Positions 1 through 64,000 of a stretch of DNA of 64,000 nt are shown one piece after another. The stretch comes from Octopus vulgaris. Lineage: Eukaryota. The translations under genes and the position numbers were made by a program. The notes beneath the pieces were generated by a model. It made no database searches. It was not told the DNA's origin and was given only the letters and a program-made list of their open reading frames with translations. Positions within the stretch are counted from its first letter, which is position 1; every line of letters begins with the position of its first letter. Location of the stretch: contig OX597821.1 in the NCBI GenBank assembly GCA_951406725.2, positions 37,076,001-37,140,000 on the forward strand, given 5' to 3'.

Positions 1-31
<31 letters not shown>

Positions 32-210
32 TATGTCACTTTATATATTTGTTTTGCAAGATTCTTGATGTGAAATCGTGTGTTAAAACAGATGTTGTAT
101 TTAGGAATGGTCATTTTGCCAGTTTAGCCAATAAAAACACACGCACTATATATTTGGTGTTAATTTGCTTCAGCTTTATTTATTTTTTACATTAATCTTA
201 ATCTTATTTC

Positions 211-255
211 GGCCAGAGTTCTTTCGTCACACTTCTGTGACCTCATCAGTGGTCC
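211..255 (-). ncRNA. Minimal type I hammerhead ribozyme-like motif
   Basis: The reverse complement reads GGACCA-CUGAUGA-G-GUCACA(GAAG)UGUGAC-GAAA-GAAC-UC-UGGCC. Both core boxes are present, with a 6-bp stem II, a very short stem III, and stem I GG(A)CCA/UGGCC. There is one extra G after the CUGAUGA box. Confidence 0.6.
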
Positions 256-564
256 TTTGCTTTCTTCTTTCTTATTTGTGTGTCTCTCCTTACTAACGGT
301 CCTTACTAATGGCTGACTGTTAGTAAAACACATTTACTTACTACCATATATATAGAGACACAATACACACTAATACATACATACATACAAATACACACAT
401 ACATACAAATACCTGTCACTTTATTTATTTCCCCCTTCAATTTTACGCATACTTTCCAATACAATTTCTCTGTACAAGTAACTTTCACATCGACAGTCAA
501 ACATTTTTTCCCTAAAAACTGAGTTTTGGGAAAAAATTTTTTAAAACACATTTACTTACTACCA

Positions 565-610
565 TAGGTGTAGGAGTGGTTGTGTGGTAAGTAGCTTTGC
601 TTCCCATCAG
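565..610 (+). mobile_element. 5' fragment of tRNA-derived SINE (family A)
   Basis: ggtgtaggagtggttgtgtggtaagtagc matches the head of the full copies at 41863 and 30651. Confidence 0.55.
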
Positions 611-1177
611 GCTTTGAGACTTCCCATGGCTCTTTGTTGTCGGTGTACGCACGTGCTATTGTGTTGTACACCGAAGAAGTCACATCGTTCGTGAAAAATT
701 GAACTTTTGAGGCTTGACTACAGATAGGCGTTTGCCGTATACTTTTGAGGACTTAGTGGAGTTTGTTGCCCTGTATTAAATATTTTTTTTGGTGAGCAAC
801 AGTCTTCACTCTGCTCCAAACATTTGCCTGCCTGTGGTCGTGCATAAAGACTCACTTTGCAGTGAGAATTGTGTTTTTGAGGAGGCGTAGCACTCCACAG
901 AAATTAATTTGTTTGCTTGTTTTTTCCACTGAATTTACCACAGAGTACCAAGGTAGAAAGGACCAATTGTGCGGCGACTGGAGTACACTCTTTCGTTAGG
1001 ATTACCAGAGTTGCAGAACTGTGTTGCCATTGATTGAACTGTCTTCCTTCGTTCTTTTCTGTCTTTCTGTTCATTGGGACTTTTATTTAGAACTTTGAAC
1101 TTTTGTTGAATTCTTTTTCCTTTTTTTGCCTTTGAAAATTATGGCAACAAAGAAAACCACTGTGTTTGAGTGGGAAA

Positions 1178-1324
1178 AGATATTATTTGTGTGTTTGAAT
1201 TTGGATGGATGGATTGATGGATTGACGGATGGATGGATGGATAATTATTGGTTTAAAACAAAATGCCCGTTAGAAATTATCTGTGTTTGAATTTGTATGG
1301 ATGGATGGATGGATGGACAGATGG

Positions 1325-1358
<34 letters not shown>

Positions 1359-4300
1359 AATTAATAGTTTAAAACAAAATACCTGTTAGAAATTGTTTGT
1401 GTGTTTGAATTTGGATGGATGGATTGATGCATGGATGAATGGATGGATGGATGAATAATTATTAGTTTAAAACAAAATGCCTATTAGAAATTATTTGTGT
1501 GTTTGAATTTGGATGGATGGATTGATGAATGGATGGATGGATGGATGGATAATTATTAGTTTAAAACAAAATGCCTATTAGAAATTATTTGTGTGTTTGA
1601 ATTTGGATGGATGGATTGATGCATGGATGGATGGATGGATAATTATTAGCTTAAAACAAAATGCCTATTAGAAATTATTTGTGTGTTTGAATTTGGATGG
1701 ATGGATTAATGCATGGATGGATGGATGGATGGAAGGGTGGATGGATGGATAATTATTAGTTTAAAACAAAATGCCTATTAGAAATTATGTGTGTTTGAAT
1801 TTGGATGGATGGATTAATGCATGGATGGATTGATGGATGGATGGATTGATGGATAGATGGATGGACAGATGGATTATTATTAGTTTAAAACAAAATGCCT
1901 GTTAGAAATTATTTGTGTGTTTGAATTTGGATGGATGGATGGATGGATGGATAATTATTAGTTTAAAACAAAATGCCTATTAGAAATTATTTGTGTGTTT
2001 GAATTTGGATGGATGGATTGATGCATGGATGGATGGATAATTATTAGTTTAAAACAAAATGCCTGTTAGAAATTATTTGTGTGTTTGAATTTGGATAGAT
2101 GGATGGATGGATGGATGGATGAATGGATGGATTGATGGATAGATGGATGGAAGGATGGATGGATTGATGGATAATTATTAGTTTCAATCAAAATGCTGAT
2201 TAGAAATTATTTCTGTATTTGAATTTGGATGGATGGATGGATGGATTGATGGATGGATAATTATTAGTTTAAAACAAAATGCCTATTAGAAATTATTTGT
2301 ATGCTTGAATTTGGATGGATGGATTAATGCATGATGCATGGATAGATTGATGGATGGATAATTATTAGCTTACAACAAAATGCCCATTAGAAAATATATG
2401 TGTTTGAATTTGTATGGATGGATGGATGAATGGATAATTATTAGTTTAAAACAAAGTGCCTGTTAGAAATTATTTGTGTGTTTGAATTTGGATGGATGGA
2501 TAATTATTAGTTTAAAACAAAATGCCTATTAGAAATTATTTGTGTGTTTGAATTTGGATGGATGGATTAATGCATGTATGGATTGATGGATGGATGGATG
2601 GATGGAGGGAGGGATAATTATTAGTTTAAAACAAAATGCCTATTAGAAATTATTTGTGTGTTTGAATTTGGATGGATTGATGGATAGATGGATGGATGGA
2701 TGGACAGATGGATTATTATTAGTTTAAAACAAAATGCCTGTTAGAAATTATTTGTGTGTTTGAATTTGGATGGATGGATGGATGGATGGATGGATGGATG
2801 GATAATTATTAGTTTAAAACAAAATGCCTATTAGAAATTATTTGTGTGTTTGAATTTGTATGGATGGATGGATTGATGGATAGATGGATGCATGGATGGA
2901 TGGATGGATAATTATTAGTTTAAAACAAAATGCCTGTTAGAAATTATTTGTGTGTTTGAATTTGGATGGATGGATGGATGGATTGATGGATAGATGGATG
3001 GATGGATGGATAATTATTAGTTTCAATCAAAATGCTGATTAGAAATTATTTCTGTGTTTGAATTTGGATGGATGGATTGATGGATGGATCAATTGATAGA
3101 TGGATGGATGGATGGATGGATTGATGGATGGATAATTATTAGTTTAAAACAAAATGCCTATTAGAAATTATTTGTGTGCTTGAATTTGGATGGATGGATT
3201 AATGTATGATGCATGGATACATGGATGGATGGATAATTATTAGCTTACAACAAAATGCCCATTAGAAAATATATGTGTTTGAATTTGTATGGATGAATGG
3301 ATAATTATTAGTTTAAAACAAAATGCCTGTTAGAAATTATTTGTGTGTTTGAATTTGGATGGATGGATTGATGCATGGATGGATGGATGGATGGATGGAT
3401 GGATGGATGGATAATTATTAGTTTAAAACAAAATGCCTATTAGAAATTATTTGTGTGTTTGAATTTGGATGGATGGATTGATGGATGGATGGATAATTAT
3501 TAGTTTAAAACAAAATGCCTATTAGAAATTATTTGTGTGTTTGAATTTGGATGGATGGATTAATGCATGGATGGATTGATGGATGGAGGGAGGGATGGAG
3601 GGAGGGAGGGATAATTATTAGTTTAAAACAAAATGCCTATTAGAAATTATTTGTGTGTTTGAATTTGGATGGATGGATGGATAATTATTAGTTTAAAACA
3701 AAATGCCTATTAGAAATTATTTGTGTGTTTGAATTTGTATGGATGGATGGATTGATGGATAGATGGATGCATGGATGGATGGATGGATAATTATTAGTTT
3801 AAAACAAAATGCCTGTTAGAAATTATTTGTGTGTTTGAATTTGGATAGATAGATGGATGGATGGATTGATGGATAGATGGATGGAAGGATGGATGGATGG
3901 ATGGATAATTAATAGTTTCAATCAAAATTCCTATTAGAAATTATTTCTGTGTTTGAATTTGGATGGATGGATTGATGGATAGATGGATGGAAGGATGGAT
4001 GGATTGATGGATAATTATTAGTTTCAATCAAAATGCCGATTAGAAATTATTTCTGTGTTTGAATTTGGATGGATGGATGGATCAATTGATGGATGGATGG
4101 ATGGATGGATGGACAGATGGATTATTATTAGTTTAAAACAAAATGCCTGTTAGAAATTATTTGTGTGTTTGAATTTGGATGGATGGATGGATGGATGGAA
4201 GGAAAGATGGATGGATTGATTGATGGATGGATGGATAATTATTAGTTTAAAACAAAATGCCTATTAGAAATTATTTGTGTGTTTGAATTTGGATGGATGG

Positions 4301-4788
4301 ATGGATTGATGGATAGATGGATGCATGGATGGATGGATGGATAATTATTAGTTTAAAACAAAATGCCTGTTAGAAATTATTTGTGTGTTTGAATTTGGAT
4401 GGATGGATTGATGGATAGATGGATGGATTGATGGATGGATGGATAATTATTAGTTTAAAACAAAATGCCTATTAGAAATTATTTGTGTGCTTGAATTTGG
4501 ATGGATGGATTAATGCATGATGCATGGATAGATGGATGGATGGATAATTATTAGCTTAAAACAAAATGCCCATTAGAAAATATATGTGTTTGAATTTGTA
4601 TGGATGGATGAATGGATAATTATTAGTTTAAAACAAAATACCTGTTAGAAATTATGTGTGTGTTTGAATTTGGATGGATGGATGGATAATTATTATTTTA
4701 AAACAAAATGCCTATTAGAAATTATTTGTGTGTTTGAATTTGGATGGATGGATGCATGCATGGATGAATGGATGGATGGATTGATGGA
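1178..4788. repeat. Composite satellite: 56-bp AT-rich core plus variable (GGAT)n spacer, roughly 40 units
   Basis: The core ataattattagtttaaaacaaaatgcctattagaaattatttgtgtgtttgaattt alternates with GGAT runs of variable length. Variant monomers recur at 2180/3020 and 2367/3242/4553. Confidence 0.95.
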
Positions 4789-5290
4789 TCTCACCCTATC
4801 TCCGCCTATCTCACTCTATCTCCGCCTATCTCAGTCTATCTCACTCTCTCCCAGGTGTTTTAACACCCAGCATTATTGGGAAATCTCCCAAAATGCTATT
4901 CCGCTAATCTCCGGCTATCTCCGGCAATCTCCGGAAAACTCTTGCAATGTCCGGCAAACTGCACCAATCTCCTGCAAACTCCGGTAATCTCCAGGAAATT
5001 CCGCCAAACTCTGGATATCTCCGCCAATCTCACTCTTATCTCCACCTATCTCACTCTATATCCGTCTATCTTACTCTATCTCTGCCTATCTCACTCTATC
5101 TCACTCTCCCAGGTGTCTTAACACCCAGCATTATTGGGAAATCTCCCAAACTGCTATTCCACCTATTTCCGGATATCTCCAGCAATCTCCGTCTTTGTAC
5201 AGCAATCTCTAGTAGTCTCCGGTAAACTTCGGCAATCTCCGGCAAACACTGGCAATCTCCGGCAAACTCCTCCAATCTCTATCCCCGCCT
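4789..5290. repeat. Degenerate ~10-bp subrepeat block (ctatctcact / ggcaatctcc) duplicated with a ~260-bp period
   Basis: cccaggtgt.taacacccagcattattgggaaatctcccaaa occurs at ~4850 and ~5108, each time preceded by CTATCTC repeats and followed by GGCAATCTCC repeats. Confidence 0.8.
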
Positions 5291-5292
5291 AA

Positions 5293-7560
5293 CGGGTGTT
5301 GTGCGTGTTCTTTACCTCCGCCGGTTTAAGGCTAGGGTTTAGGTTTAGAGAATGTTACGCCGAAAACGAGTGGTATGCGTGTTCTTTACCTCTGCCTGGT
5401 TAGAGTTAAGGTTACGCCGAAAACGGGTGGTGTGCGTGTTCTTTACCTCCTTGGGTTTAGGGTTACAATTTAGGGTTAGAAAATGTTACGCCGAAAACGG
5501 TTGGTATGCCTGTTCTTTACCTCTGTTTGGTTAGAGTTAAGATTACGCCGAAAACGGCGTGTTCTTTACCTCTGCCTGGTCTGGGTTAAGGTTTTGCATA
5601 AAACGGGTGGTGGGCGTATTCTTTACCTACGCCGAAAACGGGTGGTGTGTGTGTTCTTTACCTCTGCTTGGTTAGATTAAGGTTACGCCAAAAACGGTTG
5701 GTGTGCGTGTTCTTTACCTCCCTTGGTTTAGGGTTAGAGAAGGTTATGCCGAAAATGGGTGGTATGCCTGTTCTTTACCTCTGCCTGGTTAGGATTTAGG
5801 TTACGCCTAAAATGTGTGATGTGCCTGTTCTTTACCACTGTGTGTTAGCATTTCTGTTTAGGGTTAGATTTTAAGGTTAAGCCGAAAACGGGTGGTGTGT
5901 GTGTTCTTTACCACCGTGTGTTAGCGTTTGTGTTTAGGGTTAGGTTTAAGGTTATGCCAAAAGCGGGTGGGGTGCATATTCTTTAACTCCTCCGGGTTAG
6001 GATTTGGGTTCAGGTTTAGAGAATGTTACGCCGAAAACGTGTGCTGTGCGTGTTCTTTACCTCCGCTGGTGTAGGGCTAGGTTTTAGGTTTAGATAATGT
6101 TACGCCGAAAACGGCGTGTTCTTTACCTCTGACTAGTTAGAGTTAAGGTTACGCCTAAAACGGGTGGTGTGCATGTTCTTTACCACCGTGTGTTGGCGTT
6201 AGTGTTTAGGGTTAGATTTTAAGGTTACGCCTAAAACATGTAGTGTGCGTATTCTTTACCTCCGCCGGGTTAGGATTTGGGTTTAGGGTTAGAGAAGGTT
6301 ACGCCGAAAACGGGTGGTGTGCGTGTTCTTTACTTCTGCTTGGTTAGAATTAAGGTTACGCCGAAAACGGGTGGTGTGCGTGTTCTTTACCTCTGCTTGG
6401 TTAGAGTGAAGGTTACGCCGAAAACGGGTGGTGAGCGTGTTCTTTACCTCCACCGGTTTAGGATTAGGGTTTAGGGTTAGAGAAGGTTACGCCGAAAACG
6501 GGTGGTGTGCGTGTTCTTTACCTCTGCTTGGTTAGATTAAGATTATGCCGAAAACGGTTGGTGTGCGTGTTCTTTACCTCCATTGGTTTAGGGTTAGGCT
6601 TTAGGGTTAGAGAATGTTACGCCGAATAATGGGTGGTATGCCTGTTCTTTACCTCTGCCTGTTGAACTTAAGCCGAAAACGGGTGGTGTGTGTGTGTTCT
6701 TTACCACCGTGTGTTAGCGTTTGTGTTTAGGGTTAGGTTTAAGGTTACGCCAAAAACGGGTGGGGTGCGTATTCTTTAACTCCTCCGGGTTAGGATTTGG
6801 GTTTAGGTTTAGAGAATGTTACGCCGAAAACGTGTGCTGTGCGTGTTCTTTACCTCCGCCGGTGTAGGGCTAGGGTTTAGGTTTAGAGAATGTTACGCCG
6901 AAAACGTGTGCTGTGCGTGTTCTTTACCTCCGCCGGTGTAGGGCTAGGGTTTAGGTTTAGAGAATGTTACGGCGTGTTCTTTACCTCTGACTAGTTAGAG
7001 TTATGGTTACGCCTAAAATGGGTGGTGTGCATGTTCTTTACCACCGTGTGTTGGCGTTAGTGTTTAGGGTTAGATTTTAAGGTTACGCCGTAAATGGGTG
7101 GTGTGCATGTACTTTACCACCGTGTGTTAACTTTGGTGTTTAAGGTTAGATTTAAGGTTACGCCTAAAACATGTAGTGTGTGTATTCTTTACCTCCGCCG
7201 GGTTAGGATTTGGGTTTAGGGTTAGAGAAGGTTACGCCGAAAACGGGTGGTGTGCGTGTTCTTTACTTCTGCTTGGTTAGAATTAAGGTTACGCCGAAAA
7301 CGGGTGGTGTGCGTGTTCTTTACCTCTGCTTGGTTAGAGTGAAGGTTACGCCGAAAACGGGTGGTGATCGTGTTCTTTACCTCCGCCGGTATAGGATTAG
7401 GGTTTAGGGTTAGAGAAGGTTACGCCGAAAACGGGTGGTGTGCGTGTTCTTTACCTCCGCCGGGTTAGGATTAGGGTTTAGGGTTAGAGAAGGTTACGCC
7501 AAAAACGGGTGGTGTGCGTGTTCTTTTCCTCCGTGGGTTAGCGTTAGGGTTTAGGTTTAG
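5293..7560 (+). repeat. Satellite with ~39-bp core and degenerate telomere-like (TTAGGG) spacers, left part
   Basis: The core gttacgccgaaaacgggtggtgtgcgtgttctttacctc repeats every ~60-75 bp, separated by ggttaggattagggtttagggttag-type spacers. There is a 933-bp higher-order duplication (6277 vs 7210). Confidence 0.93.
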
Positions 7561-10500
7561 TGTTACACATTCATAACTATGTGTATACGTAGGCATGCGT
7601 GTGTAGAATACATCTCCACTTTTGGCACTATTTTGTTAGTAACAGTACGAACTGTGTCTAAAGTATATATGTATCACTACGCTGAATGTTGACAGTTCGT
7701 GTAACATAAAAAGTAAATAAACACGTAAAACAATAACAATGGCTTTCATTTGAGTTGTCTATCCCATTAGAACGAAACTACACATAACATGGTGGCAGCG
7801 GTAAATAATTAATCGGAAACTGTGCCTTTACAACAAAACAGAAACACAACAAACCAGAAATTTAACAAACAAAACATCGCTTCGTCTTCGGACACACACA
7901 TACACGAGGATCCAAAATGACGACCCCCGTCGCCGTACAGATGAATCTACATCCGATCATGAACTGGGACTCCGATGATATCGTGGAAGCATTTAAGAAA
8001 TTCAAGCAGAAAACTCAACTAGCTTTCAAAAGTTTCCTGAAAGGCACAACTGAAGATGAAAAGGTAAGCTATATCCTTTTATGGACGGGCGTAAAAGGTC
8101 TAGACTTATTCAATAGCTGGGACATGTCAGAATCGGATTGCAATAACCCAGACACACTTTTAGAGAAATTTGAAAGGCACCTAGAGCCCAGATCGAACCA
8201 TAGAATTCACAGATACGAATTCCAGGGCCTGAAACAAGACCCACAAGAAACGATTGACAATTTCCTGTCCAGACTAAAGAATGTTGCCGAAAAATGCAAA
8301 TTCAAAGATAAGGACGAAAGAATTGTTGATCAATTAATATGGGGGTGTGCTCATAAAGAAGTTCAGAAATCCATCATAGGTAAGGACGCTCTCCAGTTGA
8401 TAGAAGCAGTAGACACTGCAAGAGTATTCGAAGCCACTACCAAACAAATGACCTCACTTACCTTACAAACAAGCTCACTAAGCAGCAGTGTAGATATTGT
8501 ATCTAGGCACAGGACGAAACATACCCGCAAACAAAAAACATGCCAGTACTGTGGTACAGAGCATGAATTCAATAACCGGAAGAAATGTCCTGCATTCGGT
8601 ACACACTGCAAAGCATGTGGAAAACCCAACCACTGGGAAAAATGTGTAGGCTAATAAAATCCCAGAAAAACAAGCCCCAATTTTCAAAGAGGAGCCGAAA
8701 TAGAAGAAGAGATATACATGCCCAACAACAAGAACAAAACACCTCAGAGGAGGAATTCTTGGCAGTCGGCACAATAAATGTGCATGAGATGGGAAATGAC
8801 GACCAGAAAAAAATGAGGCATACACAACGATAAGAATACAAAAGAAGTCTGGCAAGAAACGAACAAACATAGACTTAAGGCTAAAGATTGACACTGGAGC
8901 CCAGAGTGATATCTTGCCTGTTAACCTCTACAAAAAGATGTTCCCAGAACACATAACACAAGAGGATAAAGTCAAAGAAGGAATCCTCACACCAAGTGAT
9001 GTAATCCTCACTGCGTACGGATGTACCAGGATTCCACAACTGGGTAAAACAACAATCACAGGGACACACAAAGGAAAAACAATCAAGTGTTCTTTTTATG
9101 TCACAAGAACAGAAGGACCAGCAATTCTTGGACTCAATACCTGCAAAAAGCTAAATATTGTGTCAATCAATGGAGAAGTGAAGGCAGCTCCGAGCAGGAT
9201 TGACAGAGATATGCCTGTCAAAGACCGACCATCAATTACAAACAAAGAAGAACTGATAAGCATGTACCCTGAATGCTTTGACGATACAGTCGGGTGCTTT
9301 GTGAAATGTCGATACCATATAACAGTCGACCCCAATATCAAACCAATTGTTCACCCACCTCGCCGCGTCCCTCTAGAACTAAAAGAGAAGCTGAAGACAG
9401 AGTTGGACAGAATGGAAAAAAAAGAAATAATCACCAAAGTGACACGACCAACAGACTGGGTGAATTCAATTGTAATCAAGGAAAAACCCAATGGTACCCT
9501 ACGGATATGCCCCGACCCAAGGGACCTGAACAAGGCATTAAGAAGAGAGTACCATCCAATTTCAACCCTTGAAGAAATCACATCATCATTGGTTGGGTCC
9601 AAATTATTCAGCAAACTGGATGCCAGTAATGGGTACTGGAATGTAAAGATAGACAAAGAGTCATCCATGCTCACTACCTTCAACACACCATTTGGCAGAT
9701 ATCGATTCAACCGACTCCCATTTGGATTGAAGGTGAGCCAAGATGTTTTCCAGCGCCAAATAGATGAGACCTACCAAGGCTGCAAGGGAGCAATTGGAAT
9801 AGCAGATGACATCCAAGTGCATAGCAAGGATGAAACCACAAATGACTTCAATTTACATGAAGCTATGGAGAAAACCCAAGCAGGCATCAAACTCAATGCA
9901 GACAAGTGTGTGATAAAAGCAAAGGAGTGCAAATTCTTTGGAATTATATACTCTGCAGAGGGAGTTAAACCAGACCCCGCTAAAGTGGAAGCCATCAGAG
10001 ACATTAAAGAACCCAAAGACAAGAAGGAACTCAGGAGCTTCCTGGGACTCATTCACTACATGGGAGCCTTCATACCCAAGCTGGCCGATCACACTACAAA
10101 TCTCCGAGAGCTAAACAAAGATGACGTAGAGTTTGATTGGTGTGCTTCACACACACAGGATTTCAAAACAATCAAAAAGCTCGTCAGTAAGGAGACAACT
10201 CTGCAATACTATGACAGACGCAAACCAATAATACTCCAAGTCGATGCTTCTATGAGAGGAGTTGGCGCAGCACTGATACAGGAAGGTAAACCCATTGCAT
10301 ATGCCTCGAAAGCTCTCTCACCCACAGAGACAAGGTACGCAAATATTGAAAGGGAACTCCTGGCAGTAGTATATGGATGTGAAAAGTTCCATACATACCA
10401 GTATGGCAGACATTTCAATATTGAAACAGACCATCACCCGCTAGAACAAATACATGAGAAAAACCTTACGAAAGCACCAGCCAGACTGCAAAGATTACTG

Positions 10501-12342
10501 TTAAGGCTTCAAACATACGACTATGATATCAGGTACAAGCCAGGAAAAGACCTGATATTGGCGGATGCTCTTTCCAGACTATCCGCACATGATAAACAGG
10601 AGATGGAAGGACTAAGCATAAAGGTCCACCACATTATAAATGTAACGACTACAAAGCTAGCAGAAATCAAAGAGGAGACCAGCAAAGATGAAGAACTCCA
10701 GCTCCTTATTCAGGGGTGGCCAGAGAAGAAACATCAGGTGCAGCCCCTCATTCGTGAATATTGGGCCATCCATGATGATATATCAGTGGAGAATGGAATC
10801 CTGATGGCTGGATCACGAATAATTATACCCAAGTCAATGCAAAAAGAGATTCTTGACAAGATCCACCAAGGGTGTCTCGGAATGGAGAAATGCAAGCTCC
10901 GAGCCAAGTCAGCAGTATATTGGGTAGGCATGTACAAAGACATAGAAAAGACAGTTTCTACATGCCACATCTGTCAAAAGTACAGAAACTCACAACAAAA
11001 GGAGGAAATGATATCTAGTGACATCCCAAGAAGGCCATGGCAAACTATTGGAGTAAATCTGTTCACAGAGAGCCAAGAATGGTATTTGATAATGGCCTGC
11101 TACTAATCAAAATTTCCATTTGTGAGAAAAGTGAAAGACCTGAGAGCCAAAACAATCACTACAGTGGCTCGAGGACTTCTAGTAGAGCAAGGAATACCAG
11201 AGCAGATCATATGTGACAATGGAACCCAGTTCACATCGCAAGAATTCAAAAAGCTAGCCGATGAGTATGGGTTCAATATTACAACCTCATCTCCACACTA
11301 CCCCAAAGGCCATGGGTTTATAGAAAGATAGGTGCAGACAGTGAAGAGAACACTAGTCAAATGCCGAGAGACTAAGGAAGACCCACACCTGGCACTTCTG
11401 TCCCTACGAGCGACACCACTGAGAGCTGACATGAAATCCCCAGTAGAATTGCTGAATGGCAGGAAGTACAAAACTACCCTGCCAACTAAGATCCAACCTC
11501 CTATTGACCAGGAAGAGACAAGGGCAAAGCTAGCAGCCACTCAAGAACAATCACAGAAATATAACAACAAACATGCACAATACTTACCTGAGATACTTGG
11601 AGGACAGCATGTGCATTCTCAAGATCCCACAACTAAAACATGGATCCCAGCACAGGTTGTCAGTAGAGCTGAAACTCCAAGATCATATATAATAGAAACG
11701 GAATCTGGTGGGCAGCTGAGACGCAACAGGGTCCACATCCGCCCAACACCAAAGCTGTCGAGGACAACGTGTACAACACCTGCTGCATCAGTGACAACAC
11801 CCACAGAATTATCACCCCAACGGGCACCAACCACCCATCAGCAGCCCAACAACACACCACAGACACCGGTGCGAAGCACAAGATCCACCAGATGGAGAAA
11901 GAACATTCTGCCACCGGTTCGATACCGTTAAAGAAAAAAAAAAAGAAAATGAAAAGATAACTAATTCAGCTAGATTACAAAGAAGAGGCAGAACAATCTC
12001 ACGATTTCTGCTGCAGGATTGCCACCTCGCGCTAACAATCCATTAGAGTAAGGGAGACTACTTATATTTGTCTTCACTGCCAAAAGACCCCTTTATTTTT
12101 TTTTAAGAAGGGATGTTACACATTCATATCTATGTGTATACGTAGGCATACGTGTGTAGAATACATCTCCACTTTTGGCACTATTTTGTTAGTAACAGTA
12201 CGAACTGTGTCTAAAGTATATATGTATCACTACGCTGAATGTTGACAGTTCGTGTAACATGAAAAGTAAATAAACACGTAAAGCAATAACAATGGCTTTC
12301 ATTTGAGTTGTCTATCCCATTAGAACGAAACTACACATAACA
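7561..12342 (+). mobile_element. Full-length Ty3/Gypsy LTR retrotransposon (Mag-like), disrupted
   Basis: 229-bp LTRs at 7561-7789 and 12114-12342 (TG...CA, 4 mismatches). TSD TTTAG on both sides. PBS TGGTGGCAGCGGT at 7790 (complementary to a tRNA-Leu 3' end). PPT aagaaggga. Domain order gag-PR-RT-RH-IN. Confidence 0.97.
7917..11931 (+). pseudogene. Gypsy gag-pol polyprotein with frameshifts and stops
   Basis: Gag with two CCHC-type knuckles (CQYCGTEH..C, CKACGKPNH), protease KIDTGA, RT (LDASNGY, LPFG, IADD), RNase H (DAS, ERELLA, TDH), integrase (IHQG..CHIC, DNGTQF). It is split across ORFs 7917-8654, 8914-11106, 11122-11331 and 11332-11931. Confidence 0.93.
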
Positions 12343-12697
12343 TTTAGACTTAAGGTTACGCCGAAAACGGTTGTTGTGCGTATTCTTTACCTCCGCCGGG
12401 TTACGGTTTAAAGTTAGAGTTAAGGTTACGCCGAAAACGGGTGGTGTGCGTGCCCTTTACCTCCGCCGGTTTAGTGTTACGTCTTAGGGTTAGAGAAGGT
12501 TGCGCCGAAAACGGGTGGTGTGAGTGTTTTTTGCCTCCGTGGGTTAGCGTTAGTGTTTAGGGTTAGATATAAGGTTACGCCGAAAACGGGTGGTGTGCGT
12601 ATTGTTTACCTCCGCCGGGTTAGGGTTAGGGTTTAGGTTTAGGCGTAAACTTAACTCTAAGTTTACGTTAGGGTTAGGGTTTAGAGTTACGTTTACC
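12343..12697 (+). repeat. Telomere-like satellite, right part (resumes after the Gypsy insertion)
   Basis: Same ggttacgccgaaaacgggtggtgtgcgt core, with perfect TTAGGG units at ~12620-12631 and ~12668-12679. Confidence 0.9.
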
Positions 12698-12780
12698 CTT
12701 GAAATTATCTTTTTACCCGAGCAGAAATGTAATTAACAACCTTGGTAACAGTTTGCATCACTTCCTGAAGTTTTTTCCGA

Positions 12781-13642
12781 TTACCTGTTGCAATCCTCCT
12801 CGTTTATGATCCAATGAAAACTTAGTGTATGACCAACTTCTTTTGCAAACAGATTTACGAATTCCTCCTTCTCACCAGTCATGCTGGGGGCACCATCTGT
12901 TGTAACGGGTACTACTTTTGAAATGTCAAATTTTCGAGAAGAGAATTCGTTCACAACATTTTTACATATTTCAGTCCCGGCAGTACACTCAGGCAGTGTC
13001 AGAAGGGCAACCATCTCTTCACATATTTCATCACCTTTACAAAATTGAAAAAAAAAAATGGCTAACCTAAGTGATGTCAGTACTTTCATCAATACAAATA
13101 CACGAAGACAAATCTTTTGTCAATTGTTCAGAAGTATTCTTCTCCAGCTTGGGTATTGTATCCTTAACTGTTTTCCTACTCATTGACAATTCTTTAACTG
13201 GCTGAATAATGTTTTCCTTTTCTGAAAAATTGTCAAAAAGTAAAGGTGCACATTCGAGTCAAGCTTCTTTAAAATACCCCCATCACTGAGTGGCTTCCAT
13301 GTTGGGCAATAACTTTTGAAACCTCAAAACTAGTAGCAACTAAGTTGGGACTGGGCTTGCCCGAGATAAATCTTATGAAAGTATCAGCCTGTTATTATTA
13401 TTTTTTTTTGCTTTGCTGAGTTCACGAGAAATTAATTCATGTTCTTCTTCAGTTTTATTACTTAAGTTCTTGTGAACACTTTCAAAATACCTTTTTACAG
13501 AAGTTCTATAAACAACAGTTTCGGAACAGAACATACATAATGCTTTACTGTCTTTCTTAATCATACCAAAATTTTCAGTCCAGTATTTTTGAAATTCTCT
13601 TATAACCTCTTCAGTTGAATGATATCATTTCTTAGCTGACAT
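12781..13642 (-). mobile_element. hAT (Charlie/Buster, GTF2IRD2-like) transposase pseudogene, N-terminal half
   Basis: BED-like motif KALCMFC...VH, DESTD motif and VTTDGAPSMTG, with multiple frameshifts. Likely ATG at 13642. Confidence 0.85.
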
Positions 13643-13670
13643 TCTGCACAAGGTATACAGGTATACAGGG

Positions 13671-16600
13671 TGTTGTTGTTATATATATATATAATGTATT
13701 GAGTATTAAAGGAAGTAGTGAGTACTTAGTATGAAAGATTAAGAAAATGAGAGAGACTGAAAAAACGTGTTAACGATACGAGATACTTTATTAGACTGCC
13801 GTTGTTGTACAAGGTATTTGTTGTGGCGGGAAACTTACCGAATGTCCTTGTATCAAGGGAGACAATGGGCAACGTTGATTGTTCATGTTTGTAGTGATGA
13901 TTACATAACATCTTGCCTTTTTTTTTTTTATCTGTATCTACAGGGAATAATTATTCGTCGTCCACTTTTTGTGGTTTTATTATTTTGTAGTGTTGAATTC
14001 TGTAGTTGTGCTGTTTTTGTTTTTTCATGCGTGTTTGTTGACTTTGGAAATATATTTTCATAATCTAATTCTTCTGTTATGCGGACGTGTTCGTTTGTTT
14101 TAAGAATGTGTTGTCTATTTCGTTTGACTGTATTACCTTCCTCTGTTATTACTAAGTATGAACGAGGTTGCTCTAGTTTTTTAATTATTTTGCCCCTTCT
14201 AAACCAATTGTTGTTAAACTTAATTCTAACCGTGTCGTGTGGTTTTAACTCTGGGAGTTCTGTTGTGATGTTTGATTTCTTCTTTTCGTGAGGCCTGATA
14301 CCAATTTTGTCGTGTAGTAAGTTTGGGAGATTTGTTCGCAATGTTCTATTCATTATTTGATTTGCAGGGGATGATGCACCATTTTGTAATTTAGTCGTGC
14401 GTAATGCTAAGAACGCTAACTGAGGTTCTTCGCCACTCCTGAATGCCTTTTTTAGCGTCTTTTTTATTGTCTGTACATTTCTCTCAACCATGCCATTCGT
14501 GTGATGATAATGCCAATTTTTTGCAAATTTTTTGAATTCAGCCGAATTGAATTCTGGACCGTTGTCACTTACAACTGTTTGCGGAATTCCGAATTTAGCA
14601 AAAGTTTCTTTTAATTTTTTGATTACGGTTTTTGACTGGCAATCATTTATTTCGTGTAGATCAAAAAATCTTGTTGTATAGTCAATAATTGTGACATACG
14701 AATTTCCAGACAGGTGAAATACGTCTGTACCCACTTTGGTCCATGGTGTAGTAGGTATTTCATGATTTATTAGTGGTTCGGCTGATTGTTGGTTTTTGTA
14801 GTCGATGCAGTATGAGCATGTGTTAATCATGTCTTTCATTTGAGCGTTAATGCCAGGCCAGTATATACATTCCTTCGCTCTCTCTATGCATTTTTCGATA
14901 CCCATGTGTCCGGTATGTATTTCCTGTAGAGCTTCTCTACGTAATGACTTAGGTACAATTATTCTTGAACTTTTTAGAACGAGACCATTGACGATTGATA
15001 TTTCATCACGAACGGAGACGAATGGTTTGATGTTTATTGGTATTTTGTCTTTTGGGGGCCATTCTGTTCTTGTATATGTGATGAGTGTCTGTAGTGACGG
15101 GTCGTCTGCAGTGGCTTCTTTATACTCGTTTAATTTAGTGTCGGTTATGGGGTAATTTTTTATTACTGCATGTATGTGCGATTTCATATCTTCGTCTGAT
15201 ACTTCTGGAGTATTTTGCTCAAGGTATGCACGTGATAGGGTATCTGCAACAATTGATTCTTTACCAGGTAAAAATCGTATCTTTGTAATGTTAGTAGAAA
15301 TCTTTGGGTCCTGGGGGGGCATTTAGTGATCGATTTTTTTAATATTTGCTTCAACGGTTTATGGTCATTTTCGATTCTGAAATGAGTTCCGTATATAAAC
15401 TGATGAAATTTCTTGCATGCGAAAACTATACTGAGAGCTTCGCTCTCTATCGGACAGTAGTTTTGTTCCGCTTGAGTTGTTGCACGAGATGCAAACGAAA
15501 CAGGTAGCCATCTTTCGTTGTGTTTCTGCTCAAGTATCGCTCCGAGCCCATGCTTACTAGCATCTGTAGTTATTTTTATTGGTAGATCTGGATTATAAAA
15601 TTGTAGCACTGGTTTTCTGGTAATCATTTCTTTTAGCTTTTTTATTGCTTCGATTTGTGGTTTGTCGAATGACCATAACGTGTCACTCTGTAGAAGCTGG
15701 CGTAATGGTGCTGTAACTTCAGAGTAATTTGATAAAAATTTACATAGGTAATTTGTCATACCTAGGAATCTTTGTAATTCTTTTTTACTTGTTGGCAGTG
15801 GCATGTGAATGATTGCTTGTACTTTGGTTGGATCTTGTTTTATCCCTTCGCTGGTTAATAGATGCCCAAGGTACTTGATTTGTGATTCATAGAAGATACA
15901 CTTTGATTTATTTAACTTTAATCCGTGCTTTCGGATTCGATCGAAAACTTGTTATAGTCTATGTGTGTGTTCTTCTAAAGTGCTGGACCAGATTATGATG
16001 TCATCCTGTGAATTTCTTGCTCCTTCTATGCCCTCCATTATTTTTGCAATTTCTTTTTTGGAAAAATTCACTGGCGCTGTGAATTCCAAAGGGTAGTCGT
16101 GTGAAGCGATACCTTCCAAAAGGTGTGTTGAACGTTAACAGATGGGAGCTTTCTTCGTCAACTGGAATTTGCCAGTATCCATTAGATGCATCGAGCTTCG
16201 AAAAATATTTAGGGTTATGCATTTGTGCAAAAATGTCCTCCGCTGTAGGGAGTTTGAAATGTTGCCTTTTTATGGCTTTGTTTAGATTCTTGGGGTCTAA
16301 ACAGAGTCGGAGTTTTCCGTTGGCTTTTTCAACGATGACTAGGGAATTTACCCAGTCTGTAGGTTCACTAAAAGGTTTTATGATACCTAATTCTGTCATT
16401 CTTTTTAATTCTTTGCTGAGTTTTTCTTTTATAGAAAAAGGAACCGATCTTGGTGGATGAATTACAGAAGTTATTTGTGGATCCACTGTGATATGATGTG
16501 TTATTGACAAAGTGCCGATTTCTCCGGAACAGTCTTCATATTTTTCTATTATGTCGTTTGTGTTCGACGAATTTATTTTTGAAATTCTCTGAATTAGGTT

Positions 16601-18165
16601 CAGATCTTTAGCTGTCTTTGCATCTATAACTGCGTGCGAGTTTGTTTTTGCAACAATGAATTTTATTTGTTTTGATAATTCTTTGTATTTAATGACTGCT
16701 GTGCATTTTCCTAGCACTTTTATAGCTGTGTTATTGTAAGCTGATAATCGAGTTGAGGTTTTTTGCAGTTGTGGTTTTGGAATTATATTTTTATATTCTC
16801 TGAATGGCAGTACAGTTACGTCTGCTCCAGTATCAATTTTGAATGTTACATTCGAGTTGTTCACTTTTAGTTCGACCGTCCAAATGTCTTTTGGAGTCTT
16901 GAACTTTTCGATTTTGTGCACGCGGGAATTATTTGCAGTGATCATTTCGAGTGCATGTGTATCGTCATCTGATTCATCGTCGGTATGTATCTCTACTTTA
17001 TGTACAAATTTTCTCGATTTGCACATTTTTGCATAGTGTCCTTGTTTCTTGCATTTTTCACATGTCTTGTGAAATGCTGGGCATTTATTTCTTTTGTGAT
17101 TATAACCACAATAGTGACAGTTAGTGACGTAGTGTTGACTTGGCGCTTGAAACTTCGCGGGCTTTCTGTCACTTCCGCCTTGTTCGTTTTGATGTCTGGA
17201 TTGCATATGGCGAGTTATTTGAGTTTTGGCGCCTTTTCTGTCGTGTTGACTATATACCCTCGAGATTTCGTTATCTCTTGTTTCGGATGTGGCATTTAGC
17301 ATCCTTGATTGGAGTCGTGTTTGCTCTGCACTCTGACCTGCTTGAATTGTTTTTTGTAGGTCTAAATTTGGTTCTCTCAGTTCTCTTAATCTCATGTCTC
17401 TGATTCCACATATCAGAATATCTTTGGTGAAACTGTCTGTGAGGTTGCCGAATTCGCACTGCTGTGCCTTTTGGCGCAACTCTACCACGTACTCATCGAA
17501 TTTTTGATGTTCCGCTTGTCCACATGTGAAGAATTTGTGTCTCAGGAAAGTTATGTTTTTCCTGGGTTCACAATATGCATCGAATTTTTCGATTACTGTT
17601 TGAAGGTTCATTTCTTCGTCGGGTGAATCGAAATCCAGAGTGAAATGGATGTCTCGGCCTTTGGAACCGATGCAAGTTAAAAACATTGAAGGTTTTACTT
17701 TGTCTGGCTTCATGTCACTTTCTGTTGCTATCAAAAAGAGATTGAATTCTTTTTTCCACTTTTTCCATGCTGCGGCTAGATTTTCCTGATTAAAGTCTAG
17801 GTCTTTTGGATGCGGTAAATTTTCCATTTCGTCTTTGAAGTATAATTTCAACTTATTTTTTCTTTTGGTTTCTGTATTTTGGGTTCTTTTAGTATTCTGA
17901 CACCATGTTGTTGTTATACATATATATAATGTATTGAGTATTAAAGGAAGTAGTGAGTACTTAGTATGAAAGATTAAGAAAAATTAAGAAAGATTAAGAA
18001 AAGGAGAGAGACTGAAAAAACGTGTTAACGATACGAGATACTTTATTAGACTGCCGTTGTTGTACAAGGTATTTGTTGTGGCGGGAAACCTACTGAATGT
18101 CCTTGTATCAAGGGAGACAATGGGCAACGTTGATTGTTCATGTTTGTAGTGATGATTACATAACA
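13671..18165 (-). mobile_element. Full-length Ty3/Gypsy LTR retrotransposon (second family), disrupted
   Basis: LTRs at 17906-18165 (5') and 13671-13910 (3') with TG...CA ends. TSD CAGGG on both sides. PBS TGGTGTCAGAA (tRNA-Leu-CAA-like) at 17895-17905. Purine-rich PPT next to the 3' LTR. Confidence 0.96.
13928..17851 (-). pseudogene. Gypsy gag-pol polyprotein with frameshifts
   Basis: Gag zinc knuckles (CHYCGYNH..C, CEKCKKQGHYAKMC), KIDTGAD, RT (LDASNGY, LPFG, SQDD), RNase H (TDAS, ESEALS, NDH), integrase (HTGH..CSYC, SDNGPEF). Confidence 0.93.
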
Positions 18166-19371
18166 CAGGGTATACAAGGTATACAGAGCAGAAAACAAAT
18201 ATATGAGATAATGATATACGTGAAAATGGATAAAGAAGAAAAGTAAAATGTCATTAAGTGATTAACAGGTTTGGTCAAACTACTTTACTTTTTTTAGTTT
18301 TTTTATTAAAGTAAATAAAAAATAGTTTGCTATCCTTACAAATAGTAGGATGGGCGCAGCGCAAAGATCAATAAAGAAAAGACAAAGCATGCAACAAATC
18401 GCGAAATTTTATCGCTGCGAATGATTTGAAGCTTACAGTAAATCATTTCAAGAAGCGATGACATCTGCAACAGTTCAAGCTCGAGATAACAATACGATGT
18501 ATGCATAATGTCATATGTATGCAATACAAGTACTCTATATGCACACTGTACACACTACAGTTATGATGGAAACATTACCACGGTCATTGACCCGCAGCCC
18601 TCTAAATACGATTTAGTTACTTGAACATCGACGGACATCAAATGATCTGCGTAACAAAAATTACAATACAGTACTAGCTTATTTATTAGAAACTGTCTAA
18701 ACAGTCGTGATATTATTGTATACAAGCTGTACAAGTATATTTACTGTATTCGTAAGTCATAACAAATAGCATGATAGGAAACCAGGGAAGAACTGCATAG
18801 AGGCAAGTATATTTTCAACTTACGTTTGATATATAGACCGGATCTGTATTACAACGAAAAAATTCAGAAAGCTTATCTATTCTTACAAGGATTCCTAATC
18901 TGACCGGATATACGTCCTATGGAATGTTTTACACTCGTATAGACAGCATAATCAAACCTGTTGTCACACAAGATTAGTATCAATCAAACCCACAGTCACA
19001 CTGCTGTTACCAAAGTTATGTGAATTCGTCAGTGTGTTTTCGCCTGGTATTGTGATAATTTTGTGTATTTTGCTTTGAACTGAACTGTTGTCCTTCGTGG
19101 AACAGTAATTTTCGCTCTACGGGGCAGAAAATTCTGTTTTGAAATTATTGTGAAAAACAAAATTATTGCTGAACTGTTTTTCTTTACCCATTGCTGGGTA
19201 GTGAATTTATTTTGTCATTTTTTGTATCCAGATATGAGAGACGTTAGCTCCGATATGTCAGACGAAAAATTATTAACAAGCCCAGCGGCAACACCATTAA
19301 AAGAAAAGGATGGGGAGGCAGGTGAATTTGTGCAGCCCCTCCACAAACTTAAACTGTAAGTAACTCCATTT

Positions 19372-20480
19372 TAGATAAGGTGGGTAAATTAACCGGCAAA
19401 GGTGGGGCACTTGTCCGTTTAGACCAAAGTAAAGCTTTCGATAGGGTAGACCACCAATACCTGGCGGCGGTCGTCGAAGTGGTTGGACTGGGCCCGGATT
19501 TCCGTAGTTGGATCATTGCTATTTATTGCGGCATCAAATCCACCGTCCAGATAATCGGCTACCTGTCGGAGCCGTTTTCGATCAAACGCTCGGTTCATCA
19601 AGGGTGCCCCCTGTCCCTGCCTCTGTATGTGCTTGGCTCTTGAGCCATTACTGCGCAAGTTGGAGAACTTGGGTGGCATCCCCAATGAAATCGGATACGG
19701 TAAGTCGGTCTCTGCCTATGCGGATGGCGTCACCATCACCGTGTCCAATGAAGCTCAACTATCAAAGGATACGAGGCGGTGGAAGAGGCAGAAGTCAACA
19801 AGGACAAGTCCATCGGCTTACGCCTCAGCACCTGGAGGAGCAAGTCGATATCGTCCAGTGTCATGGGTCACTGGACAGATGGTCCTGTTAAGTTGCTCGG
19901 AGTTTGCTTTGGACCGGACTCTGATACGGAGAAGAATTGGAGCGAGGTGGTAGACAGGGTGGAGGCTTTAGTCCGGAGGGCTCTGCCCCTGAAAGGAAGG
20001 GCAGAGGTGGCACAGTTGTTTATTGCATCTGTTATCATCTACTGCATGAACGTTATCCCTTTCCCCGACTCGTGGCTAAACAAGTTGCAGCGCCTCCTTT
20101 TCCGCTTGTAGTCGAAGGGAGGAAAGTCACTTGTGAGGCGCTCCGTTTGCTGCCAGGAACCGCTAAAGTATGCCCTGGTTACTGATGCGCAGGCATGCGT
20201 TGAAGCTAAGGCATCTCTGGCTCTACCTGGAGGGTGACAAGGTGTGGAATCTGCTGGCGGAGGAATTCTTTCCGCGACCAGCCTCCTTGGAGAGATTTAA
20301 ACCTGATTTCATTAAAAATAGAATCTGACTGAGTGGCAAAAGAAGTGTCGACAGTTACTCGTGCTAATCCACAAGACGGACAAGGCCGGCAGTGGGAATG
20401 CCACCTCGGTTTTGTATAAAGAGCTGGTGGATTTTAAAAGTGGTGACGTCCTGGGAGGGGCTCTGGGTTTCGACGAGAAT
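19372..20480 (+). mobile_element. Tx1/L1-clade LINE ORF2 fragment (RT)
   Basis: LDQSKAFDRVDH, QGCPLS and AYADG motifs. Homologous to the copy at 21690-26460. Confidence 0.88.
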
Positions 20481-20481
20481 T

Positions 20482-20974
20482 GTTATAACCTAATGCAACA
20501 ATCAATGCTCAAGTCTACTGTCAGCAATTAGAGCGTTTGAACCAAACTTTGAAGAAAAAAAGACCTGCTTTAGTGAATCGAAAAGGAGTGATGTTTCATC
20601 AGGACAATGCGCGACCCCACACTGCAAAGATCACATCACAGAAGATTGAAAAGCTTTGTTTGGAAAAATTCCTCATCCACCTTATTCTCCCGACCTTGCT
20701 CCTTCAGACTACCATTTGTTTCGTAGTTTACAGAATCATTTGGGGGACATAACTTTCGTAAGCCAGGAGGAGGTCGAAACTGACATTTCAGAGTTCTTCG
20801 CTTTAAAACAAAAAGAGTCTTACATTGATGCGATTAAAAAGCTTGTAAATAGATGGAAGAACGTCATAGATAATCAGAGAAGGTACATTGATGATTAAAT
20901 TTCAATTAAATATAACATTTGATCAATTGTTATCTTTATTCAAAATTCGGACAGAACTTATGCGATGACCTGTA
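20482..20974 (+). mobile_element. Mariner (DD34D) transposon, 3' fragment
   Basis: FHQDNARPH and HPPYSPDLAPSDYHLFRSLQ motifs, followed by a TIR-like end at ~20950-20974. Confidence 0.88.
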
Positions 20975-21689
20975 CACACATATGTACGTGAGTGTGCATA
21001 TATGTTCTACCTTATATATGCGTAGACATGCCTAGAACTCTGTTTATTAAATAATCTTGTTTACTGGTATGTTGCACATATACTTCTGTTTTACATTTAA
21101 GGTTATAACAATTTTCGCAAATAGATAAACGGGTTACTTTTCTAATATACTCACAAGGCCAGGAGTTCAACAAAATATGATTCAAAATTTTGCAACGCGC
21201 TTTTAAAACTGAGATGAAATTAAATATAAAAAGTTATCTATATATATGTAACAAGCTGTTACGGTTAAACTATTCAAACCCTGTGAGACAGTGTAGTAAT
21301 CAACATGGAAAAGAAAAATATTTGTTACGTTTTTAGTTGACCCTTCTAGCATGTGACGAAGATGTATGACAAACAGGTACGTTTCTAATAATTCACGCCC
21401 GAAAGTACTATATTCAGTTTCCGCATGTTGTAGTCACTTCGAAAAGAAGGATAAGGGTTGCCAAACAGCGTCAACTAATTGCTGTATTACACCTCCGACT
21501 CTGACATGGGACACGTCTACCAGTAATCAAAGGGGAGCGCCAGGTTTGGGATATACTAGAATCATAGCCTTAACTAACATGTCCTTTAGTTCAACGAAAG
21601 AGTCAAACTTCGTTTGATCTAATGCTATAGTATGATTTTTCTTTGTTTTGTGATGGAGGCGATCTGTGTGTGGTTGAGCCGCGTTAGCA

Positions 21690-24600
21690 CAGTGAACAAA
21701 GGATCGCTAGTAAAACCTTATCAATCCTAGAAACTAACGCAGTTTCCGGGGGAGATATGGGCATAGGAACATTTACTATAGATTCCTCCTTTCAGGAAGT
21801 TGAATTCGAATAACGGTCACAGATATTCCACCCGAAATAGATGTGGCCTTTGGCAAAGAGGAAGAAATTGCCATTCTTCAGTCTAAGAGATATCGCCACA
21901 TGAACTGGTTTGGACAGGATTTAGAGCTTGTGATCCAAGCCAACCCCTCTGACTTAGAAAAATTGCCCAGTTCCCTCACCATTGGAGAAAATACCAGCGT
22001 GATGTTAATAGTCGAGGGGAGAAAGCCCAGATGTTACAAATGTGGCGAGAAAGGCCACATAAGATCGAGCTGTAAGAAGAAGACTGCCAAAGAAAATGCT
22101 GCAGAAGAGGCAAGCACGACGCCGAAGACAACAACCACACTGCTAGAAATAGCAGCCACGTCGCGCATCCCAATTGCCGAAGTTCAGCCGACAGCGGGAG
22201 AAAACAACAACAACGACGACGACGACGACAACAACAACAACAACATCCAGGAGCGGGTCACCATAGAACCTACAAAAAGAAGACGGAAACGGAAAAATCC
22301 ACCCTCTTCGGATACACAGGACTATGCTCCGAGACAGACAAGTACACCCACAATCACAAATACAGTCGCAAACACACACGTAGCCAAAAAAACACACACA
22401 CACCTACAAACACCCACGCTTCTACAAGCACACACACATCCCTCCACAATCGCCTAACATAAAAAAAAGAAACACCTTCACGGCGATAAATAAAAATAAT
22501 AAACTATTAAGAGAAAAAATTATTTTAATGAAATCGGCGAAAAAATATATCGTAACAGATGTAAATAATACTATTTCTGAAAATGTAGAATTTTGAACTA
22601 ACAAAATCTTTTGCGGAGAACGTCAGCCCGTTACAAATGAACTTTTCGAGCCATCTGTACAGGCAATTCGCGAAAAAAATGACCTCGCAAAACACAACAC
22701 TCACAGACAGAAAAGAGGAGGGTGAAACTACACCCTCTCTTCCGTTAAAACAGTAAGTTTTAAACATTCGACTAATTTTTCACACTCTCGTTTAAACTCG
22801 GTTGTATAAATATTCACGGCCTGGGGTCGTATTGGAAGCAAGGCTACCTCCTTAACGACCTTAGGTCGCATCATTTGGATGTAGTGGTAATTACCAAATC
22901 TAGACTGAGTGGGCTGCAGGCTTTTTCGCCCCTTCTAAACGGCTACGAGAAATACGTTTCTCCCTGTCGACCTGGAGGGGGCGGAGGAGTGGCAGTGCTG
23001 GTCAGGAAAAACCTGGATTTAGAGATTAGAACTATCTTTATAGATCCGGAAGACAGGTTGGTCGTTTTGGATGTGACGCACAGCAGTGGTAAAGTGTTCA
23101 GGCTGGTCGCTGTCTATGCTCCCTGCGAAGGAAAATCCGGGCAGAAAGAGTACTTCAAAAGCCTAGAAAATTTTCTTGGCACGTCGAACACGTTAGTATT
23201 GCTAGGTGACTTCAACATAATTTGCGATGCACGCGTAGATTATGTTGGCTCGAGAAAGAATAGGAAGGGATTACCTCACCTCAACGATCTGCTAAGTCCT
23301 TTCGAATTGGCAGATCGATTCAGACTGGACAACCCAGACACTCCAGCGTGGACCTGAGCAAGAAACGACGGGTCGTCCAGATCTTACATAGATAGAATCA
23401 TAACTAGAAGGAAAGATAAGAAAATACTTAGCTGTCCACAACACCATATCGTCAGCTACAGCGATCACAAATTAGTGACCTGCACGCTCGATATAGATAG
23501 CATGCGTAGACGAGGTACCGGTTACTGGAAGCTAAACAAGTAACTATTGGACTGTGAAGCCTACAGGAAGCGGATTAAACAATTAGTAATGAGGGCGTTA
23601 ACCGGATCCACTATCAACAACAAATGGTGGTACGCCCTGAAAAGAGCCATCAAATATGAGTCAATTAGGTTTAGCAAAGAATTAACTAGTGCTAGAAACA
23701 AAGTAGAAAAGGAACTAGTTAAGGCAATAGATGAGGCAATGAGGTCAGGCGGTGCATCGAAAGTGTTAGCGGCGAGGTTGGCACTCGACCAACATCTCAA
23801 AGCTAAACATGAAGGGTGCATTGTCAGGGCTAAGATCCGTGCAATGAGACAGGAAGGGATCAACGCAGCCGGATGGGCCCGGGTGGTAGAAGGCCGGCGT
23901 GGCAACAACTCAACCATTCGATCTTTGACGGGCCCAAATGGTCGATTAGTAAACGAACCCGAGGAGATGTGCAAGATGTTTCACGATCATTTCGCCCAGC
24001 TATTCGGGAGGAGCGGCGGACCGGAGTGCGGGGAGAAGCTCGCAGAATTCCTAGCCGGTTCGCCGCGTCTATCGAAGCCGGATGCGGAATCTTGTGAGGC
24101 GCCGATCACAGCCAAAGAAGTCGAGGATGTGTTGGCAGACTGCGGCGGGGACAAATCGCCGGGACTCGATGGTCTGGCTTACGAACTCTATAGTAGCATG
24201 CCAGACTTGTTTGGGCACCTACTTGCATGCGTGTACACCAACTGGCAGCAGAACGGGAGAATTCCTAAGTCTGTGAGCCGAAGGGTGGTAGCGCTGTTAA
24301 GAAAGGACCCAAACAAGGGGGATTTAATTGATAATTTTCGACCCATCACTCTGCTTAACGCAGAGTTGAAGATTTTGGCCAAGGTCTTAGCAAAAAGGTT
24401 GGCGCGGGTCATGGGTGAACTTGTTGGCGATGCGCAAACTTGCGCCACCCCTGGAAGGACCATCCACGACAATCTCCACTTTCTACGCTATGCCTTAGAA
24501 AGGGTAAATATGATTCCTGGCAAGGGTGGGGCTATGGTCCACTTGGACCAATCGAAAGCGTCCGATATGGTGGATCATCAGTATCTGGCGGCGGTCCTCA

Positions 24601-26460
24601 CGGCGGCTGGCTTCGGCCCGACCTTCCGCGGATGGATCAACACTTTATACAGCAACATCGAATCGGTAGTTCGGGTGAATGGCTTCTTTTCGGAGCCGTT
24701 CCGCATTGAACGTTCGGTACGTCAAGGGTGTCCTCTCTCCCCGCTTCTCTACGTTTTGGCCCTCGAGCCGTTGCTGAGGAGGCTGGAAATTATAAGGGGC
24801 ACTCCGCAAGATCTAGGGTGCGGAAAGTCAGCTTCGGCGTATGTGGACGACATCACCGTCATCGTATCCCGAGTCGAGCACCTACAGTGGGTGGGTGAGG
24901 TCTTAAGGGATTACGAAGCGGTGGCAGGAGCGAAAGTCAACCGGGATAAATCGGTCGGCTTGCAACTCGGCACCTGGAGGGGCAAGTCGATGTCTTCCGA
25001 CAACGTCGTAGGACGTTGGACGGAAGGGCCAGTGAAAATGCTTGGAATCTGGTTAGGTCCAGATCTCCAGATAGAGAAGAATTGGAGCGAGGTGGCGAGA
25101 AAGGTGGCTCTCCTAACTCAGACCTGGTCTGAGCGGAAGCTGTCCTTGAAGGGGGGGCGGATGTTGCAGAGGTGTTTATCGCCTCTGTAATCACTTACCG
25201 CCTGACCGTCGTGCCTTGCCCCGATTCGTGGCTGAACAAGCTGGAACGCATGCTCTTTCGCTTTTTGTGGAGGGGCAGCAGACCTCTTGTAAGGCACTCT
25301 ATTTGCTGCAAAGAGCCGCTGAAGGGTGGGTTAGGGATGCCGTGGCTAAAAATGCGCAGACATGCGCTCAGGCTTAGGTACCTCTGGCTTTACCTGGACG
25401 GTGAGCAGGTGTGGTCTCCGTTCGTCAAGCTGTTATTTCCACAGTTCACATCGTTTACCAAACTGAACCCATGGATCAAGTGTAGACCGAGGTTGGGCAT
25501 GTGACATGTAGAGTGCCATCAGGCACTCATGCCTCTCTCCCAGTCGGGCAACGCCGGTGGCGGGGGTACTACCTCGTTCTTCTATAGAGGGTTAGTAGAG
25601 TTTAAGTGTGACGACGTCCTGGGAGAAACCCTGGGCTTCGACGAAAATGAACTAGCCAGCCTGTTCCAAAGAACATTCGGTCTGGGGATAATTACCAAAA
25701 GTCCCTGGCCTGGCAATGTTACAGAGGAGCTTTACCGGTGCGAGATAAGCTCTTTAGACATGGGTGTGCACCTTCGCCGGTTTGTGCAAGATGTGAGAGG
25801 GACAGTGAAACTGTCCTGCACGCGATTGTGCAATGCCCGAAGGTGACTGAACTCTGGGCTTATGTCGAACACCTGCTGTCGCATTCGAGAAGAGTACAAC
25901 CGTCGAGCGAATCTGTAATTAAGATCGTTCCGCCGACCTCCCTGAATAGGGAGGAGCGAACCAGTTTTCTCTCGGTAGTTGCTGGGGCGAAATAAGTAGT
26001 ATGGAAGACGAGAGTAAAAGGAATTGCAACAGGCATGTTCATCTCCAGTCTTGAGCTAATCGACTTTTTCGTTTTCCACATGAAACGGAAAATAAGGCTG
26101 GAGAAGAAATGCTTGTCGCAAAGTGTGTTTCGTAAAAGATGGAAGTATATAGCAAGTATGTTGCGAGTGAAAGAACCTGTTTAATCGAGAATGTAAAAAA
26201 GGAGAAAGCAAAGTCTTCAGTGTGAGTATGTGGTTTATGGGGTCGACCGCGTCATCCCGCTTCATTTTTTGTTATTCACTCATTCTTATTTAATTGTATA
26301 TATTTTAATTGTTTGTTTATTCATACGTTTCGTCTCATTCGATACCCTGACCCCAACGTTTGTTTTGTCCCCTCTTTTTCTCAACCTTATGGTGCATAAA
26401 GAAATACTCTCTCCCTTTCACTCTCTCTCTCTCCTTCCCGCTTGCCCACAATAAGAACAA
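21690..26460 (+). mobile_element. Near full-length Tx1/L1-clade LINE (ORF1 zinc knuckle plus APE-RT ORF2), disrupted
   Basis: ORF1 has CYKCGEKGHIRSSC (21843-22457). APE motifs include GDFN and SDH. RT motifs KSPGLDG, QGCPLSP and YVDD. C-terminal CARC..H..C. Stop at 23355 and a frameshift near 25155. Confidence 0.93.
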
Positions 26461-26672
26461 TACACGATAACGTTTAAAATATGGAGCTCTATCTGTTATA
26501 TTTACCCTTCCGCCACTTTAATAATTTCTCATGTCGATACATCGGCACAGTGTACGGAAGCATTGTAACTGTGCGTTTCCATATCTGCAGATGTATTTAG
26601 TAATGCTAAAAATTATACTTACCACACCGATTTTTTACATTTAATAATTTTTTCAATTTGCCTCCTCATCAG

Positions 26673-26754
26673 GTAACAGGGAGTAACAAAGGGATTGGCT
26701 ATGCCATTGTCAGAGACCTGTGTGGGAAGTTCAAAGGAGATGTGATAGCAACAG
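26673..26754 (+). CDS. CBR1: CBR1-like exon: VTGSNKGIGYAIVRDLCGKFKGDVIAT
   Basis: Pyrimidine tract plus CAG acceptor, GTACGT donor, Rossmann TGxxxGxG motif. Confidence 0.92.
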
Positions 26755-26866
26755 GTACGTTTATTGCTATGTTACTTAGACCACCACCACCACCACCACC
26801 GCTACTACTACTACTACTACTACTACAGCTGCTGCTGCTGTTGCTACTACTACTACTATTATTATT

Positions 26867-26899
<33 letters not shown>

Positions 26900-27942
26900 C
26901 AGTAGTTTTATTTTTATTTTTATAGCGTGCTTTCACTTCACTACCGAGCGCAGCTCTGTGTGCCTTGGGTATGTGCTGTGATTTGTTGTGATGCTCTGAT
27001 GGTTATTGTATGGAAAGTGTTCTGCGTAGGATGTGTGCAGTGCCTAGTAGTGCAATTTTCTGTATGTTATATGTGTTTGTAAGTCCTGGTGTTTTTGTTA
27101 TGTATTTGTCTGAATATTTTTTTATCATGCCTAATGCACCTACTATGATAGGAATTGTTTCTGTTTTCAGATTCCACATTCTAGTTACCTCTATTTCCAG
27201 GTCTTTGTATTTTGAGAGTTTCTCCATTTCTTTTAGAGACACGTTGTCATCAGCCGGTATTGATACATCAATTAGAAAGCATTTTTTTTCTTCATGATCT
27301 CTGACAACTATATCTGGTCTGTTGGCCTTAATTTCTCTATCTGTGTGTATCGGCATATCCCAGAGTATGGTTGCTTTCTCGTTTTCTGTGACCTTTTCTG
27401 GTGTGTGCCTATACCATCTTTTTTCTGTTGTTATTCCATAATGTTGGCATAGCTTCCAATGTATGTAGGTTCCAACTCCGTCATGTCTGTGAATATATTC
27501 CTTCTTAGCCAAGACTGGGCAGCTAGAGATAATATGATTTATTGTTTCTTGTCCATCTCCACATATTCTGCAGTTACTTGTAATATTTCTTTTCATTACA
27601 TGTTTTTGGTAATTTCTGGTGGGGAGGCTTTGGTCTTGTGCTGCAATTAAAAATCCCTCTGTTTCTGCTTTGAGTTCTGAGCTTCTCAACCATTGCTGGG
27701 ATTTTTCTTTGTCTATTTCTTTTGCGTTTAGTTTAGTCCAGTATTTACCATGAAGGGGCTTTTCTTGCCATCGTTTTATCATGGTTCGTTGCTGTTCTAT
27801 TTTTAGTTTGGATTTCATTTGTTTTATAGCTTTTGTTGTTTCTTCATCATCTTCTTCTTCTTCTTCATGTTTATTAGGTGGTATGATTTCTTGTTTGTAT
27901 TTGTCAGCTTCCTTGAATACTGAGAACAGTTTTTTGTTTTGT
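26900..27942 (-). mobile_element. 5'-truncated Dong/R4-clade (RLE) non-LTR retrotransposon
   Basis: CRIC..ETINHIISSC zinc knuckle, RHD, and RPDIV...IDVS...K..KY restriction-like endonuclease. Flanked by (TAA)n on both sides. Confidence 0.92.
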
Positions 27943-27960
27943 TTATTATTATTATTATTA

Positions 27961-28034
<74 letters not shown>

Positions 28035-28036
<2 letters not shown>

Positions 28037-28155
28037 AATTCCGCCGAGTCGAATTTACCTTTCATCATTTCGGTGCCGATAAAATTAGTACCAGTTGATG
28101 TAATCAATTCACCCACTCCCCCAAAATTGCTACCCTAGTGGCAAAATGTGAAACC
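28035..28155 (+). mobile_element. SINE family B fragment
   Basis: caaattccgccgag..cctttcatc..cggt..cgataaaattagtaccag is shared with the copies at 38378 and 45399. Confidence 0.65.
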
Positions 28156-28399
28156 ATTGCTATTATTGTTGTTGCTGTTGTTGTTGTTGTTGTTGTTGTT
28201 ATCATCATCATCATTATCATCATTTTCATTCGCATCTTCTTTCAATTGTTTCCATTTCTTGGCGAGTGTCTCCCTGACACCTAGGGCAGAGAAGCGCACT
28301 GTATACATTGATAGCACACCAGATTGTTCATTTACAGAGTCATGTGATAGAAAAAAGGAGAAGACAAAGAGAAAAAGGAAAAAATAAAAAACAGAATAA

Positions 28400-29782
28400 A
28401 AATAATAATAATAATAATGAAATTATTGTATACAGTGCTCAGGTGCACCACAACTTGTCAGAAAGTGCGTATAAAGTATATGCAGTAATGTACAAATGTC
28501 TGGAAAACGAAAAATGTATGAGTCAGATACATGCTTGTGTGTGTATGGAGGGGAGAAAATCAGGTGTAGTGTTGGCGAATCTCAGAAAGCATGAAAGTTT
28601 TGAAGGATGAAGTGCTCCGACAACTAACAACTGATGCCGGCAGTTTGTTCCATGCTTCAGCAACTCTAAGCGTGAAAAAATGTTTCCGAAAGTCATGGGA
28701 GCTGTGCTGTTTTCTGACTTTGTAAACATGTCCACGAGTGTTAGATGGGTGGAGTTTGAAAAGGTGCTCAGAGTTATTGTTTGTAAGATGGTTAATAATT
28801 TTATGGGTGTCTGCCAAGTCAGCTGCCAGACGTTGGAGTTTCAACGTGTCCATGCCCAGGGAAGTAAGGCGTTCAGAATATGGCAAATGCCTGATGGAGG
28901 GTATTCTTTTGGTTGCACGTTGCTGAACAGCTTCCAGACAATTAATATCCTGGGCAAGATAGAGGTTCCAGACCGGTGATGCAAATTCCAGATGAGGTCG
29001 TACCATAGCTATATAAAGCCACAGATAGATAGCCGGAGAGCGGCTCACAAAGGACTTGGTGAGTGATGCCAAGACACCCTCAGCCTTCTTGGCAATTTTA
29101 GCGATGTGTTTTGTCCAACGCAAATCGCTGTCGACAATAACACCCAGGTCACGTTCACACGAAGACTTTTTGAGATTAGTGTTGTGGAGGGAGTAAGTGG
29201 ACGCTGGGTTTCTCCTCCCAAAATGCATGGTGGTACATTTGTCCACAGCCAGCTTGAGTTGCCAGTCCATGATCCACTGCTGCATTGTGTCCAGGTCTGC
29301 CTGCAATAGAGATCTATAGTGTACAGGATCTGACCTCTTTATTTCGAGGTACAGCTTGATGTCATTTGCATATTTCAGCACTGTGGTATTCTTTAAGTTG
29401 GCATCTATGTCATTAACATATGCAACAAATAAAAGGGGGCCAAGAACAGATCCCTGTGGTACACCAGATCTCATCTCATAGGGTGAAGATTACTGTCCTA
29501 GAACTGTGACAACCTCTTTTCGGCCGAAAATAAAGGACTTCAACCAGTTATGGAGTTCGTCTCTTACGCCCAACGCAGAGAGTTTCACCATAAGTCTTTT
29601 GTGTGGCACAGAGTTAAAAGCCTTAGCAAAGTCCAGGTAAACAACATCCACCCAGGATCCGCGATCAGTAATTTGGGTAATGTCCTCAAGAAATTCGATG
29701 AGTTGATTACAGCAGCTGGAGTTAGGAATAAATCCAAATTGTGATGGCTGGATGAGGCTGTGAGACTTCCAGGAGTTCCAAA
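28400..29782 (-). mobile_element. CR1-clade LINE, 5'-truncated
   Basis: GVPQGSVLGPLLF, YAND (mutated YADD), ERDLGV and FFTLRVAEAWNKLP motifs, with a simple-repeat tail. Confidence 0.9.
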
Positions 29783-29819
29783 TAAAATAAAGTAGGGGAG
29801 GAAAGAAAATTTACAGCAA

Positions 29820-30045
29820 CAATGCTTTTCTCAATACATGTGACGTACCAGTTAAGACAATCTTTTGTACTTCCTGCATGGATGGTAGCCAAGGATCACT
29901 CTTAAATAATTTTCAGTTACTTTTTTGATCATTCCAAGTGCTCCTACAATCACTGGTATTGTAACCATCTTGAGATGCCTCATCTTTTCGGTTTCGATTA
30001 GCAGATCTTTATATTTTCCGAGCTTATCAAATTCCTGTGTCATTC
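29820..30045 (-). mobile_element. Short Dong/R4 3' fragment
   Basis: KLGKYKDL..IPVIVGALGMIKK is homologous to the C-terminus of the 27003 ORF. Confidence 0.75.
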
Positions 30046-30097
30046 ATATCGCTACTGTCATTTTCTTCATCGTAATCGGAGCTCCTTGAATCTAAAC

Positions 30098-30351
30098 CAT
30101 TGGTTCGCAACCATTTCTTACATGTGGATCCCTTTGATTCCTATTTTACTCGGTTTGTCTCTCATAAACATTTGATGCTTTAAAAAATCCTGTTATATTT
30201 TTATAACTAAATAGTTTTAGGAACTGCATAAAAAAATTGTTAGTATATTTTATGCATTGTAGAAATACAATCAATTTATTGCAGACAAATTTTAACAAGA
30301 TATTATAATGATCCCCTCAAGGGCCATATGAACCCTGGTTGAGAACCACTG
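30098..30351. mobile_element. hAT-Charlie-type MITE
   Basis: TIRs cattggttcgcaacc / ggttgagaaccactg. 8-bp TSD atctaaac/atctaaaa (7 of 8 match). Confidence 0.75.
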
Positions 30352-30447
30352 ATCTAAAACTATAGAATACAATAATTTTTCTTCAACAGTCTGTTAAGCT
30401 TTCATCAATTCTCTAATACAACTGTCTTCCCTTTTTTTTCATGCAAG

Positions 30448-30626
30448 CTCGTGATGTTGGGCGTGGTGAAGCAGCTACTGCAAGACTTAACAAAGAAGGA
30501 TGTCACTCCAAATTCCATCAACTCGACATCACAGACTCTAAAAGTATTTCTGCTTTAGCAAAATATTTGAAAGAAACTTATGGAGGTGTAGATATTCTCG
30601 TTAACAATGCTGCTATTTTTTATCAG
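30448..30626 (+). CDS. CBR1: CBR1-like exon: (A)RDVGRGEAA...FHQLDI...YGGVDILVNNAAIFYQ
   Basis: Phase-1 start matches the previous exon; GTAATA donor; NNAA motif. Confidence 0.92.
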
Positions 30627-30650
30627 GTAATAGACACCTTTCAGATCTCT

Positions 30651-31064
30651 CTTTACTCTTTACTCTTTTACTTGTTTCAATCATTTGACTGCGGCCATGC
30701 TGGAGCACCGCCTTTAGTCGAGCAAATCGACCCCGGGACTTATTCTTTGTAAGCCCAGTACTTATTCTATCGGTCTGTTTTGCCGAACCGCTAAGTGACG
30801 GGGACGTAAATACACCAGCATCGGTTGTCAAGCAATGCTAGGGGGACAAACACAGACACACAAACACACACACATATATATATATATATATACATATATA
30901 CGACAGGCTTCTTTCAGTTTCCGTCTACCAAATTCACTCACAAGGCATTGGTCGGCCCGGGGCTATAGCAGAAGACATTTGCCCAAGATGCCACGCAGTG
31001 GGACTGAACCCGGAACCATGTGGTTGGTTAGCAAGCTACTTACCACACAGCCACTCCTGCGCCT
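30651..31064 (-). mobile_element. tRNA-derived SINE (family A), full length
   Basis: A/B-box-like head (tggctgtgtggt...ggttcagtcc), internal TA/TG microsatellite, (gagtaaa)n tail. Confidence 0.88.
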
Positions 31065-31874
31065 ATGGTTAGCAAGCTACTTTTTTTTAAGCCCAAGGTC
31101 AAATTTAATCCAAGCATACTCATAATCAAAGATGAATCATATTTGTATCTACACATCCAATATACCCCAATATTTTTTTTGCCATGAGTTGCTAATGTGT
31201 GATTTAAGGAAAAGTTACCTAACTTTTGTAGCAAGATCAATGACCATACAGAGACTTCGTTATTGTTGTTGTGTTATGTTGCGTTGTGCTGTGTTGTGTT
31301 GTGTGTGTGTGTGTGTGTCTGTGTAAATATATATACGTCTGTGTGTGTGTATGTATACACACACACATTATATATATATATGGCAAGAGAGAGAGAGAAG
31401 CTGAAAATATTTTTCAGATTTTTGTGTATTTATATACACGTGCAATTTGACTGAATTTCTCATTCCATCAATGGATAAGCCGAAAAAATATAATTTTAAT
31501 TTCAAATCCTAGTACACCATTTTATACATTAAATCATAAAATAATAATTTTATAAACAAAAACTATAGCATAAAACAGAAAATGGTAATAACAAATCTAT
31601 ATACAATCTACCAACCAGAAATAGAGGGTAAAATAAGTAGTTAAGTTTCAGTTTCAGTAATTTTAACCTTATCTATACACATACATAATACATACGGATA
31701 AACATAGATAGCTTAATACATAGAAAAATGCCATTGCACTAGGAGAACACAATGCAAATATTAAACTAACCGTGCAGTAAGAAATAATGTATATAGATGT
31801 GTAGTCACAACAGATAAAAATAAATATTACTCTATAGGGACTAGTCCATGCGTTATAAAACAAAGAACAGTCAG

Positions 31875-32255
31875 TCATGAAAGTTCGTTTTGTAATAATA
31901 CTAGAAAATTTTCAACAAATCTTAGCAAGCTTAGTAAGGAGCTAGAGTCTGAAGATGGAAAGGTATCACCAATATCAAAGCATAAAAGGCATTCTAAATG
32001 CTTAGAAATTTTCAGAACACCTGAATTTATCCAGCAAGTTCAACAGATAATGATTACAATCCCAGAAAGTCCATGAGGTAAATTACAAAAGATCTCCATG
32101 TGTCAGTAGGAACAACCAGAAGGGTTGTCCATGAAGACATCAGATATAAGTCTTACATGATGAAGAAAGGCCAATTTGTCAGAAAAAAACAAAAGAAAAT
32201 CACTACATCTGATCTAAAAGGCTCTTAAAACTGAAAAATCCAGCAGAAGATTTGA
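31875..32255 (+). mobile_element. Tc1/mariner-superfamily (DD37D/maT-like) transposase N-terminal fragment
   Basis: Degenerate HTH-type peptide RTPEFIQQVQQI..NPRKSMR..KDLHVSVGTTRRVVHEDIRYKSY. Confidence 0.6.
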
Positions 32256-32289
32256 TTTGGTTAACAGAAAAAATGACAGATGGTTAAGT

Positions 32290-33125
32290 GCAGACCATCT
32301 GTCATTTTTTCCAAAGTGAATGTGCATCTGTCATGTTGTAGAAAACCAGTATTATTGCAAAAAGATATCGGGGCTTGTATGGAGAACGACACAGTGAGGC
32401 CTCTTCGAGTGCATTATCATATTGATCATCTGTATTCAAAAGACCCCGTTTGGAGCAGGCATTTTTGAAAGTGCCACATAAGTGGCTGTCCACTATGCGA
32501 AGTTTGTCGAAGGAGGTTGGTTCCTTAATGACATGAAGAGCCACAGATGGGAGCATTCAGAGTTCAAGGGGTGAACTGTGTAGACGCATCCGATTGTGTC
32601 CCCTTTATACACGGCTGGATCCAACTGCGTAGGCCGGCCTTGTTTTTGTCGTTGCCACTGGGAAGATGATTCATTCCATGTATAATAGTATAGCACTTCA
32701 GCGTACAAAATAGACTTTGAGAAAGGGTCGACTTTGCATAGGTGAAAGAAGCCGTGAAAGTGGTCTTTGGCGGGGCAGCTGCTTCTTGAATAAGGTTGTC
32801 TTCTGTGAAGTAAATTCGTTAACTCTTTTCCAAAGAACACTGAGATGAATCCTAGCAGGGCATCGTTCGTGAATTGGGAATCCTAAGGTTCTCCATATGG
32901 CTTCATTGGTGACATGTAGCGTCCAGTTTTGAAAAGAGACACATCATCATTTGTAAAATCAGTTGACCATGTAGATTATATTTGAAAAACGGCTCTGTGT
33001 GATCCTTTGGTAATGTACTGGCATACGTAACGTATGAATTCGACAGAATTACAAAATTCTACATTGATGTGTGCATGAAATGTTTTGCAAAGCGTCTTGT
33101 TGTGGAGTACAACTCAACGATTGTC
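32290..33125 (-). mobile_element. Helitron RepHel fragment
   Basis: LYAEV..YYTW, IGxVYTVHP, PTSFDKLR and TFKNAC..RGLL motifs, typical of the region between the Rep and helicase domains. Confidence 0.8.
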
Positions 33126-34556
33126 AACCAAAATAAGTGTAGTGAGGGATACAAATGTAAGGGAGACAATCAATTTCTGAGTGTTACTTCGCAAAGAGTT
33201 ACCTCCCTTACCTACAACAGTCACCGTACAACAGAAATAGAAGTTTTCTTCATCCGTTCTGACTTTACAAGCTGCATTACTCCATATTACTCCTAAGTGA
33301 AAAAAGTTTTAAAAATGTCGAACTATCTGTGGAACATAAGTGATGCATGTGCCAAGCGTAAACGAAATCGGATGAAAAATATTGATTTTAAGTGGGATCA
33401 TTATGGCCTATCAAGTGGGATCACTATGGCCTATCACATAACCCTGCGCGCGCGCACACACACACACATTTTCCTCTCATATATCATAGATACACATATA
33501 TACATACATATACAGAAGAAGAAATAGGCTAAATATCTCCTTATACAGCACAACTAATTAGCACTCTAATCGAGCATCAGGAATATAAGGCCAAAAATGA
33601 GAGAATAAATTTCAGAAGTCAGTGTTCTTAATCACTCAGTACATTTTACAGCATCAGAATACTTCACTGCGGAATACATATGTCCGCTCATATGTATGTA
33701 TGTATATATATATATGTGTGTGTTTGTGTGTATGTTTGTATGTATGTATGTATGTATGTATATATGTGTATACATACACATACAACCACACATATAAATA
33801 TGAAATCTTCAGAGATGGACAAAAGATTATGGAATTCACCATTATGGAGATGATTAGCAAATGTATTAGAAGGGCTAGTGGAAGTACGTTATACTGATGT
33901 CAGTGGGAGGAATTAACGTATACCAAAATAGGAGGAAGCAGACAAGGGGAAAATTGTTATCAGAACATTTGTGAATATAGATGCCAGGTGCTTTTCTAAC
34001 AGCTTTAATGTTTCCTCTTACCTGTCACTTTTCTTTGATGCTCGTTAAGCTTAGACTCACATATAGACAATTACACACTAAGACACAGGCGCGCACACAC
34101 ACACACTCATACACACATGCTCACATCTTCACACACACACATGTATTGAAGGAATATGTGGCGAAGGCACGTGGCTTAGTTGTATAAGTATTCCTTTAAT
34201 GATCACAAGATCGTCGTTTCAGTTTCTGGACCGAGCAGTAAGTTTTATTCTTGGATGAAACACTTCATTTCATGCTGCTCCACTTCATTAAGATTTAAAT
34301 GAGTTCCAGTAATGTGGGCCAAGCCTAATATTCTCAATGTGGTCTGTGATCACTTCGACATCGCACATGTGGCACACCATGCACCTGTACAAGTATTTGA
34401 TCACTATAAACATATCATCTGTGCAAGTTATTCAGCAAAATGTTACATAATCTTCATCTGTTGTTTGCGATAGGAGAGTTCACCAATACCGTTATAATTC
34501 TATCTCTAACAGACTAAAGCAAAAATAGTCAGATATATTTGTACTTTATGTTTTAG

Positions 34557-34685
34557 AGTGGTTAATATTTCCAGTAACTCCGGTGTGACAGCACTTGAGA
34601 GATGTTCGAAAGAGCTGAGAGAAAAATTCACCTCTAAAGCTTTGACTATGACTTAGCTGGTAAATTTGATGGCTCAGTACGTAAC
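34557..34685 (+). CDS. CBR1: CBR1-like exon: (R)VVNISSNSG...LTMT*LVNLMAQYVT, with in-frame TAG at 34654-34656
   Basis: TTTTAG acceptor, GTAAGT donor, catalytic Ser motif VVNISS. Confidence 0.88.
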
Positions 34686-34772
34686 GTAAGTATAATTTCA
34701 TCTTCGGCATATCTCTTGAATGCATATAAGTTGTTAATGTTATAATACAAAGTTCAAGTTTACATTATTTAA

Positions 34773-35840
34773 CCCTTTCGTTACTATATTTCTGACCAAA
34801 ATACACCCCTTATGTGTTTCAATTAATTTCTAACATAATGATAAATTTAGTCTGGTTTCATTAAACAACTATAACTTTTTTATTTATCAATATATTAACG
34901 TGAATTTTGGAAGATAATTTAATGAAATGTTCTCAACCAATTCTATACTATAATTTTTGTCACAAAGTGACTCTAATTGCAGGTAGATACAGGTAAATTC
35001 AACAAAATATAAAATTTTGTTCAAACATCGCTATAGAAAATGGGTTATTAGCTAATATTCAGTTGGGTATACAACAAAATTTTACGATAGAATTTGTTAT
35101 TCTAGGTAACTTTCTGATACCCATAATAAGATTTATGGCAAAATAGTCTTAATTTCATTTAAGGCTGTGGGAAACCACAAAGTATCCTTTCTTTCGTTTT
35201 GTTTACATTTAGCGTAACGGTTCGTTTCCGCCGTAATGATTTCGAATAGGCTCATTCGAAAAAGTAAAAAGAAATAGTCTAAGGCTTTACTCTTCTGGGA
35301 AAATCTGTGGCTTGGTCCAGTTTCTTCAGAAAAATCACCGAAAGAAGCAGTTTTTTAATTTTCACTCCATTCAGGTGCTAATTCATTTTCTTTATCGCTG
35401 TCGGAGCTCTCGGATTCACTGTTTTCACTTTCAGAAAATGAAACATCAGATTCATTATCAAATACCACATGCTTTTTTTTTTTCAGTCATAGAGTTAGAT
35501 TTATGGAGGTCTTCAGTAGAAAATCCTTCGAATTCTGACTCGCTGCTTGATATAATGAAATTCGTATCCATTTTTTGTCAGAATTACAAATTTTGAAAAC
35601 ACAATAGGAACAAATTTCGGAAAAAAATCTCCCAAAATTCACGGAATTAAAATTACACTTCGATTTTTGTACAAAACTGCAGTTGAACTCTTTACAAAGT
35701 ATAATACGTATTTTCACGAATGTACTAAAGAGATTTGCTCTGATATTCTCATTTAAATATGAATAAGTAAATTTGGGCGCTTTGGTCACATTAACCAAAA
35801 TTTTTTTCGGGCGGTTTCGGGCGGTTTAGTAACGAAAGGG
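34773..35840 (-). mobile_element. Internally deleted piggyBac element
   Basis: Perfect 14-bp TIRs CCCTTTCGTTACTA / TAGTAACGAAAGGG with a TTAA TSD on both sides. An acidic transposase N-terminus starts at 35571 (MDTNFIISSSESEFEGF...YFFLLF..ETNRYA..W). Confidence 0.92.
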
Positions 35841-35952
35841 TTAATGCCTAACCCACATTGTTCCTGTACCAATAGTGACAGAAAGTGATAATTTCTATGT
35901 GCATGTGTGTGATTTATATATTTTTTTAAAAACTGTTTATTCATTTGTGAAG

Positions 35953-36200
35953 ATGCATAGTTTAGTGGTTAGAGAGTTGGGCTCACAATCATGAAGTAAT
36001 GAGTTCAATTCCTGGACTGCGCTGTGTGTTGTGTTTATGAGCAAGACACTCTATTTCACGTTGCTTCAGTTTCCTCAGCTGTAGAAATGAGTTGCAACAT
36101 AACTGATACCAAGTTGTATCGGCTTTGCTTTGCCCTTGTATCGTTGGTGTGGAGACTTTGTTTGTAGATAGGTCGGTTCGATCAAGATGTTCCAACAACT
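35953..36200 (+). mobile_element. tRNA-derived SINE (family C), degenerate
   Basis: tagtttagtggttaga...gagttcaattcc A/B-box-like head and a gagcaagacact core. A similar, more decayed copy lies at ~34160-34480. Confidence 0.55.
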
Positions 36201-36281
36201 ATATCACCAGAACGGTTTATTGTATGTTTAATTTGTTGACTTATTTATTTATATATGTATATATCTTTTATTTTATTTCAG

Positions 36282-36432
36282 TGATGTAAAAAACGGTGAT
36301 TATAAAGCAAAGGGTTGGCCTTCATTTTATTATGCTGCATATGGTGTTTCTAAGATTGGAGTAACAAACATGTCAATTATTCAACAGAAAGTTCTTGACG
36401 GTGAAGGCAAAGAAGACATTGTTGTCAATGCA
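36282..36432 (+). CDS. CBR1: CBR1-like exon: DVKNGDYKAKGWPSFYYAAYGVSKIGV...DIVVNA
   Basis: TTTCAG acceptor, GT donor, catalytic YxxxK (YGVSK). Confidence 0.93.
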
Positions 36433-36703
36433 GTAACTATCAATTATTTTATTTAAATTATTTGTTATTGATTTTTAAAAATTAGCAAGTTCATACTCAA
36501 TTTTACCGAAATATGTTAAGAATGAATATACTTGTTGAATTTTAAAAATTTTCTGTTTTACGTATTCGTGATAATTTCTTATCGATTTGGCAGACATCAG
36601 CACTCATCAGCAATGGTGGTGATGGGACAGACACAAACACACACACACACATACATACATACATACATACATACATACATACATACATACATACATACAT
36701 ACA

Positions 36704-36734
<31 letters not shown>

Positions 36735-36779
36735 GACAGGCTTGGAGGTAGTGGTAATGCTGACTGGTGTGATGTGGGT

Positions 36780-37610
36780 ATTTGCTGTATAGCCGAGAGA
36801 GATCCAGCGGGCCCCTAACTGATTCCCTGATCTTAAACGTGTAATGTAGATGTGTAATGATGGAGCGGCTGGTGTGGTGGTGATGCTAACTGGTGCAGTG
36901 GTCTTCCTCACAGTACTTCATGGTAGACAATATTTTGTGTGTATGTCTCACTGCGTTTTTGGTCTTGTCTGTTATCCTAATTGAGTGTCATAACCCTTAC
37001 TTTGATATTGTTCATAGCTCGCGTTCTTGAAAATTAGATATATAATTGGCCATGAGAAAACACCGGTTGAGGCAAATGTATTCCAACTTTTTTCAAATGT
37101 TTGCCCTTGAGCCTTATTAATTGTCATTGAATATTCAAGTCGAAGTGGATACTGAAGTTTGTTTAGAGTGAATGGAATATTTGTATCACTTGGACTAAGT
37201 TTAATTCTGGGAATTAGAACTGTACGACCTCTGTTGGAACCTGTTATCAATGATGCATCTACACAATGTTCATGAAGTCTTAGCACTTTCATGCAAGTTC
37301 CATTACATAATCCTTGACTGATCGAAAGATTTCTTAGCAGCATTACAATAGCCCCTACTTTTAAGGTGAGGCGATGAGGAGGCATACCGGAGCAGGTGAG
37401 TGAGTTTATGAATTCAAATGGATAGTTCTGAACCTCCTCTTCATTATTGCAGACCACTGAATCTGTGCTTAATTACATTTTAAGTGCCTCTGGTATAATA
37501 TTAAGAACTTTTTCATTTATTGCAAGACAATCAGAATTTTTAGGAGATAAAATTACTCGTTTTTCCATTTCTTCTGGCGTGCAGTTGTTGAAAATTTCTG
37601 GGTACAAATG
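36780..37610 (-). mobile_element. Helitron PIF1-like helicase C-terminal fragment
   Basis: [27 protein letters not shown] and [16 protein letters not shown] motifs. Confidence 0.88.
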
Positions 37611-37730
37611 TACAAATTGAAATACAAAAGAACGAAATAATTAATGGAATTATGAATTAAAGTTCGGTAATTGTGTTTATTTCCACCATGCGACACTTAT
37701 TATTGCAAACATGTTTTACCTAACCTATAC

Positions 37731-37798
<68 letters not shown>

Positions 37799-38326
37799 AA
37801 TACAGTTATATATATGTCTCGAGTTGTAGCTGTAATTCAAAGGTGCCAGCCTTGTCATATTCTGTGTGAGGCTGAATCTCCCTGAGAAATACGTTAATAT
37901 TATGCATGTCTGTGGAGTACTCAGCCATTTGTGAGCTAATTTTATCCTCGTATGGTAATGAAGAGTGAAATTGACAGCCAATATTTGCTATGTTTATGTA
38001 TCTATGTAAGAACTTTTCTTTAGTTTTATGTATCTACTCTCTCTCACTTTCTCTCTTTCTGTTTCACTTCCTTTGTGTCCCTCTTCTCTCCCGCTTTTGA
38101 TTTAACAATATGTATATGTATCTACTTCTCTTGCGATGTGATAAACATTTAAAAACACAAAACGAACGCCGTCACCATTCAATGTCTCTTTCACTCTCTC
38201 TCTCTCTTTCTCTCTTACTTCCTCTCTGTCCTCCTCTCTCTCTCTCGCTTTGCCACTTCTTTGAAGGAAGTGTGACGCACACAACAGGTACGTACAAAAA
38301 CAAAAGTTAGCGTATTGATATTATTG

Positions 38327-38376
<50 letters not shown>

Positions 38377-38377
38377 C

Positions 38378-38584
38378 TACTCTAGGCACAAGGCCCGAAA
38401 TTTTGAGGGAGGAGGATGGTCGATTACATCGACCCCAGTACGCAACTGGTACTAGATTTATCAACCCCGAAAGGATGAAAGACAAAGTCGACCTCGGCGG
38501 AATTTGAACTCATAATGCTGCGACAGACAAAATACCACTAAGTATTTCGCCTGGTGGTCTAATGATTCAGCCAGCTCACCGCCC
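38378..38584 (-). mobile_element. SINE family B (Meta-SINE-like core)
   Basis: The reverse complement begins ggcggtgagctggc and contains gagttcaaattcc and tttcatcctttcggggttgataaa. (TAA)n tail. Confidence 0.7.
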
Positions 38585-38670
38585 TAATGATGATGATGAT
38601 GATGATGATGACGACGACGACGATGATAATGATGATTTGTCAATAATAATTTGTTTTCTCTTTTTTGCAG

Positions 38671-38734
38671 TGCTGTCCTGGTTATGTTAGCACTGATATA
38701 ACTAATCACCTAGGACCAAGAACTATTGAGGAAG
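38671..38734 (+). CDS. CBR1: CBR1-like exon: CCPGYVSTDITNHLGPRTIEE(G)
   Basis: TTTTGCAG acceptor, GT donor, PGxxxT motif. Confidence 0.93.
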
Positions 38735-39166
38735 GTAGAAATCTCCGTCTAAGTATTTGATCACCTAGAATTAAACATTTCAAATTTTCTAACGTTCACC
38801 CTGTTCTTGTCTATCACACAAGCCAAACATAAACGTCACTGTAATTCAACACATGCATATCCTCTCACACACACATAGCTACTACCGCTACAAGTAAGCT
38901 TATACACACATATACCACCATACACACAAGCCTCTCTTCATACACATTAACTATCTGCATACACACAACCTAAAACACAAATACGTATGTTAGCACACCC
39001 GACGGTAGTTGTATACAGCTTACCTAGACAAGGGTGCCCTGAACCAGACTTTATTTCCTCATATCTTATACACCACCAAATACGATGGAACTCAATCCTA
39101 TATTCAGACTCCAATGAAGCTGGTGTTTTTCTGCGCTGACAAGACTTAAGATAAACAAAGTTCTTT

Positions 39167-40309
39167 TTTAATCTAAAATATACTCTTCATTTTCTACAAT
39201 GCTCTTCCAGCTATCTGATAGACTTGCAGGTCCCCTCTTCAAAAATTCACTTGCCCTTGACGAAAAATACTCCCCCAGTACTATTCTGATCTCGTTTACA
39301 GAATTCATATTGTTTCCGTCCAAATGATTTTGAAGACTGCGGAATAAATGATAATCAGATGGAGCAATGTCCGGCGAATATGGTGGGTGGAGCATCGTTT
39401 CCCATTCAAACTGTTCCAGCCTTTGGAATGTCATCCTCGTCGTATGTGGCCGATAGAAGAACACCTTTCGTCTTAAAATCAGAGATGATAGTTTTTCTTC
39501 TAGCACTGACTGAAGCTGCTCAAGCTACTCACAGTAGATCTCTTTTGTTATCGTTTGGTTTGGGTTTTCAAAGTGGACTAAACCTTTCAAATCCCACCAA
39601 ACAGACAGCAACACCTTACGTGGGTGAAGACCTTCTTTAGCCTGGATGCCATCTCCTTTCCCTACCCACTGTCTTCAGCGCTTGACATTTTTATAGAGAA
39701 CCTATTTCTCGTCACCGGTCACTAGACATGACAGCAAAGAAGAGCACACATTCACTCTGCACGCGATTAGACTCGGAAAGTTTGTGAGGAACCCATCGAC
39801 CCAATTTGCTGACTTTTCCGGTGGCACGCATGTCGATGAATGGGTGAATGACTAAATCCAAGCTTCTCTGCTATTTCCTGGACAGTTACGATAAGATTTT
39901 GTTCCACCAAGGTTTGCAGGACGTCCTCATCGAGATCTACAAATCTTCCAGGATGAGGCTCATCTTCTAGGCTGTAGTTTTCGGCTCGGAATTTCTGGAA
40001 CTACCGTTGACACCAGCTTACGCTTATTGTCCGGCACCCATATACTGCATTAATATTCCTCACACTTTCCATTGCGTTGTTGCCTTTATTGAACTCATTA
40101 AGCAAAATATGCCGAATATGCTCCATTATAACTTTGAAAAAATAACTGTTAAAATCGAACTGCACTCTTTAAACTTGCACTAAGAGTAGGCACAAGGTAA
40201 AATTACTACCTGCTTTTAAGCTGATGCAGGTAGTTTATCCCGTCCCCCCCCACCCCGACTTTTAATTCATGCAATTAAAAAACCGCATTATTTATGGGAT
40301 GACACAATA
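39167..40309 (-). mobile_element. Mariner transposon, degenerate
   Basis: HPPYSPDIAPSDYHLFRSLQ, WVP-like and VTGDEK motifs, with a TIR-like end at ~40285-40309. Confidence 0.85.
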
Positions 40310-40785
40310 TGTGTGTGTATGTGAAAGAAAGAAAGAAAGAAAGAGGAAGAGAAAATGAAAAAGGAGTGTTGGTAATTAAGACATTATGACTAACTTACTC
40401 TTTATAAATGTCCTGAAAATTCTACACAGCCTTGGCTTTGTTGTCTCATTTTATTTAACATATACATGCTTATACAAGACCCACATTAGACTCCTCGCTC
40501 GTATTATTGTCGAACCGAGAGTTTAACTACGGTCCTTCCATAGCACTTACATAGCCTTACCTGCCACATGGGGTTTTCTGGATACCAATACCTCTCATAT
40601 GTGTGTGTGTGTGTGTGCGGTCGACCTAAAGCTAAAGCAGAATACATTTGCACAGACTGCTATACACTGGAATTGAACTCACAAAGCTGATATCTTAATC
40701 ACATACTTATTACCTGTGTTATTTTATCTTTTTCTGTGTGTTATCGTCTCATTATTTTTATCTTTTTTTCGCATCTTTCTGTTAG

Positions 40786-40883
40786 GCGCCGACACACCAG
40801 TCTATCTTGCTTTACTGCCTCCAAATGTTAAAGAGCCTCGTGGTCAGTTTGTAGTGGATCGTCAAATCCGTGAATGGAAATAA
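40786..40883 (+). CDS. CBR1: CBR1-like last coding exon: ADTPVYLALLPPNVKEPRGQFVVDRQIREWK*
   Basis: Long pyrimidine tract plus TAG acceptor; TAA stop at 40881-40883. Confidence 0.93.
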
Positions 40884-40901
40884 ACACGACATACATAAAT
40901 G

Positions 40902-40907
40902 AATAAA
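40902..40907 (+). promoter_or_regulatory. Candidate polyadenylation signal of the CBR1-like gene
   Basis: AATAAA ~20 nt after the stop. A second AATAAA lies at 40990-40995, with GT/T-rich sequence downstream. Confidence 0.45.
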
Positions 40908-41862
40908 GATATTTTGTTCTGTTGAAACTACAAAACAATAATTAACTTTAAATGAAAAACTTTCAAAATTTAATTATCTGATGTAACTAAATAAATATTT
41001 CCAGTATAATTGAATCTATATAGCTTTTAAGTGATTATTTTAGGATTGAATTAAAAATGTTTTTCTTTGTTTGTTTTGTGTTTCGAACTGATACCAGTTA
41101 TGGGAATTGAACTTTCATCCTCAAATGATGTCTCAAAGTGTCAAATATGACATGGCAGGTTGACTTTCACTGCATGTCCATATTTAGCTTTCTTTTTGTT
41201 TATCCTATTATTCTTCTATTATTTTCAGCTAGAGACAATTGGGGCACTGCCATAAAACGTACCCCGCGCGGCTAAGCCTCCATCTGCGCTTCGTCCTCTG
41301 TTTTGGGCTGGTAATTAAAACAATAACTGGCGCTTTCGTCAGCCTAATCAAGTTCAAAGTGGCGGGCGTCCTGCGAGTACTGTGAGCCTAACGGCGTTCG
41401 GCGGACAGTGAGGTCGTGCAGCACAACGACAGTTTAACACGTAATTACACACACACACACGCTTGTACAAGATTCTGCCACCTGCGGTCAATTGGGAAGT
41501 GGTGAAGAGAAGAGAGTGATAAGACGGGGCAACAAGACGACGACTTTATGCGAACGGATGGACAGAGACCGACAGCAGTGGTAAACGTGAAGATTCGGGT
41601 CGGCAGCAGAACGACGGCTTGTGCTTTGTTCACACATTCCTTTACATGACGCAAATCAGAGTCTTTATAATTATAAAACTTATCAAGATTGCACAGATTT
41701 CTTTGATCTAAAAGTAAGAATGAGAGATTTCGCAGGAATTTCAACCTCTTTTGGAATATATATACTTTCGGTTCAGTTAACGATAAACTCCACACCATTA
41801 ATATAGGAATTTATAGAGATGATGGTCTGTTACTTTCTAGAGGTGTAAAGGGAGAGCTAGCT

Positions 41863-42268
41863 AGGCATAGGAGTGGCTGTGTGGTAAGTAGCTTGCTTAC
41901 CAACAACATGGTTCCGGGTTCAGTCCCACTGCATGGCACCTTTGGCAAGTGTCTTCTACTATAGCCTCTGGCCGACCAAAGCCTTGTGAGGGATCTGGTA
42001 GACGGAAACTGAAAGAAGCCCGTCGTATATATGTATGTATATGTATGTGTGTATGTATATGTTTGTGTGTCTGTGTTTGTCCCACCAACATCGCTTGACA
42101 ACCGATACTGGTGTGTTTACGTCCCCGTAACTTAGCAGTTCAGCAAAAGAGACCGATAGAATAAGTGCTAGGCTTACAAGGAATAAGTCCTGGGGTCGAT
42201 TTGCTCGACTAAAGGCAGTGCTCCTACATAGCCACAGTCTGAATGGCTGAAACAAGTAAAAGAGTAAA
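41863..42268 (+). mobile_element. tRNA-derived SINE (family A), full length
   Basis: Same head, body and tail as 30651-31064. Confidence 0.88.
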
Positions 42269-43403
42269 TAAGTTCATCAATTAACTAAATTTTTTCAAAA
42301 TTTAAACCTAAAGATTATTCTCAATAGTAATCTCAACATAGTCAATTCACACAAATTTATGAAATACTCGTGTCAATTCCACAGTTATTTTGTAAACTAT
42401 ATGGAGCTACAAATTCATAGAGAGTCATGAAATGTATAATCCCTTTTGAGATCTTGCCTTTTCTGGTTCAATGAATGGTGTAGAGACCAGATAGACAATA
42501 ATAAAAGTAAAGACTACTAACAAAACTTCTTTGAAAACTATATTCTTTGTTATAACCTGTCATCTCTTCTTTGAAAGATGTTACCAGATTTTTTATCATA
42601 TGACAAAACATATACAAAATTAACTGTGAAATGAAATCAAGAACATAACTTATCAATAATATTATTCAAGTACTGTACGACTACATCGGTAAAGAGACCG
42701 TAATACTCTGTATTATATCATCAATTTGTTAACTAAGGTACAATTCAGTATGTACAGTACTTGATCTACGGGAGGCTATCGGTACAACATCTACCCTGCG
42801 TATCGTATCTTTCTTAGTTATATCTAACAAACACAAACCTTGACCACCTGAAACACATTCACACATGCACATACATGCACACGCAAAGATACACACACAC
42901 TACAAACCCTGATTCCATAATAAAAATGACCAAAACAAAATTTCAAACACACTAACAAAAGCTACTTAGCTACGATACACCGTTAAACAAACATACTGAA
43001 CAACATGTTGTGCTCCTGAGCACTGTATGCAATAATTTCATCATTATTATTATTATACACAAAACACAAAGCATGCTTTGAGTACCACAAAAACTCAAGC
43101 ACATATCATTTTGGGGGAGGGTTCAATATGGAGTGAGGACATAAATTTTAAATCCTCCATAACAACTAGGTTTATACTTGATTCTCGAATCTAATAACAC
43201 TGCATACAATTTAATTCATTACCATTCTACCTAATATTATAATGAACAGTTCTAAACTAAATATTAACTAAGACCGATGCAGCATGTATACAGCTTCTTT
43301 CTCTAGCTATTCCATCTAACATTTCAAATTTGGAGTCACTTATATACAATAACTTATTATAATTAAAATGTACTGGAAAAAATCATATTGAAAAGCTTAC
43401 TGT

Positions 43404-43641
43404 TGTTATGTAATCATCACAACAAACATGAACAATCAACGTTGCCCATTGTCTCCTTTGATACAAGGACATTCAGTAAGTTTCCCGCCACAACAAATAC
43501 CTTGTACAACAACAGCAGTTTAATAAAGTATCTCGTATTGTTAACACGTTTTTCCAGTCTCTCTCATTTTCTTAATCTTTCATACTAAGTACTCACTACT
43601 TCCTTTAATACTCAATACATTATTTATATATAACAACCACA
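43404..43641 (+). mobile_element. Solo LTR of the Gypsy family at 13671-18165
   Basis: Highly similar to those LTRs in the opposite orientation. TG...CA ends, its own 5-bp TSD ACTGT, and no internal sequence. Confidence 0.93.
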
Positions 43642-44199
43642 ACTGTAGGTTCGAACATACCTTGCATTACTTATCCGTCTATACACATACACACACATAC
43701 ATATACATATACATACATGTATGTATATATGTGTGTGTGTGTGTGTGTATTCGTACATTTTAGTATTAATAGCTTATATAAACACGCAGTTACTGTTCTA
43801 CAGAGATTGAAATTGATAATTCATTTTTATTCCCGGTCATCATATAAACTGCGATAACACGAATGGTGACCCCCAGCATAGAAATTAACTTTCGGGAGCT
43901 GTTTATTTCTTCAACAACATCAAACAAATATGAAAGGATACTGGAATCAATATAATTTGGCTGATGCTGGATTAAACTTATAATTTGGATAAATGTTTTT
44001 CCTGATATGTCTGTAGAAAGTAACATCATGCAGTGTAAGAGAGAGAAATGACTAAGCGGGGAAACGCCATCTCATTGTTTTAAAAACTACTATTTGGTAG
44101 TGAATTAAAATTACTTTTACGTCGTTGGTATCTTCGATAATAGAATGTCTTGAAAACCACATATTGATTACATATATATATATATATATACTAAAATTA

Positions 44200-45350
44200 A
44201 ATTTTAAAAGAAATTTCTTTGAAATCGATAATTTTGACTATGAGAAATCTGTAGAAGAGTGAGTATTTGTTCTATACAAAAGCTTCCGTTTGGAAAACTC
44301 GTTTGATGATCCCTGGGGTATTTGTCTACCGCATTGTTCACATTGTCCAAGATGGCATTGCAGAACAATTTGCCATGGACAGACACCATAGTTAAAGATT
44401 ATGCTACGCCAATTGTTGCAGTCATTTAAACATCATTTTTGATTCGGGTACACAATCACTTCAGGTATTCAGGTCAAGGACTTCAGCACCATGCTATAAC
44501 AGGCTGAATAGATGTATAAGCTCGTTTTTGTTCTAATTTGTGGTTGACTTTATGACGGCACGGTCCATGAATAACCCCATCTTCGAGATCTGCTGGAGAC
44601 ACAATAGACAGACGGATCTTGACAGAAATTTAAAACGATATCGGTCATGCAAATGGTGACAAGCCTTCGTGACATCAGCTCTAACTTGATCTCTGCATCA
44701 ATTTGCCAAAAGACAGAAGCCTTATACATGGGCAAAAATCATTTCAAACCCATCAATCTTGAAGGACAAAATATTGATATTGTCCATTCTTGTTCATAAT
44801 GTTGGTTGAGACGGAAAAGCAGAAATTAATGTCATTCCTCAACTTTGCAAAGTGATGGTAGTTTTCCAAAGCTTGAGACCAATATGGTCATATTCTTCCA
44901 TTCGTCAAGAACATACACTTTGTCTAAATGCATCTATCGTTCCTTTGGCATTGTATGCGAGTGAAACGTGGAGGTGAATGGACAAAGTTTGCAATATGGT
45001 GAATATTTTTCATTGCTGGTGCTTTAGAAATATTCTGATGATGAATATGACCATATCACAAACGATGGGTAGTGCTGATCGAAGTAAACTTCAAGACACT
45101 ATCACAGTTGGACGAAGGAAGCTGCTTGGCCATATATTGCGCATACCATTTGAGAGGCCAGCAAGGACAGCCGTCATGTGGATAGTTGGAGGAAAAAAAG
45201 GCAGGTTGGTGAGGACTTGGCAAAGAGTTGTGTGAGAGGAGTTGACCAAGATGAGTGTCACCATGGAAGAAGGTTTTATACGGACTTAAAATGTTACCGC
45301 CCGGAGAACATCCAACGCCTGATGCTCTTTGAACGAACTGACATAACTTG
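44200..45350. mobile_element. Old RTE-clade LINE with an inverted 5' part
   Basis: 44200-44520 (-) encodes DCNNWR..SVHGK..CIEQILTL..IDFK. 44520-45350 (+) encodes later regions (FVVDF, LYASETW, LLGHILR..RPAR). Confidence 0.65.
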
Positions 45351-45398
45351 AAGTACTCCAAACTAATTAATAAACAATTTTATTATTTCTTCTATGTA

Positions 45399-45606
45399 GG
45401 GCGACGAGCTGGTAGAACTGTTAGCAGGCAGGGCAAATCGCTTAGTGATATTTCGCCTGTTTGTACATTGAGTTCAAATTCCGCCGAGAATGATTTGCCT
45501 TTCATCCTTTTGGGGTCGATATGATAAATACCAGTTGAGAACTAGCATTGATGTAATCGACTTGCCCCTTCTCTGAAATTGCTGGCCTTGTGCTAAAATT
45601 TGAAAT
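45399..45606 (+). mobile_element. SINE family B (Meta-SINE-like core)
   Basis: ggcgacgagctggtaga...gagttcaaattcc...gcctttcatccttttggggtcgat. Confidence 0.7.
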
Positions 45607-46111
45607 CATTATTTCTTCTATGTTAATTCACTAAACCTATGTAAACACCTATCTTCTAGTGTCCCTCTTTTTCAGCTTTGCACAATTTCGACAGTTATCC
45701 TAATCTCTTATTTAGTGCTAAGCCCCTACTTCCTCCTTTTACCTCAATAAATTTTGATCATTGTTATTCATTCCACCATTACTTTTCCCAACCTTTCCGC
45801 TCCTATTTTGAACAACTCCCACCCAGTTATGGATAGCCTCTAACGAGCTTGTAGCAGTTGAGACCTCCAGTGTTCTTGACCTCCGTACTATATCCCTGCT
45901 CACCACTACTGGGGCTGAGATTGCTGTTTGTAAGTGTGAGCCTTGTGAGTCAAAGTGGCTGTTCCAGTGTATCTTACTCGCTAGCTTCTGGGGCAGGTGC
46001 CATGAGAAATGTTTCTATATTGAGAGAGGCAAGATTAATCTATCATGTACACAATAAACTTAAGAGTTTTTGCGTCTATTTATAGTACATAATTATTTTT
46101 AATTATGTCTA

Positions 46112-46513
46112 TTCTTTTACTTGGTTCAGTCTTTTGACTGTGGCCATGCTGCAGCACCGCCATTAGTCATGCGAATCGACCCAGGGACTTATTCTTTGTA
46201 AGTCTACTACTTATTCTATCGGTCTCTTTTGACGAACCGCTAAGTTACGGAGACGTAAACACACCAGCATCGGTTATCAAGCGATGTTGGCGGGGACAAA
46301 CACAGACACACAAAAATATACAGACACCCACCCACATATATATATATACACATATATACGGCGGGCTTCTTTCAGTTTCCGTCTACCAAATTCACTCATA
46401 AGGCTTTGGTCGGCCTGAGGCTATAGTAGAAGATAATTGCCCATGGTGCCACACAGTGGGACTGAACCCGGAACCATGTGGTTGGTAAGCAAGCTACTTA
46501 CCACACAGCCACT
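46112..46513 (-). mobile_element. tRNA-derived SINE (family A)
   Basis: Homologous to 30651-31064. Confidence 0.85.
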
Positions 46514-46564
46514 CACTATCTATATCTATATATCTATCTATCTATCTATCTATTTATCTATCTA

Positions 46565-49500
46565 AAACCGAAAAGACTCATACTCCACCTCCAAAAACCC
46601 ATACACTACACCCAACTTTCACCAACCAGCACCAACACCAACAACAAAGTCAACACAGTCGGAAATAGACCCCAATACACTTCCCCTCCCACCTTCAGAT
46701 TCCTCTGACGTCATCAGATGAAGACGACACAGAGGATTGCCAAATAGCCACAGGGGGGAGGAGAAAAGGAGGAGAAAGAATAGAGAAGCAGACAAACAAA
46801 GCAGGGAGGTTTACCACTCCCGAAACTAAAACATCCGCATTGAACAAACACATCAACACAAACACACTATCACCAAACCCCGCAACAATGTTGACAGCCA
46901 TAAACACCAACAACACCGACCTAATGGATTACATTAGGTCAAACACCAACATAACCGAAAATGATACCAAAACAAAGAACCACCCATGCACAACACCACC
47001 ACAACACGTTAAAATCATACACATAACTCAGAACACACACAGCACCCTAAAATCCCTCAACCCTGATGCAGTTGGGAGATTTCAAAAGTATTTGTCAAAA
47101 AAACTGTATAAAAACCATCTGGGAGAAGACTGTGAAGTGAAGAATAAAGAACTTTCGGACAGTAAGTGACTCTCTCTCTCTCTCTCTCTTTTCATCTTCT
47201 TTCATGTGTAAAACACAACTTCGATAGGAATGTGCTCAAAATAGGCAGTATAAATGTACGTGGCTTGGGGTCGCCTTGGAAACAAGGCTACCTGTTAAAC
47301 GACATCAAGTCACAAAATCTGCATATCATAGCCATCAGCGAGACCAGACTCCACAGCCCACGGGCATTCCAGCACATGTTCGGCACACATTTCGACATTT
47401 ATTTTTCTCCGTGTCTACCGAGAATGGGCAGAGGTGGCACCACAGTGCTTTTCCGGAAGAGTCTGGACCTCAAAGTGAGAGCGATTTTCCTAGACATGGA
47501 GGGTAGGCTGGTCATCTTGGATGTCGATGGCAGCAATGAGTGCTTTTCGACTGATAACAGTTTATGCACCATCCTTAACAGACCGGCCAGATTTCTTTCG
47601 ACGTCTAGAAGTCTTCCTGGGAATGTCTCGACCTTTACTTTTAGTGGGGGATTGGACACGCATCTAGACTACGTGGGCAGAGATAGTAATAGGAGGAGGT
47701 ACAAACGTCTCAAAAACCTGCTCAGACGTTTCCAATTATCTGACAGGTACCGACTGGACCACCCGAATGTGCCAATGTGGACATGGAGCAACCGCATCAG
47801 GTCGTCCAGATCGTACTTAGATAGAGTATTCTGTATGACAGTAGATAAAGATAGTGTAGGTTGTCCACAATTCCATATAGTCAGCTACACAGACCACAAA
47901 TTTGTGACTTGTACACTTGACTTAGATAAGACACATAGGCAGGGTCCTGGTTACTGGAAGCTGAACGCGTCTTTCACGGCACGCTAGGCTTACAGGGACC
48001 GGATTAGCACATTAGTAAAGAGAGCTTTCACGGGTGCCATCATCAACAACAGATGGTGGTATGCTCTAAAGAAAGCAATTAAAGCAGAATCGGTTAGGTA
48101 CAGTAAGGCAGTAGACTGAAATAGAATAGAGGGAGACTTAGGAATTTAAAAGAGGCACTTAGAACTGGCATCACGTCCAACGTACTGGCAGCGAGGTTGG
48201 CCCTCGACCAACACCTCAACGCCAAACACGAAGGATGCGTTGTCAGAGCTAGGATGCGTGCTCTGAGGAACGAAGGAGTTGGAGCCGCCCGAGTGGTGGA
48301 GACGCAACGAGGCAACAGAGCCACCATCAGGTCACTTACAGATGAACAGGGGCGCGAATTACTCGAGCCTGAAAGGATGTGTGAGGCTTTCAACAACACT
48401 TTACCCAACTGTTTGGGACAAGTGATGGGTCAGAATGCAGAGTGGACTTTAGTGCCTACCTGCATGCCCTACCACGACTCTCAGCAAGAGAGACGGAGTG
48501 TTGTGAAAAACCCATCACAGCCGCAGACGTACGGGATGCGAGGGCAGGCTGCGCAAGAGACAAGTCACCAGGCTTGGCTAGTCTGCCCTGCGAAGTTTAT
48601 TGTCATATGCCAGACTTGTTTGGAGACGTCTTGGCAGCTGTCTACTGCAACTGGCAGCAAAAGGGAGTATCTCCGCCTTTGTAAAGCAAGGAGCAGTGGC
48701 ACTGCTAAAGAAAGATCCAAACAAAGGGGACGTCATAGATAATTTCAGGCTCATCACTCTGCTCAACGCAGATTTGAAAATTTTGGCCAAGATGTTAGCC
48801 GAGAGGTTGACACTTGTCATCGAGAAACTAGTCGACAAGGCGCAAACGTGCGCCGTGCCAGGTAGGAGTATCCATGACGACCTCCATCTGATGCGTTACA
48901 TCATAGACAGGGTAGTTAAGGATCCTGGCATGGGTGGGGTGCTGATCAATTTAGATCAATCAAAAACCTTCGATAGGGTAGACTATCACTACTTAGAGGC
49001 TGTCCTTAAAGCAGCTGGTTTCGGTCCCATCTTCCACGGTTGGATCGCTGCCTTATACAGCGGCATCTACTCGGTAGTTCGCGTAAATGGTCATCTATCC
49101 AGACCTTTTAACATCATGCGTTCGGTTCGACAAGAATGCCCCCTCTCATCGCTTCTGTATGTATTGACTCTTGAACCACGACTGCGGAAACTGGCGACGC
49201 TGAGAGGCATCCCACGAGAGCTGGGATGCTGGAGGAGCGTGTCTGCATACGCGGACGACGTCACCGTTATAGTGTCGAGCCACAAGCACATCGACCTGGT
49301 CGGCGAGACACTAAAAGAATACGAAGCAGTAACGGGAGCAAAAATTAACCGGGAAAAGTCAGTGGGCTTGCGGCTCGGCACCTGGAGAAGCAAACCCATG
49401 CCGTTCAACAGCGTCTCCATTGTGGGACACTGGACCGACGGACCGGTTAAATTGCTCGGAGTCTGGTTCAGTCCGGACCTCCAAATGGAGAAGAACTGGA

Positions 49501-49820
49501 GCGAAATAACGACTAGGGTGGCCACTCTCACCCAGCAATGGCCTGAGAAGAACCTATCCCTAAAAGGTTGGGCGGAGGTGGCGTCTGAGCGTCGTGCCTT
49601 GTCTTAACCCTACCATCACCAAACTGGAACGCATACTCTTCTGCCTCCTGTGGAAGGGAAGTGTTCCGATGGTTGGGCGATCCATTTGCTGTCAACACCC
49701 GCTAAATGGAGTGCTAGGCATGCCATGGTTGATGATGCGCAGACATGCACTGAGACTGCGACATCTCCAGCGCTTCATAGACGACGGTGAACAGGTGTGG
49801 TCGCCTTTTGTGCGACGCGA
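46565..49820 (+). mobile_element. Tx1/L1-clade LINE, degenerate (ORF1 tail, APE, RT)
   Basis: IGSINVRGL, ISETRL, YLDR, YTDH, LDQSKTFDRV and AYADD motifs, with several frameshifts. Confidence 0.9.
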
Positions 49821-50273
49821 GTGCGATTTTGCACTCGCAGATTAATTGATTTTCCTCTGTGCGATTAATAGTCACACGTGCAAAAACTATGACAGCGACG
49901 GGTCATAGTGCTAGTAGATATATATTCTTGAAAAATGTAAATTTTACACATTTTTTCCAGAATCCTCATCTTTCACTAAAAAAATATATATATATACCGG
50001 AAAAAAATGAAAAGATAAAGACAGAGGGATGAATTTTTGAAATTGTCTTTTCAGGATCGAATCCTCCCCCACCCCCACCCGCTTCATTTTTTCACTTTTT
50101 CCAGAATTTTCTCTCCTTGTTAATTTTCTTCTTTTTTTTTTTCCAAATACGTAAAAAGTACAAAGATTTGGACTCTGATAAAAATTTGTTTATAAAACTT
50201 CAACTCTTTAACCAACCACATGGTTCCGGGTTCAGTCCCACTGCGTGACACCTCGGGCAAGTGTCTTGTTTCA

Positions 50274-50373
50274 NNNNNNNNNNNNNNNNNNNNNNNNNNN
50301 NNNNNNNNNNNNNNNNNNNNNNNNNNNNNNNNNNNNNNNNNNNNNNNNNNNNNNNNNNNNNNNNNNNNNNNNN
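50274..50373. other. Assembly gap (100 N)
   Basis: A run of 100 N, preceded by a truncated SINE head at ~50210-50267. Confidence 0.99.
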
Positions 50374-50428
50374 AAAACCCCTGTATGGAGAAATAATATG
50401 CAATACAAGGCGAAGCTGAAAATAGTAA

Positions 50429-50464
<36 letters not shown>

Positions 50465-50786
50465 GCAAATTTTCGACCGAGGATCAAAGGGACAATACTA
50501 ATACTACTAATAATAGTAATAATAATAAATAATAAACAGCTCAACCACAACATTAGATTAGAAAGACTCTCTTATCTTGGGAACATTTCGTTCTTCTGCC
50601 TGACACGGGAATATGACGGGCTGGCTTAAAAATGCTCTTAGCAAAGGAAGAGGCGGGATGGCAGACAACGTAAAAGAGGGAGAGAGAGAAGGGAAATAGT
50701 GGAACCCCGCGAAAATGGGCCGCCATTGAAAAAAACCCCTGTATGGAGAAATAATATGCAATACAAGGCGAAGCTGAAAATAGTAA

Positions 50787-50822
<36 letters not shown>

Positions 50823-51144
50823 GCAAATTTTCGACCGAGGATCAAAGGGACAATACTAATACTACTAATAATAGTAATAATAATAAATAATAAACAGCTC
50901 AACCACAACATTAGATTAGAAAGACTCTCTTATCTTGGGAACATTTCGTTCTTCTGCCTGACACGGGAATATGACGGGCTGGCTTAAAAATGCTCTTAGC
51001 AAAGGAAGAGGGGGGATGGCAGACAACGTAAAAGAGGGAGAGAGAGAAGGGAAATAGTGGAACCCCGCGAAAATGGGCCGCCATTGAAAAAAACCCCTGT
51101 ATGGAGAAATAATATGCAATACAAGGCGAAGCTGAAAATAGTAA

Positions 51145-51180
<36 letters not shown>

Positions 51181-51343
51181 GCAAATTTTCGACCGAGGAT
51201 CAAAGGGACAATACTAATACTACTAATAATAGTAATAATAATAAATAATAAACAGCTCAACCACTGCCTGACACAACATTAGATTAGAAAGACTCTCTTA
51301 TCTTGGGAACATTTCGTTCTTCTGCCTGACACGGGAATATGAC
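50374..51343. repeat. 358-bp tandem repeat, about 2.7 near-identical units visible
   Basis: Identical spurious ORFs at 50558/50916 and 50699/51057 give the period of 358. Each unit includes two (TAA)n tracts. Confidence 0.93.
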
Positions 51344-51363
51344 ATAAATATATGTATGTATAT

Positions 51364-51910
51364 AGCACAAAGTGAGATAGGGGTTATGAGTGTAACCCAC
51401 TATGGGATATCAGTTATCCAATATACTACTAGTGAAGTGCCCAAAAGGCAAATACATAAATGCTTATAATTGCAATGCAATTAATTCATTTATTGTATTA
51501 GATGGGCGAAGGTAAAATATTTTACCTCAAATTCATAATACAAATAAGAAAATGGAGGAACAGATTCCTTTCAATCATCGACTTACAGATAATACCAATT
51601 CATATTATTTATTAACTACTTAAAAAGGAACATCCAAATCCAACAGAATAAAATAATATACATCAATAAGTAAGATAATACCATAAAAATAATACATATA
51701 AAATGGATCTTACAGCTGTTTCAGCCTGTAGATAAAAGTATCTCATTGTGCCTATATTAGTTAGATGTATTGAGGTAATATATTGATGTATATTGTTTTA
51801 TTCTGTTGGATTTGGATGTTCCTTTTTAAGTAGTTAATAAATAATATGAATTGGTATTATCTGTAAGTCGATGATTGAAAGGAATCTGTTCCTCCATTTT
51901 CTTATTTGTA
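51364..51910 (-). mobile_element. Penelope-like element terminal (pLTR) fragment with inverted duplication
   Basis: Homologous to 60421 onward. A half hammerhead GAAACAGCTGTA lies at 51711-51722 (-). ~130-bp inverted arms at 51539-51668 and 51781-51910. Confidence 0.75.
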
Positions 51911-51916
51911 TATGTA

Positions 51917-54233
51917 TATTGTGTCTGCATGGATGATGGGGCACTTGCTTTTACTGTTAGTGAAAAGAAAGAGGCTTGGAGAAGCCATTATGAAAGACTG
52001 CTGAATGAGGAGAATGAATGGGAGGAGGAGAGCCTGCCAAATGTTGACCCAGTAGAGGGACCAGCTACCCGAATAGACAGCTCCCTTGTAGTTAAGGCAA
52101 TTAAGGATATGAAACCAGGTAATGCCCCCGGCCCATCAGGAATCACTGCTGAGATGCTTAAAACAGCTGGCTATGAGGGCTATGGCCTAGTCACCCGCAT
52201 TGTAAACGAGGTAGTTCATAATGGAGTCATACCCAATGACTGACGTAGCAGCACCATAGTCAACTGCTACAAGGGTAAGGGTGATGCTCTAGATAGAAAT
52301 AACTACAGGGGTATCAAACTGTTGGATAAGGTGATGAAGGTCACAGAGAGGGTCATAACCCATCTCATTAGAGAGAGAATTTGCTTAGATGAAATGCAGT
52401 TCGGTTTTGTGCCGGGTAGAAGCACCACTGATGCTATATTCCTGGTCCAACAACTGCAGAAGTACCTAGCTAAAGATAAACCCCTCTACATAGCTTTTGT
52501 GGACTTGGAGAAAGCCTTTGACAGGGTTCCCCATTCCCTTATCTGGTGGTCGATGCAGAAACTGGAGATTGACGAATGGCTAATAAGGGCTGTACAGGCT
52601 CTATACAGAGAGGCTGTCAGCAAGGTTAGGATTGGCAACGAATATAGTGAAGAATTTCGGGTAGAAGTAGGTGTGCACCAAGGCTCAGCCCTCAGTCCCC
52701 TTTTATTCATCATAGTCCTCCAGGCAATAACAGAGGAATTCAAAACAGGATGCCCCTGGGAGCTCCTCTATGCTGATGACCTGGCTCTCATAGCAGAATC
52801 ACTACCGGAACTAGAAAAGAAATTTCGGGTGTGGAAGCAAGGGTTAGAATCAAAGGGCCTTAGAGTAAATGTAGCAAAGACCAAAGTTACAGTAAGCAGA
52901 AAGGCGAACTCAGCACACACCCACTCGGGCAGGTGGCCCTGCTCGATCTGTAGGAAAGGTGTAGGTAGAAACTCCATAAGATGCACCCAATGTAAGCTAT
53001 GAACGCACAAGAGGTGCGGCAACATTAAAGGGAAATTAACAGATAAGATAGCTTTCATGTGCGGCAGATGCACAGGGACAATAGACACCACAGACACTCA
53101 GAAAACAGATTCCATCACACTCCAGGGAGAGAAACTAGAAGTAGTTGATAGTTTCCGCTAAATGGGTGACCAAGTCAGTAGTGGAGGTGGATGCACAGAG
53201 AGTATCACCACTAGAATACGAATAGCCTGGGCAAAGTTCAGAAAGCTCCTACCCCTACTGGCGACAAAGGGTCTCTCCCTCAGAGCGAAAGGTAGATGTG
53301 CGAACTGCCATGCTTCACGGCAGTGAAACATGGGCTGTGACTGCAGAGGACATGCGTAGACTTGAAAGAAATGAAGCTAGCATGATCCGCTGGATGTGTA
53401 ATGTCAGTGTGCACGCACAACAGAGTGTAAGCACCCTGAGAGAAATGCTGGATATAAGAAGCATCAGATGTGGTGTGCAAGAGCGACGCTTGCGATGGTA
53501 TGGTCATGTGCTGCGGATGGATGAGGAGAGATGTGTGAAGAAGCGCCACTCCCAAACAGTTGAAGGTATCAGGGGGAGAGGTAAACCCAGGAAGTCATGG
53601 GATGAGGTAGTCAAGCATGACCTCAAAGCGTTGGGCCTCACTGAGGCAATGGCAAAGGACCGAGATCTCTAGAGATATGCTGTGACTGCAAAGACCCGGG
53701 CTGCTTCCTGCATCAGTTCCACATAGCCCCTGCCCATTCAAAGTACCCCGGATCCCAGAACGTCCCGCTGTGCTTGAGGAGACCTGTTGAGTCAAGTACA
53801 TGAACATGAACGTCGAAATAAATATCAATGGAAATAGTAGTTGTGATGCCTGTGCCGGTGGCACATAAAAAGCACTATCCGAACGTTGCCGATGCCAGCG
53901 CCGCCCCGACTGGCTCCTGTGCCGGTGGCACATAAAAAGACCATCCGAACGTTGCCAGCGCCGCCTTAGCTGGCTTCCGTCCCGCTGGCACGTTAAAAGC
54001 TCCAGCCGATCGTGACCGATGCCGGACCCCCCCCCCTCTGGCACCTGTGCAGGTGGCACGTAAAAAGCACCCACTACACTCGCGGAGTGGTTGGTGTTAG
54101 GAAGGGTATCCAGCCGTAGAAACTCTGCCAGATCAGACTGGAGCCTGGAGCAGCCCCTGGCTTCCCAGACCCCGGTCGAACCGTCCAACCCGTGCTAGCG
54201 CGGAAAACGGACGTTAAACGATGATGATGATGA
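51917..54233 (+). mobile_element. RTE-clade LINE, 5'-truncated, with intact 3' UTR and (GAT)n tail
   Basis: APGPSG, NYRGIKL, QFGFVPGRSTTDAIF, DLEKAFD, HQGSALSP, YADD and RLRWYGHV motifs. The tail ttgg.gttaggaaggg.atccagccgtagaaa...gatgatgat is present. Confidence 0.93.
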
Positions 54234-54626
54234 TATATATATATATATATATATACACACTGTTTACTTCCTGAGCCCCCTTTTTTTTTTCCCCATAATA
54301 ATGTTTCTTATTTTTTTAATGAATATCATTGATTTTCGATGACGATTATGTTGAGAAAATGGAAGCATTTGATGAGTTTCAAACGAATCCCAACTCCAGA
54401 CATAATTGTTGATTAAGACATTGAAAGGGATGGATTTTTAGAAAATTTCATTAAGAAATATTTATTTTAAAAAGCGAGGAACATACAACCATATATACAT
54501 ATATATCATCATCATCATCATCATCATTTAGCGTCCGTTTTCCATGCTAGCATGGGTTGGATGGTTTAACTGGCGTCTGAAGCCGGAAGGCTTCGTAAGG
54601 CCCAGGCTGCGCCTATATATATATAT

Positions 54627-54867
54627 AGGCGCAGCAGTGGCTGTCTGGTATGTAACTTGCTTACAAACTATATGGTTTCGGGTTCAGTCCCACTACGTGG
54701 TAACTTGGGTAAGTGTCTTCTACTATAGTCTCAGGCCGTCCAAAGCCTTGTGAGTTGATGTGGTAGACGGAAACTGAAAGAACCCCATTGTCATCATCAT
54801 CCACCATCGCTTGACAACCGATGCTGGTGTGTTTACACCCCTGTAAAAGAGTAAAAAATATATATTT

Positions 54868-54900
<33 letters not shown>

Positions 54901-55432
54901 GAGAGAGAGAGAGGCACAGGAGTGGCTGTGTGGTAAGTAACTTGCTTACCAACCACATGGTTCTGAGTTCAGTTTCACTGCATGGTGCAATGTGCAAGTG
55001 TCTTCTGCTATAGCATCAGGCTGAGCAAACCTTGTGAGTGGATTTGGTAGACGGAGCTGAAAGAAGCTCATCGCATATATATATATATATAGCAGTCAAG
55101 AATGCTTATTTCTATCAAAGTTGGACTCCGGGCATGACAGACCCTGTAATTCACATATGTGTATCGTTATCTATTCGTTATCTATCTATATATATATATA
55201 TATATATAAACATATATGTGTGTCTGTGTGTACATGCGTGTGTTTGTGTGTCTGTGTTTGTTCCCCCCAGCATCGCTTGACAACTAATACTGTTTACGTC
55301 CCCGTAACTTAGCAATTCGGCAAAAGAAACTCATAAAATAAGTACTAGGCTTACTGGGGTTGATTTGCTCAACTAACGGCAGTGTTCCAGCATGGCCACA
55401 GTCACATGACTGAAATAAATGAAAAGAAAAGA
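54627..55432 (+). mobile_element. Two adjacent family A SINE copies (54627-54855 and 54913-55432)
   Basis: Two SINE heads (agtggctgt.tggta) and bodies. A short RTE 3' end on - precedes them at ~54507-54600. Confidence 0.75.
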
Positions 55433-55742
55433 ATAAATGTAGGTATGAACACACACACACGCGTACATTTTGCTACTCTATGAGTTTATTTGAGTTATTC
55501 ATCCTATATATATATATATATGTGTGTGTGTGTATGTATATAAATATATTTATATGTAAATATGTATGTGTGTACAAATACAATAGAAATCTCCATTAAC
55601 TACTCCCCACCCCAATCATTCCACCTGTTTAATTAATTTCATTCCTTCTCTTCTCTTTTCTGTGAGTTTTTCTTTTAATTTTTCACCACCCCACTCCCCT
55701 TTCAGACACTATTTTTAATGTTTTCATTCTTTTCTTTTTCAG

Positions 55743-55897
55743 GTGAATGTGCCAGGTATTGATGGTCACGCACCTCTCCACTGTGCCTGTACCATTGGAT
55801 ACACAGAAACTGTTGGGCTCTTATTAAATCAAATTGGCATTGATGCCAATGTGGTGAACAAATATGGTGACACACCACTACATTGGGCAGTTCAGCG
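55743..55897 (+). CDS. Internal exon of an ankyrin-repeat protein gene
   Basis: Long pyrimidine tract plus CAG, GTAAGT donor. Open frame VNVPGIDGHAPLHCACTIGYTETVGLLLNQIGIDANVVNKYGDTPLHWAVQR contains two G-x-T/A-PLH ankyrin motifs 34 aa apart. Confidence 0.88.
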
Positions 55898-56184
55898 GTA
55901 AGTCCCCATTGGATCTGGAATATCCAAACCTGTTTCTATTATGTTTTCAATAATGTTTGTTTCTTTTTCATTGAGTCATTCATGTCATAATCCCACCATG
56001 GGGTCATTGTCTTTCTTCTCTCTTTCGCACTGAAATAACACTGTAATCTGCTTCATTAATCAATCATCACCATAATTGTTATTGTTGTTGCCTGACTGGA
56101 CACTTTACTTCATCTCGTTCTCCATTACCCCAACGTCACAGGTTCAAATCCTCTCTCTTCTTTCTTTCATCCCATCTAGAATTA

Positions 56185-56269
<85 letters not shown>

Positions 56270-56494
56270 TTCCTCACTCTCTCTCCTTTGTAGTTTCCCT
56301 ATTTACTCCGACCCTGGGCTAAATACAGAATCATCCCCTTACAGTATTTACATTTGTTTCTTTTATGTTCAATGTTCAAATCCTACCAGAATATTTACTA
56401 TCACTCTGTGGTCAATATAATCTGCACCAGTAATATCCAGGGGTTCCTTTAATAAACTGTCCTCCCTCTTTTCTCCTGTTCTTGTTTCTTATTA

Positions 56495-57285
56495 CTTATC
56501 GTTTGGTATGGGTTTAAAAGTTCAAAGTAGACTAAACCTTTCAAATCTCACTAAACAGATAACAGCACCTTATGTGGGTGAAGACCTTCTTTATCCTGGG
56601 GTGCTGGTACTTCTCCTTTCTCCACCCACTGTCTTTGGCACTTGACATTTTTATAGAAAACCCATTTCTCATTACCAGTCACTATTCGGTCCAAAAAATG
56701 CTCATTCATGAGATGTGGCAGTAAAGAAGATCACACATTCGCTATCTGTGTGGGATTAGATTCGCAAAGTTTGTGAGGAACCCATTGACCCAATTTGCTG
56801 ATTTTTCCGATGGCACAAAGAGGCCGATGAATGGTTGAGTGACTAAATCCAAGCTTCTCTGGTAGTTCCTCAAAAGTTATGAAGGGAGGGTTTGCAGGAC
56901 GTCCTCATCGAGCTCTACACATCTCCCAAGAGGAAGCTTGTCTTCTAGGCTGTAGATTCCGGCCAGGAATTTCTGGAATCACCATTGACACTGGTCTATG
57001 CTTATTGTCCAATTGCCATCTACTGCATTAATATTCCTCGCACTTTCCGTTGTGTTACCTTTATTGAAACCATAAAGCAAAATATGCCGAATATGCTCCT
57101 TTGTCAATTCCATTATAGCTTTGAAAAATTAACTGTTAAAATTGAACTGCACTTTTCACAACTTTCACTAACATTAAGTGCAATGTAATATTACTACCTG
57201 CTTTTAGAGCAAGTTGATGCAGGTAGTTTATCCCATCACCTATGACTTTTAGTTCGTACAATTAAACTTAATATTTATATTTGTG
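56495..57285 (-). mobile_element. Mariner transposon fragment (same family as 39167-40309)
   Basis: Colinear nucleotide similarity to 39545-40290. Confidence 0.8.
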
Positions 57286-58149
57286 ATGACCCAATACTTC
57301 AGGATTTTCTTCATGTCCGTAGATTTTATGAAATATGAAGGAAAGTGGAATTCATTCCACTGTTTATTCTTCACTACAATCGTTTCGACACATGATGCAC
57401 TGTTGGGGCATGTCTGCCTTTGTGGGAATACATCTCTGCATGTTTGTAAGTGTGTGGATATCTTTGTAGGTGTAGAGACAGAGGATTGTGGCCATGGGAG
57501 CCCCTCTATGTATGTGTATATAAGGTGATGTACCTTGTGTTGTGTGAGAATATATGTTTTTGTATTTATGTGGGTGTGCATGCATGAGTCTGTGTATGTG
57601 TCTGTGCAGATGCGTGTGTCTGCATGTATGTGTTTGTGTATGCATATACTTATAAGAGAATCTGTATTTGGAGATGTATGAATTGGTTGATGTGTAGACA
57701 TAAATCAACCAAGAATAGGTAAGTATCTACAGGATGAAATCAGAGTGATGTCGACAGAGATTAAATCAAATGTCTGATTAAAATACTTCAGAGATGAGAA
57801 TGGTATACAACAGGTCTTCACTATTCACTTACCACCCACCCCATCCGCACTCTCTAACCATGCATTTTCACAATATCCTGTCACTTATATCTTGACCTTT
57901 GAACCTCAAGAGTATGCCCTGGCACTTGCCACTGTCTCTTTCTCTCTCTTCCTTTACTCAATCAACTCATTAATATTCTTATCCCCACCCCTTTCAGATA
58001 TGCCCAGCATTTTTCCACCATCTCTCTCCTGCTGTCTCCCCCTACACACACACTTTCTCTCTCCCCTTCTTGTACACTTCCATCATGTTGGGTTACCATG
58101 TATCTCTACGGCATCACAACTGTTTTCCTTTCTGATCTCTCTCTCCCTT

Positions 58150-58185
<36 letters not shown>

Positions 58186-58329
58186 GTTGGGTAACCTTGT
58201 ACCTCCTCTACAGCAAGACACCTGTTTCTGTTTCTCTCTCTCTCACTATAACCTTTCATCTGACACAAGTACGCCACCTCCAATGCCCCCTCCCCTCTCA
58301 AAAATTTTTTTGTCTTGCAAATTAAATTG

Positions 58330-58627
58330 GTGACCCTGTCAGTGCTTGTGCCACTTAGAAAGCATCACATCCACACTGTGAAGTGGTTGGCATTTGGAAG
58401 GGCATCCAGCTGTAAAAACCTTTTCAAAACTGACCTTGTCCGTGCTTGTGCAACATAAAATGCACAAAGTTCACTCTGTTGAATGGTTGGTACAGGAAGA
58501 GCATCCAGCTGTAAAAATTCTGCCAAAATAGTCAAAGAAGTCTGGTGCAGGCTTCTGCCTTGCCAGCTGTCAAACCAGCCCATCCATGACAGCGTGGAAG
58601 GCGGATGTTAAATGATGGTGACAACGA

Positions 58628-58629
<2 letters not shown>
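58330..58629 (+). mobile_element. RTE LINE 3'-end fragment
   Basis: ttggcatttggaagggcatccagctgtaaaa occurs twice, followed by a ggatgttaaatgatg tail. Confidence 0.7.
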
Positions 58630-60420
<1,791 letters not shown>

Positions 60421-60794
60421 AGGTTATAAAATGAGATAGGGGTTGAAAATTCAACCCACCATGGGATAATATATATCCAATATACTGCTAGATAAGTACC
60501 CAACAAAATTAATACATAGATGTTAAAGAATTGTCAAACAATCAGTTCATCTATTGTATTATATGGGTGAAGGTAATAATATTACCGTAAATTAATACTA
60601 CAAAATTAGAGAATGGAGAAACATACTTAAATCAGTAAAACATCAACTATCCGATGATACTCAATCCATACTTTAATACACCATTACATATGAGTAAAGG
60701 CAATATATAAAATGAAATGAGATATACAGTAATAGTAAAAAGATAAAGAGATATAAGTAAAAAATTTTTTCAAATATAATATACAAATAAATCA

Positions 60795-60909
60795 GAACTG
60801 ACAGCTGTTTCGGCAGTGAGGACAGTCATACCTCATTTAACCTATAAGCCATAAAGGCAGGTATAAATGAGGCATTAACAAGGATGCCCCACGGCCTCTT
60901 CAGAGAATT
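60795..60909 (-). ncRNA. Type I hammerhead ribozyme-like motif with extended stem II
   Basis: The reverse complement reads CU-CUGAAGA-GGC...(long hairpin)...GCC-GAAA-CAGCUG-UC-AG. Stem III is palindromic (ACAGCUGU) and the cleavage triplet is GUC. Stem I is weak. Confidence 0.7.
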
Positions 60910-61253
60910 AAATTAAATTTGTTATAATAGTGAAAAATATTATATAATCATATACATATAAATATAAAAATATAAAAATGTAAAATATAAAAACTTATAC
61001 ATCATAATGCTACACTTATATAATATAATACACATTTGTACAAAAAAGGAAGGTAAACAGAACAAAATAAAACAAAATATATAACAGTGTATATATTAAT
61101 ATTAATAAGTACCGATATTATACATATTTGTCTAATAGTTTTTTTTATAAAAAAAAAAAAAAAAGGCTAACACATATGGAGATGAAAAATAATAATTAAA
61201 TCCGTGGTACAGTTCATAAAATTCTAAAGCTATAAAAGTTAATAAAAATTACT

Positions 61254-61323
<70 letters not shown>

Positions 61324-63052
61324 TAATAAAAATAGATACAGTTAAGTTAGCAACAAGTCCATCCTTTCAAGATCGAAATAACTATGAGTTAAGAAATGCT
61401 GACCACTAGGTAAAGAAAATTTAGATTAATTCGATTGGCTATTGGTTTGAAATTTAAAACACAAAAGAAAATTATACGGTTGGTTAGTCAGGGAACGCCA
61501 ATATTCACACACGCATCTACAGATCAATCGCACATACACACATAGTTATATGTATATACATACACTTATACACATACATAAGCAACAACTAGCACTTAGA
61601 TAAACAAAAAGGGAAGCAACTATGTTATCATTTAGTCCTTCAAAATTATAACTGTGCCTTAATAACAAAAAAAGAACCATCCATGCATTCCATAAAATAT
61701 TTAATTTAGATATAAATATATTTTTAGATATCAGTATGTTACTAATTCAGATAATTATTTCATGGGTAACTTAAAATTTATAACACCGGTTTGTTGCATA
61801 GTAAACATACGGTTGTTAGATTTATCGTAAGTTTGTTATGATTTTAAGTACGCTAAATTATAAAATATAAAATATAAAATATATATTAATTTAAATATTA
61901 TAAATAAGTCACTTATTAACTTAATAAATATAGTGCCATAATATACCAGTTTAGGCATTAAAGAATAGAAGGGGAAGTATTAATGTAAACGCTTATGAGA
62001 ACATCACAGAAATTTTAAATAAATTTTATATTATAAAGACTTAAGATGAAAAGAGATAAAATAAATAAGAAGGAATAAATACGAAGGAATAAATACGGTT
62101 GTACACATAATTATAAGTACAAACCAGTATATATGTATTTATATATTATTAAAATTAAATAAAATAAATGATAGATATGTATGTATAAAACTACCTCAGT
62201 ATAAGTAAATAAGTAAAAAATAAATAGGTAACAAATTAGATGCCTTGATATTTATGTAAACATCTACACTTAAATAGGCAAATAAATAAATAAATAGAAG
62301 ACTAGATGCAAAGATTGATAATATTACAATAAAATGGAAAATAAATAAAAAATAAATAAAGTGAATATATATGTTATATTGTTGAAAGTAAATATGTATG
62401 GAAGGATAGTTTAAAGTACAGATCCAGAGGACTATAGATATAAACTAAATATATGAGGCTGGTAATAATTATAAAGCAAAATGCATGTAAATGAGAAAAT
62501 GAAAAAAAAAAATGAAAAAAATGAAAAAGGTTTATCAGTGAATATCATAAGATACAAATTAAGGTGAGTACAAAAAGACCAAATATACAATAAAAAATAC
62601 AATAAAAACCTTCCAAATAAACACATACAAAAAACCTATAATCTCAACCTAAACCCACCAAACTCACAAAAGGCTCTCATATATTACATATTATACAATA
62701 TCATTACATTATCCAAAGCTAGGTATCTAACCAAGATATATATAAATATACTATGCAATATACTATGCAATATTGGAAAACTTCAAAAATCACACATTAC
62801 AAGGCAAATACCAAAATGAATATGCTATTTTATGTCATATTGCATTTCTCTTAAAAAACAAACAAAAACCCACATACAAAAACAAGAAACCAATATTACT
62901 AGACACATCCATTAATTATTATACAAATGTAGCTATAAAAATTATAAAATTATAAAATTTATAAATTGTATACTTTAGAATTATAGAAGACCACAGGTAT
63001 ATTTAGTTAAAGAAGGGAATTAAAAAATTAATAATAGTGGAAGTGCTAAGTT

Positions 63053-63890
63053 CTATTTGAATCTAGAAAAGGTGAACGGTAGCCTATGAATACAAAAGAA
63101 GTTTTTTTCATTAATGTTGTTAATAATTTGCCGACCCGCTTTAATAATGAAGAAAATTTCATTAATACATAGAGAGCATTTTTTATTTTTTCCATTATAC
63201 ACAGGTGCTGAAGTTAGTATTTTCCAGTTTAATCTAAAATCTAAGTTCTTACTTTTAAGTTCCCAAATGTATGCACTTAGCCCTGTAGAGTATATTCTAT
63301 TTTTATTCCTAAAAGTATATCTGTGATAATTCCATCTTTGTTTTATGCTATTCATAGTTGCCCCGATATACACCCTACTACTCAATTGTGTATCTACAGT
63401 GCATTGGTAAACTACCTCCTTCCTGAGGCATTGATTACCAAATACACATTTATTTCTATTTCTGAAATTACAAAGATTAACAGAATGAGGAAATCTAAGA
63501 TTGGACACCACCCCTATACTACTATTCATATTATAAGTGTTACAATTGTTATCATCATCCAAACCCAAAATCAACGAATGAGTTAATTTCACATTATCGG
63601 CTATATTCCTATCACTAGTACTAGTATTGGTAGTAGTAGTATGATCTATTACATTTATATTATCTCTGACAGGTATGGTGCACTCATTATTAGTAAGGAG
63701 GTTGTTCCCATTTGTTCCAAGAAAGTTTCTATTCCTATTATTAATGAAGAGGGGCAAGTTTTCCTGGTCTAAATTCAATTTTCTATCCTTATAGAAGTGA
63801 TCCAGTTTCTTGTTATTAAAAGAGGAGATAATGGTGGCTAGATTATGAGTAATGCTATATCCCACTCTAACAGTACCGTTGTTAATTAAA
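63053..63890 (-). CDS. C-terminal part of PLE ORF with GIY-YIG endonuclease
   Basis: C..CVFGNQCL..VVYQC...VYIGAT...KQRWNYH...LSAYIWELK...WKIL...CSLCINE...CIH. It is truncated upstream by the inversion. Confidence 0.85.
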
Positions 63891-64000
63891 GGACTGATTT
63901 ATTTGTATATTATATTTGAAAATTTTTTACTTATATCTCTTTATCTTTTTACTATTACTGTATATCTCATTTCATTTTATATATTGCCTTTACTCATATG

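What the first reader, a model, noticed from the sequence alone, without database searches (positions are those of the whole stretch)
51372..51526. Covarying multi-stem RNA structure at the terminus of two diverged Penelope-like elements (second copy 60432-60586)
Seen: aligning the copies shows five stems kept by compensatory changes while loops diverge. They are GGGTTA/TAACCC vs GGGTTG/CAACCC; GCCCA/TGGGC vs ACCCA/TGGGT; ATAAATG/CATTTAT vs ATAGATG/CATCTAT; ATTGC/GCAAT vs ATTGT/ACAAT; and GGTAAAA/TTTTACC vs GGTAATA/TATTACC. An invariant GGATA/TATCC hairpin and conserved linkers (CAATATACT, TGAGATAG) are also present. The motif sits at the extreme 3' end, ~200 nt beyond the hammerhead. I do not recognise it as a known family and it lacks a proper SECIS core. 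Inference: a selected cis-acting RNA element (RT recognition or priming, 3'-end protection, or a second ribozyme) that may be undescribed.
Basis: partly seen in the sequence, partly recalled or inferred. Interest (0 to 1): 0.8.

Follow-up and report, generated by a model that had tools for sequence, protein, structure and literature searches.

The report
Two-start-site RNA scaffold in Penelope retroelements
The hairpin cluster is the unusually long end piece ("tail") of a Penelope-like jumping gene; it lies exactly between the two points at which genomic copies end, and it is likely the inner half of a larger folded RNA that presents two start sites to the element's reverse transcriptase, one for each cut DNA strand, and is predicted to bury the start codon.

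Summary
Real and more than chance. Both copies are ends of Hydra-clade Penelope-like elements (PLEs). The motif is the PLE 'tail', here about 170 nt instead of the known 30-40. Copies end at two sites that bracket it (288 of 306 ends). In 79 of 80 two-ended insertions one end uses site 1 and the other site 2. In full-length copies the tail sits in the 5' leader, inside a fold of about 340 nt closed by two long-range helices, one over the AUG. The inner long-range helix covaries strongly (5 double changes against 0.4 expected) and passed a prediction made in advance. Hydra PLEs of other animals lack the AUG helix but carry a doubled GCUC-loop-GAGCACU hairpin (20 of 34 leaders, 0 of 694 controls) with copy ends 0-8 nt in front of it; the host's elements here seem to keep a degenerate form. 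Best reading: a scaffold for twin target-primed reverse transcription. No Rfam match, not SECIS, no sign of a second ribozyme. No biochemistry. New variant of a known kind.

The parts
51364..51537 (-). Tail of copy 1 (family F1, my label): P1, P2, P0b 5' strand, P3, P4, site 2
51547..51560 (-). Anti-AUG strand (5' arm of long-range helix P0a), copy 1
51535..51546 (-). Site 1: U-rich linker ending in UA where the inverted arm ends, copy 1
51508..51528 (-). Hairpin P1, copy 1
51436..51507 (-). Long hairpin P2; its base GCCC...GGGCACU resembles the clade-wide GCUC...GAGCACU module
51424..51432 (-). 5' arm of long-range helix P0b (partner lies just before the AUG in full-length copies)
51377..51419 (-). 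Hairpins P3 (invariant GGAUA/UAUCC) and P4, copy 1
51364..51376 (-). Site 2: linker at the direct end of copy 1, abutting a short TA-rich flank
51711..51781 (-). 3' half of the hammerhead (GAAA, palindromic stem III, part of stem II); 5' half lost by truncation
51782..51911 (+). Inverted arm of copy 1, ends at site 1 (no tail)
60420..60594 (-). Tail of copy 2 (family F2): P1 60572-60586, P2 60495-60568, P0b arm 60483-60491, P3 60464-60478, P4 60436-60462, site 2 60420-60435
60593..60621 (-). Anti-AUG strand (60608-60621) and site 1 linker (60593-60607), copy 2
60800..60903 (-). Type I hammerhead motif: CUGAAGA, long stem II insert, GAAA, palindromic stem III; cut site after 60800
   Evidence: read from sequence; no Rfam gathering hit
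60904..63052 (-). Long AT-rich 3' UTR of copy 2
63053..63895 (-). ORF remnant: residues 668-947 of the 947-aa RT + GIY-YIG protein (98% to full-length copy L123)
63894..64000 (+). Inverted arm of copy 2; runs on about 94 nt past the window and ends at site 1 against (TA)n
58630..60419 (.). TA-type microsatellite that flanks the direct end of copy 2 (target)

Best explanation
The motif is the 170-nt tail of a Hydra-clade Penelope-like retroelement, lies between the two places where genomic copies end, and is likely the inner domain of a folded 5'-leader RNA that holds two single-stranded UA-containing start sites for the element's reverse transcriptase and is predicted to bury the AUG. Steps: (1) shown: tandem copies put hammerhead, tail and ORF start on one strand; the complete fold exists only where a pLTR reads on into the ORF. 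(2) Predicted, with covariation: helices P0a (anti-AUG strand with the start codon) and P0b close two nested multiloops; site 1 follows the anti-AUG strand, site 2 follows P4. (3) Inferred: the endonuclease nicks both strands of a (TA)n target, and each 3' end anneals to a UA stretch, one at site 1 and one at site 2. (4) Inferred: two RT active sites copy towards the 5' end, and the two cDNAs are joined where they stop, which gives a direct arm and an inverted arm, exactly one of them with the tail (shown pattern). (5) Inferred: the protein finds each site through a short helix with a 3' AC(U) flank, the doubled GCUC...GAGCACU module of other Hydra elements, degenerate here. (6) Inferred, weakest: burying the AUG separates template use from translation.
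For: Ends cluster at two sites that bracket the motif in every family examined: 288 of 306 non-read-through ends (overlapping loci not removed), positions. Reciprocity 79 of 80 pairs, in both arrangements. Junctions fall in TA register on UA stretches; in F6 most copies show the target's T where the RNA has A, as expected of primer annealing. Leader folds at z -8.4; sites are predicted unpaired, 0.28 and 0.13 against 0.64. P0b: 80 of 81 cells paired, 5 same-branch double changes against 0.41 in a tree null; P0a 2 against 0.17; P4 5 against 0.22; cognate duplex -13.2 against -8.2 kcal/mol. Advance prediction of the F8 partner strand met (note 4). A second deep lineage (F6/F7) has its own matching anti-AUG strand and two end sites. 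Doubled module in 20 of 34 other Hydra leaders, 0 of 694 control windows; 11 of 13 ends lie 0-8 nt before a module. In vitro precedent: two internal RT starts bound the tail, both DNA strands are cut and extended, dimer predicted (PMC11167929).
Against: No biochemistry or probing. P0a's 3' strand is partly held by coding constraint. AUG is predicted buried (all three bases >0.9) in only 10 of 14 leaders and no such helix is seen in 32 of 32 leaders from other animals. The link between the host's helices and the GCUC...GAGCACU module is top-ranked only in F2 and partly F4, mixed elsewhere and fails for F6/F7. Most loci were picked by the tail, so site1+site1 pairs were under-sampled, and one such pair exists in another animal (L382). 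G-U bias is modest: 21 against 5 and 12 against 7.
Confidence: 0.65

Rival explanations
1. The fold is mainly a translation element (IRES-like or a switch) for an uncapped, hammerhead-cut RNA; the two end sites are set by short UA stretches alone and merely fall in its loops.
For: 513 nt from hammerhead cut to AUG with 9 upstream AUGs of 1-8 codons; the AUG is paired in two lineages; ribozyme-cut retroelement leaders with a translation role are recalled for R2.
Against: Both end sites keep their place relative to helices in families whose tails differ in length (170 and 120 nt), and in other Hydra elements ends sit directly before a doubled module.
Confidence: 0.15
2. The signal acts as DNA: the endonuclease or the second-strand step recognises a folded single-stranded tail and resolves the intermediate at the two sites.
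For: Craig et al. ascribe the tail to endonuclease-mediated resolution, and the D. virilis tail was needed for endonuclease recognition (as cited in PMC8557442 and PMC11167929).
Against: The P0a/P0b partners lie beyond site 2 and are never copied into ordinary ends, yet covary with the tail; wobble pairs favour the sense strand.
Confidence: 0.08
3. A second self-cleaving or protein-cut RNA makes 3' ends at the two sites, and RT then starts at those ends.
For: Multi-helix junctions with invariant P3; ends are clustered.
Against: Ends scatter over 5-10 nt in TA register rather than at one bond; no ribozyme family matches; internal initiation without cleavage is shown for another PLE (PMC11167929).
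Confidence: 0.05
4. Inherited homology with chance hairpins in AT-rich DNA; long-range matches are relics of inverted-repeat formation.
For: Inner stems show few double changes; inverted arms do join at such matches (L124).
Against: z-scores, tree-aware double changes, cognate-duplex test and the advance prediction.
Confidence: 0.04

Closest known systems
PLE 'tail' and the two internal RT start sites of PAc (Poseidon clade, Anolis; Frangieh et al. 2024, PMC11167929)
   Same: [quoted passage not shown]
   Different: 170 nt (120 in F6, about 60 in other Hydra) against 30-40; in the 5' UTR, not inside the ORF; U/UA-rich, not AC-rich; multi-helix with covariation; closed by long-range helices over the AUG; one end per site in 79 of 80 insertions.
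Hydra clade of C-terminal EN+ PLEs (Craig et al. 2021, PMC8557442)
   Same: RWR, DKT, CxCX5C linker, CxxC and CxH, no CCHH, hammerhead, (TA)n target.
   Different: Unit of about 5.6 kb with N-rich inserts and a 2.1-kb 3' UTR; fast-evolving lineage; no RNA structure other than hammerhead described for the clade in the parts read; Hydra-1_Obim is another family.
Twin priming of LINE-1 (recalled, no call)
   Same: Both target strands prime, giving an inverted 5' arm.
   Different: Second start is fixed by an RNA site rather than by chance internal annealing, and either site can give the long arm.
R2 5'/3' RNA motifs and telomerase RNA (recalled, no call)
   Same: Folded RNA that positions an RT at a short primer-alignment stretch.
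   Different: No sequence or fold match tested; two start sites on one RNA.

Membership tests
Hydra-clade PLE | Single ORF, RT with C-terminal GIY-YIG | tested here: met
   947-aa ORF in L123; aligns end to end with 26 relatives; Pfam gave no hit
Hydra-clade PLE | RWK motif and DKT in place of DKG | tested here: met
   RWR and DKT in L123
Hydra-clade PLE | CxCX5C linker, CxxC and CxH, no CCHH | tested here: met
   CNCRNKNKC, CSLC, CIH in L123; the window copy has lost one Cys
Hydra-clade PLE | Hammerhead in the pLTR; (TA)n target | tested here: met
   Core read from sequence, not found by Rfam; TA flanks
Hydra-clade PLE | Generally shorter than 3 kb | tested here: not met
   Tail-to-tail distance 5,578 nt in L123; a tendency in the paper, not a diagnostic
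Hydra-clade PLE | RT phylogeny with named Hydra references | tested here: inconclusive
   Quick tree only, with unnamed relatives and no named references or other clades
PLE tail | Optional extension present at one end of an insertion | tested here: met
   79 of 80 pairs
PLE tail | 30-40 bp long | tested here: not met
   About 170 nt in F1-F5, 120 nt in F6/F7
PLE tail | Bounded by two RT start sites shown in vitro | not testable with these tools
   Genomic ends are consistent with it
SECIS | 3' UTR element of an ORF with in-frame UGA; AUGA...GA quartet; Rfam match | tested here: not met
   ORF open under the standard code; motif in 5' leader; no 3' GA partner; no Rfam hit
Rfam DABA-DC-AT (RF02951) | Score at the gathering threshold | tested here: not met
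   19.2 bits against 56.1, E 0.05, antisense strand
Known self-cleaving ribozymes | Conserved catalytic core | tested here: not met
   No match; activity itself not testable here
Doubled GCUC...GAGCACU module of Hydra leaders (defined here) | Two exact modules, each just 3' of a copy-end site | tested here: inconclusive
   Not exact in the host's families; best two of 91 stacks in F2 are the P2 base and inner P5, about 31 nt after each site; fails for F6/F7

The most novel reading that the evidence does not exclude
Hydra-clade PLEs transpose by programmed twin priming: one leader RNA carries two protein-docking modules, each with its own primer-alignment stretch, and an RT dimer copies from both at once, which would explain the tail and the inverted pLTR of all Penelope elements; the window's lineage has rebuilt this into a 340-nt switch that hides the start codon while the RNA serves as template.
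Probability: 0.4. Interest if true: 0.8.

Novelty: new variant of a known kind. Interest (0 to 1): 0.62.

Why it matters
How Penelope-like elements, the closest mobile relatives of telomerase, make their tail and inverted terminal repeats is an open question with one in vitro study. This case gives the cis-acting RNA in testable detail: helices with natural compensatory variants, two start sites mapped from hundreds of copies, a one-end-per-site rule, and a short doubled motif shared by Hydra elements of many animals. It also gives a simple signature for finding element boundaries and non-autonomous partners.

Tried and rejected
Rfam at gathering and E-value level: only chance hits. Pfam on the ORF: nothing. 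Neptune clade, my first label from recall: dropped after the motifs fitted Hydra. A 5'-UTR intron removing the tail (donor-like and acceptor-like sites seen by eye): no joint in 4 of 4 contig runs, whose RNA status is a guess; this is no evidence either way. No RNA holder listed. A second lay on four runs of other labels showed the same two TA-flanked ends in part but no phased variants. AUG-burying helix in other animals: 0 of 32 ranked first against control windows. Exact doubled module in the own genome: 61 hits against 3 in the control, but none of the 15 of 20 fetched loci examined is a Hydra leader. None of 30 F8 tail loci reads into an ORF, so the partner strand had to be found by pattern. 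L195/L197 and L184, L185, L200, L204 leaders: truncated or unclear, not used. Viral contigs: no relative. The 'cells paired' p-values are inflated (null spreads changes to inner branches) and are not relied on. The careful tree did not finish.

Full report
Observation. The two stretches align with long identical blocks and the five stems as listed. The minus strand folds better than all 200 shuffles in both copies (z -5.0, -4.0) and better than the plus strand. Rfam has no match at gathering score in the 64-kb window. Both copies belong to large repeat families: the DNA searches met 2,098 and 1,641 first-look candidates (not copy numbers), and an exact pattern over P3-P4 has 3,232 matches against 0 for its control. 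The genome is 2.8 Gb in 227 contigs; that it is an octopus is my inference, no call names it.

The element. Copy 2 carries residues 668-947 of an ORF that is whole in L123 (947 aa). Its motifs (RWR, DKT, CNCRNKNKC, CSLC, CIH, no CCHH), hammerhead and (TA)n target match the Hydra clade as defined in section 11 of PMC8557442. A quick tree groups the host's families (F1-F7, my labels) at support 99 on long branches. Copy 1 is a 550-nt insertion of family F1: direct arm 51364-51781, inverted arm 51782-51911.

The motif is the tail. Inverted arms stop 153-157 nt upstream of the last hairpin, at the 5' edge of the motif. Measured from the ORF start, copies end at -316..-309 and -145..-136 in F2, about -317 and -145 in F3, -329..-322 and about -160 on the F5 reference, and -169 and -48 in F6/F7. 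Of 336 alignment ends, 30 read on into the ORF, 107 fall at site 1, 181 at site 2, 18 elsewhere (loci fetched twice were not removed). Of 80 outward-facing end pairs 79 are one site 1 plus one site 2, in either arrangement; the exception (L171) is a copy that reads on to the AUG. At least two pairs are duplicates, and most loci were picked by the tail, so 1+1 pairs could not appear there; the about ten pairs from ORF-anchored loci are all 1+2. The window's copy 2 obeys the rule: site 2 at 60420, site 1 about 94 nt beyond the window. Junctions fall in TA register on UA-containing stretches; at F6 site 2 the commonest junction (13 copies) has the target's T where the template has A, as expected if the primer annealed across it.

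The larger fold. In L123 the motif lies about 140 nt before the AUG. The 391-nt leader folds at z -8.4. On a sequence-only alignment of 11 leaders, 89.8% of cells pair and 17 pairs change on both sides against 5.2 in shuffles; slid controls give 36-51% (the last helix there was mis-registered). On 9 more divergent leaders 95.9% pair. Cognate P0b duplexes average -13.2 kcal/mol against -8.2 for swapped ones (relatedness not removed). For a family found by chance (F8) I wrote down the expected partner strand first (note 4); the pattern gave 6 hits against 0, 4 of 6 are ORF starts of these elements, and in 3 of 3 that keep the leader the tail arm is the complement, one of them F8-type. F6/F7, about 47% identical in protein, have a different anti-AUG strand that again matches their own start region, with site 1 right after it. 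Against: all three AUG bases are predicted paired above 0.9 in 10 of 14 leaders, the four others being decayed copies. G-U outnumbers A-C on the sense strand 21 to 5 and 12 to 7.

Other animals. 89 loci with related ORFs came from metagenome and MAG contigs. In 32 with enough leader the AUG helix is not seen. Instead the 160-nt leader holds GCTC, 8-19 nt, GAGCACT twice in 20 of 34 distinct leaders, once in 7, and in 0 of 694 ORF windows; one leader has the compensated GCAC/GTGC form. Of 13 distinct TA-flanked ends, 11 lie 0-8 nt before a module (9 first, 2 second), one 15 nt before, one at the hammerhead. One element has both ends at site 1 (L382), so the one-end-per-site rule is not absolute across the clade. 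Among the six published Hydra consensi, Hydra-1_Ajap has both modules, Hydra-2_Amil and Hydra-2_Ajap one, Hydra-1_Crog a variant, Hydra-1_Amil and Hydra-1_Obim none that I could see. Rfam has nothing for these leaders. In the host's families the exact module is absent, but copy 1's P2 base reads GCCC...GGGCACU, and in the active family F2 the two best matches among 91 predicted stacks are the P2 base and the inner stem after site 2, each about 31 nt from its site; the test is mixed in decayed copies and fails for F6/F7. I put that homology at about 0.55.

Mechanism. Shown: anatomy, two end sites, reciprocity, covariation of P0b and P4. Predicted: the fold and open start sites. Inferred: primer annealing at UA, two RT sites on one RNA, joining of the two cDNAs, docking at the modules, and a translation switch. 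The in vitro work on the anole element supplies the precedent for internal starts bounding the tail, extension of both strands and a predicted dimer (PMC11167929).

What I read. PMC11167929: parts 1-2 of 4 of the text (all results) and two supplementary figure files that gave almost no text, so its RNA drawings were not seen. PMC8557442: passages, section 11, a term search and parts 52-53 of the supplement; its figures are not held. PMC4209133: part 2 of 4. PMC3846280, PMC7229834, PMC13282606: passages. bioRxiv 2026.07.22.740005: part 1 of 5. Eight searches showed no description of a structured long tail, an AUG-burying PLE leader or the doubled module; subscription papers and Repbase notes are outside the library. 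An unchecked note of this scan on another genome (e1-9578672) names the same hairpin on the opposite strand; I saw it only after finding the module, and it is not independent proof.

Verdict. Real, selected RNA structure; a known kind of feature (the PLE tail) in an undescribed, much more elaborate form that makes the tail and inverted-repeat question testable. Interest 0.62.

Noticed in passing
L301-L389, 5' leaders (e.g. L356:260-439, L350:120-303): Doubled GCTC-N(8-19)-GAGCACT hairpin in Hydra-clade PLE leaders of many animals, with copy ends just upstream; deserves its own covariance model.
   Followed up: partly
L193:1270-1527 and relatives (F6/F7): Second lineage with a shorter leader: hammerhead directly before the anti-AUG strand, 120-nt tail, same two-site rule.
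   Followed up: partly
L123:3274-6114: Two asparagine-rich inserts in the ORF, as reported for bdelloid Penelope elements; many sister copies have a frameshift giving 444-496-aa C-terminal frames.
   Followed up: no
window 60830 and L123:6120: Donor-like site inside hammerhead stem II and acceptor-like site before the AUG; an intron would remove the cut site and the tail. No joint seen in contigs.
   Followed up: partly
window 31720-31956: Decayed GIY-YIG fragment of another Hydra-type element on the plus strand (34% identity).
   Followed up: no
window 50374-51343: 2.7 near-identical 358-bp tandem units with AAT runs next to an assembly gap, just beside copy 1.
   Followed up: no
window 47166-49607 and 51875-53672: Broken non-LTR retroelement ORFs (endonuclease plus RT, Tx1/L1-like and RTE-like by recall).
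   Followed up: no
window 5269-7560, 12344-12715: 57-76-bp minisatellite rich in TTAGGG-like words; a 90-98-bp array at 1178-4617.
   Followed up: no
L382:1199-5008: Hydra element with both ends at site 1, an exception to the one-end-per-site rule.
   Followed up: partly
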